Assembly: GCF_002571385.2 (NCBI RefSeq)
Contig: NW_019218304.1
Coordinates: 91,665-155,664 of the forward strand
DNA: 64,000 bases
Direction of reading: 5' to 3'
Source of the DNA: Stylophora pistillata
Lineage: Eukaryota
Below the pieces are notes generated by a model. That model saw only the letters and a list, made by a program, of their open reading frames with translations, was not told where the DNA came from and ran no database searches. This document shows, one piece after another, positions 1 to 64,000 of this stretch (within the stretch, counting starts at the first letter, position 1; each line of letters begins with the position of its first letter). The translations under genes and the position numbers were made by a program.

Positions 1-25188: not shown

Positions 25189-28100
25189 TAGACTCCATGT
25201 TGTCGTGCGCCTGTTCAGTTATAAATCAAAGATGACGTAAAAATGTGGTAAAAAAAAAAAAAAAAAAATCACAAGAAGCGCCGCCAAGTGTTCCACTGAT
25301 GGTCTCACCGCATTTTGACATCTTCTGTGATCTCTTGATGTAGATACTCACGGCAACATGGAATCCAAATTTTTGATATGATAGGAGAAGAAAAATTTGT
25401 TGTCAATGATGACGCCCGTGTCCTCCCGGAGATCACAGGTATAAACCAATACGTACATAATTAAACGTAGCGTAGAAATGGGATTTAAAACTAACTAAAT
25501 GAATACAAATTAATATCTATGAACAAAGGAAGGAGCTTTGCGTAATCCCTCAAATTATTTATTTACGCTGAATTACTTAACATCACTTCATATTTATATC
25601 AATAAAAAAATAACTTCTTTTAACTTCACATTTTTCCCTTTCAACTCTGCACATAAATCAAAGCTATGAAACATACATCTCAGCTAAGTGCCTACGCTCG
25701 TGGCAAATAAATTAAACATCATTTTCAAAAACAATGAATTCCAAATTACGTCGCACAACTATTGTGTTGATTATTAATGAATACATCATACTAACTGTGT
25801 AAAACGGATTAACTTAACAAGCTATGGCGTCACTGAAAGTATTTTGATTAGTTTGTATATTCTCCATAATGTTGTCCACACCGTACCTACTGTGCTGACT
25901 CAGAGAAATCGTTTAACAATCAAGAGCTACTTAGGCTGGTGATCATTTCTTTTATTCTCTTGACCTTAATGTGTGATTCAGGGGTGATATTGTAAGGAGA
26001 AATTAGATATTAGGCACCCTTAGGGGTTAACCCTGTTTTCACCGCAGAAGAAGACATTCTAGCAAACACGACTTTCCTATTTCTTTATGGGGGAGGTAAT
26101 TTGAATCGTATATCAGATACAAACCTATCTGGCCGTGAGAAAGTCCTTGGTTATTTTGAAAATATTGCGGAACGAAGAACCACGTCATTACGTTGTTCAG
26201 TTTCCTTAGCAGAGGAAAGAAACGCTTTACCTTTTTCATACAGTTTACGAAACTATTCTTAAAGTAGATGTTATCTGTTTTTGGTTTCACACCATTACGG
26301 TTGTAATCTATCATCATCGTCATCGTCGTCGCTATCGTCATCATCAATGTTATCATCACAGCCATTAATATCGTCATCGCCATAGTCGTCGTTACCATGA
26401 TCATCATCGTTTTCGTTATTGTCATCATTATCGTCATCATCATCATTGTCATCGCTATCATCGTCATCATTGTTATCGTCATCGTTATCAATATTGCCAT
26501 CGTCATGACTATCGTCGTCATTATTGTTATCGTCATCGTCATCGCCACCATCGTAATCATCATCAACTTCGTCATTGTCATCGTCATCATTTTTGCTCTC
26601 TCCCTTTTTTGTCCAGAATTAAGTGCACAGGTTCTGTCTCCTTTAGTTGACATTATACGATTATCTACCATTATCTTGCTCTAATTTTTCCATTTTCTTA
26701 AGAATAAAGTACCTGAGTTCAGTCGCTGATAATCGAACTTACACTGGTCTTAGCCTTTCAGTCACGAAAAGAAAAAATCACTAACCACCGTAATTCTAAC
26801 CGCTGAAACGATCAAAATTTCGGTGATAGGACTAGGTGACTACAACGCGATTTCAAGAAATTCGATTCTGGGAGGTCTCTTAGTGAACAATGATTTTTGT
26901 ATTAGGATGACGTGTTTACATCCTTGCTACCATCCAGTTCAGATCACGCGTTAGTTACAACTAATGAGTTTGCTCATATTCCGTACAATTGGCTGTGTGT
27001 GAGAGACTTTTGAAGTCTAGCCCCCGCGTATGAATCGACACATGATTTGAATGAACGATAACAGGGATATAAACAGGTTGACCGACCCAATCTATTAACT
27101 CAATTGTACAACATTTTTACGTAATTTCTAAAACAGAAAAATAATGAATGTAAAAAGTCAAAGTCATTGCCCAAACCTACTTCTCTCTTAAGAGTTCAAC
27201 TCAAAGCTTTCTGCGCTTCTTAAGTTTTGTTCAGTGTTCTTTGTTAATTTTCTCTTTTGTCTACACTAATATAGAGTTTGTTTTGTTTTCTTTTAGGTTT
27301 TTTTTTTTTTTTTGGTACACTAGTTTGTGTGTGTATTTGTATTTTGCCTTGTTCTTGTTCGTCGAGTTTAGCCGCGAGGTCTCAAAACTTTGAAGATTTC
27401 TTTCAAGAAGTTTTTCCATTCTATCCCGATTGAAATAGACCTTTTGGTGCTCAAAATGAAAACACAATATACTAAATAATAATTGTGTCGAAAATATAAG
27501 CATGCAGCTCTTTTAAGCGACGAAGTCAGTTTTGGAGTTGAAAACAAAACTGAGTTTTCTGACTTCAACTGAGTTTTTGTGAAGTTGGTTAACTTTTCAT
27601 TGGAACGGTAAATATAAAGCTTCGTTTTTCCAACGGTTGATATCATTTTTAAGTGTTTTAAAATATTTCCTTTGGGAGATTTTGATTTTAAATCGTACAA
27701 TTTCAGAATTTTCAACAATTTTAACACAAACCTACGTAAATTTCCAGCTGTGAATTCTGAGCCGAAAATTTACAATGCTTTGAATACAGATTTAGTCTCA
27801 AATATTTCATGGTCGTTTTTGCCTTGTTCTCTATTCCTAGTTTTCGGGTAGAACACGATTACCTGGTAAACCCGAAACAGTTGACATAAGCTCTTCTTTT
27901 TCGTGCACACCTTGTGTTTGCATGCTATGCTATAAAAGAATTGGTTAACGCTTTAGCTGTGTTCGTATATCGAGTTATGGATGTCAAATTGATTACGTGC
28001 ATGCTTGAGAACTGTAGTGAACTTTTAGAAAAAATTTACGCATATAGCGCTCTTAAATTAGGGAACTTAAGAAAATAAAACTACTTTGAATAAATACAGC

Positions 28101-28925
28101 TTTGTCCATCACTAAACACAGACACACCTTCTCCTTCTTCGAAGTCACATTACCAAGCACTTGTCTTTGGAAGATTTCGATATCGAGGAGCTGCTGGGAG
28201 TTGACCAGTGGTGTGGCACACCAGACGTGTTTGTTGATGACGAATAATTTCTTGACGTTCCTGTGCTTGAGGTGTGCGATGAATATGTTGAACTATGAGA
28301 GCTTGCCGTACCCGAAGAGTAGCTCATGGCTGTACTGCGGTGCGGTGCGCCAAACGAGCTGTTAGAAGCTGAACCAAAACCACTCGATGCCCCACTACTG
28401 GACGAGTAATAACTACTGGTAGGATTAACGGAGCTTCTAGATGGCGCAGCTCGGCTATAAGAAGGTGTCTGAGCGGAACTTGGTGCTCCGCGAGCTCCGG
28501 AATTCCTACTACTTTCATCAGAATACTCGATGATGTACTCTGGGTAGAACTGGTCAGCGTCAAAAACCACATAAATGGTTGGACTGTACTGGTCGTCCAC
28601 ACAAGAGTCGAACAGGTCACTCGATGGGTTGGATGGTTGCTTTGGAGGCGGTCTCCGATAACTGGAGTTGCCTTTAGTGTAAGATCCAACAAGAACTTTT
28701 GCCAAGAACATGAACTGAAACGAATTCGCGTCTTTCTTCGCATAAGCATCGCTGTAGGAGGCATTTACAGCGAAATAACTTCCCTCGCCATAGACAGTGG
28801 CGTTCTTGCCGTTTAGGCGCCAGTCAAAGTTTTGCTTACATATGGCCTCCACAGCATCGGGGCTGGTTCCATGGAACAACCTCTTTTCGTTCAAAGAGTG
28901 ACTACCTCTCTTGATCGCTAACATG
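25189..28925. repeat. Copy 1 of a ~3.7-kb segmental duplication (PARP-B last exon and 3' flank)
   Basis: Colinear with 52571-56251, including a shared MITE, the ATC-rich tract and the terminal PARP exon. Confidence 0.9.
26308..26590. repeat. Degenerate (ATC/GTC)n trinucleotide repeat
   Basis: catcatcgtcatcgtcgtc...; it explains the low-complexity ORFs 26039-26671 and 26397-26684. Confidence 0.9.
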
Positions 28926-31900
28926 TTTTCCTTTTTCCTTTAAAGAAAAAGCGGACAAAAACAAGGCTTCAGGTCAAGAATGTGGTACATCTACCCAACT
29001 ACTGAGGTGAATATATTGTTCTAGTATGTATATATATATATATCTATAAACAAACAAAATAAAGCAAGAAAAGTTTACTTTAACATTATTTCTGCGACGA
29101 TTAGAATATTGTCGGGCGTAAATGCTTGGAGGTAAAAAGAAAAGGATATTCAAAGCGTGCCTTAAGCGCTATTCACTGTTTTAGTATATACTTAATGCCT
29201 TTATCAAGTACATGTAAGTGGAAAATTCCAGCTCTTATTTTCAGAAAAAAAAAAAGATGACAGAACTAAACGCTTACACTAATTTTCGTCTTATGGACAT
29301 AAGTGTTTATTCAGTCAACAGCACGAAATGAGCCAGCGGTCATTTGAGAGTCCTTAACTTTTTAACCCTTAAGAGTGATTAGCATCGAATTTCTCCTTAC
29401 AATATCACCCCTGAATCACACGTTATGGTCACGAGAATAAGGCAAATGATTATTAACTAGAGAAGCTCTTGATTGTTGAACAAATTCTCCTTACAAGCAC
29501 TTAAGGAAATGTATCGAGAACAGTGTGGAGAATAAGCAAACTGATCTTAGGGTCAAAGGTTTAATGAAAGCCATATTAACTCAGCTGTTCAATTACAAGT
29601 ACCTGGTTGCGAATGTGGCAGCATTAAAAAAAAAAAAAAGAAACTTCCGCACAAGACAAGCCTAGAGAAAGCTTTTTGAGATCAATTACCCGTTGCATTT
29701 TGAAATTGAGACCTTCTTCAATTCTTTGGAAATATCGAAATAATCATCTCTTTATATTAACAAAATACCTTTGATACTTCTCCCACATAAAAGAGTTTTG
29801 CACGCGCTCAATTCTACGGATAACGACCCTCTTTTGGATTGAACTTCTAAACAATCTCTCCACTTCTTTGTACTCAGCTGTAACATTGCTTAATGCTACA
29901 CGTGTGTACTGCATATTAACTGGCATAGAGGCCCAATTGCTGGGCTTTCCAGTACTCGATACAGTTGCACTCGTTTTTCCCTTTCTGGATGACCTGCGGC
30001 GAAAAAGGTGAAAAAAAAAAAAAAAACATATGTAAGACAGACATAGCCAAGAATTCAAGCGTAAGTAATGAACCTACCACAACTTTACAGTTATCTGTGC
30101 ATTTTTTTGTTAAGCGACCTTAATGTCCCTCGTTTCCTTGGGAACCATCAAGAAAAAGGGTAATTCAACACAGCGCGAGCATCAAAAGAACAGAACGAGA
30201 ATTTTGTTGAGTCGAACCGCTCCGAGATATTCTGATATTCTGGCGTTCTTGGTTTTACTACCCGCCCCAGACCAGGCCAACATGGCACGTTCTCTGAAAA
30301 GCCACTTCCCTCTCTTCATGCAGTAAACATTGAATACGTGATTAAACACTGTACCTCGTTCCTTTTCTTTTCGATTGAATTACTTCAGTTTAGGTGTGTT
30401 ACCTTACGAATAGGCTACATTACCATTTTTAGAAATTCAGAAATGTAGTCCAATCTTTCGTAAAAAAAAAAAAAAAGGTGCCGTATTGCACCCTCTCCAC
30501 ACTCCCTTAGCCTCAGAGGTGGCCATTGCGAAAGTTTTGACTGTATATTGAAATTACCTTCTAATCTCCCGGACGTCTGCGCTTGATCTAAATTCTGCTG
30601 GTCTTCTTCTTACTTGTCGTGTAGTGCCATACCTCAAGTTTTCTTGTCGCATTTCATGAAAATTCAGTGCATAGTCTTGTTCGGCAATTTTAAACTTAAA
30701 ACAATTTGTGGTGGATGAGAAGGCGTCTTCTATGGGTCTCTGAAGATCGTTACCCTGAAAATATACAAAAATTTTAAATTAGTTATAAATAGTCTTCAGG
30801 AACCCTTGCGGACGCCGCTTCATCCTGATTTGTTTGTTTATACATATATGTTTTCTTTTCATTCTTTTTTTCTTAACGATGTGATCGAAATAACGTTTTC
30901 TAAAGAGTCTACGTCTTAATAAGTCCAAAAACAAAGCTTAAAAAGCCCAATGAGCTTGTTAAATTATTTTCCTCAGTACTACTTTCTTTTGGCATGTTTT
31001 CCATTTCACCCAGAAGTGGCACCTGACATTAAATTTAAGTGAGTCTTACCAAGTAGTCTGAGCCATACGCCAGCCACATGCCATTTTCGTCCTTCCAGTA
31101 CCAAGTCCACGTTGATGCCAAAGGATTACCAAGATTATCGATGGAGGGTTCCGTGTAGAGCCGCCTAATGTCTGCCAAGACTTCAAAATCTTTCTGCACA
31201 AACATCATTTTATTTTCAAACAGGAAATTCACAGGATCCTCTTCATCAAAGAAAAAGAATTCTTCACTGAAAAAGTAGATTTTATGTTAACAAGGATCTG
31301 TGTGCCAATTCAATAACATGAACTTCCGGGTACATGATTTAACAGCTTCCTTATTACTGGCTCCTTTCAATAAGGAATTGGCATCTAGAACAGTATTTTA
31401 AAACATAAACTAAACTAGTGGATCAGTCTTAATCTAAACATAAGGGGCTTGTCAATAAAGGTCTTTTAAATGGATGAGATGAAAGATTGTACCTACACGA
31501 TTTAACAGAACGGATAGCTCAGAATGCCTGAATAACTAAGGTTACAAGGAAGTGAGCTTGTAAACCCACATTTTTAGACTTAAGCCTGTATAAATAGTTT
31601 AGGCTTGCCTCTGCAAACTGAAGTACTCTGTGTTTAAACGACTCTTCTCAACTCACCTTTCGAAAGACAGCTGGAGGCCAGTGGCTGAGCAATCATCCAT
31701 CATTGCGTCACAGTACAATTTCTCTACCTTCTCATTGTCAGTCTCGGTAAAACTCTTCCAGACTCCTTCACCCTCAACTCTGTATTGCCAGTGGTAAGGC
31801 AACGAACAGTGGTGCCCTGAACACTTCATGCCCTTCTTACACTTTCCCAGAAGGAAATCCGAACAGATAGGTGCATCTGGCTTATCACTGTGAACATGAC

Positions 31901-34900
31901 CTGTGAAAATGAAAACAGCAGTGTGACTGATGAAGAAGTTGCGAGATATGACTGAGCATATTTTCGGACTGATATTGCCACAGGATCATCGATTAATGCA
32001 ATACCTTTCTGTTGTCTTACAATGACCACAGATGGAAAATCATTGTAAAAAAAGCTGCTCATGACAAATAAAATTCAAGCAAGTGTAACTTTGCACTAAT
32101 ACTGTATCACAAATATTGCTAAATACATGTGCACAATCAAACTTGCGCTTTCTTGGTAAAAAATACCTGTTTCTCTGCTCTGTGCCAAATCGTCAAACAG
32201 CAAAATAGCCTTCTTCACTGCGCCTGGTTTCAAGTGATCGATTCGAAAACGCTCCAGAATTGCTCTGGTGTGATCAGTAGTCATGGCTGATTCATGCTCT
32301 AAGAGACAACCGCGTCCTTCTCGGGAACACTTTTTTAAGTGGTTGCTACACATGTGAATTCTAGGACAAGCATCGCCACGATCGCAGATACCATCGTTAT
32401 ACTCTACACAAATCAATGGCGAGGAAGACAGCACAAGCCGGCGAAGTTGCTCGTCTGTGAACTTTTCGAGGTTGATCTGAGACAGCAAAGCCTTATCCTT
32501 CTCGTTGCAAAATTGATGATTCCGAGGGCATGTTGCTCCGTTAGCACAGGAGTCAGTGATGTAATCTCTACAGATGTGCAAGAATGAGCAGTTGTCTTTC
32601 GCACAAGTTCCATAGTGGGCGTTGTTGTAACTGAAGCAGAGCCGAGCCTTTGCTGCAAACGCACTCACTTCTGTAATTTTCCCGTCTGGGTTTTCCAAGA
32701 TCAGAAAGCTCCCTTTTCTTTTACGAAACCAAGATTCCACGTCTTTGAATCCAGCAGGAAACAAATCAGTACGTTTAGAAATAACTGAAAACGTAACTGA
32801 GCAATTGTATTCCTTGCACAAGCACTCAAAGACTTTTCGTTCAGATGGTTCACCGCTGTTCCCAGAGGGAAAGATTTCTTTACGAATAGACCCAATCACA
32901 TTGGCTATATGATCAGATGGGTCACAAATGGCAATACCAGTAAGAGGTGAATGACCACTCCGCTGATAGCTAATGTTTTTGCTACCAGTTGCTCCTTTAG
33001 TCATAGTCGAGGGACTTGTCGTTGACACAGTGCTGGTTGTTTTGGCTACAGAAACAGATGTAAGTGAGAAATGGCTGGGACCACTCTGTTTCTTCTCTCC
33101 CTTGCTGTCAACTGCACTGATAGAAGACGACGTACTAGTTGCTGTTGAAATAGTGTCTTTAACAGGGGGGTTAATGTCGACTGAATGTTTCCTCTCGCAG
33201 ACCAGAAGGGCTCGCACAACTGGCTGAGTGTTACCATTCCTGACCTTCAAGCCATATCTATTGAGAACAGCGGTTGCATGAGCCGTCAGTAGAGCTTCTT
33301 CGTGCTCGAGACCGCAAATCGCCTGATCCGCACACTTCTTTCTTATCATATTCTTGCAAATATGTATCTTTCCACAACTCTCTCCAAGTACACAGTGTCC
33401 TTCGTTATAGTCAAGACATACTCGAGGTATTGACAGTTGAACGACCTTACGCAGCTGTTCTTCACTAAAGTCAGTTAACTTAAGTTTAGAAATGAACTTT
33501 CTGCTCTTATCGTACTCAAAACTGTGGTTTCTTTGACATCTACGGCCAAATCTACAAAACCCAGCAATGTAATCTCGGCACACGTGTATATAAGAGCATT
33601 CCTCTTTAGAGCAATGATCCTGGTTAAAACATAATTTTGCTCGTTGACAATGAACGTCCACTTTTACTGTTCCGTCTTCACTTTCCCTAAACAGAAAGCT
33701 TTCTTTCCTTGATTTGAACCATGCAGCGATATCTCCACATCCTTCAGGAAACAATTCTTTTTGTTTCGAGATAACAAGGAAAGGGACAGTACCATTGTAT
33801 TCTTTCAGAATGCAGTCAAACACTGCCTTCTTAGAGGGTGTGTTCTTTTGTGGATCTGGAACAGAGCTGCACGAACTTGAAATGGATGACTTTCGCTTGC
33901 GTTCCGCTGGTGTTTCTTCATTTTGAGAGTTTCTAGGGCTATGAGTGGAATCAGACGAATAATCATTTCCCAAGACCCATTTCTTTACCAAATCGTTTCC
34001 GCTATCATCAACGGGCAAAACGAACGGATCATTACGTACAGCGCTGGCTTTTCCTGCCCCACTTGAAATACAGAGATCCGCCTTTGGTTTCATTTGTGAC
34101 GTGGTTTTGGGTTTAAGAAATTTGCAATCATTTCCAGTCCCTTTGTTGCTTAGTTTTGACTCGTGAATCTGATGAAGCGATCGACTTTCATTCGCAGAGA
34201 GGAAGTTTTTAGAATCAGGTTTGTTGTCTTCTGAAGATGAGTCTGAGAGGCTTTCTTCCTCCTCGTGTATATTTAGAAACCCGGGATGTTTGTTAGAGCC
34301 CGCTGAAGCAGTCGCACAACTCGCCAAGTTGTTGTCGTACTTTGGTATACCCTTCTGTTTCCGCTCTTCCTTTGACTTTAACTGGTCAGGTTTTGGTCCA
34401 TTCCTCCTCGTGTCCACACTATCATTAGAAACCTCTCTGGATTTTGAGCCCGTATGATAATCGTTTGTTCCACCCGAGTTCGACTTGTGGCTTGCCCCAT
34501 GCTGTAAACTGTTTTCGTTTGTGTTATTCTGATTGACAAATTTTGTTAATTCTTCGGCTGGCGTAACCGAGGCCATTTCAACGGTAGTATCATCGCTTAT
34601 GAACTTGCCTTTGTCAAAATAACTCTGCTCTTTCATGATCAAAATACTGCTACAAACAAAGGCAGTGCTCATCGACTGATGTGGCACAAGGTCATACTGC
34701 TTCAGTATTTTCTTGTTGTTAACTTCAGTCAGATTATGCAATAGCCCACAACCACAGGGCAATTTTCGCACTACGTTCGGGCAAATATGAAGATATGGAC
34801 ATTTATCCGACTTACATTTATTTCTCAAATACAACTGACAAACCTGTGGTAGACTCCAGGCGATGATGTTCCGTAATGTTCCATTCGGGTGCTTCTCGAT

Positions 34901-35287
34901 TTTAAGGTCTTTGGTCTTCGCTTCGTTGTCGTTGTCGAAGAAATTGTGCGAACGATGGCAATTACCTTCGCAATTTCCCTCGATGTAGCTTTTACAAATG
35001 TGCCAGAATTTACATGAACCCCTTGTTCTTCTGCACGAACCTCGTTCAAGGTATTGTTGACAAATTTTCTTTTTCAGGTCGATGCGAACACCTCTGACTT
35101 CATCATCAATATCTTTCACCACAACAAAGCGGCCACGGCCGTGATTAATTAGCCAATTCTTCGCATCCAAGTTAGATTTAATGTCTTTCAAAGGCGATGA
35201 ATCCCTCAAAAGTAACGATAACTCTACAAATCCGCCACTACCACAAATAAAATTGAAAACTTTCTCGACCGAAACATCAGTCGCCAT
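28145..35287 (-). CDS. PARP12: PARP-B: ZAP/PARP12-like mono-ADP-ribosyltransferase with 3x (winged helix + 4 CCCH), CCCH, WWE, WWE, PARP, Ser-rich tail and CaaX; about 1598 aa
   Basis: Exons 35287-32167, 31900-31657, 31266-31050, 30754-30558, 29993-29769 and 28937-28145, all GT-AG, 4797 nt open frame, starting MATDVSVEKVFNF. Motifs: ICSDFLLGKCKKGMKCSGHH, LPYHWQY, WTWYWKDENG, VRRRP, LFHGT, NFDWRLNGKNATVYGEGSYF, PTIYVVF..QFYPEY. It ends KSSKDKCLVM*. The symbol indicates family only. Confidence 0.92.
29362..29563. mobile_element. piggyBac-like MITE in PARP-B intron 5
   Basis: Runs from ttaacccttaagagtgattagc to agggtcaaaggtttaa; same family as 7290-7502. Confidence 0.7.
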
Positions 35288-35296
35288 CTTGATTTT

Positions 35297-35306
35297 GAAA
35301 CTGAAA
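35297..35306. promoter_or_regulatory. ISRE-like GAAACTGAAA just upstream of the PARP-B start codon
   Basis: Matches GAAANNGAAA, 10-19 nt upstream of the ATG at 35287. A short motif, so it could be chance. Confidence 0.4.
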
Positions 35307-37655
35307 AACTTCATGGAATCGAGGTACAGAATTCCGCGAAAACGACAACACTCTCCTAACTTGACTAGGGTGGGGAATATAACTTTCTTTCCTTTCTCAT
35401 GTTTTTCTTTTAGGGATGGGGTGAGAAGGGATATCAGTTTAATTGTTTTATGGCTAATATAATGAGAAAAAAAGGATATCTTGTCTCGTCTTATTAACTG
35501 ACCTTGCGTCGAGTACCTCAATATCGCATTGTTCTTTTTTTCTTTTGACAACTGTTTTGGTTTCCAAATAAAACATTGGCCATAGGCCAGCCCGACAATA
35601 ATTTTCACATCTTTTTCTTCCTCAGATATTCCTTATTTTTAGCGTCATGTCATCATCTATGATTATTATTAAAAGACTGAAGCGGGCCAGAAAATACCGT
35701 TTTGTTACTTTGAATGATCACTATAAGTTATGTACATGTACATAAAATACATTTCTCTCCAATTTTTTGGATTTTCATCTTCGGAAGTCTACATTTACCG
35801 CTGGACTCCAGGGAGTTATCACAGGGATTTTATACACAATGGTAAGTGTTTATCGAAGTTGTTTTCGAGCTTCCCGCCATCAAGATTTCACTGAAGTCTT
35901 CAACGGAGATTAAAATCACGAATGCACATTTATCACGGTTCGCCAGGTGAGCTTCGTTGCGCTTGGAAATTTATCCAAACACATACCTGTTGAACATTCC
36001 ATCCTGCGAAGATTTCGTGAGTAGGGAATTTAAAACCCATGTCGTGCCGGGAAAGCAGTGAAATTACGCAAGCAAACAGACTTATATAAATATTCGATCA
36101 GCGGGCAAATTTGCGTATCGAACTTGTCCCGCTCAACGTTTAACAAGTTCACCACTGCTCCTGCGCCGGGTTCTTCAAAGCTGATCGAGTTAAGATAATT
36201 CAGGGATTTTGGAGGTTAAAATATCCATGAAGAGGAAAAGTCATTTCATTCATGCCTATTTTGCCGAGACTTATAAGGCTGGGGTCGCACTAACGCTTTT
36301 GGTGTTTACATTGCATTGGACATAAAATCTGTCATCGCATGCTTGCGACAAGTGCGACCCTTTAGTCGCGACCAGACATAAGGCTCATGTACCCAGACAT
36401 ACCTATGTTCGAAGGACCTAAAGATCAAAAAAGCCGATGTCCTCCCTCGAAGCAGGTCATATCTTGTCTAATGGCCTTAAAATAACAATTTTTTGCTTTT
36501 CCTCTGTCGCAACGTCAATCAAATCCGAAATATCTGCAAAAATTGGATTTTCGAAATTCTGCAAAGACAACACGTCCCCAGTTTTCTTTACAACGTTACA
36601 AAATTCCACTATTCACCTGATTATTCTCAGTATGGGGATTGCTTGTTTTCACCCTTTGGCTCGCAGATCTTTTCCCATCTTTGTCCATCCGACGACGTCG
36701 GTTTAAAGTGGCAAGAGCCAACATTTGCCGTTGGCGAGTGTTGTCAATGCATACAAACCAATAGGGTTTTGTACACTGAACAAGTTAAACAGAGATTTTA
36801 GAAATGTCGCTAGTAAAACTAGCTCTAGCCTCATGTCTACAAAAATTATATTTACTGCTCTTTTCGCGCGTGAAATATTAAGAGTTGACAGTCTGATTTT
36901 AAATATCATTTATGTCGCACAAGTGCGACCTCCATGACTCCGGTGGTGTAAATGTCCCGACATATTTATGGGACATCTTATGACGCGACTTAAAAAATTT
37001 AAGGCCACAGTGCAACCCCTTGCTTTCCTTACGTTCAAGACCGCGATATCGCAAATTTTCTTTTCCCTTTAACAACACAGTTTTCGTTTCCAAAAGAAAG
37101 ACTGGCCCTAAGCCTGCAAGTATAATTTTCTCTTTTCTTCCACAGATAGCGCGGAGTCAATCCCAATTTTTAGTAAACGATCAGACGCAACATCATCATC
37201 TATCATGCGCAACTACCTTTAAAAATAAGTCCGCAATGCGTACGAAATTGAGCAGCTTTCTCAGTGTCTGATGACTTGGTGAGTTTCTATTAGAAGAGCT
37301 AATATCTGATACAGTTAGTTTTCAATATTGTTCCTGTTCATGTAAAGTAACACAATGCTGAGTGTAAGTTTCTATTATCCATTAGGGCACAAAATTATAT
37401 TTTTAGTTGGTTGGGAGCAAAATGTTTACTTTACTTATTGTATCTGGGTTTTGTGGGACTGTATTTTCAATAAAGAACACAAGAAGATTTAGTTGAGGTA
37501 GGTGAATATGGGGTTGCAAGTGGAAGAATCTAGGGAAAAAAGATAGATGCATAACAAAATCAGAACACAAGCAATACTTTAATGAATCATATGTTGGGTA
37601 GTACTCTGAAGTAACATTACATTAAAACTGCTAATACTTTTTAACCCAATAAGAT

Positions 37656-38177
37656 NNNNNNNNNNNNNNNNNNNNNNNNNNNNNNNNNNNNNNNNNNNNN
37701 NNNNNNNNNNNNNNNNNNNNNNNNNNNNNNNNNNNNNNNNNNNNNNNNNNNNNNNNNNNNNNNNNNNNNNNNNNNNNNNNNNNNNNNNNNNNNNNNNNNN
37801 NNNNNNNNNNNNNNNNNNNNNNNNNNNNNNNNNNNNNNNNNNNNNNNNNNNNNNNNNNNNNNNNNNNNNNNNNNNNNNNNNNNNNNNNNNNNNNNNNNNN
37901 NNNNNNNNNNNNNNNNNNNNNNNNNNNNNNNNNNNNNNNNNNNNNNNNNNNNNNNNNNNNNNNNNNNNNNNNNNNNNNNNNNNNNNNNNNNNNNNNNNNN
38001 NNNNNNNNNNNNNNNNNNNNNNNNNNNNNNNNNNNNNNNNNNNNNNNNNNNNNNNNNNNNNNNNNNNNNNNNNNNNNNNNNNNNNNNNNNNNNNNNNNNN
38101 NNNNNNNNNNNNNNNNNNNNNNNNNNNNNNNNNNNNNNNNNNNNNNNNNNNNNNNNNNNNNNNNNNNNNNNNNNNNN
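37656..38177. other. Assembly gap (others at 41650-41670 and 57558-58411)
   Basis: Runs of N. Confidence 1.
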
Positions 38178-38181
38178 GACA

Positions 38182-38402
38182 GAATAGGCCATTTTACAGT
38201 TGTGTACTTAGTTGCCAAGCCTTTGATTCAGAGTGAGGCTAAAGATGACCTTGTTTTGTTAGGGAGCTGTATCTAGTTAGCATGATAACAAAGTGATTTA
38301 CATTTGAAAGGCAGCAAGGTTTGTATCATAACAAGGTCATCTCGAGCCTCACGCCTATTCAAAGGCTTGGCAACCAAGCACACAATTGTAAAATGGACTA
38401 TT
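38182..38402. mobile_element. MITE with ~40-bp TIRs (AATAGGCC/GGACTATT)
   Basis: aataggccattttacagttgtgtacttagttgccaagcctttga at the left end and tcaaaggcttggcaaccaagcacacaattgtaaaatggactatt at the right. Confidence 0.75.
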
Positions 38403-38930
38403 TAAAGACTTACAAATGTTTTCCTGACTGTAGCGATGGCGCCGAAGCCTAAGTTAAGAGTCTAAGATCGGCAACGAAAACTTCGGGCTAGAGAATACGT
38501 TGAAAAATTTTCGTGCTAAGAAGCCGTAGCGTTTAAATAGTTCTAAAAGGCATGCATAAATGATAAGCTAACACAAAAATTGGTAAGTGGAATCCTACAC
38601 TGGCAAGGAAATTACATTTAAATAGAACATCATGAACATTAAACTCTAACAATGATCCTTAAAACATGATAAGATATTCTTTGTTTCTACGAGATTGTCA
38701 TAAAAGCAAATCCTTGACCGGTATTGTACAATCGAGATTTCCATACTTACTAGTACTTTTGTCGTTTTGAAATATGCCTCCGTAAATTATCAACAGTGCA
38801 AGGAGAATGCAACTACAATACAACTTATTTCACTTTATGGCACTTCCAGGAGGCTTAAGACAATTTCAAACACTTTCAAACTCTTTCAGAGACTCAGTGG
38901 CGCAACCCGCACCGATAGATCGATCCGATA

Positions 38931-39393
38931 GGAGGGGGGTGAATAGGCTAACCGATCGGTGGATTCTGAGAATTATTTTGCCCGGATTTCGGATTTAGAG
39001 CAAAATTTTAACGGATTTGCGGATCCAGAGATTGCAACGGTTCGCGGTTTCGTCGATTTTTGAGGTTCGGATTTTTTATTTTGCTTGTGAGGAAGTTCGG
39101 ATCGTGGATCTGAACGATCATCAAAAATGCGTTGTTTTCTGAGTATGTTATTTTTGTCACGGACGAGACTTTCTGCATGTCACGCATCAGGGAAATAGTA
39201 ACGCACTGGGACGTCTGCTGTGTTCGTTGTCCAAGACACTGTACCCCACCGATTGCGATTCGCTCGATGATAAAGCCATTGCCTAGCTACCTTATAAGGT
39301 AACACACAACAGCTCAAGGTGCGTTTTCCACCTTTTTACGAGACAAGTAGCGAACAGATCGGCAGATTTGCATACCCCTATTCACCCCCCTCC
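38931..39393. mobile_element. MITE with GGAGGGGGGTGAATAGG termini
   Basis: Left ggaggggggtgaatagg, right cctattcacccccctcc, with internal cggat subrepeats. Confidence 0.7.
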
Positions 39394-39756
39394 CATAGTC
39401 GTAGGCTTGTGAGAGTGCAATGACTCCTTACCGTGTAACACAACTCGTACCGAAGATTAAAGCTGTTAAATGTCTTATAAGAGCGTAAAAGCTCTTACAA
39501 AAGCTGGAGTTATAACACAAGCCGGATCTGGGTACTTTGGCTTGTGTGACGAGAACTAACTCGTCAAACGATCACCTGGAAAAAAAAATTACTCGAGACC
39601 ACGCTTTAATCCAAGATGGCTGACTCAGACGCCATATGACGTTAGACCACGTGACATACGTTTTACTCTCGTCGACAAATAAATAAATAAATAAATAAAT
39701 CCGATGATGCCATATTGTGGCTACACAATCTGTGTAAGCCACACAAAAAGAGAGCG

Positions 39757-41402
39757 CGGAATGGAAGAACAAGGAATGAGGAATAAGGAATGGGGAATGG
39801 GGAATGAAGAACGAGGAATGGGAAACGGAGAACGAGGAATGGGGAATGGGAAATGTATAATTGGGAATGGGGAATGAGGAATGGGAAATGAAGGATGAGG
39901 AATGGAAAATGTAGAATAAGAATGGGGAGTCGGGAATGGGGAATGGGGAATGGGTAATGGAGAATGAGGAATGGAGAATGGGAATGGGGAATCTTCAAAA
40001 GCAGGAATCTTTAAAATGTGGAATTTTTAAAAGCGAGAGCTTTTAAAATGTGAAATATTTAAAAGTGAGAATCTTTAAAATGAGGAATCTTTAGACTGCG
40101 TGAGATGAAATCGACCAAATGAATGAGCGGTCTGAGGAGAAGTCGCTCTTTTTTCAATCTTACGCAAGTGAATTCCATCAAAATTCAAGACTGTTGACAC
40201 AGGTAAAACTACGCTACAATGGAAGGGCAGTCAGTAAATGTCTTCAACACTCAACATGATTAGATTGCTAAAATAATTTCAGCATCAGAATCATTATTTT
40301 GATCAACATGTTTCGCTGTGGCAATTCCCTACAAACCGTCGTGAACGACTCAATTTTTTGGTGTCTGTTCAGGTGTGAAATATACAAATTTGTCTAGACA
40401 AACTGTCGCGCTTCTTCATTCACAGTCATTGGAAATCCATACTGTCAGGCACCGACATTAATTTGAACGCATGACAAGGCTTTACAAACGACATTAAACA
40501 GGATTTGGCCGAAAATAAATCTTGATTAAAGGAAGTTTTGTAAATGCAGAGACACAAACACGGTAATTTGACGGTGGTGTGTACAGAAACTTTCACGTAT
40601 CATTGTTAATAAAATACGTAGAGAGCTGACTGTAACGAAAATACTCATTGAAGCGCGCTTCAGATTTCGAAACTTTATACTCATTTACGTTTCCAAAAAG
40701 CTTTTAAAACATTTCTTGGTTGCTTTATTGTCTGATATGAAATGTTCACCCGAGCATGACAGCGATTTTACTACAGTTGGACGATCAATAAGCATAATAT
40801 CTACTGTAACAAAAATTATAGTTCTTTGATGAAAAATCGCCGGCAAACGTGCTAAAAGTTCCGGCTGCCGCCGGCACCCGGCTGCTATTTTGAACCCTGA
40901 GGATAATACCGAAGAACGATGTAGATCAGAGTGTTCAATAATAATTACTAATAGGGCTGATAACTGACCTACCATCCAGGCTAATAAAAAAATAGTAATC
41001 GAGTGGCACCGCCATCCGCCGAAAAAATTGATACGTTTTTAAAGATTACTCGTTTTAAAGATTCTCTATTTTAAAGTTTTCCGCTTTTAAAAACTCCTCA
41101 TTTTAACGATTTTCCATTCCCCATTCCCCATTCCTCATTCTCCATTTCTCAGTTACTATTCTTCGTCTTCATTTCCAATTCCCCATTCCCCATTCCCCAC
41201 TTCCCACTCCCCATTCTCTATTCTCCATTCTTCATTCTCCATTCTGCATTCTGCATTCTCCATTCTCCATTCTTCATTCTCCATTCTCCATTTCCCATTC
41301 TCTTTTCTTCATTCTCCATTCTCCATTCTCATTCACTATTCCACATTCCTTATTTTCCGTTCTCCGTTCTTTATTCTCCATTCTCCATTCTCCATTCTCC
41401 AT
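39757..41402. repeat. Foldback-like element with inverted arms of (GGAAT/GGGGAAT/GAGAAT)n plus GAATCTTTAAAA repeats
   Basis: Purine-rich array and ttaaaa units at 39757-40095 are mirrored by the complementary array at about 41035-41402, around a ~0.9-kb non-coding core. Confidence 0.7.
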
Positions 41403-41674
41403 TAATCATTTATAAATTATGCTAGTAAAAGTGGCATATTATGCTAGTAGCATTGCTTTTTTTTTTGGCCAAATTATGCTAACATTATGCTCTTTTTTCC
41501 AAATTATGCCACCGTTTTTTTAAATTATGCTCTTTGAAAAAATGCAAATAAGTCCAAAATATATATTTTTTAACTAGAAGCCGTTCGTCTACAGGAAAGA
41601 AACGCAACAAATCCACAATGAATTTCAAATAAACATGTGGTTCAGGTTANNNNNNNNNNNNNNNNNNNNNGCTA

Positions 41675-41891
41675 CGAGTATTTCTACTCCCCCCTGGATG
41701 GGATGCCAGTCCATCGCAGGGTTACCCCTATCATTAAATTTGCTGGTACCCATTTATACACCTGGGTGAAGAGAGGCACTGTGAGAGTAAAGTGTCTTGC
41801 CTAAGAACACAACACAATGTCCCGGCCGGGGCTCAAACCCGGACCACTCTATCCAGAGTCGAGCGCACCAACCGTGAGGCCACCTCGCCCC
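41675..41891 (-). mobile_element. tRNA-derived CORE-type SINE
   Basis: Minus strand has head gaggtggcctcacggttggtgcgctcgactc..gggtttgagccc, then the MIR-core-like taggcaagacactttactctcacagtgcctctcttcacccaggtgtataaatggg. Confidence 0.75.
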
Positions 41892-42012
41892 CACACATGC
41901 AGTTAAATATTACAATTATTATGGTCTTAAACTACTGTAGTGAAGTGACAGCATTTCAATGTTTGTTTAATATTCTACTAAGCTACAGCTATACATAACA
42001 ATTTAAAATCAG

Positions 42013-42043
<31 letters not shown>

Positions 42044-42477
42044 CGAATTTTTATACAGGATTGAAAACCCATCAGTGTGTAACACTGTTGTCCTTGGGGT
42101 CCTGTGTTGTCCTTGGGGTCCTGTTTCATTTACCTACATTTACCTGTTTCATTTTTCATTTACAGCTTCATTTGCCCACTGTTCATTTTGAATGTAATGT
42201 ACAATTCATTTAATTCAAGATCCAATACAACATGATTATACATGCATGTCTCAGCTTTGGCTCCATGCACTTTACTTATACCCGGTAAAACCAGTTACAA
42301 TATTGCAGAGCTAACATGCTACATACACTAAAATATTCAGTTCTGTTTATTTAACTAAAATGGCATATACAACATGCTTTTATCAGGTTAGTTCTAACAT
42401 GTTGCATTAAAACATTAATTATTTTATTCATTATTGTGTCTCTGTGTGTAAAAAAATGCATTCTTGTTAAGATACAT

Positions 42478-43500
42478 TTACTTCATGCAGTGTGGGTCAG
42501 TGAAATTAGTTCTTATGTACAAATCTAAAATGTTTAAAATTTCTGAGCCACCCTCATGACTACTTTGTTCTTCTTGTGTAGGCAATGGCATAATATGTAC
42601 AGTCATGTGGGACCTAGAAAGACAAGTAGTTGGAGGTTGGAAGACATTTGGAAGGTTTTGTAGACACAAATGGCATTCTTGTGGTAGATCATAAATTGGT
42701 AGTTCCTCCCCATAGTTCCACACCTTTAGCACTGCTAGCTGCATGAGTCTTTGTACTTGTCCATCAGGTGTACTCGTAACTCCCTCAATTACTGTTGGGC
42801 TGAATGACCTTTGTCCCTCCAGTGTGGATGTTCCCTTGGCAGAAGCCTTCCAGTGAAGTTTAAGTTTGTGACCATCAGCTTTTATTGACTGAATCATATC
42901 TGGTAAGTCATTGTTTGCTTTCTTTTCTATCCAAGCTTTAGGGTAAACATCCTTTGCTGTAAGTGGCCCATGTGTGCTGTTTTCTCTAATCTTGTTTAAG
43001 TTCTTTCTTGCCTCTTGCAAAAGGTCTGTGGTGAGTATTTGGGCCTATTCTTTCATTCTTTCTTCATGAACTTCACTACGNGCTGTTTGCTAGGACGTAA
43101 GCTCGAGGCTTGCTCTCTATAGGGCACCAGGTGTGAACACCCACTATGTGCCACTCTTCTCCCTTGTGGGAGTCATCGCTCCGGAGATGAAAATCGCACT
43201 TGGAGTTTGAAAAGCGCTTCAGTAAAATTAGTTTGTCTGCTTCACCTAAGAGAACATTCCAGCCAGAAAGTGTACTTGGGGAGACAACAAAGTTTGTTGG
43301 GTGGCTACAGTCAAACAGAATATTGAAAATCAGATGTAATGCTACAGGTGGGTTTTGATAAGCTAACAAAGATGCATGTTGCATGGATCTGACACAAGCC
43401 ATAAACATCAAAATTCTTGGGTTGTATCCATTGTTACCATGTGCAAATGTCTCCACAAGGGAATATCCCTTTTTGACAAACTGATTGTTCCCCTGCAATT
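42478..43500 (-). pseudogene. Degenerate coding fragments, possibly a DNA transposase
   Basis: Two adjacent ORFs of 140 and 180 aa with protein-like composition. FHLRSDDSHKG resembles an RNase H-fold strand ending in Asp. There is no splice structure and the family is not recognised. Confidence 0.3.
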
Positions 43501-45071
43501 TCTTTTTCAGTTTTGAGGAAGCAGGTCTTGTCTCCCTTGGCTTGTTGCCGACTTATTTTTCTTTTTTTTTCAGTCGACGTAAGTTTGTTTTGACACTTTT
43601 TCAGTTGAATTTATAGCCTCAACGCGTCTTTTTTCAATGGGATGTTCTTTCCTTTTACAAATACTGAAATTATGGAACGGTGACAATTTAATAACTCACG
43701 GATTTCACACGATAGAGTATGGAAACAAAGAATACAAAGTAAAAATGCCTGACTAGAAAAAATAAATCTAGTAAAAAAATGGTTATCACAATTGTAAGGT
43801 TGAATAACTGAAACTATTACTATTACGTTTCCATGGCGGTCCGTCTGCAGATAATTTTGTTCACGTTTGTTAGAACTTCCAACTTAATCCTTATAAAACT
43901 TCACTCATTAAACTCTCGATACTGTATGACGCTTAAAGATACACGTCGTTATGATTTGCTGCCCGTAAAATTAACTTGCCTGTACATTTATTACTGACTA
44001 TGCGGCCATATCGACTACTCTACCTTAGCATTCGAGAAGTTTTTTTTTTCGGCTTCCGTTTGGTGAGATTGTTATCGGTTTTTGATTAATACCATTGAAA
44101 AGTGGTATCAACTACGATCCCGCAAGTTGCAACCGGCGAAATTTCAGAATGGGAATGAAAATCAGTCACCGTAATTGGTGGCTCAGACAATCTGCAGTAG
44201 TATTCGTAGACATTTGCAAGTGTTTGCATTTCCATTCCCTCCTGAAAAACACTTGCCTAGACTGCGTCTTAAGGTTTTGACTGTTCCTTTTAGATTGGCG
44301 TTTTCGGATCTCAAACCCTTACACTCTCTCGAGTCGATCGAGTCTTTTTTCACATAAAAAGCTGCACACTTGCACTGCAACGCTGCTTTCTTCTATTTCT
44401 TCGAAATAATTCGCATATTTTCTCGGCTTCTTTTTGACTGGTGGCTGATTTTTGCAAGAAAACTGGCTGCCGTGAGCTCTTTTACGTGCCACAAGGTCTC
44501 ATCGTCGGCGAGTCGGCCGGCGATTTAATTGACAACTCACGGCACGAGCCCGCGTTCTTTTTCTCAAGCAGTGTTACAAAGTAATGTAATCTGCGCATGT
44601 CTGAGATTCTCATGGGGTTACGGTTTCCATGGGTGGGGTACCTTTCCGTGAGGCCTAAATTTTGCGCTATAGAAATCATAAAATTATTAAATCATTATAC
44701 GAAAAAATCCTTAGTCTTTATGCTTTCCACTTTTGGTAGAACAGCCAACAACAATGCATAAAACCATCCCTTCTTTCTCACATGAATTCTTCGTTAGATA
44801 CGGTTTGTTTATGCTCGAGGGACACCAAGATGGCGGATAGTAACCGTTGCTAAGCTATTGGTCACGTGGGTGAAACCCAAGAACGGAAACGAACCTCACT
44901 CGTGAAAAATCACGCAATCACCATTAATCTTGTGACACGATTCGAGAACTGCTAGATATTTTGATTATTATAGATGTTTTATGAATATGAAGATCTCTTC
45001 GAAACAGTAATCAGTGTTTAGACGACACACGGCGTCTTCTCTTGCCATTTAGCCAAATTATTAGATACAAG

Positions 45072-48000
45072 ATGCCTGTCAAACACGCCTCAACAAAACG
45101 TAGCGGAAGAGTTCAACAGACCGATAAACCAGGGTGGGATGGTTTAAGTGGCAAGGTTTCCAACATGGTTGAACAGGCCAAGATGCTTTTTGATTCTTTA
45201 TTTACCATCATCTGGAATCAAGCAAAGAACATTTTCGACAAAATGGATCACTTGAGCGGTCATTCTTCTGCTGGTTACGCGGCAGTTGCGACGATAAAAG
45301 TTATCGCCATATTGTTCATGATTATTGTTGCGGTCGAGTGCATATTTCATTTTCGATCTTATTTCTGGTTGTTATGCGGATATTTGAGTTCTCTCCTATA
45401 TTTCGCTGCTGCGATAATAGTTCGAGGTGCAACTTTGATTTTGGCGAGCGTATGGGCTATTTTGAAGCATCTTTTCGACTTCATCTGGAAAATCCTTATG
45501 GGATCGATAAGAGTTGCCATCTATTACTTGAGGCCCACCATGTTATTCGCTTTCAGTGGCGCGACTACTGTTTTGCATGACCTAATTATAATTTTCTCAA
45601 GATGGGCCTTGAATCTTGGGATTGACTGGAGAAGTTTTTCTCAGCTGTTTTGTTTGTACGGCATGGTGAAAGTGGTTTCGCTTTGGATCAAACACGGCAC
45701 AAGAGTTTTATGTGACAAGATTTCTAGTGCCGTTGAACAGGTCAAAAGGCAATTTGATGCTATGTTTACCATCTTCTCTAACCATGCAAGGATTATTCAA
45801 GACAAACTGGATCGTTTTAGTCGACATTCATTCGCTGGTTACGCAGTGGCGGCGGCCATAAAGATTTGTGTCATGTTTGTAGTGACAGCCTTTGTTGTCA
45901 AGTGCGTGTGGATAATGCTTGGATATCTTTCTATAATATCAATCCAGATCTTGTATTTTTCTGTGATGTTTATCACTAGAGGCACGAGAATGCTCATGAA
46001 TTATATGAGTGCTTCCTGTGAGAATATCCTGATTTCCTTTTGGAAAACGTTGAAGGGCTCAACCATAACTGCCTTTCGTTTTCTTAAATCTTTTCCATTA
46101 CCTTCTTTTACTGTTGTGGCTCTTATTTTATCTTACGTTATAAGTATTTTGCAAATTTGCATTTTGTGTGGTGCATTGATTATTCTTTGTTCAAAGACTT
46201 GGAACAAATATAGAGGAAAAATTCAGCAAGGCGTCAGTTTCTGGATTGGTTTTTGCCACAATGTTTTCAGTACTACTACTCCGGCCAAGACAGGTTTTTA
46301 TTCTTTACTTGCCGCCTGCAAAAGCCTAGCAAGGGTAATTCAAGTCAAAATTGATTGTTTGAGAAGACATTCGTCGGCTGCTAACATGATAGTGAAGGCG
46401 ATCAAAATTGTTGGTATTTTGTTTGTGGTTACCCTTACAGTCGAGACCGTCTTTCATTTCAGATCATATTTTTGGTTGTTGCTACGATTTCTAACTTACC
46501 TCCTACACCTGGCCGTGGCATACATCATCAGAGTTCCAAGCGTAATCTGGAAAAATCTGGTTGCTATTTTAGAGTATGTTCGAAGAGCTAACTCGGAGAT
46601 CTTCCTGGTACTCACCAAACTTGCCCTTGAGCACCTAACAACGATCTCTTCGCTTGCTTCAAATTACTCCAGTGTTTTAAATTACCAAACTAAATCGATC
46701 TCAAAGACTACCGTCAATTTAACAAAGAGCTGGAAGGGTATTTTACAAGTATGCCTCTTGCTTGGGGTACTAGCGCTGGTGTTACTTTGGCGTCTCAGGG
46801 CTAAAGCTTTTAGTAGGAACTTGTTACGAGGTAATGTACTTGCTGTTGAATGGTTGGCCGAGGCTAAAATATGTGACTGACTGCCAACTGATGGGGAGTG
46901 ACATACCAATCAGTCGAAAAGACCGACTGACAGACCAGCCAACCGACTTACTTATTACTGACCGCTTGATCATGATTGGCAGACGAAACAACCAACAAAA
47001 CGACCGACTGCCTGAGTGACGCACTGGCTTGACTGGCTGGCTGGATGACTGACTGACTGGTTGGCGGAGAAGAGGTCGCGCAGTTGTTTGCGCTGACTAC
47101 CTAATCAACTGAATAGGTTTGATTTATAGATTGACCTGTTGATCTTTGAAATGATGTATTACCCTATTTTTTTTTACACCTTTCCGTAGCAGCTGGTTGT
47201 GAGTCCACGCCTTACTGTTGGCAGTTCAAAGAGGAAGATTCGTATTCCTGGAGAACCTTTGGCCCTTCTGACAATGAGGCTTTGGAAGAGCTTTATTGTG
47301 ACGTGGATAATCTGGAAGTTAACGTGAACCTTAAAGATACTGCATTGAGGTAGGACAAAAGAGGAAAGAGTGAAAGGCTATATTCATTAATGTCATAGGA
47401 GGGCACTGCACATGTTTAGTCGAGTAGTTGGATATGTCGTCATTGCAAACACTGTACCGTGTTTATCAGCATGCAATATTAATGAGATCTAGAGGTAAAC
47501 AATAGTCTTAACGGCTTTGCACCATTTGGTATCGGTAATGAATTTGTCAGAATTGCGCGGAGAAATGTTTTTGATTGTTTCTTAAAATGATTAGGTGTGA
47601 TTGCCCGGTTTGATCGTGCAGGCAATCCTCGCTCTGATTAAGACCTTCGCCGTTAGTAGTGACTAGCATTTTAATTACTAAAGCAAACGTCATCGTCAGA
47701 ATTAAGCGAATCCTTGACTCTGAAACTGCCATCCCTCAGGCTGTAAAAATGTTAGTCAGTGAAATTATAACAATCCCTTTCGGGAATGCCTTCATCCGGA
47801 CGTTAAGACTAGTACTCAATCCTTCTTCTTTGCAGCATTTTTATGAAGTCAGCATCACAGATGTCAGTTAATTACGAAGAGATGTCCATGAACTCGCCCT
47901 CCTCTGTCCAGTTCTTGCTCCGTCGATGCTCAACACCGTCATACGTTCAGGAGCCGAACAACAAGTCATCTACACAGTGGGTTTGGTATTGGAAAGACAA

Positions 48001-49729
48001 CAATGGTTGGAAGAAATACGCTGAAACGATAGTAAGAAGTAGTAGAGAGAAATGATTTTGTAATACAAAATATTTGTAATCAAAAGCTTCCGTAAGTTTT
48101 CGTTTTATACAAGGCTCTGTGTTACATGCACTGACTTTGACGTTGAAGTGTGGTGAATGGCGTCTTGTTTGAGTACGTGAGCGCATTTGATAAGTCAATA
48201 CATTATAGTTTTTGGTGACTGCAGTGCACCTGGCTTGAGAAAATATGCTTTTGGACTCACTCTATTTATGTGGAGTTACACAGATAGGCCTTACTTTTCA
48301 TCTTCTTTTTTAGCAGTCATCTGGCGCTAAACAAGAAAAGATAGAAGCTGCCTATTTGAATGATGAACGCACTTATTCCTTTGGAAGTGGTTCACACAAT
48401 TACATTCTCAAATTCTGCGAAACACCAATGTACCAAATGAATACGGACCCAGACCTCCTTACCAAGCGACAAGTTAGAAGGAGGCCATTGTTTGCTTCAA
48501 AATCAGAACCTCAGGACACCAATAGGCAAGTGGCTGCGGATTGCTACTCACTGATATGCAATCCGAAAGGAAGGGATTTGGCCTGCTCGATTGACATAAA
48601 GCAACCCCTTATTTGCTGTCGTCTCAATTGTAATCGACAGGAAGGGTTGGGGTCTGTCAAAGTTTGACGTCTTATAGTGTGCGCGTTATCATCAAGGAGG
48701 AAGCAGGTGTCCTTGTTGAAATACACATTTGATTCCGTTTTCATTTTTAATACCATCATCAGTTCTTTAAAACCTTGGTGTTGCTAAAAGCTGCACGTAT
48801 ATCCCTGTAATTGTAGCAAGTGGTCACCCATTTCCGTTTATCTAGCACATTTCATTTTTCAATCTATTTAGGTATCTGAGAGGCAAAGCTAAAGATTTTG
48901 AACGAACGCGTTTGGAAAAGGACTGTAAGGAATACCGAACTGTAAGTCAGCGTTTTCATGAAACATTGCCGGAACACAAGGCTTCCATATTGATGGTGGA
49001 AAAAATTCAGAATGACGAGTTGCGTGAGAGATACGAAAGGTGAGACTTTTATGCTAAGATATTTTAAGAAACGGTTAATACGATGTACAGCAAATAAAGG
49101 TTGTGTGCAGAAATTACTAGGAACAGCTACACATGTACATAGTGTCTAAGGCTTCAGCCACAATAATCTTGTTTTTCTTCTAGTTTGACTTTGCCTAAGT
49201 CACGGCAGTCGGCCATTAGGTTAGTTTAACTTAGCCACCAAACGCCTCACAACTACACTCTTACTGATCAATCTTCTCTGTGTCTTTTTCCCCCTTCAGT
49301 AAGCGCGAACGAATTCAAAGGAAACTAACACTTAGAGGGCACGATGAGATTGAAAAGTTTCTGTTCCATGGTACAGCATCAGACGTTGTTGATGCCATCT
49401 GCAAACATAATTTTGACCACAGATTGCGAGGGAAGAATGGGACACAATACGGAGAAGGGAGCTACTTTGCTGTAAATGCCTCCTATAGTAATAACTATAC
49501 TGAAAGTGATGGCAAGAGAACGAGGTATATGTTTCTGGCAAGCGTGTTAACTGGTGAATCCAAGCTTGGACGTAGAAACTTACGTCGACCGCCTTTGCAA
49601 GATCCAAGTAATCTTACCAGCGATTTGTACGATTCTTGTGTTGACGACGAAAATCAACCAAAGATCTATGTCATTTTTAACGACGAACAGTGCTATCCTT
49701 CATATTTGATTAAATATGTCTTGAAATAG
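45072..49729 (+). CDS. PARP-C: predicted multi-pass membrane WWE-WWE-PARP mono-ADP-ribosyltransferase; about 974 aa
   Basis: Exons 45072-46830, 47190-47349, 47836-48031, 48314-48525 (GC donor, AG|GCAAGT), 48872-49039 and 49300-49729 give a 2925-nt open frame with the same intron phases as PARP-A and PARP-B. Exon 1 is 586 aa of hydrophobic repeats. Downstream motifs: PYCWQF, WVWYWKDNNG, VRRRP, FLFHGT, NFDHRLRGKNGTQYGEGSYF, YDSCVD, KIYVIF..QCYPSY. Confidence 0.8.
46875..47080. repeat. Degenerate (GACT/GACC)n tetranucleotide repeat in PARP-C intron 1
   Basis: gactgactgcc..gaccgactgacagaccagcc..gactggctggctggatgactgactgactgg. Confidence 0.75.
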
Positions 49730-50819
49730 TTTAAAGCTAAGAAGCCATATGCATCACCATGGTAAACAGTCAGACACAAGCGCCTTCAGCGATCCTATCA
49801 TTTGCAGGGGGATCCTGAAATGAAATCCCATTGAATTGAGGGAAATAATAGGTTAAAAAATAATAATAAAAAATAATCAGAAACCAAGAAAAATAAATTA
49901 CCTCAGTGTATTATCTATGGCTTGATGTACCATATAATTCACTCACCGTCTAAGCGTGAAAGGGTAAGCTCCTTTTCTGTCAAATAATCAAAATTTAAGT
50001 TGAAAGTCAATTAAACATCTGAAATCAGGGTTTATTACGATTTGAGTGCATGCGTACTTTTCTAGGGTCTCGAGAATTACTTTGTACGTTATTTCAGTTT
50101 GAAGGAAAGTACTAATTTAGCTTCTGTTATACCTTAAAATTTTTCAATTTTCTATGGGTTTAGCAGTGCAATAAACGGCAGGTTTTTTTAACCAATCAAG
50201 GTGTTCGTATATTATTTTAGATGTGTTACAAATGGCAATGATTGTTTTGAAAATGAAAACTCCATAGAAACGAGGGCTAGGATCCGCCACCATTGCAGAA
50301 AATATTGAAAACTCCCTTCATCATTAGTTGCCCAGGCCAACTAAGCGTTGAGAAGCGTATTATCAACATTCATCATCATAATTTGCTTCTTTGACTCACA
50401 CCGCTCCCATACCACTGTGCTGGAAGCAGAACGTGTTCCGTCATGAATTTTACGACGAGCAAAAGTTTTCATCACAATCAGTACTTCTTGACAGAATTCA
50501 ATTTTAGTAACATTCATCCTTGATTTTCCACTGTAAATAGGGTCCACAAAATTCGACTGAGACTGAGGCCCACAAAAGTTTTTATGAACCTCCTCCTGCC
50601 GTCACTTTCGTGTGATTTATGCCTCATCATTAAAAATGGCCGCTAGAATCATCCCCATCTAAACTCAGTTATCCCTATCGATTGTTTCTTACAATTTAAG
50701 TGACTCTATCTTCATCAGCAAAGTTATAACTTTATTGAAGAGGTTACAGTTACTAAGATCGAAGACGACTCGCTTTAGTGCAGACTTCCCTCAAATCATT
50801 AATTGGAATATCCTTAATT

Positions 50820-50960
50820 CAACGTTAAAAGTGAAAAGGGTGAATATCGCGAGGGAAACCATCGATCAACTTTCCGTTTCAAACGCGCGTTCGTACTTTT
50901 TTTTTATTAATGTTGACACGGTATGAAACGAAACCGAAAATGTTAACTTCACTTTCGTAA
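50820..50960 (+). promoter_or_regulatory. IRF/ISRE-rich relic promoter of the PARP-C-like pseudogene
   Basis: GAAACGAAACCGAAAA at 50925-50940, TTCACTTTC at 50948-50956 and AAGTGAAAAG at about 50829. The region is partly homologous to the PARP-C upstream sequence at about 44860-44920. Confidence 0.5.
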
Positions 50961-51131
50961 AAAATTACGCAATTGCCACTTCTGGCAGAGACACCTACTT
51001 TTACAACTGAAGACTTGTTAATTTTATAGATGAGTTTTCAGAATACTCTACCAAGGGGCGATTGAAACAGTAAATGAGACTTAGAAGATACACGAGTCTT
51101 ACCGCTGATATTGAGCAAAACTCTTCGATAC

Positions 51132-51290
51132 ATGATGCCTCTAAAGAACGATTCCAGGAGACATCTCGGAAGCCTTTAACAGACCGAGTGGAATGGTTTA
51201 CGTAGCAAAATTTTCGATACGGTTAATCAGGCCAAGATGCTCGTTGATTCTTTTTGTACCATCATCCGTAACCAAGCAAGGATGATTTCC
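51132..51290 (+). pseudogene. Truncated duplicate of the PARP-C 5' end
   Basis: Reads MMPLKNDSRRHLGSL*QTEWNGLRSKIFDTVNQAKMLVDSFCTIIRNQARMI against PARP-C MPVKHASTKRSGRVQQTDKPGWDGLSGKVSNMVEQAKMLFDSLFTIIWNQAKNI. There is an in-frame TAA at 51177, the 5' UTR also aligns, and homology stops at a LINE. Confidence 0.8.
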
Positions 51291-51304
51291 TTTGATGATT
51301 CACT

Positions 51305-52228
51305 TTAAAAAATTTACCATAATACTCTTTCCTCACCTTACATAAATTATGGCTGTTTAATATGGGCATCTACCTATGCTTCATACCTTAAACCCCTTTA
51401 TGTACTTCAAAATAAAGCCGTTCGTATAATTACTTTTTCTCTTCTGCGTACATCCTCTAAACCCCTTTTTCTAAGCATAATATTCTTTCACTTTACTCTA
51501 TTTATAAATTCCATGTTGCCTGTTTTGTATTCTCACATTTTAATAACCTTTTACCTGCTCCTGTTTCCTCGATGCTTCATTTTAATTCTGAATATCACAA
51601 TTATTTGACTCGTTCACGTTTTAATCTACATGAAACCTGTCATAAGTATCAATTTGCTATCACTTGGCAAGCTCCTATTATTTGGAATGATATTCCGTTA
51701 TCTGTACGCAATAATCTCACAGTAAGTAACTGCAAAAAAAATCTTAAGACTGTATTTTTCTGTGAGGAGTTAATAATTAGCCTACGCATAATCTTATGAA
51801 TAAAGATTTGGAAATGCAAAGACAAGCAAAACCCAACAATAAAAACCGACGTTTCGGTGTCATCATGACGCCATTGTCAAGGAGAAGTAAAAATTACAAA
51901 GTCTGCGGCAAGGTGCATGCCTTATGGGACTATATTAGGTGTATTTGTTTTATTTGTTTGTGTGGTTTATGAATTTATTATTAGTTGTTTAAATATTTAA
52001 ACTAGTTGCCAAGTATTGTATCTCAATTGTAAGTTTTTTTTTTCTGACTGACCTTCTCTTTCTTGGTTTAATTGTATTGTAATTATTTTAAGTCAAGCTT
52101 TCTTCTACTCTTGTAAATTCTTTTGCTGACCCTTGGCCATTTAAGCCCGCGGCTTTGGCTGTTCTTGTATATTTTTTTCCTCCAGTGTGTGAGGAATAAA
52201 GAAAATAAATAAAAATTAAAAATAAAAA
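51305..52228 (+). mobile_element. CR1/L2-group LINE 3' fragment with a nested Penelope terminal piece (~51800-51910)
   Basis: Encodes YINYGCLIWASTY...LYVLQNKAVRIITF...PLF...HNYLTRSR...APIIWNDIP, with an A-rich tail at about 52195-52228. The nested gacgtttcggtgtcatcatgacgccattgtcaagg is identical to the copy starting near 24428. Confidence 0.8.
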
Positions 52229-52570
52229 CAAGATAGATCATTTGGGTGGACATTCTTCGGCTAGTTATGCGTTAGTTGTCGCGATAAAAATTGTTGCCAT
52301 ATAATGATGATTATTTCTGCAGTCGTGTGCGTATATCATTTTCGATCTTGGTTCTGGTTATTGTGTGGATTATCGATTTCCCTCGCTCGTTACGCTGCAA
52401 AAATAATAATGAGTTGCGCAATGTATGCCTTCTATGGCATCTCGAGAATCGCAATATATGGCAACTCTCAGTGATCCCACTGGGATCGCTGAGAGATATC
52501 ACATATTACCTCAGGTTCAATACGTAGTTCGCATTATATGGCGTGTTTACTGTTTTGCATTACTGAAATA

Positions 52571-55500
52571 ATAGATTCCATGTTGCTGTGCGCCAGTTCA
52601 ATTTTAAATCAGAAATAACGTCAAAATGTGATAAAAACACAAAAAATGGCACAAGAGGCGCAGCCAAGAGTTCCACTGATGGTCTTACCACATTTTGGCA
52701 TCTTCAGTGATCTCTTAAGGTAGATACTCACGGTAGCATGACTCTATATTGTTGATATGATAGAAGAAGAAAAATGTTGTTAATGATGACGCCAACTATG
52801 CCTTTTTCCTCTAATAGCTCGTAAGTAACAACCAATCGAAATGTATCCATTATTCAGCCCATTTAACTAGATGAGTACAAATAAATATCATTCTGTGAAC
52901 AAATGCAGAAGCTTTGCGTAATCCCTCAAATTATTTATTTACGATAGATTATTTAACATAATTAAAAGGATATATTTTAACTTTCTATTTTTTCTTTATG
53001 CACATGAATGAAACACATTGAAAATACATCTCGAGGCATAAAAAAAAAATTAACATCATTCTCAAAAACAATGAATTCAGCATTGCATCTCACAACTATT
53101 GTGTTGAGTTTTAGTGATTAAATCATACTGATTGTGTAAAATGGATTACCTTAACAAGCCAGGACGTCACTTAATGTATTTTCTTTGACCCCGTTTGCAC
53201 CACAGAAGGAAACTTTCTAGAAAATACGACATTTTTGTTTCGGCATAACCAGGGTAATTTGGATCGTATATCAAATACAAACCTTGTTCGTTTCGTTATT
53301 TTGAAAATATACCTTTAAACGTTGTCCCCTTTCCATAACGAAGAAAGGTGACGAATTAGCTTTTTTAAAGAGGTTAAGAAACCATTCTTTGAGTTAATGT
53401 TATTATTTGCTTTCGTGTCGAAAGTTATCATCCGTCACCATCGTCATCGTCGTCGCTATCGTCATCATCATTGTTATCGTCATCGTCATCAACATCGTTA
53501 TCGTCACCGCCATGGTCATCATCATTTTTATCGTCATTGTCATCTACATCGTCGTCATCATCGCTATTGTCATAATTCTTTTTATAGTCATCGTCATCGT
53601 CGTCGTTATCATTATCAACGTCGTCATCGTCATCGACATCATCATCATTTTTACTCCCAATGTTCCTTTCTTTGTCAAGAATAAAGTGCATAGATTCTGT
53701 CTCTTTGAGTTGACATTATTATTTGTTTTATCATTATTACGATTATCTGTCATTTTTATCCACATCATTATCGTAATCGTCATCATGTTATCATTATCAT
53801 CATCATCATCATTATTGTTGAACTCATTTTTCCTTTTTCGGAAGAAATGAAGTACCTGAGTTCTGTCGCTGATAATTGAACTTAAACTGGTCTTAGCCTT
53901 TCACTTACATCCACGAAAAAGAAGAAAGAAAAGAAGAAATTCAATTCTGGGAAGTCTCTCAGTGAATAATGATTTATGTATATGAATAACATGTTTACAT
54001 CCTTGCTATCATCCATTTCAAAACATGCGTTAATTTATTGAGGCAATTAAAACTACAGCTTTTTTCATATTCCCTACACTCGGCTGCGTTTGGGAATTGG
54101 TAAATTCCAGCCTCCTCTTTTGATTTTGATGAACGATAACAGGAATATAAACAGGTCGATCGACACAATCTGTTCATTGAATTGTACAGCAATTTACGTA
54201 ATTTCTGAGAAAAAATATAAGTTATGTTATTGCCCAAACCCAATTCTCTCTTTTAAAGAGTTCAACCTCAAGCTTTCTGCGCTTCTTAAGGTTTGTTTAC
54301 TCTTCTTTGTTAGTTTTTCTGTTTTCTTTTTAGTCTAGAGTTTGTTCTTGTTTTCTTTTATGTTTTTTTTAATTTTTTACACTGGTTTGTGTGTGTGTGT
54401 AATTTGCCTTGCTCTTGTTCGTCGAGTTAAGCTACGAGGTTTTAAAACTTTAAAAATTGTTTTTTTATTCTATACCGATCGAAATCGACCTTTTGGGGCT
54501 CAAAATGAAAAGAAAATATCCTGAATAATACTTTTGTCAAAAAATAAATAATAATAATAAGCCTGCAGCTCTTTCAAGCGACGAAATCAGTTTTGAAGTT
54601 GGAAACAAGAATGAGTTTTCTGACTTCAACTGAGGTTTTTCGAAGTTGGTAACTCTTCATTGGGACGGTAAATATTATTTAGAATTGTTGATATGTCTCA
54701 AATGAAAGTATTGTTCAAAGGAAGATTTTGTTTTAAAATCGTACAATTTTCAGAATTGTCAACTGACAAAGTTACGCAATTTTCTGGTGGGTAAATTCTA
54801 GTAATCACTACAAGAACAATAAATCTACCACCCGAGTCTCGCAAAGGCAAAGAAATTGCATGTTTATCGCTTCGTTTTTCAAACGGTTTATATCATTTTT
54901 AAGTGTTTTAAACTATTTCCCATAGCATATTTTGATTTTAAAGTCGTACAATTTCAGAATTTTTAAAGTGTTTAACACAAACCTACGCAAATTTCCTGCT
55001 GTGAATTCTAGTAAACAACGATTCAAAACGCTGAATGTACTACTCGGTTTCGTGCATTCAAGAAACTCGTTCGTTTTTCGCTTCTGAGCCGAAAATTTAC
55101 AATTCTTTGAATAAAGGTTTAGTCTCAAAATATTTTATGGTCGCTTTTTCCTTGTTATCTATTCCTAGTTTTAGGATAAAACACTATTACCTGGTAAACC
55201 CGACACATTTTTCATAAACTCTTCTTTTTTGTGCACAACTTGTTTCTGCATGCCATGCTACAAAAGAATTGGTTAACGCTTTAGCTGTGCGTATATCAAG
55301 TTATGATGTCAAATTGATACGTGCATGCTTGAAAACTTGAGCTTTTCGAAGAAATTTACGCCCTCAGTGCTCTTAAATTAAGGAAATCCAAGAGAATAAA
55401 CCTTCTTTCAAGAAATACAGCTTTGTACATTACTAGTAGAAACACAGACACACCTTCTCCTTCTTCGAAGTCACATTACCAAGCACTTGTTGTCACTGGA

Positions 55501-56251
55501 AGATTTCTTTGTCGAAGAGCTGCTGGGAGTTGACCTGTGGTGTGGCACGCCCGAAGTGTTCGTTGATGATGAATGATTCCCTGAAGTTCCTTTGTTTGAG
55601 GTGTGCGATGAATTTGTTGTAATAAGAGAGCTCGGAGAACAACCCGAATTGTACGGAGTGCCAGACGAGCTGTTAGAAGCTGAGCCATAAGTAATTGATG
55701 CCCCACCAGTGGATGAGTAAGTAACTACTTGTAGGATTAACTGAGCTTCTAGATGGGGTAGCTCGGCTAAAAGAAGGTGCTGCATAGGCTCCTGCCCGAG
55801 CGGAACTTGGTGCTCCGCGACCTCCAGAATACCTACTACTTTCATCAGAATACTCGATGATGTACTCTGGGTAGAACTGGTCAGCGTCAAAAACCACATA
55901 AATGGTTGGACTGTACTGGTCGTCCACACAAGAGTCGAACAGGTCACTCGATGGGTTGGATGGTTGCTTTGGAGGCGGTCTCCGATAACTGGAGTTGCCT
56001 TTAGTGTAAGATCCAACAAGAACTTTGGCCAAGAACATGAACTGAGACGAATTTGCGTCTTTCTTCGCAAAAGCATCGCTGTAGGAAGCATTTACAGCGA
56101 AATGACTTCCTTCAACATAAAGATGGGTGATCTTTCCGTTCGAGCGCCAGTCAAAGTTTTGCTTACATATTGCCTCCACAGCATCGGGGCTGGTTCCATG
56201 GAACAACCTCTTTTCGTTCAAAGAGTGACCGCCTGTCTTGACCGCCAACAT
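52571..56251. repeat. Copy 2 of the ~3.7-kb segmental duplication
   Basis: Colinear with 25189-28925. It lacks the MITE found at 25860-26030 and includes the ATC-rich tract at 53425-53815. Confidence 0.9.
55471..56251 (-). pseudogene. PARP-D: orphan copy of the PARP-B terminal exon (PARP domain and CaaX tail)
   Basis: Close to PARP-B exon 6, but the splice acceptor and first 13 nt are replaced by unrelated DNA. GSYF is changed to GSHF (NAD-binding Tyr lost), and a +1 frameshift near 55720 moves DNKCLVM* out of frame. Confidence 0.85.
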
Positions 56252-56574
56252 GAAAGCGTTATTAATAATAAGCGTTAAAATTATATTTCACATTTCGAAT
56301 GTGAACTGTTTAATCATGCCCAGGGGTGTTGGGAGCTCGCTACAAAATTGTTTATTGCCCCCAACCCAGGGGGAGAATTTTCGAAATAAAGTCGAATAAA
56401 AACCGCAATGTCCTTGGGTTTCCCAGGGGTGTCCCGGGGGTCGATTCCCGGGCAAGCCAATGATAAATGCATAAGGCACAAAAGTTCTGCAAACCTGCGG
56501 GGTGTAATGTGACTGTTAGTGTTTACCTATACAATGCAAATGAATAAAGGCTGTCATTCTGTCATTCTGTCATT

Positions 56575-57557
56575 CCTAATGGCGAAGGTCTTCTGGCCCT
56601 TAAACATTTTTTTGATCAACGTACTGTTAAGGAACCAAAATCTGAAACACTACTTTGCCTAGCCGAATTAGTGCTCACACTCAATTGTTTTTCATTCGGA
56701 GACAACTTTTTCAAACAAACCAATGGTGTGGCCATGGGTACCAAAATGGGACCTAGCTATGCCAATCTTTTTGCAGGTTTTGTCGAACACCAACTTTTCA
56801 GCCAATACAACGGCTCCAAACCTGAACTCTACGGTCACTACATCGACGTATCTGCGCCACCTCCTCTACCAGACAGGAGCTGACTCAATTTATAACCGCA
56901 GTCAATTCTTTTCACCCGGCTCTGAAATATACCCGGGAAATTTCTGACAATTCTTTATCCCTTTTAGGCATCAAAGTTTCAATTGAAGGCAACGGTTTAT
57001 GCACTAGTGTGTATTACAAACTTACACACTCGCATAATTACTTGTTGTATTCGTCTTCGCATCCATCTCACGTTAAGAATTTCATTCCTTTTTCTCAGTT
57101 TCTAGGACTTCGTCGTTTACGTTGTGATGACTCTGATTTCCACCACAAATCAGAGTCAATGTGCCAGTTTTTCGATAAACGTGACTACCCTGATTCTGTC
57201 GTTCAAGCGGGTTACCAACGCGCCCAACTCAGTTATTGATCAACATTCAGCACTACAAACGTCGCAAAAGGAAGATTCCGACCGCATTCCATTCACTCTC
57301 ACGCTTCACCCTCACAACCACTCAGATAAATCCATCATTCTTAAAAACTTTAAATTAATTCAAAACGATCCAGATACAAGCACTATCTTTTCGCAGCGTC
57401 CGCTCATTTCATTCAAACGCGACAAAATTAAAACATAGGCAATTTTTTGGTCAGAAGTTCTTTTCAGACTAATGACCAACCAGGCACTTTTAAATGCGCT
57501 CGTGCACGATGCAAAACGTGTCCTTTCATTCACAACACTGAGGAAACATCGGGACCC
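56575..57557 (+). mobile_element. Penelope-like retroelement fragment (RT and linker), degenerate, runs into an assembly gap
   Basis: Encodes VLTLNCFSFGDNFFKQTNGVAMGTKMGPSYANLF, YIDV, VYYKLTHSHNYLLYSSSHP, IPFSQFLGLRRL and CARARCKTCPFI, with several frameshifts. Confidence 0.9.
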
Positions 57558-59610
57558 NNNNNNNNNNNNNNNNNNNNNNNNNNNNNNNNNNNNNNNNNNN
57601 NNNNNNNNNNNNNNNNNNNNNNNNNNNNNNNNNNNNNNNNNNNNNNNNNNNNNNNNNNNNNNNNNNNNNNNNNNNNNNNNNNNNNNNNNNNNNNNNNNNN
57701 NNNNNNNNNNNNNNNNNNNNNNNNNNNNNNNNNNNNNNNNNNNNNNNNNNNNNNNNNNNNNNNNNNNNNNNNNNNNNNNNNNNNNNNNNNNNNNNNNNNN
57801 NNNNNNNNNNNNNNNNNNNNNNNNNNNNNNNNNNNNNNNNNNNNNNNNNNNNNNNNNNNNNNNNNNNNNNNNNNNNNNNNNNNNNNNNNNNNNNNNNNNN
57901 NNNNNNNNNNNNNNNNNNNNNNNNNNNNNNNNNNNNNNNNNNNNNNNNNNNNNNNNNNNNNNNNNNNNNNNNNNNNNNNNNNNNNNNNNNNNNNNNNNNN
58001 NNNNNNNNNNNNNNNNNNNNNNNNNNNNNNNNNNNNNNNNNNNNNNNNNNNNNNNNNNNNNNNNNNNNNNNNNNNNNNNNNNNNNNNNNNNNNNNNNNNN
58101 NNNNNNNNNNNNNNNNNNNNNNNNNNNNNNNNNNNNNNNNNNNNNNNNNNNNNNNNNNNNNNNNNNNNNNNNNNNNNNNNNNNNNNNNNNNNNNNNNNNN
58201 NNNNNNNNNNNNNNNNNNNNNNNNNNNNNNNNNNNNNNNNNNNNNNNNNNNNNNNNNNNNNNNNNNNNNNNNNNNNNNNNNNNNNNNNNNNNNNNNNNNN
58301 NNNNNNNNNNNNNNNNNNNNNNNNNNNNNNNNNNNNNNNNNNNNNNNNNNNNNNNNNNNNNNNNNNNNNNNNNNNNNNNNNNNNNNNNNNNNNNNNNNNN
58401 NNNNNNNNNNNGGTCAATTTACCTGATTTTCCAGAGGGTTAAGACGTTTTTTATTTCATAGAAATACTGTATTTTTCCTTTGGAAATTCCAGAGGGGTGG
58501 GGGTGGTCCTTTGGACAATTCCTTCCGTGTTGGGGGTATGGATATTTCTGGAATTGCACATTTCATGAATTTCGTGATTAAAACAATTGTGAAAATTACA
58601 TGATGGGCAAATTAATTTCAAGACTTTGTAGTGAAAGCATGTCAAATGTTTTTTGCAGAAGCGTAGAAATAAAGAGTTTCAACATATTGCCATCCAAAAA
58701 TCGCGAAATTTTGGTGTTGCAGAAAGGAAGTGTAATAAAGTATGAACACAGATACATTTTGCAATACAAGACCACTGCAAATAATAGAGCTAGACACGGC
58801 AAGCATACTAACCGGTGCTAGCAATTTTGCTCCATTTGATATTCTAACATTTCCCATTGCCAAAGTGTTTAAAGTTCAGTTCTTCCAAAAGAGTTAACTC
58901 CTCCAAGCAAAAGCGGGCATATATTAAAGTGTACCTCAATGCTTGGATTTATAATTACTTATTTAATCGTTCTTTTCCGAATAAGAAAGAACACTGTTTA
59001 TTAGACATCAATAGCTCCTTTGACGCAATTTTTTCACTGCAGTAAACACCCGCAGATAAGAGCACATGGATTAAGAACAACAGGCTTAAATTTGACAATT
59101 AAAGCACCACTTTTATAAGAACAAAACCAACCTGGAAATATAAGATGTTCTTATAAAATGGAGAAGGCATAAAAAATTATAGAAAATGTGTGCCTGCTGC
59201 CAGAAATTCACAGCTCTATCAGCTGTCATGTTGTCTTGTATCTGTTTATGCATGCTAATTGTTACATTATTGTCAATTTGTTCTATTATTAATCCCAAAT
59301 ATATGCTCAACCAACACTTTTTGCATAGTTACAGTTCTGTGTTCCAAAAAGAAAATTAAGAACAATTTAAGAACATCTTGAGGCTGATTTTTCACTAAGT
59401 ACCCGATAAATAAGATCCTAATCAGCCTAATATAACTACCAAAATCGTGTGTTCTTATATGCCGGTGTTTACTGTATTCAAGATTTTTTCAATATCACCA
59501 TTACAGGTATTTTTGTATTTTTATAACTTATGTAGTATTTCAGCAATCTGTAATGATAAATTACCGAAAAAAAAAAAACCTGGCACCAAAGGTATTACCA
59601 TGGCAACACC

Positions 59611-59805
59611 AATAGACCTCCTCAGCTTTGTATGATTAGCCTTTTCAGATCACGTGATGTAAACATGATACCCTCGGGAGAATTAACTCTTTGTTTTCTC
59701 ATCTTTTTGTAAGAGGAAAATTTTATCTTTTCAATAGAAAGATAATCATGTTTACCTCAAATGGCCTGAAAAGGACAATTTACATACAAAGCTGAGGTGG
59801 TCTAT
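59611..59805. mobile_element. MITE with AATAGACC termini
   Basis: aatagacctcctcagctttgtatg at the left end and catacaaagctgaggtggtctatt at the right. Confidence 0.75.
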
Positions 59806-60689
59806 TAGCATGCCAGGAGTTGAAGTGTTGGATGTCTTTCATAGTACCAAGTCTGATCTTTTTCTGACCATCCCACCGAACTTATAAGGGAAAAATTGTT
59901 GTCTGGTTATGGAGTAGTGGTCTTGTGACTTCACTTCTTTGCTAATTTGCATAACTTAAAATCGTGAATCTCTCTTGTGCGAAAAGAGCTGCTGACATCA
60001 AATAAACAGCATTCTTCCCTAAATGAGAGTAGTGATTACCTTGTTTTAAATTCCAGCCTTGACGGGCACTTAACTGCTTGCAGCAAAGCATGTGAGCAAA
60101 GCCTTCTCGCCCACTGACATGATTTTGATTGGTGAATTAAGCTTAGAGGACATCCATAGTTTTGTGGTAAAAGAAGTGCTTCAGTTAGCTGGAAGCGATA
60201 ATTGTAGACAATGCTTTGCAGTTGTCAGACCCAAAACAAACTGATGGACAATTGCAACATCCATACCCATGGACAACGTTGTCCATGGGTATGGGGGAGG
60301 GCAAACAACATTTTTGTTTGCCCCCCCCCCCCTCAAAAAAAAATCAAATATGGCCTGTTCCCTCCTACTTTTCAGAATCCCCAAGACTACAAAGTTTTGC
60401 TTCCCATAAATGCATGTACTGTAAGTGATGAGCATCTTGTGACAAACATCCTTGTGCATTAATAAATACTAGAATTTCAAGCTCTGAGTGAACCCTACCA
60501 TTCAGAATATACATGTGAGAGGGTTACTGGTATTCTCAATTGCCTGAACAAGGGGTAAAGTGTAGCTGCCTCTATGCTCTACTCCTTGATGCTATTAGAG
60601 CATAAGAATATAAAAGGCATTATTTTTTTGCACCATCAGTTTGAGAACATTCGGTTTCACAACAGAAATATTATGTTTCCTTTTATTTT

Positions 60690-61360
60690 CGATATTCAAG
60701 AAGAGATTCAAGCCTCTAGAGACATGGACTCATGACGTTTGCATTTTGGCACATCAGGATTGTGGGTTTACTCCGACCCGTAAAGAACTCCTGGCCCTTT
60801 CCAAAGCGGGTCTTGGGAAAAGATGATGTCGCTGCATAGATTTGTATCCAGCAATGGAGAATTCATTCATTACAGTTTTGATCAATGTATCCAGTTCCTG
60901 TTCAGTCAATTTCGAGTAGCTGTCACGAACACCAAGAATGTATTCTTGAAGTCTCCTGTAAACAGTTTTGTTACTGACATTTATCAAGGTTGCAATATCA
61001 GTGGCCTTTTAGCCACTATCCAGTAAATATTCTATGTGTTTACTTGGGATGTTATACTTGGGTCTACCCCTTGATCCACTATGTAATAGTGGGGGCACTG
61101 AGGCACAATGTGAAAGCTCACTTCCAATAATATTATTGGTTTCAGTGGCAAGAAGGTTTTGTACTTTTAATAGAATTAGTGTCAATACCTTATCAAACTC
61201 TCCTCCAGGTCTTAATAACAAACTGAATATCCAATCAACTTTGTACTATATATAATCATTTGTTGTTGAGTGGCCTTCTATTTTGAATATTAAATCTTTC
61301 AATACACTTTTCAGATTTTGACGCACTATTTCCACTGGATCGCAATCCTGGCCTTCTGCC
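60690..61360 (-). mobile_element. Degenerate N-terminal part of an IS3EU-type (integrase-core) transposase
   Basis: RGRPKYNIPSKHIEYLLDSG*KATDIATLINVSNKTVYRRLQEY...YSKLTEQELDTLIKTVMNEFSIAGYKSM...ERARSSLR matches the HTH region of this family as I recall it. It has stops and frameshifts and no catalytic core. Confidence 0.6.
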
Positions 61361-61649
61361 AACCTTCCTTGTCGTTGTTTCTGTTAGACTTAAAATGAAC
61401 TTAAAGATACGTAGACAAAAACCACTGGATAAGAGGATTCAAATCTAAGGCTTCTTCGAGTTTTTTTTATGTGTAGTTAACGACCGTAGACAGTCCTTTT
61501 AGATAGATTTTGCTCTTGAAATGGAAGTCCAAAGATGGCGCACTGCTGAGTAAGATTGCTGACCATATATACAGTGGACCCCAAACCTCGTTCCCATGGT
61601 CTTCAAAATTACCAAGAAGACCCTGGGAACGAGATTGACGGCCTCGTCA

Positions 61650-62246
61650 TAAAACTTCTTTCTCTTTGGCCATCGTAGCTTGATAAGAATAACACACAAA
61701 CTGCAGTTACAAACATGACAGTAAAACGCATCTTGGAAAACAAGATTAGTAAACTTTACTTGACGTTTCGTATATTTCGACATACATCTTCAGAAGTCAC
61801 AGTTAATAATACACGGGGCGACTAAGTTTAAATTCAAGATAAGTAACTAATTAACTGAACATTTTAAAAGACTCACAAGTGCCTGTCATACATCTGCTAT
61901 CGCAGACCACGTCACGTCAACTGGTCACAACATGAAATGGGACCATTTTGAGATATTAGCAAAAGGTCGTTCTGATACTCATTGCAAGATAAAGGAGACT
62001 CTATTAATTCAAGAGCTTAAACCTACTCTAAACGATAATGTCAGCAGCGATAAGCTTTATCTACAGTAGTTTGCATCTTTATATGTATGCAAATTCTTTT
62101 CTTCTCGACTTTTGTTCGTTGTTTTGTTATTTAGTTACTTATCTTAAATTTAAACTTAGTGGCCGCGTGTATTATTAACTGTCACTTCCTAAGATGTATG
62201 TCGAAACATACGAAACGTCAAGTAGAGTTTACTAATCTTGTTTTCC
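61650..62246 (+). mobile_element. Short Penelope-like insertion with inverted terminal repeats, hammerheads and a 13-bp TSD
   Basis: Encodes the GIY-YIG end SAIADHVTSTGHNMKWDHFEILAKGRSDTHCKIKETLLIQELKPTLNDNVSSDKLYL. 61735-61855 is the inverted copy of 62125-62246. gacggcctcgtca flanks it at 61637-61649 and 62247-62259. Confidence 0.85.
61758..61797 (-). ncRNA. Minimal type I hammerhead ribozyme (Penelope-associated)
   Basis: Minus strand ACTT-CTGAAGA-TGTATGTCGAAATATAC-GAAA-CGTC-AAGT has intact core boxes and stem I ACTT/AAGT. The plus-strand twin at about 62185-62223 has a mutated core (CCTAAGA). Confidence 0.65.
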
Positions 62247-62354
62247 GACGGCCTCGTCAAACTTCCCCTTGAGTCTTGTGCGGGGTAATTTTAAAGATGG
62301 CGGTAACCAGAATTCTGTGCGAGCCTGCTGATAATTACCCATAAAGCCCTGGGA

Positions 62355-62505
62355 TCGAGTTACGATCCAATGCCATCGAAATATGATCCAATGCCATCGA
62401 ATTACCATCCAAAGGCATGGAGTTACGATCCAATGGTATGGAGTTACGATCCAATGCCATAGAATTACGATCCAATGCCATCGGATTACGATCCAAGGGC
62501 ATGGG
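62355..62505. repeat. 21-bp tandem repeat, about 7 copies
   Basis: Unit approximately gaattacgatccaatgccatc; it explains the ORF with TIQCHRI repeats. Confidence 0.9.
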
Positions 62506-62509
62506 GTAG

Positions 62510-63540
62510 TCTCAATTTTGTCCCAATTTCCCCTCCATAAAGAGCGAAAGGGAGTGGAAGATTTTCATCAATTTATTTTTGGTCATCAGACGTGTCGATG
62601 TCTTCGTGTTCCAATTCATCTTTTGCGGTGCCATGGATAGCTGGGTAGACCCATAAGTATTGGAAATTAACACCATAGTGGCCCTCTTGCTTGAAAATAC
62701 AACAAAGAGTTGGGCGTGGGCACACTCGCGCTTCGTGTCCGGTAACATCACAATTGAAGCACATCTTGTTAGGGCATACATTACCAAAATTACCGGGGCA
62801 ATTACATTTACGACAGGTAGGCATCTGGCTGTTGTACTTGATAAAGATTTGAAATTTGCCGAAGCGGAGAAAACTCGGGATGGGTTTATACACACGAACA
62901 CAATAATGACGTAGACCGTTGTAAATGTTAGGGGCCCACGAATGTTTACCACGGCGGTAATGTAGAACGTCGCAAAAAGGTGACAGCCGCTTAATTATAG
63001 CTAAATCTGACAGTTCAAAAGGTGCATCGTAAATCGTCAGGAAAGTTTAGGGCTTGTCCACATCTTGAAGGGCGTAATTTTCTGAGTTAATGTGTAGAGA
63101 ATTTAAACGGAGGAAGTTTTCCTTGACAGTTATGGACTTAAAAGTAACGACCACTTCGCCGTTGAGTTTTCTTTGCAAACATTGGATGTCAGTCGGTTAG
63201 ACCTTCGAAAATGCCAGCGCGTCGAATATAGAGCGGGCAGACGTTAATTTATTGGGAGTAAAGAAGGCGGTTTTCGGCCGCTGTGGCATGTTATTCTCCA
63301 CATGCCACACGTGTTGTTCTCTAGTTATGGAACTTGTGCCAGAAGTACGGGTAGCTCTCGATGCATATGATTGGACGAGTTTTCGGCATTTTCATTCGCG
63401 GCGTTCAAAATATCTTCCACAATCCCCTCCAAATTCGCAGTAGATTCCATAATCAAAAAGCAAGTTAAAGAAGGCCCAAAGGGCAAACTAACCTCTAGTT
63501 TGAAGATTGACTTGGTAAACCAAAAACACAACCAAAATTG
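62510..63540 (-). mobile_element. Tx1/L1-group non-LTR retrotransposon 5' part: UTR and degenerate ORF1 (RRM and three zinc knuckles)
   Basis: ATG at 63450 (MESTANLEG...), then after a frameshift SYASRAT...IQCLQRKLNGEVVVTFKS...TFLTIYDAPFELSDLAIIKRLSPF...NGLRHY...IPSFLRFG...TCRKCNCPGN, CFNCDVTGHEARVC, CCIFKQEGH. Internal stops are present and ORF2 is absent. Confidence 0.8.

Positions 63541-64000: not shown

What the first reader, a model, noticed from the sequence alone, without database searches (positions are those of the whole stretch)
28145..28520. ZAP-L-like CaaX prenylation signal on a catalytically intact invertebrate PARP
Seen: after the PARP domain comes a ~120-aa Ser-rich tail ending KSSKDKCLVM*, and the diverged duplicate keeps DNKCLVM*. 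Known: CaaX with X=Met specifies farnesylation. Mammalian ZAP-L ends in CVIS, and its farnesylation directs endolysosomal localisation and antiviral potency, but its PARP domain is inactive. PARP-B keeps H-Y-I. Inference: either an ancestral active, prenylated ZAP-like state or convergence on the same solution.
Basis: partly seen in the sequence, partly recalled or inferred. Interest (0 to 1): 0.75.

Follow-up and report, generated by a model that had tools for sequence, protein, structure and literature searches.

The report
Lipid-anchor signal on coral PARP12-like enzyme
A coral relative of the antiviral proteins PARP12 and ZAP ends in a signal for attaching a membrane-anchoring lipid, and the same ending turns up in related proteins from corals to fish, so this anchoring may be much older than the literature I read suggests.

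Summary
The core observation holds. The minus-strand ORF 28145-28924 encodes the C-terminal half of a PARP catalytic domain. Its H, Y and I align with human PARP12. A 123-residue tail follows (38% Ser, predicted disordered) and ends KSSKDKCLVM*. RNA contigs from three runs cover the whole terminal exon without a splice in the tail. One contig links it to the WWE exons and to a 1041-codon CCCH zinc-finger exon.

The second copy (55471-56252) does not support the finding. It duplicates only the last exon and its 3' flank. A 1-nt insertion puts its CLVM out of frame with the PARP domain, and its catalytic Tyr is His.

The motif is not a one-off:
- 63 of 150 representative relatives end in CaaX, against 0.56% of internal 4-mers. 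Among those with tails over 100 aa it is 52 of 71.
- Named carriers include Porites, Montipora, Acropora, Oculina, Nematostella, Clytia, Ptychodera, starfish, bivalves, Lingula, ray-finned-fish PARP12 and amphibian, turtle and bird ZAP-like proteins.

A 2025 paper places the CaaX gain in tetrapods, and I found no paper on CaaX in fish or invertebrate PARP12. Whether the motif dates to the cnidarian-bilaterian ancestor depends on the model: likelihood says yes, equal-weight parsimony says no by one step. Prenylation itself is untested. The scan had not noted this before on other DNA.

The parts
28148..28159 (-). CaaX box: Cys256-Leu-Val-Met259; stop codon at 28145-28147
   Evidence: No variant listed at these codons among the 40 of 101 variant rows shown for the four runs.
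28160..28516 (-). Ser-rich disordered linker. With the CaaX it makes a 123-aa tail. The last 10 residues before the Cys hold three Lys and one Asp.
   Evidence: Composition. In the AlphaFold2 model, 10-residue block means of pLDDT from residue 151 on are 36-47 (58 for 141-150), with no secondary structure after residue 139. Two tail variants in RNA contigs are non-synonymous (I248T, W240R) and one is synonymous.
28517..28937 (-). 5' part of the terminal exon: C-terminal two thirds of the PARP catalytic domain, with H18 (28871-28873), Y50 (28775-28777) and I117 (28574-28576)
   Evidence: Pfam PF00644; alignment to human PARP12 2pqf; coordinates; AG acceptor at 28938-28939.
27400..28144 (-). 3'UTR, at least 745 nt; it runs beyond the stretch that was laid
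   Evidence: RNA contigs X1 record 1 and X3 record 7. No AATAAA or ATTAAA in 27301-28144.
29769..29993 (-). Exon encoding the N-terminal third of the PARP domain
   Evidence: Joints; GT..AG; aligns to PARP15 and PARP12 chains, E 5e-4 to 1e-3.
30558..30754 (-). Linker exon
   Evidence: Joints in X1, X3 and X5; open frame.
31050..31266 (-). Exon matching the WWE-region exons of the neighbouring paralogues (no Pfam hit of its own)
   Evidence: Joints. tblastn matches to the equivalent exons of PARP-A and PARP-C. Pfam found no family at E 0.01 or better for ORF 31035-31232.
31657..31900 (-). WWE exon
   Evidence: Pfam WWE_4 (E 2.5e-5) and WWE (E 1.7e-4); joints.
32167..35287 (-). Large exon (1041 codons from the ATG at 35287) with repeated PARP12-type CCCH zinc-finger modules
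   Evidence: Pfam zf-CCCH_PARP12, 28.8 bits against a cut-off of 27; internal repeats and similarity to PARP-A; open frame; RNA contigs.
55471..56252 (-). Copy B: truncated, frameshifted duplicate of the terminal exon, probably a pseudogene fragment. Its CLVM codons are 55474-55485.

Best explanation
PARP-B is an expressed six-exon gene of 1598 codons for a PARP12/ZAP-family protein. It has repeated CCCH zinc-finger modules, a WWE region, a PARP domain with the mono-ADP-ribosyltransferase triad H-Y-I, a flexible Ser-rich linker of about 120 residues, and a C-terminal CaaX box (CLVM). The most likely mechanism has three steps. Protein farnesyltransferase farnesylates Cys256, because X = Met directs to that enzyme. 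The -LVM tripeptide is then cleaved and the new C-terminus is methylated. The lipid, helped weakly by three nearby lysines, tethers the protein to the cytosolic face of membranes, while the long linker leaves the RNA-binding and catalytic domains free near the membrane. Shown here: the sequence, its transcription, the intact frame, conservation of the motif in orthologues, and wide occurrence of the 'tail + basic patch + CaaX' module in the family. Inferred: that prenylation happens, which membrane is targeted, and any antiviral role.
For: The motif and the tail lie in one ORF. The terminal exon is contiguous in RNA contigs of three runs, and one contig (X3 record 7) links the CCCH exon to the 3'UTR. 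All five introns are GT..AG, and every exon is open in its implied phase. The catalytic residues align with human PARP12. The tail is predicted disordered, which CaaX recognition needs. An 82%-identical relative keeps ...KENKCLVM in frame. The N-terminal-exon search found 10 hits with a PARP domain, and 6 end in CaaX: Porites CLVM, Montipora CSVM, CSIM and CLVS, Oculina CSVM, Nematostella CSVM. Family-wide, 63 of 150, 48 of 75 and 91 of 120 hits end in CaaX, against 0.56% of internal 4-mers. CaaX goes with the tail: 52 of 71 with tails over 100 aa, but 3 of 48 with tails of 15 aa or less. A second membrane signal is common: 41 of 63 CaaX ends have three or more K/R in the 10 residues before the Cys, and K peaks at positions -7 to -9. 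The genome has prenyltransferase-beta-like sequence at three loci and an ICMT locus.
Against: No prenylation predictor or experiment was available, and no paper pairs CLVM with farnesylation (0 hits). PARP-B's own basic patch is weak (three Lys and one Asp in the last 10 residues). None of the other 28 paralogue terminal exons examined in this genome has a CaaX, so the motif is not needed for PARP function in general. Copy B gives no support. The query included the Ser-rich tail, which may have enriched for tailed hits. The query itself ends in CaaX and drew mostly close vertebrate relatives. My CaaX rule (C; a1 not DEKRPNQHWY; a2 in AVILMFCSTG; any X) is permissive. Only 40 of 101 variant rows were shown, so a variant inside the CaaX codons cannot be ruled out.
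Confidence: 0.8

Rival explanations
1. The motif works, but it arose independently several times. On this view the coral clade, hemichordates, echinoderms, molluscs and vertebrates each gained a CaaX at the end of a fast-evolving disordered tail, and the likeness to ZAP-L is convergence.
For: Equal-weight parsimony prefers absence at the node joining the coral clade and vertebrates in 855 of 926 bootstrap trees (10 against 11 steps). Using only proteins with the canonical CCCH-WWE-PARP architecture, it prefers absence in 651 of 941 trees (6 against 7 steps). On the 198-row FastTree the equal-rates model gives only 0.31 for presence at the root. A four-residue motif at the end of a disordered tail is easy to gain. 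Branchiostoma PARP12 lacks it, and human PARP12 lacks it according to passages of PMC8568172. In ZAP-type proteins the CaaX sits about 10 residues after the PARP domain, not after a long tail.
Against: The parsimony margin is one step and reverses once a gain costs 1.5-2 times a loss. Likelihood models give presence at the root: 0.81-0.86 (equal rates) and about 1.0 (unequal rates, gain rate near 0) on the 66-row trees, and 0.98 and about 1.0 on the canonical subset. The whole module is shared across phyla (Ser-rich tail, K-rich patch at -7 to -9, CaaX). Ray-finned-fish PARP12 (Polypterus, sturgeon, paddlefish, many teleosts) has the long-tail form, and the vertebrate ancestor is never reconstructed as lacking it.
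Confidence: 0.35
2. The CaaX-like ending is present but not used. Either the protein is not prenylated in coral cells, or a shorter isoform without the tail predominates, as ZAP-S does in mammals.
For: There are no experimental data. The basic patch is weak. Contigs cannot show isoform ratios (tool note). A PARP-less paralogue or partial model made only of CCCH modules exists (P0360).
Against: The Cys at -4 is kept in an otherwise fast-changing tail across stony-coral genera and beyond. The ancestor of the coral clade is reconstructed with CaaX in 926 of 926 bootstrap trees. RNA depth is flat across the terminal exon in the three contig runs.
Confidence: 0.12
3. Gene-model artefact: the tail is untranslated read-through or an assembly error, and the true stop lies just after the PARP domain.
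For: Low-complexity Ser-rich sequence keeps more than one frame open: ORF 28324-28764 is open in another frame.
Against: There is no stop between the PARP domain and CLVM. Three RNA runs show the same contiguous sequence with no insertion or deletion in 27400-28936 (table 4). Relatives in many species keep a tail in frame that ends in CaaX.
Confidence: 0.03

Closest known systems
Mammalian ZAP-L (ZC3HAV1 long isoform, PARP13)
   Same: CCCH zinc fingers, WWE region, PARP domain and a C-terminal CaaX. In ZAP-L, farnesylation of the CaaX Cys gives membrane and vesicle localisation and is needed for antiviral activity (PMC8568172: abstract and passages read).
   Different: The ZAP-L PARP domain is catalytically inactive and departs from the triad (PMC8568172 passage), whereas PARP-B keeps H-Y-I. 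ZAP-type proteins carry the CaaX about 10 residues after the domain, whereas PARP-B has a 119-residue linker. No HTH_53 domain was found in PARP-B's N-terminal exon. PARP-B has repeated CCCH modules and lies outside the vertebrate PARP12/ZAP clade.
Human PARP12 (ARTD12)
   Same: It is the best solved-structure match to the catalytic domain (2pqf, E 1e-38), with H, Y and I aligned. It has a PARP12-type CCCH Pfam hit and a WWE domain. Human PARP12 is a mono-ADP-ribosyltransferase acting at the Golgi (PMC8740581 and PMC5656619: titles and abstract starts in a search listing only).
   Different: Human PARP12 has no CaaX (PMC8568172 passage), and its solved catalytic-domain construct stops a few residues after the domain.
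Ray-finned-fish PARP12 as annotated in RefSeq (e.g. Polypterus P0328, Polyodon P0334, Carassius P0203, Ictalurus P0359)
   Same: Same order of parts: CCCH, WWE, PARP, then a Ser/Pro-rich tail with a short basic patch and a CaaX (CLVS, CTIS, CVIS, CVIC).
   Different: These are vertebrate lineage genes with a single CCCH module set and shorter proteins (677-1074 aa). I found no paper describing their CaaX.
K-Ras4B-type membrane anchors (polybasic stretch plus farnesylated CaaX ending in Met)
   Same: Cys-aliphatic-aliphatic-Met preceded by lysines at the end of a flexible region. Many family members have strong KKKK patches. The K-Ras comparison is recalled, not computed.
   Different: PARP-B's own patch is weak (net about +2). 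The cargo is a 1598-residue RNA-binding enzyme, not a small GTPase.

Membership tests
CaaX prenylation substrates | Cys exactly four residues from the C-terminus | tested here: met
   ...KDKCLVM* with the stop at 28145-28147
CaaX prenylation substrates | Aliphatic a1 and a2, and an X residue that selects the enzyme (Met, Ser, Gln, Ala or Cys for farnesyltransferase) | tested here: met
   a1 = Leu, a2 = Val, X = Met. The rule linking X to the enzyme is established knowledge, recalled.
CaaX prenylation substrates | Flexible, accessible region upstream of the Cys | tested here: met
   Tail block-mean pLDDT 36-47 from residue 151 on, with no secondary structure after residue 139; 72% S/T/G/A/P/N
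CaaX prenylation substrates | Modifying enzymes encoded in the genome | tested here: met
   Pfam Prenyltrans (beta subunit) over the cut-off at three loci and ICMT at one locus. The farnesyltransferase beta subunit was not told apart from the other two prenyltransferases. The alpha subunit and RCE1 were not searched.
CaaX prenylation substrates | Prenyl group demonstrated on the protein | not testable with these tools
   Needs metabolic labelling or mass spectrometry.
PARP12/ZAP family (CCCH-WWE-PARP) | PARP12-type CCCH zinc fingers at the N-terminus | tested here: met
   PF25261, 28.8 bits against a cut-off of 27, in exon 32167-35287. The best full-length hit by this exon is Porites lutea P0184, which has PF25261, WWE and PARP.
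PARP12/ZAP family (CCCH-WWE-PARP) | WWE domain between the fingers and the PARP domain | tested here: met
   PF23466 and PF02825 hits in ORF 31653-31829
PARP12/ZAP family (CCCH-WWE-PARP) | C-terminal PARP catalytic domain closest to PARP12 | tested here: met
   PF00644, E 4.9e-20. PDB ranking: PARP12, then PARP15, PARP14, ZAP and PARP10.
PARP12/ZAP family (CCCH-WWE-PARP) | All parts lie on one transcript | tested here: met
   X3 record 7 (2837 nt) lies on 27400-28936, 29768-29991, 30556-30753 and 32165-32470. The 460 letters between these pieces equal the two WWE-region exons.
Active mono-ADP-ribosyltransferase PARPs (H-Y-I/L triad) | His and Tyr of the NAD+ site, and a hydrophobic third residue in place of Glu | tested here: met
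   H18, Y50 and I117 align with identical residues of human PARP12. Which residues form the triad is recalled. Enzyme activity was not tested.
ZAP (ZC3HAV1) orthologue in the strict sense | Membership of the tetrapod/lungfish ZAP clade, with an HTH_53 domain and a degenerate triad | tested here: not met
   PARP-B falls in a stony-coral clade (SH-aLRT 98) outside the vertebrate clade (SH-aLRT 99). No PF18606 hit. The triad is intact. The clade definition comes from PMC12204182, section 5 read.

The most novel reading that the evidence does not exclude
A C-terminal lipid anchor (Ser-rich linker, basic patch, CaaX) is an ancestral module of the whole animal PARP12/ZAP family. On this reading it was already present with an active H-Y-I catalytic domain before cnidarians and bilaterians split. 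The CVIS of ZAP-L would then be a shortened relic rather than a tetrapod invention, and mammalian PARP12, amphioxus PARP12 and several paralogues would be secondary losses. Membrane tethering of an RNA-binding ADP-ribosyltransferase would be the original design of this immune family.
Probability: 0.55. Interest if true: 0.75.

Novelty: new variant of a known kind. Interest (0 to 1): 0.62.

Why it matters
[quoted passage not shown] The evolutionary account I could read says the CaaX was gained in tetrapods (PMC12204182, abstract and sections 3, 5 and 7). Here the same signal sits on a catalytically intact family member in a coral. It is also on homologues in at least five other invertebrate phyla and on ray-finned-fish PARP12.

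If this holds, the membrane anchor predates ZAP, and it coexisted with enzyme activity. The open question of why ZAP needs a membrane could then be studied in simpler, active relatives. It also points to a testable localisation for a family that has expanded strongly in corals.

Tried and rejected
Copy B as independent support: rejected. It is frameshifted and truncated, and the stretch around its CLVM is identical to copy A into the UTR. dN/dS of copy A against copy B is 0.29 for the PARP part and 0.59-0.63 for the tail, which does not separate a functional copy from a pseudogene.

Other paralogues in this genome: 30 terminal-exon loci were read and only this gene and copy B end in CLVM. Fourteen weaker matches were not read.

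Ancestral state: equal-weight parsimony, weighted parsimony and two likelihood models disagree at the deep node. In the un-hand-picked 198-row FastTree the macro-domain outgroup was not monophyletic, so its root is unreliable. The 66-row set was hand-picked with the C-termini already known. The 13 rows dropped for the 'canonical architecture' subset are listed by name prefix.

Alignment A3, used for the fold, was chosen as 36 CaaX and 4 non-CaaX fragments. The 'nearly invariant C256' it reports is therefore by construction and is not used as evidence.

Literature: searches PARP12+CaaX (11 papers), PARP12+prenylation (10), PARP12+farnesyl (30), PRENbase+ADP-ribose (0) and CLVM+farnesyl (0) listed no paper on CaaX in fish or invertebrate PARP12. 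I read these as listings only. One search was badly framed, because two generic terms were enough to match, and it adds little. Supplementary table S3 of PMC12204182 and figure S3 of PMC8568172 may list PARP12 C-termini, but supplements were closed and I did not see them.

Full report
WHAT IS THERE. On the minus strand, ORF 28145-28924 (259 aa) reads ...LFHGTS...GSYFA...PTIYVVFDADQFYPEYIIEYSD. A 123-residue tail follows and ends SISKSSKDKCLVM*. Pfam finds the PARP catalytic domain at residues 9-135 (E 4.9e-20). The best solved-structure match is the human PARP12 catalytic domain (2pqf, E 1e-38), ahead of PARP15, PARP14, ZAP and PARP10. H18, Y50 and I117 align with identical residues. That these three positions are the H-Y-I triad of mono-ADP-ribosylating PARPs is recalled knowledge. 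The tail is 38% Ser and 72% S/T/G/A/P/N. An AlphaFold2 model gives it 10-residue block means of pLDDT of 36-47 from residue 151 on (58 for 141-150), with no secondary structure after residue 139. From base composition, 123 codons without a stop have a chance of about 0.004 locally and 0.0002 window-wide.

THE GENE. RNA contigs from three runs (X1, X3, X5) cover the terminal exon from 28936 down to 27447, 27400 and 27697 with no joint and no indel. Raw reads of a fourth run (X24) also lie on it. Five joints define the introns. Placed at the equally fitting positions, all are GT..AG. The coding exons are 35287-32167, 31900-31657, 31266-31050, 30754-30558, 29993-29769 and 28937-28145. Each exon is open in the phase implied by the one before it, for 1598 codons in all. 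I checked this exon by exon and did not join them. One contig (X3 record 7, 2837 nt) links the CCCH exon to the 3'UTR. The large exon carries a PARP12-type CCCH hit (PF25261) and internal repeats. ORF 31653-31829 carries WWE hits. Exon 29769-29993 supplies the N-terminal third of the PARP domain. So the protein is a PARP12/ZAP-family member with an intact triad and a CaaX at the end of a long linker.

THE DUPLICATE. Copy B matches only 26027-28925, that is the last exon and its 3' flank. No upstream exons of a second gene were found next to it. A 1-nt insertion within 55715-55728 shifts the frame. As a result its PARP frame stops early (192-aa ORF), and DNKCLVM* lies in another frame. Its similarity to copy A stops inside the exon, so no matching splice acceptor is seen, and its catalytic Tyr is His. 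Retroelement-like ORFs and an assembly gap follow it. It is best read as a pseudogene fragment.

IS THE MOTIF CONSERVED? In this genome, 30 paralogue terminal exons were read, and only PARP-B and copy B end in CLVM. The two neighbouring paralogues in the window end KSKLVC* and YVLK*.
- An unnamed 82%-identical relative (P0001) keeps the whole tail and ...KENKCLVM in frame.
- A search with the N-terminal CCCH exon alone is blind to the C-terminus. It returned 10 proteins that carry a PARP domain. Six end in CaaX: Porites lutea CLVM, Montipora foliosa CSVM, CSIM and CLVS, Oculina patagonica CSVM, and Nematostella CSVM. Two are orthologues of the neighbouring PARP-A and end K(L/V)VC. Two are truncated.
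- In a tree of PARP domains, PARP-B sits in a stony-coral clade of 10 rows (SH-aLRT 98), 8 of them with CaaX. The two without it are nested Acropora paralogues that also lack CCCH fingers.

HOW WIDE IS IT? A full HMMER scan with the 259-aa ORF against 1.84 billion cluster representatives gave 6204 hits. Of the best 150, 63 end in CaaX by my rule.
- The rule matches only 0.56% of internal 4-mers of the same proteins.
- CaaX goes with the tail. By tail length after the PARP domain, the counts are 3 of 48 (15 aa or less), 1 of 6 (16-40), 7 of 22 (41-100) and 52 of 71 (over 100), with 147 of 150 proteins located.
- X is M in 24, Q in 15, L in 12, S in 9, and C, A and V in one each.
- 41 of 63 have three or more K/R in the 10 residues before the Cys. 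Non-CaaX tails over 40 aa average 0.85.
- Among the 93 tailed representatives, C is at -4 in 65%, and K peaks at -7 to -9.
- Named carriers: Acropora palmata, Clytia hemisphaerica (CVIS), Ptychodera flava (CVLM, CTVM, CVVM), Acanthaster (CSIQ), Patiria (CTIQ), Argopecten (CVLQ), Magallana gigas (CSIQ), Lingula (CCIQ), PARP12 of Polypterus, Acipenser, Polyodon and many teleosts (CLVS, CTIS, CIIS, CVIA and others), and amphibian, turtle and bird PARP12-like or ZAP-like proteins (CCIS, CVIC, CFVS, CIVS).
- Lacking it: Branchiostoma PARP12, one Patiria paralogue, a fish paralogue group, scallop mind-bomb fusions, gastropod proteins and a crab protein.
- Biases: the and queries included a Ser-rich tail. 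The query ends in CaaX and drew mostly vertebrates.

ANCESTRAL OR CONVERGENT? On a 66-row tree (IQ-TREE, 1000 ultrafast bootstraps, rooted on three macro-domain PARPs), results differ by node.
- The stony-coral clade ancestor has CaaX in 926 of the 926 trees in which the outgroup separates.
- The vertebrate PARP12/ZAP ancestor has it in 624, is tied in 302 and lacks it in 0.
- At the node joining corals and vertebrates, equal-weight parsimony prefers absence in 855 of 926 trees, by 10 steps against 11.
- With only canonical CCCH-WWE-PARP rows (52 of 66), it prefers absence in 651 of 941 trees, by 6 steps against 7.
- The margin is a single step, and it reverses once a gain costs 1.5-2 times a loss.
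- Two-state likelihood models point the other way. Equal rates give 0.81-0.86 for presence at the root, and 0.98 for the canonical subset. Unequal rates fit better by 3.3-3.5 log-likelihood units on the full 66- and 198-row sets, but by only 0.45 units on the canonical subset. In every case they put the gain rate near zero.
- A 198-row FastTree of all rows returned gave 0.31 (equal rates) and about 1.0 (unequal rates). Its outgroup was not monophyletic.
I therefore treat deep ancestry as more likely than not (about 0.55), ancestry within stony corals as secure, and a pre-tetrapod origin in vertebrates as well supported.

WHAT THE LITERATURE SAYS.
- PMC8568172 (abstract and passages read): the ZAP-L CaaX Cys mediates S-farnesylation, membrane and vesicle localisation and antiviral activity, and human PARP12 'does not share the ... 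CaaX motif'.
- PMC12204182 (abstract and sections 3, 5 and 7 read): a vertebrate-only analysis concluding that the CaaX box was acquired in tetrapods, with amphibian ZAP typically lacking it. Its table S3 was not visible to me.
- PMC8102003 (passages read): finds ZAP/PARP12 homologues in cnidarians, oyster and octopus. It contains no occurrence of CaaX, farnesyl or prenyl.
- Five searches listed no paper on a CaaX in fish or invertebrate PARP12.
- Human PARP12 acts at the Golgi (PMC8740581 and PMC5656619, search listing only). That fits a membrane-proximal theme for the family.

MECHANISM. Shown: the motif, its transcript, its conservation, a disordered linker, and prenylation-pathway genes in the genome (prenyltransferase-beta-like sequence at three loci, ICMT at one). 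Inferred from established CaaX biology: farnesylation of Cys256 (X = Met), removal of -LVM, carboxymethylation, and attachment to the cytosolic face of membranes. With only three lysines nearby, endomembranes are more likely than the plasma membrane for this protein. Relatives with KKKK patches or extra cysteines may go elsewhere. An antiviral or RNA-surveillance role is an inference from family membership only.

VERDICT. The core observation is real, and the CaaX reading is well supported in silico. The duplicate is not evidence. The gene is a new variant of a known kind: a prenyl-anchored PARP like ZAP-L, but catalytically intact and with a long linker. The wider pattern found here is the more interesting result and needs a proper phylogenomic survey and a labelling experiment.

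Noticed in passing
window 15912-16376 (+): The neighbouring paralogue PARP-A ends KTKSKLVC*. The Stylophora pistillata protein P0438 has the same end, and the Oculina orthologue P0436 ends KTKSKVVC*. This is a conserved basic patch with a Cys as the very last residue. It is not a CaaX, and its meaning is unknown.
   Followed up: partly
window 29370-29566 (intron of PARP-B); copies at 6722-6841, 7298-7505, 25846-25999: A short repeat with very high RNA contig depth (about 34,000 in X1 against about 90 for the exons) and many loose ends. It looks like an abundant transcribed interspersed repeat.
   Followed up: no
window 56671-57500 and 57558-58411: Reverse-transcriptase-like ORFs and an assembly gap lie directly upstream of copy B. 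A retroelement insertion or rearrangement may mark the edge of the partial duplication.
   Followed up: no
P0360 (not in the window): The Stylophora pistillata protein LOC111332135 (1124 aa) is 75% identical to PARP-B's CCCH exon and has only the zf-CCCH_PARP12 Pfam domain. It is either a PARP-less, ZAP-S-like paralogue or a partial gene model.
   Followed up: no
P0072 (Ptychodera flava): The PARP domain ends at residue 864 of 1460, so a tail of about 600 residues precedes its CTVM ending. This is the longest linker seen among the named proteins.
   Followed up: no
window 26039-26684: A low-complexity stretch downstream of PARP-B is open in both strands (Met/Thr-rich and Ile/Val-rich ORFs). 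It is also duplicated beside copy B at 53185-53903.
   Followed up: no
L003 (G000:C94:703203-703922): Another paralogue has a Ser/Pro-rich tail of about 230 residues after its PARP domain, but ends ...GRMDL* without a CaaX. Whether a further exon follows was not checked.
   Followed up: no

What the first reader, a model, noticed from the sequence alone, without database searches (positions are those of the whole stretch)
32167..35287. PARP-A and PARP-B apparently reached three modules independently (alpha-alpha-beta and alpha-beta-beta)
Seen: B module 1 (VFNFICGSGG, CKFWHICKSYIEGNC, HPNGTLRNIIAWSLPQVC) resembles A modules 1 and 2 (CRFWHLCKEFLEGTC; YPNGTLRKIISHSFPRIC). B modules 2 and 3 (VFDCILKEYNG..DIAAWF..FSEEQLR; VFECLCKEYNC..DVESWF..FTDEQLR) resemble A module 3 (VFQYICKEHNG..DISAWF..FSEEQLR). 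Inference: a two-module ancestor duplicated a different module in each paralogue, or a four-module ancestor lost different ones. Either way this suggests selection on module number.
Basis: partly seen in the sequence, partly recalled or inferred. Interest (0 to 1): 0.7.

Follow-up and report, generated by a model that had tools for sequence, protein, structure and literature searches.

The report
Coral antiviral PARPs with tandem modules
Two neighbouring coral genes related to the human antiviral protein ZAP each carry three copies of its zinc-finger RNA-recognition domain, in different mixes; relatives carry one to five copies, and this gene likely came down to three from four, so three is likely not a selected number.

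Summary
Gene A (9237+) and gene B (35287-) are stony-coral ZAP/PARP12-like genes. Each first exon holds three copies of the ZAP N-terminal four-zinc-finger domain. The six modules split ((A1,A2,B1),(A3,B2,B3)) at 100/100; grouping by position or by gene is rejected (AU p<1e-4). Homologues change the history. The B family has three beta lineages (x, y=B2, z=B3). An origin of x after window B's line split off is rejected (p 0.0003 and 0.0002), so the B ancestor likely had four modules and B lost one. Whether A's alpha pair postdates the A/B split is unresolved (AU 0.49, 0.20). Selection for 'three' is not supported: B-family proteins carry 2 (21), 3 (53, three different triplets), 4 (5) or 5 (1) modules of 80, and this genome also holds two-module and one-module genes. 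The A family, however, is three-module in 22 of 22. Module classes differ at the ZAP RNA-contact positions; only A3 is ZAP-like. An antiviral RNA-sensing role is inferred, not tested. Two look-ups of the scan's earlier notes found nothing on this.

The parts
34658..35278 (-). Gene B module 1, alpha class ZAP N-terminal domain (winged-helix-like head plus four zinc fingers)
   Evidence: profile search; trees; model and fold match; coordinates
33842..34657 (-). Gene B low-complexity linker, about 270 aa; where the lost beta-x module would have sat; no relic found
   Evidence: beta-x profile, E 0.19
33185..33841 (-). Gene B module 2, beta-y lineage
32183..32851 (-). Gene B module 3, beta-z lineage; identical to module 3 of copy B' on G000:C186 in the assembly
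32167..35287 (-). Gene B first coding exon holding all three modules
29769..31900 (-). Gene B exons for fifth zinc finger, WWE domains and pre-PARP segment (about 31657-31900, 31050-31266, 30558-30754, 29769-29993)
   Evidence: Pfam; tblastn; splice joints; GT..AG
28145..28937 (-). Gene B last exon: PARP domain, ends in CLVM (CaaX-like)
   Evidence: PF00644 E 5e-20; ORF; joint
9252..9881 (+). Gene A module 1, alpha class
10137..10775 (+). Gene A module 2, alpha class
11442..12119 (+). Gene A module 3, beta class (A3 lineage); the only class with ZAP-like residues at the finger-2 contact positions
12971..16376 (+). Gene A downstream exons (zinc finger, WWE, PARP), mapped by similarity; splicing not tested
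   Evidence: tblastn; PF00644 E 1.8e-17
20758..20961 (-). Isolated fragment of an alpha-module start between A and B (relic)

Best explanation
A and B are coral ZAP/PARP12-family genes whose first exon holds three copies of the ZAP N-terminal zinc-finger domain in two different mixes (alpha-alpha-beta and alpha-beta-beta); these likely arose by repeated duplication and loss of whole modules within that exon, with B likely reduced from a four-module ancestor, and the proteins likely act as antiviral sensors that would bind RNA or partners through several unlike modules and signal through the WWE-PARP half. History (inferred): an old alpha-beta pair; the A line fixed alpha1-alpha2-beta; the B line expanded to alpha-x-y-z and its descendants dropped x, y or z in different combinations. 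What is kept is the module classes and their order (alpha first, beta after), not a count of three. Function (inferred): A3 is the best candidate for direct RNA binding; alpha modules, with a shortened finger 2, likely bind something else or serve as scaffolds; a tandem array would give in one chain the multivalency that vertebrate ZAP gets by multimerising.
For: Shown: module classes and trees. Beta lineages x, y, z are each a starred clade with the four-module protein P0106 at the base; x copied from y or from z after the split from window B's line rejected, p 0.00026 and 0.00017; same topology without the mixture model and with 3 long rows left out; P0106 outside all other B genes in a concatenated tree, 91/87. 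Architectures of 80 B-family proteins: a-y-z 45, a-z 15, a-x-z 7, a-y 6, a-x-y-z 5, a-x-y 1, a-x-x-y-z 1; A family 22 of 22 a1-a2-b. The two-module gene of this genome (G000:C94) nests among x-bearing genes, so it is a reduction. Modules match ZAP N-terminal structures by profile (E 3.6e-19, positions 35-209 of 220) and by fold (5 of 5 hits at E<=0.001 are ZAP for each of two models). B is spliced to WWE-PARP exons in RNA contigs of three studies. Nematostella XP_001636351.2, an isoform of the alpha-alpha-beta protein P0116, is reported as strongly induced by 2'3'-cGAMP (PMC11784840, section read). ZAP acts by multivalent binding (PMC11685948, passages).
Against: A clade of x-bearing genes is not rejected (p 0.154), so x could have been gained once from an unsampled donor; x has a long stem (0.40) and could be displaced. 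No x relic in B's linker. Three modules is the commonest count (53 of 80 in B, 22 of 22 in A), though the sample is biased by the query and its length window and rows are near-copies. Most homologues are first-exon ORFs without gene models; some short forms may be broken or cut genes, not checked one by one. Human PARP12 has this domain and showed no RNA binding (PMC8102003, passages). The models align to ZAP end to end but with TM 0.43-0.49 and rmsd about 11 A, so the domain arrangement may differ. No binding or antiviral test exists for these proteins.
Confidence: 0.62

Rival explanations
1. One reading: a two-module ancestor duplicated alpha in A and beta in B, and selection favours three modules.
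For: Best alpha tree with outgroups joins A1+A2, but at 51/66; B betas group apart from A3, 90/73 with two outgroup rows inside; two-module relatives lie outside the coral clade; three is the modal count; Nematostella likely a third route to three.
Against: B's line needs two beta duplications and a loss; counts of 1-5 in the family and 1, 2, 3 in this genome; the three-module B forms are three different triplets.
Confidence: 0.15
2. The A/B ancestor already had several modules (alpha-alpha-beta or more); B lost an alpha and A lost betas, so most of the difference is differential loss.
For: A1+B1 (p 0.49) and A2+B1 (p 0.20) not rejected; A3+beta-y not rejected (p 0.21); the six-module tree prefers A1+B1 (86.5/80) and the 94-row tree rooted by beta joins A2+B1 (99/99, long-branch warning).
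Against: A3+beta-z rejected (p 0.016); the alpha result flips with outgroup and model, so none of it is positive support.
Confidence: 0.13
3. Modules were exchanged between paralogues (conversion or unequal crossing-over), so module trees do not trace one gene history and beta-x may have been imported.
For: B and B' are about 100% identical from module 3 through introns and WWE exons but have dS 0.73 and 0.49 in modules 1 and 2; alpha and beta trees place anemone genes differently, coral-beta monophyly p 0.052.
Against: Within the B family the alpha, y and z trees give largely the same gene groups; no donor for x was found among 235 proteins classified.
Confidence: 0.1

Closest known systems
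Vertebrate ZAP (ZC3HAV1/PARP13) and PARP12
   Same: N-terminal four-finger domain, fifth finger, two WWE, PARP domain in the same order; B ends in a CaaX-like CLVM as ZAP-L ends in CVIS (PMC8568172, passages).
   Different: Vertebrate proteins have one N-terminal domain; these have three, of unlike classes. The CpG-contact set K89, Y98, K107, Y108 (PMC8102003) is approached only by A3. The PARP His and Tyr are intact here, unlike mammalian ZAP. A has no CaaX end.
Nematostella vectensis PARP12-like XP_001636351.2 / XP_032241892.1
   Same: Alpha-alpha-beta array plus C-terminal half, CaaX-like end CSVM; reported cGAMP-induced (PMC11784840).
   Different: Its two alpha modules fall outside the coral alpha clade (100/100), so it is probably a separate duplication. 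The section read does not describe the tandem array.
Branchiostoma PARP12-like XP_019646028.1 and XP_078703702.1
   Same: Two modules; the second groups with beta (96/87), the first with alpha (82/86, not starred).
   Different: Two modules only; the link of module 1 to alpha is weak.

Membership tests
ZAP/PARP12-like zinc-finger PARPs | N-terminal domain with four CCCH-type fingers | tested here: met
   Profile hit to ZAP structures E 3.6e-19; PF25261 above cut-off in A and B; Cys/His invariant in 10 of 10 modules, finger 4 of alpha shortened
ZAP/PARP12-like zinc-finger PARPs | Zinc finger-WWE-WWE unit followed by a PARP domain in one transcript | tested here: met
   B: exons by Pfam and tblastn, joined by splice joints in RNA contigs. 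A: by similarity only. WWE Pfam scores are below the curated cut-off on single exons.
ZAP/PARP12-like zinc-finger PARPs | Catalytic triad of an active mono-ADP-ribosyltransferase (H-Y-I in PARP12, recalled) | tested here: inconclusive
   FHG, (S/A)YF and PTI motifs present in A and B; the third position is assigned from recall; activity not testable
ZAP proper (CpG-specific) | Contact residues K89, Y98, K107, Y108 in finger 2 | tested here: not met
   by position: A3 K 17/22, F or L 22/22, R 19/22, F or Y 19/22; alpha K,G,G/N,R/L; x R,R,S,R; y R,F,Q,R; z R,N,P,R. Y98 mapping is approximate because the loop length differs.
ZAP proper (CpG-specific) | Tetrapod ZAP clade; TRIM25/KHNYN-dependent RNA degradation | not tested
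   No vertebrate sequence was in the trees; PMC8102003 restricts ZAP proper to tetrapods
ZAP proper (CpG-specific) | RNA binding and antiviral activity | not testable with these tools
   Needs bench assays

The most novel reading that the evidence does not exclude
Corals run a combinatorial RNA-sensor repertoire: arrays of one to five functionally distinct ZAP domains (alpha1, alpha2, A3, x, y, z) are gained, lost and exchanged on a shared WWE-PARP effector half, giving in one chain the multivalent reading of viral RNA that vertebrates get from ZAP-TRIM25 multimers; B and B' are two ancient recognition halves on one homogenised effector half.
Probability: 0.25. Interest if true: 0.75.

Novelty: new variant of a known kind. 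Interest (0 to 1): 0.46.

Why it matters
PMC8102003 states that invertebrate genomes typically hold one ZAP/PARP12-like gene. This genome holds at least six loci with the domain (A, B, B', C94, C937, C1180; C937 and C1180 may be two versions of one gene), and the domain itself is tandemly multiplied. Seven full-text searches listed no paper on such arrays; only the held library was searched. Natural arrays of unlike ZAP domains make two open questions testable: what the domain bound before CpG specificity arose, and whether covalent multivalency replaces cofactor-driven multimerisation. The claim of convergence on three modules does not survive, which lowers the surprise.

Tried and rejected
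Grouping by position or by gene: rejected. Two-module B-family genes as survivors of the ancestor: rejected for C94 and kin, P0054 and P0073, which nest among three- and four-module genes. Rooting alpha with beta alone: gave A2+B1 at 99/99 with a long-branch warning and did not hold with closer outgroups, so not used. Search for a beta-x relic in B's linker: none. Search for shorter relatives of A: 6 hits among 3435 candidates, fragments only. C186 and C519 as ordinary haplotypes: outside the B/B' block no long near-identical synteny over 120 kb against 132 kb. Positive selection between B and B': dN/dS 0.23 and 0.25 in modules 1 and 2 (pairwise count), no sign of it on average. Contig depths cannot tell alleles from paralogues without a single-copy baseline. 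Taxon names for the key early-branching proteins P0106 and P0110: none on record. Earlier scan notes: 6 listed, none relevant; none. Rows left out: careful trees used 46-47 chosen rows of 277-289 modules; groups for the AU tests were named after seeing the fast trees, so p-values are somewhat generous. No complex was predicted. No supplements were read; Fig. 7E and data S2 of PMC11784840 may show these architectures.

Full report
What is there. The window holds two long ORFs, A (9237-12239, +) and B (35287-32096, -). Each is the first exon of a gene that continues into zinc-finger, WWE and PARP exons. For B, RNA contigs of three studies show four splice joints down to the PARP exon, at GT..AG sites, and the remaining intron is seen in a fourth run on the stretch shared with B'.

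Each module is a whole ZAP N-terminal domain. A profile of ten modules hits the solved ZAP domains at E 3.6e-19 over positions 35-209 of 220. Models of B1 and B3 (pLDDT 92.4 and 91.5) find only ZAP at E<=0.001, 5 of 5 hits each, aligned end to end, but with TM 0.43-0.49 and rmsd about 11 A; the local folds agree and the overall arrangement may not.

Six modules give ((A1,A2,B1),(A3,B2,B3)) at 100/100; trees by position and by gene are rejected (p-AU 1.4e-5 and 5.3e-5).

Module counts. 235 proteins (99, 133, and A, B, C94) were scored with eight lineage profiles; 136 had at least one strong module. The A family is alpha1-alpha2-A3 in 22 of 22. The 80 proteins with a B-type alpha and at least one beta are a-y-z 45, a-z 15, a-x-z 7, a-y 6, a-x-y-z 5 (one with a partial alpha), a-x-y 1 and a-x-x-y-z 1. 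The other 34 rows were single-module, alpha-less or distant forms and were not counted. So three is the mode (53 of 80) but it is made of three different triplets, and the sample leans to the query. In this genome, C94 encodes alpha-z followed by WWE and PARP exons, and C937 and C1180 encode a single alpha module split by an apparent short intron. More distant animals have their own arrays: two and three modules in Ptychodera, two in Pomacea and Branchiostoma, up to seven in unnamed proteins.

Beta history. With outgroups, beta falls into A3 (100/100), x (100/99), y (99/97) and z (100/97); B2 is y and B3 is z. The four-module protein P0106 is the first branch in each of x, y and z, and lies outside the other B genes in a concatenated tree (91/87). 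It shares a contig length of 481,973 with the A-type protein P0110, which suggests the same A-B linkage as in the window. If x had been copied from y or z after window B's line split off, it would nest there; both are rejected (p 0.00026, 0.00017). The simplest reading is an alpha-x-y-z ancestor and loss of x in B. Against it: a clade of x-bearing genes is not rejected (p 0.154), which leaves a single import of x from an unsampled source; B2 and B3 as sister lineages is not rejected either (p 0.18); and no relic of x remains. A3 with z is rejected (p 0.016), A3 with y is not (p 0.21).

Alpha history. Coral A1, A2, B1 and the single-module genes form one clade against other two-module relatives and Nematostella (100/100). 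Inside it nothing is resolved: A1+A2 is best at 51/66, A1+B1 p 0.49, A2+B1 p 0.20. A two-module and an alpha-alpha-beta ancestor are both open. Nematostella's alpha-alpha-beta protein has both alphas outside the coral clade; a1 with A1 is rejected (p 0.027), a2 with A2 is not (p 0.08). Alpha and beta trees disagree on where anemone genes sit relative to A and B; coral-beta monophyly is borderline (p 0.052). This is unexplained. The alpha-beta pair may be older than the cnidarian-bilaterian split: Branchiostoma module 2 groups with beta (96/87), module 1 with alpha only weakly (82/86).

The modules are not interchangeable. At the positions matching ZAP's RNA contacts K89, Y98, K107, Y108 (PMC8102003, passages; mapped through the solved sequence), each class has its own signature. 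A3 is K, F/L, R, F/Y in most of 22; alpha has lost the aromatics and has a shorter loop; x, y and z differ again. So 'three' in A and 'three' in B are different machines, which removes the basis for reading them as convergence on a number.

How it likely works. Inferred from family knowledge, not tested. The N-terminal array would bind RNA or protein partners, the finger-WWE-WWE unit binds poly(ADP-ribose) in human PARP13 (PMC11784840, section 10 read), and the PARP domain, with its His and Tyr intact, would modify targets. B ends in a CaaX-like motif, as do 11 of 16 long relatives inspected (the A-type proteins do not), and farnesylation is needed by ZAP-L (PMC8568172, passages). The Nematostella relative is reported among the genes most induced by cGAMP (the primary paper was not read). 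ZAP needs multivalent contact with about 15 spaced CpGs (PMC11685948, passages), so a tandem array is a plausible shortcut. Human PARP12 shows no RNA binding, so RNA binding cannot be assumed for alpha, x, y or z.

B and B'. The two copies are 64-83% identical in DNA over modules 1-2 and 98.5-100% from module 3 through introns and WWE exons; dS is 0.73, 0.49 and 0 for the three modules. Both 5' halves occur in the same runs (2 of 2 laid on both: X1 depth 56.4 and 43.9 against about 82 shared; RNA run X15 61.2 and 22.8 against 88.1) and their contigs end at the same junction. So both forms are real and in an RNA library; the exact 100% may be assembly collapse, since contigs show two versions there. 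B module 1 is closer to an unnamed relative (83%) than to B' (73%). Ancient alleles and converted paralogues both fit; contig depth cannot decide, and X1 may not be independent of the assembly.

Literature. Read: PMC8102003 (passages), PMC11685948 (passages), PMC8568172 (passages), PMC11784840 (passages and section 10). Others were seen as listings only. Seven searches listed nothing on tandem ZAP domains in corals; figures and supplements were not seen.

Verdict. Real, a new architectural variant of a known antiviral family, with a birth-and-death history. Interest 0.46.

Noticed in passing
window 30161-35378 and G000:C186:419-5648 (L018): Copy B' has old, divergent modules 1-2 (dS 0.5-0.7) on a near-identical module 3, introns and WWE exons; both halves co-occur in the runs laid. 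Ancient alleles or gene conversion.
   Followed up: partly
window 44991-49729; similar on G000:C186 12-48 kb and C519 beyond the window (window coordinates 65394-71100): A repeated gene type with a long hydrophobic, helix-rich first ORF (no Pfam hit) followed by WWE and PARP exons: a possible membrane-anchored PARP array.
   Followed up: no
window 52566-56287: Partial duplicate of B's last exon and downstream DNA (86% over 1.2 kb to 27755-28925), with a changed PARP motif region and a frameshifted tail; no upstream module exon seen.
   Followed up: no
window 20758-20961 (-): Isolated start of an alpha module between A and B, probably a relic of another family member.
   Followed up: partly
G000:C937 (L023, L024) and C1180 (L025, L026): Single-alpha genes with an apparent intron inside the module; a PARP exon follows on C1180, and part of the C937 gene is present twice.
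   Followed up: partly
G000:C94 L021:4303-5832 (-): A hydrophobic-ORF plus WWE gene lies head to head with the two-module gene, the same pairing as B and its neighbour in the window.
   Followed up: no
proteins P0114, P0118-P0121, P0127: Unnamed proteins with four to seven ZAP-type modules forming their own clade: an independent, larger expansion.
   Followed up: no
window 22214-23131 (-): Single-exon cation-efflux-like membrane protein (PF01545, E 2.9e-5, below cut-off) between A and B.
   Followed up: no

What the first reader, a model, noticed from the sequence alone, without database searches (positions are those of the whole stretch)
45072..49729. Multi-pass membrane WWE-PARP: the zinc-finger exon is swapped for a hydrophobic domain
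Seen: exon 1 (586 aa) is strongly hydrophobic and ends in a phase-1 GT donor at 46830. It splices in frame to five exons whose positions and phases (1,2,0,2,2) match the neighbouring zinc-finger PARPs, and exon 3 is 196 nt in both PARP-A and PARP-C. The CCCH finger before WWE1 is reduced to AAGCESTPYCWQF. The catalytic H-Y-I triad is intact. Known: PARP7/11/12/13 are soluble or lipid-anchored, and the only integral-membrane human PARP is tail-anchored PARP16. Inference: exon replacement made a polytopic membrane mono-ADP-ribosyltransferase that may act on organelle, viral-replication or symbiosome membranes. I do not recognise this architecture.
Basis: partly seen in the sequence, partly recalled or inferred. 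Interest (0 to 1): 0.9.

Follow-up and report, generated by a model that had tools for sequence, protein, structure and literature searches.

The report
Coral membrane-anchored WWE-PARP enzyme gene
This coral (Stylophora pistillata) gene joins a large, very hydrophobic domain found only in corals to a PARP12/TIPARP-type ADP-ribosylating enzyme; the gene model is real and already in RefSeq as an uncharacterised protein, but I found no paper describing the architecture.

Summary
The six exons, their phases (1,2,0,2,2) and the 586-aa hydrophobic first exon are as described. The six exon translations all sit, in order, in the 974-aa S. pistillata protein XP_022804545.1 / PFX16748.1 (LOC111341798).

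Evidence that exon 1 joins the WWE exon:
- A 947-aa ORF on a 3.6-kb Pocillopora contig spans all six exons, so it is a spliced mRNA.
- RefSeq or GenBank models show the same fusion in P. damicornis and Oculina patagonica.
- The tandem paralogue just beyond the window ends at a different point but on the same phase-1 G|GTAAG donor.
- Two more distant homologues run from the hydrophobic unit into WWE1 in one ORF.

The C-terminal part is PARP12-like with the H-Y-I triad aligned. Exon 1 has 9 non-overlapping TM-grade segments and matches no Pfam family, PDB chain or Atlas cluster. Only 35 relatives turned up among 1.84 billion representatives. Membrane insertion and enzyme activity are inferred.

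"Zinc-finger exon swapped" is partly supported: intron 1 is at the homologous position, but the closest WWE-PARP paralogues lack a zinc-finger exon nearby.

Verdict: a new variant of a known kind, of moderate interest. This scan had already noted the triplicated repeat on this same stretch.

The parts
45072..46830 (+). Exon 1: ATG to a phase-1 donor (G|GTAATG). Encodes 586 aa: a basic N-terminal tail, then three hydrophobic units of about 190 aa.
   Evidence: identical to residues 1-586 of P0060.
45144..45716 (+). Hydrophobic unit 1: an amphipathic helix, the motif DKMDHLSGHSSAGYA, a tight hairpin (...AVECIFHFRSYFW...), and further hydrophobic helices.
   Evidence: DNA self-similarity between nt 72-227 and 636-791, and between 105-302 and 1212-1409. 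Unit alignment A2. AF2 of this unit gives pLDDT 85.9, all helix, pTM 0.36.
45717..46286 (+). Hydrophobic unit 2.
46287..46829 (+). Hydrophobic unit 3. It ends in the last TM-like helix ILQVCLLLGVLALVLLW followed by the basic stretch RLRAKAFSR.
46831..47189 (+). Intron 1 (359 nt), carrying a degenerate (ACTG/CTGG)n repeat. If it is retained, the exon-1 ORF ends at the stop at 46878-46880 (tail GNVLAVEWLAEAKICD). The exon-2 frame has a stop at 47147 and no in-frame ATG after it.
   Evidence: Retained-intron ORFs: P0001, P0071, P0066, P0067.
47190..47349 (+). Exon 2: remnant of the last CCCH finger (AAGCESTPYC) and the first half of WWE1. The tandem acceptor tag|cag gives RefSeq isoform X2, which starts at 47193.
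   Evidence: Pfam WWE E=1.3e-4; P0059 compared with P0060.
47836..48031 (+). Exon 3 (196 nt): end of WWE1 and start of WWE2.
   Evidence: Same length as PARP-A exon 3, 13547-13742.
48314..48525 (+). Exon 4: the rest of WWE2. The tandem acceptor tag|cag gives isoform X3. The donor is GC (AG|GCAAGT).
   Evidence: Pfam WWE E=3.1e-7. The junction ...DTNR|YLRG is present in spliced contig ORFs P0063, P0066 and P0067.
48872..49039 (+). Exon 5: N-terminal part of the PARP catalytic domain.
49300..49729 (+). Exon 6: PARP catalytic core with H (FLFHGT), Y (GSYF) and I (YVIF), plus the stop codon.
   Evidence: Pfam PARP E=2.8e-23. Human PARP12 E=1.6e-33 with the three motifs aligned.
51135..52560 (+). 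Degenerate, frame-shifted partial copy of the hydrophobic exon, downstream of the gene. A relic, not part of the transcript.

Best explanation
LOC111341798 of Stylophora pistillata encodes a 974-aa protein. An orphan, coral-restricted, all-helical hydrophobic domain is spliced through a phase-1 intron directly onto a WWE1-WWE2-PARP catalytic module of the PARP12/TIPARP/ZAP type.

The hydrophobic domain consists of three units of about 190 aa. Each unit has an amphipathic helix, a DxLDRLSGHSSAGYA motif, a tight hydrophobic hairpin and further hydrophobic helices.

Most likely mechanism (inferred): the N-terminal domain embeds in an intracellular membrane as helical hairpins or multiple passes. 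Both ends would be cytosolic, because the N-terminus is basic and RLRAKAFSR follows the last helix. This holds the WWE reader and the H-Y-I mono-ADP-ribosyltransferase on the cytosolic face. There it would modify itself and membrane-proximal targets.

Context: the gene belongs to a fast-evolving tandem cluster of ZAP/PARP12-like genes with paralogues and pseudogenes. An innate-immune or stress role is therefore the best guess.

Shown here: the gene model, the domain identities, the aligned triad, conservation of the fusion in at least three coral genera, and variable unit number (1, about 1.7, 3 and 4 units).

Inferred: membrane insertion, topology, catalytic activity, cellular site and biological role.
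For: Gene model:
- It equals the RefSeq/GenBank protein.

Evidence for the exon 1-exon 2 junction:
- P0084 is a 947-aa ORF on a 3610-bp Logan contig. It runs hydrophobic domain ...SNLLG|AGCKSTPYCWQF... through to the PARP C-terminus. It is 97.6% identical to P. damicornis XP_027041653.1 and 69% identical to P0060. Exon structure is known only for the S. pistillata locus; if the Pocillopora locus has the same introns, this must be spliced mRNA.
- Tandem paralogue PARP-D (L013): its 329-aa hydrophobic ORF stops at a different unit boundary. It still ends GAC G|GTAAGA in phase 1, four codons before its stop, and is followed by acceptor aacag|CT GGT TGT GAG. Its P. damicornis orthologue is annotated as a fusion (RMX47701.1).
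- P0049 and P0056 run from a hydrophobic unit into the WWE1 start within one ORF.
- Oculina patagonica XP_078357765.1 has one unit plus WWE-WWE-PARP.
- In this allele the exon-2 frame has no in-frame ATG after the stop at 47147. Only the fusion gives an AUG-initiated intact WWE1.

Hydrophobic domain:
- Nine non-overlapping windows with KD >= 1.6, all within aa 70-575. There are none in the PARP part or in PARP-A exon 1.
- All-helical AF2 models.
- The exon-1 ORF is kept open and 67% identical between the two genera.

Enzyme part:
- PARP12 catalytic domain E=2.6e-38; ZAP ZnF5-WWE1-WWE2 (7kzh) E=8.5e-11.
- H, Y and I motifs aligned.

Background from papers:
- Zinc-finger PARPs act in antiviral immunity (PMC11784840).
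- Membrane targeting by S-farnesylation is essential for ZAP-L activity (PMC8568172).
Against:
- For this species the junction rests on RefSeq/GenBank models. It also rests on my knowledge that Gnomon isoforms such as X1/X2, which differ only at this acceptor, normally need transcript support.
- Contigs with exons 2-6 spliced but the 3' end of intron 1 retained exist in both genera (P0066, P0067, P0075). So do ORFs reading through the donor (P0001, P0071). P. damicornis has a short RefSeq isoform (XP_027041654.1, 382 aa). The fused form may therefore not be the only or the major product.
- AF2 gives no confident tertiary fold (pTM 0.34 and 0.36). It draws helices of about 87 residues that cannot be single membrane spans.
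- Several hydrophobic segments carry K, E, H, D or R.
- No dedicated topology predictor was available.
- Activity and any immune role are untested.
Confidence: 0.7

Rival explanations
1. There are two products rather than one. The hydrophobic ORF is mainly translated as a stand-alone 602-aa protein ending at the stop at 46878-46880, with intron 1 retained. The WWE-PARP exons are mainly expressed from transcripts that start in or retain intron 1. On this reading the fused mRNA is a minor read-through form.
For: - ORFs reading through the donor occur on Logan contigs (P0001, P0071).
- Contig ORFs with exons 2-6 spliced carry intron-1 sequence upstream: P0066 and P0067 in S. pistillata, P0075 in Pocillopora.
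- P. damicornis has the short RefSeq isoform XP_027041654.1.
- The read-through tail GNVLAVEW is identical in both genera.
- Members of the hydrophobic family exist without a PARP: the L016 giant ORFs and the L017 single unit.
Against: - A fully spliced orthologue mRNA exists (P0084).
- The phase-1 donor is kept in two paralogues and at least two genera, although exon 1 ends at different units.
- Exon-1 ORFs stop 4 to 16 codons after the donor.
- P0049 and P0056 are fused within one ORF.
- In the window allele no in-frame ATG precedes WWE1. The 'MMYY' starts of P0066 and P0067 depend on 13 or 10 T in a tract that has 9 T here.
Confidence: 0.12
2. The fusion is real, but the N-terminal domain is not a membrane-spanning domain. 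It is an amphipathic helical repeat that sits on a lipid surface (lipid droplet or monolayer, perilipin-like) or forms a soluble helical bundle or oligomer.
For: - AF2 predicts very long continuous helices with no packed bundle.
- Charged or polar residues sit inside several hydrophobic stretches.
- Related giant genes carry amphipathic repeats of about 55 aa.
Against:
- Paired hydrophobic helices are separated by only three residues (RSY), the pattern of a membrane hairpin.
- Basic residues flank the last helix.
Confidence: 0.15
3. The model is an annotation artefact or a decaying gene: an unrelated ORF or repeat upstream of a WWE-PARP, joined by gene predictors.
For: - The cluster contains pseudogenised copies (C186:39575-48424 has stops; window 51135-52560 is a relic).
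- Exon 1 has no known family.
Against: - A 974-codon open model with canonical splice sites.
- 67-88% identity per region to the Pocillopora orthologue, with the exon-1 ORF open in both.
- A spliced orthologue mRNA (P0084).
Confidence: 0.03

Closest known systems
PARP12 / PARP7 (TIPARP) / PARP11 / PARP13 (ZAP): the CCCH-WWE PARP subfamily
   Same: - Tandem WWE region matching ZAP ZnF5-WWE1-WWE2 (7kzh, E=8.5e-11).
- Catalytic domain closest to human PARP12 (E=2.6e-38), with the H-Y-I motifs aligned.
- Same intron positions and phases as the zinc-finger paralogues in the window.
- NCBI names the Oculina relative 'TIPARP-like'.
   Different: - No CCCH zinc finger remains; exon 2 keeps only AAGCESTPYC.
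- The N-terminal RNA-binding exon is replaced by a 586-aa hydrophobic orphan domain.
- I know of no member of this subfamily described with an integral membrane domain (my knowledge). Four literature searches on this point found none.
PARP16 (ARTD15), tail-anchored ER mono-ADP-ribosyltransferase (PMC3372510)
   Same: An intracellular mono-ART held on a membrane with the catalytic domain in the cytosol. This is what the coral protein would work like.
   Different: - PARP16 has a single C-terminal tail anchor and no WWE.
- Here the anchor is N-terminal, multi-helix and triplicated.
- PARP16 is not among the PDB matches at E <= 0.001.
- The resemblance is convergent, not membership.
ZAP-L (long isoform of PARP13) with C-terminal CaaX S-farnesylation (PMC8568172)
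   Same: - A member of the same subfamily whose function depends on membrane targeting.
- Neighbouring paralogue PARP-B in this window ends in ...KCLVM, a CaaX-like end.
   Different: - ZAP-L uses a lipid anchor, keeps its RNA-binding fingers and has an inactive triad.
- The coral protein ends ...IKYVLK (no CaaX), has no fingers, and has H-Y-I.
Coral hydrophobic-unit family (unnamed; P0035, P0041, P0043, P0029, the L016 giant ORFs)
   Same: Exon 1 is built from this unit: the DRLSGHSSAGYA motif, then AVE..YHFRPYYW, then the terminal LLWRRR helix.
   Different: - These members carry one unit or many units, and no PARP was seen on them.
- The family has no Pfam model and no name.
- It has only 35 relatives among 1.84 billion representatives.

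Membership tests
CCCH-WWE PARP subfamily (PARP7/11/12/13) | PARP catalytic domain of the mono-ART type with the H-Y-I triad | tested here: met
   Pfam PF00644 E=2.8e-23. Best PDB match is PARP12, with HGT, GSYF and VIF aligned.
CCCH-WWE PARP subfamily (PARP7/11/12/13) | WWE domain(s) N-terminal to the catalytic domain | tested here: met
   PF02825 in exons 2 and 4; two stretches in P0060. ZAP ZnF5-WWE1-WWE2 E=8.5e-11.
CCCH-WWE PARP subfamily (PARP7/11/12/13) | One or more CCCH zinc fingers (absent from PARP11) | tested here: not met
   No zinc-finger Pfam hit in P0060. Exon 2 is 160 nt against 301 nt in PARP-A and lacks the C-x7-C-x5-C-x3-H finger.
CCCH-WWE PARP subfamily (PARP7/11/12/13) | Shared gene structure with undoubted members in the same genome | tested here: met
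   Phase-1 donor G|GTAAG after exon 1, exon 2 starting CT GG(A/T), a 196-nt exon 3, and phases 1,2,0,2,2 in both PARP-A and PARP-C.
CCCH-WWE PARP subfamily (PARP7/11/12/13) | NAD+-dependent mono-ADP-ribosylation activity | not testable with these tools
   Needs an auto-modification assay.
PARP16-type tail-anchored PARP | Single C-terminal transmembrane tail anchor | tested here: not met
   The C-terminus is ...YPSYLIKYVLK. All hydrophobic segments lie in aa 70-575.
PARP16-type tail-anchored PARP | Catalytic domain closest to PARP16 | tested here: not met
   PARP16 is absent from the PDB matches at E <= 0.001. PARP12, PARP15, PARP10 and PARP14 lead the list.
Polytopic integral membrane protein | Several hydrophobic helices of about 19 aa or more that meet a TM threshold | tested here: met
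   Nine non-overlapping windows with KD >= 1.6 (maximum 2.75).
Polytopic integral membrane protein | Experimentally or predictor-supported topology | tested here: inconclusive
   No topology predictor was available. The AF2 models have pTM 0.34-0.36 with over-long helices. Only positive-inside reasoning supports the topology.

The most novel reading that the evidence does not exclude
The coral-only hydrophobic unit is a new membrane-targeting module. Robust-clade corals attach it, in varying copy number, to a WWE-PARP mono-ADP-ribosyltransferase. This would station ADP-ribosylation on a particular organelle membrane, such as viral replication compartments or the symbiosome. Splicing versus retention of intron 1 would then switch the locus between a membrane-bound enzyme and separate products.
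Probability: 0.25. Interest if true: 0.75.

Novelty: new variant of a known kind. Interest (0 to 1): 0.55.

Why it matters
Intracellular PARPs of the ZAP/PARP12/TIPARP group are antiviral and stress enzymes. Where they sit in the cell decides what they modify. In vertebrates they reach membranes only through lipid anchors, and PARP16 through a single tail anchor.

A conserved coral lineage appears to have replaced the RNA-binding fingers with a large multi-helix hydrophobic domain. That would be a different solution to the same problem.

The locus also offers:
- A natural case of exon shuffling inside a rapidly evolving immune gene cluster.
- An orphan, coral-restricted hydrophobic family with a clear conserved motif and no known function.
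- A testable candidate for ADP-ribosylation at membranes in a symbiotic animal.

The practical limit is that the sequences are already public, so the advance would come from experiments rather than from the sequence.

Tried and rejected
Tools that did not run:
I could not fetch the Pocillopora, Oculina or Logan contigs, so no DNA-level comparison or dN/dS of orthologous introns and exons was possible.

Spliced model:
Exons were searched one by one by reference. The full-length searches used the database protein P0060.

Searches that gave nothing for exon 1:
- Pfam: no family.
- ESM Atlas: no usable hit.
- PDB by sequence: nothing covers aa 1-586.
- AF2 of the whole exon: pLDDT 61.5, pTM 0.34, unusable.
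- AF2 of unit 1: pLDDT 85.9 but pTM 0.36. Foldseek against PDB gave no match at E <= 0.001.
- Searches for fusion ORFs longer than the ones already found turned up none.

Literature:
- Searches on the accession numbers and on PARP, transmembrane, WWE, coral, PARP12 + Stylophora, and TIPARP + coral found nothing relevant.

Ideas considered and dropped:
- A conserved in-frame ATG in intron 1 starting a soluble isoform. In the window allele the exon-2 frame has a stop at 47147 and no later in-frame ATG up to the end of exon 2. The P0066 and P0067 starts depend on poly-T length variants.
- The conserved read-through tail GNVLAVEW as proof of a stand-alone product. PARP-D tails (GKKHD, GRIHD, GRIYN) show similar conservation next to the donor, so this is weak evidence.
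- Large first exons upstream of the closest WWE-PARP paralogues on C94 and C1252. No ORF of 90 aa or more that looked like a zinc-finger or hydrophobic exon lies within about 4-10 kb. L024 returned no ORFs.


Full report
**What is there**

The region holds a six-exon gene on the + strand. I read the splice sites directly from the sequence.

| Exon | Coordinates | Notes |
|---|---|---|
| 1 | 45072-46830 | donor G\|GTAATG, phase 1 |
| 2 | 47190-47349 | tandem acceptor tagcag |
| 3 | 47836-48031 | 196 nt |
| 4 | 48314-48525 | tandem acceptor tagcag; GC donor AG\|GCAAGT |
| 5 | 48872-49039 | |
| 6 | 49300-49729 | includes the stop |

Searched exon by exon, Pfam finds WWE in exons 2 and 4 and the PARP catalytic domain in exons 5 and 6. 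It finds nothing in exon 1.

The neighbour PARP-A has the same skeleton:
- Exon 1 ends ACA G|GTAAGA in phase 1.
- Exon 2 (12930-13230, 301 nt) starts CT GGA and contains an intact C-x7-C-x5-C-x3-H finger just before MPYLWQY.
- Exon 3 (13547-13742) is exactly 196 nt.
- Exon 4 ends in phase 2.

Exon 2 of the gene under study is 141 nt shorter and keeps only AAGCESTPYCWQF.

**The model is already public**

The window is Stylophora pistillata scaffold C519, 213,738 bp. The cluster that holds the exon-1 ORF also holds three proteins:
- XP_022804545.1 / PFX16748.1 / UniProt A0A2B4RK56, 974 aa. NCBI calls it 'uncharacterized protein LOC111341798 isoform X1'. UniProt calls it 'Poly [ADP-ribose] polymerase'.
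- Isoforms X2 and X3, 973 aa each.

All six exon translations sit in the 974-aa protein in the expected order. X2 and X3 differ by one residue at the two tandem acceptors.

Full-length searches used this database protein.

**Is exon 1 really joined to the PARP exons?**

The case therefore rests on five independent lines.

1. *Spliced orthologue mRNA.* P0084 is a 947-aa ORF on a 3610-bp Logan contig. It runs from the hydrophobic domain through ...SNLLG|AGCKSTPYCWQF... to the PARP C-terminus. It is 97.6% identical to Pocillopora damicornis XP_027041653.1, which is also a 947-aa fusion model. Exon structure is established only for the S. pistillata locus. If the Pocillopora locus has the same introns, a 2.8-kb ORF spanning all six exons on a 3.6-kb contig can only be spliced mRNA.
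2. *The tandem paralogue.* It lies just beyond the window (C519:157127-162757, locus L013). Its hydrophobic ORF is only 329 aa and breaks off at a different unit boundary. It nevertheless ends GAC G|GTAAGA in phase 1, four codons before its stop. It is followed by aacag|CT GGT TGT GAG and intact WWE and PARP exons. Its P. damicornis orthologue is annotated as a fusion (RMX47701.1, 667 aa).
3. *Single-ORF fusions.* Two more distant homologues cross the boundary within one ORF. P0049 has four short units and then ...KNCPIPYCWQSKKSDSY.... P0056 has one unit, an intact CCCH finger and CPMPFCWQF.
4. *Oculina.* Oculina patagonica XP_078357765.1 ('TIPARP-like isoform X2', 599 aa) has one unit followed by WWE-WWE-PARP.
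5. *No alternative start.* In the window allele the exon-2 frame has a stop at 47147 and no in-frame ATG before the end of exon 2. Only the fusion gives an AUG-initiated protein with an intact WWE1.

**Counter-evidence**

- Logan contig ORFs P0066 and P0067 (S. pistillata) and P0075 (Pocillopora) have exons 2-6 spliced but carry the 3' end of intron 1.
- P0001 and P0071 read through the donor to the stop at 46878-46880.
- P. damicornis has a 382-aa short RefSeq isoform.

Intron 1 is therefore retained in part of the RNA. The share is unknown.

The 'MMYYPIFF' starts of P0066 and P0067 need 13 or 10 T in a tract that has 9 T here. They are not a conserved start codon.

**The enzyme part**

- The catalytic domain is closest to human PARP12 (E=2.6e-38). 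FLFHGT, GSYF and YVIF align with the H, Y and I positions.
- The WWE region matches the ZAP ZnF5-WWE1-WWE2 structures (E=8.5e-11).
- PARP16 is not among the matches.

This is a PARP12/TIPARP-type mono-ADP-ribosyltransferase module. Activity is inferred from the motifs.

**The hydrophobic part**

- Mean hydropathy is +0.69. Nine non-overlapping 19-aa windows reach Kyte-Doolittle 1.6 or more (up to 2.75), all within aa 70-575.
- The PARP part and PARP-A exon 1 have none.
- The exon is a triplication with a period of about 190 aa, visible at DNA level.
- Each unit has an amphipathic helix, the motif DxLDRLSGHSSAGYA, a pair of hydrophobic helices joined by only three residues (...AVE..FHFRSYFW...), further hydrophobic helices, and a last helix followed by basic residues.
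- The basic N-terminus and RLRAKAFSR after the last helix fit a topology with both ends in the cytosol. This is inference only.
- AF2 models are all-helical without confident packing. Foldseek, Pfam, PDB sequence search and the ESM Atlas give nothing.
- The family is tiny: 35 relatives among 1.84 billion representatives, none named. The named members found through clusters are all scleractinian corals.
- In this genome the family also occurs without a PARP. Examples are giant ORFs of 726 and 920 aa on C186 and a single-unit ORF on C94, both close to PARP clusters. This suggests local exon capture.

**How far the 'exon swap' holds**

Intron 1 is at the homologous position in zinc-finger and hydrophobic paralogues, and P0056 preserves the last finger next to a hydrophobic unit. 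The hydrophobic exon therefore took the place of the finger-encoding first exon at some point.

However, the closest WWE-PARP relatives in this genome are 68-70% identical in exon 6 (on C94 and C1252). They have no zinc-finger exon or large ORF within about 4-10 kb upstream. PARP-B and PARP-A are 58% and 42% identical. The order of events is not settled.

**Verdict**

- The architecture is an undescribed variant of a known enzyme family. It is conserved in at least Stylophora, Pocillopora and Oculina, and it is already present in public annotation.
- Four literature searches on this point, by accession number and by keyword, found no description. Background on membrane-bound or membrane-targeted PARPs comes from PMC3372510, PMC8568172 and PMC11784840.

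Noticed in passing
window 51135-52560 (+): A degenerate, frame-shifted partial copy of the hydrophobic exon (49-68% identity to aa 1-169). It lies 1.4 kb downstream of the gene and is not followed by + strand PARP exons.
   Followed up: partly
L013 1439-7099 (G000:C519:157103-162763, just beyond the window end): Tandem paralogue 'PARP-D': a 329-aa hydrophobic exon (about 1.7 units), then WWE-WWE-PARP with HGT/GSYF/VIF intact. It has the same phase-1 donor, and its intron 1 of about 1.2 kb is full of (ACTG)n-like repeats.
   Followed up: partly
L014 (G000:C186:38000-47900) and G000:C186:47983-48424: A pseudogenised copy of PARP-D, with stops in the hydrophobic exon, in WWE1 and in the catalytic exon. 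C186:2433-3320 is a 98% copy of part of the PARP-B zinc-finger exon, so C186 carries a diverged duplicate of this cluster.
   Followed up: partly
L016 1265-6635 (G000:C186:21165-26535): Two giant ORFs (726 and 920 aa) from the same hydrophobic family. They are extended by many amphipathic repeats of about 55 aa, and each ends ...ASQVC. Small repeated acidic exons ending ...NPSPEPAIER follow. No PARP exon follows directly.
   Followed up: no
window 46831-47189 and L013 2413-3644: Intron 1 of both paralogues is largely a degenerate ACTG/CTGG tetranucleotide repeat. The poly-T tract at 47167-47175 varies in length (9, 10 or 13 T) between the assembly and the transcript contigs.
   Followed up: partly
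window 48526 (intron 4 donor); 47184-47189 and 48311-48316 (acceptors): A GC-AG intron (AG|GCAAGT) that spliced contig ORFs confirm. Two NAGNAG tandem acceptors account for RefSeq isoforms X2 and X3.
   Followed up: yes
window 28145-28924 (-): The last exon of neighbouring PARP-B ends in ...SKDKCLVM, a CaaX-like C-terminus. The same cluster may therefore hold a lipid-anchored and a helix-anchored paralogue. The CaaX itself was not tested.
   Followed up: no
L017 5019-5549 (-) (G000:C94:710018-710548): A single-unit hydrophobic ORF (176 aa) 1.3 kb downstream of another PARP gene's last exon. It resembles the 200-270-aa single-unit ORFs P0035, P0038 and P0041 from other assemblies.
   Followed up: no
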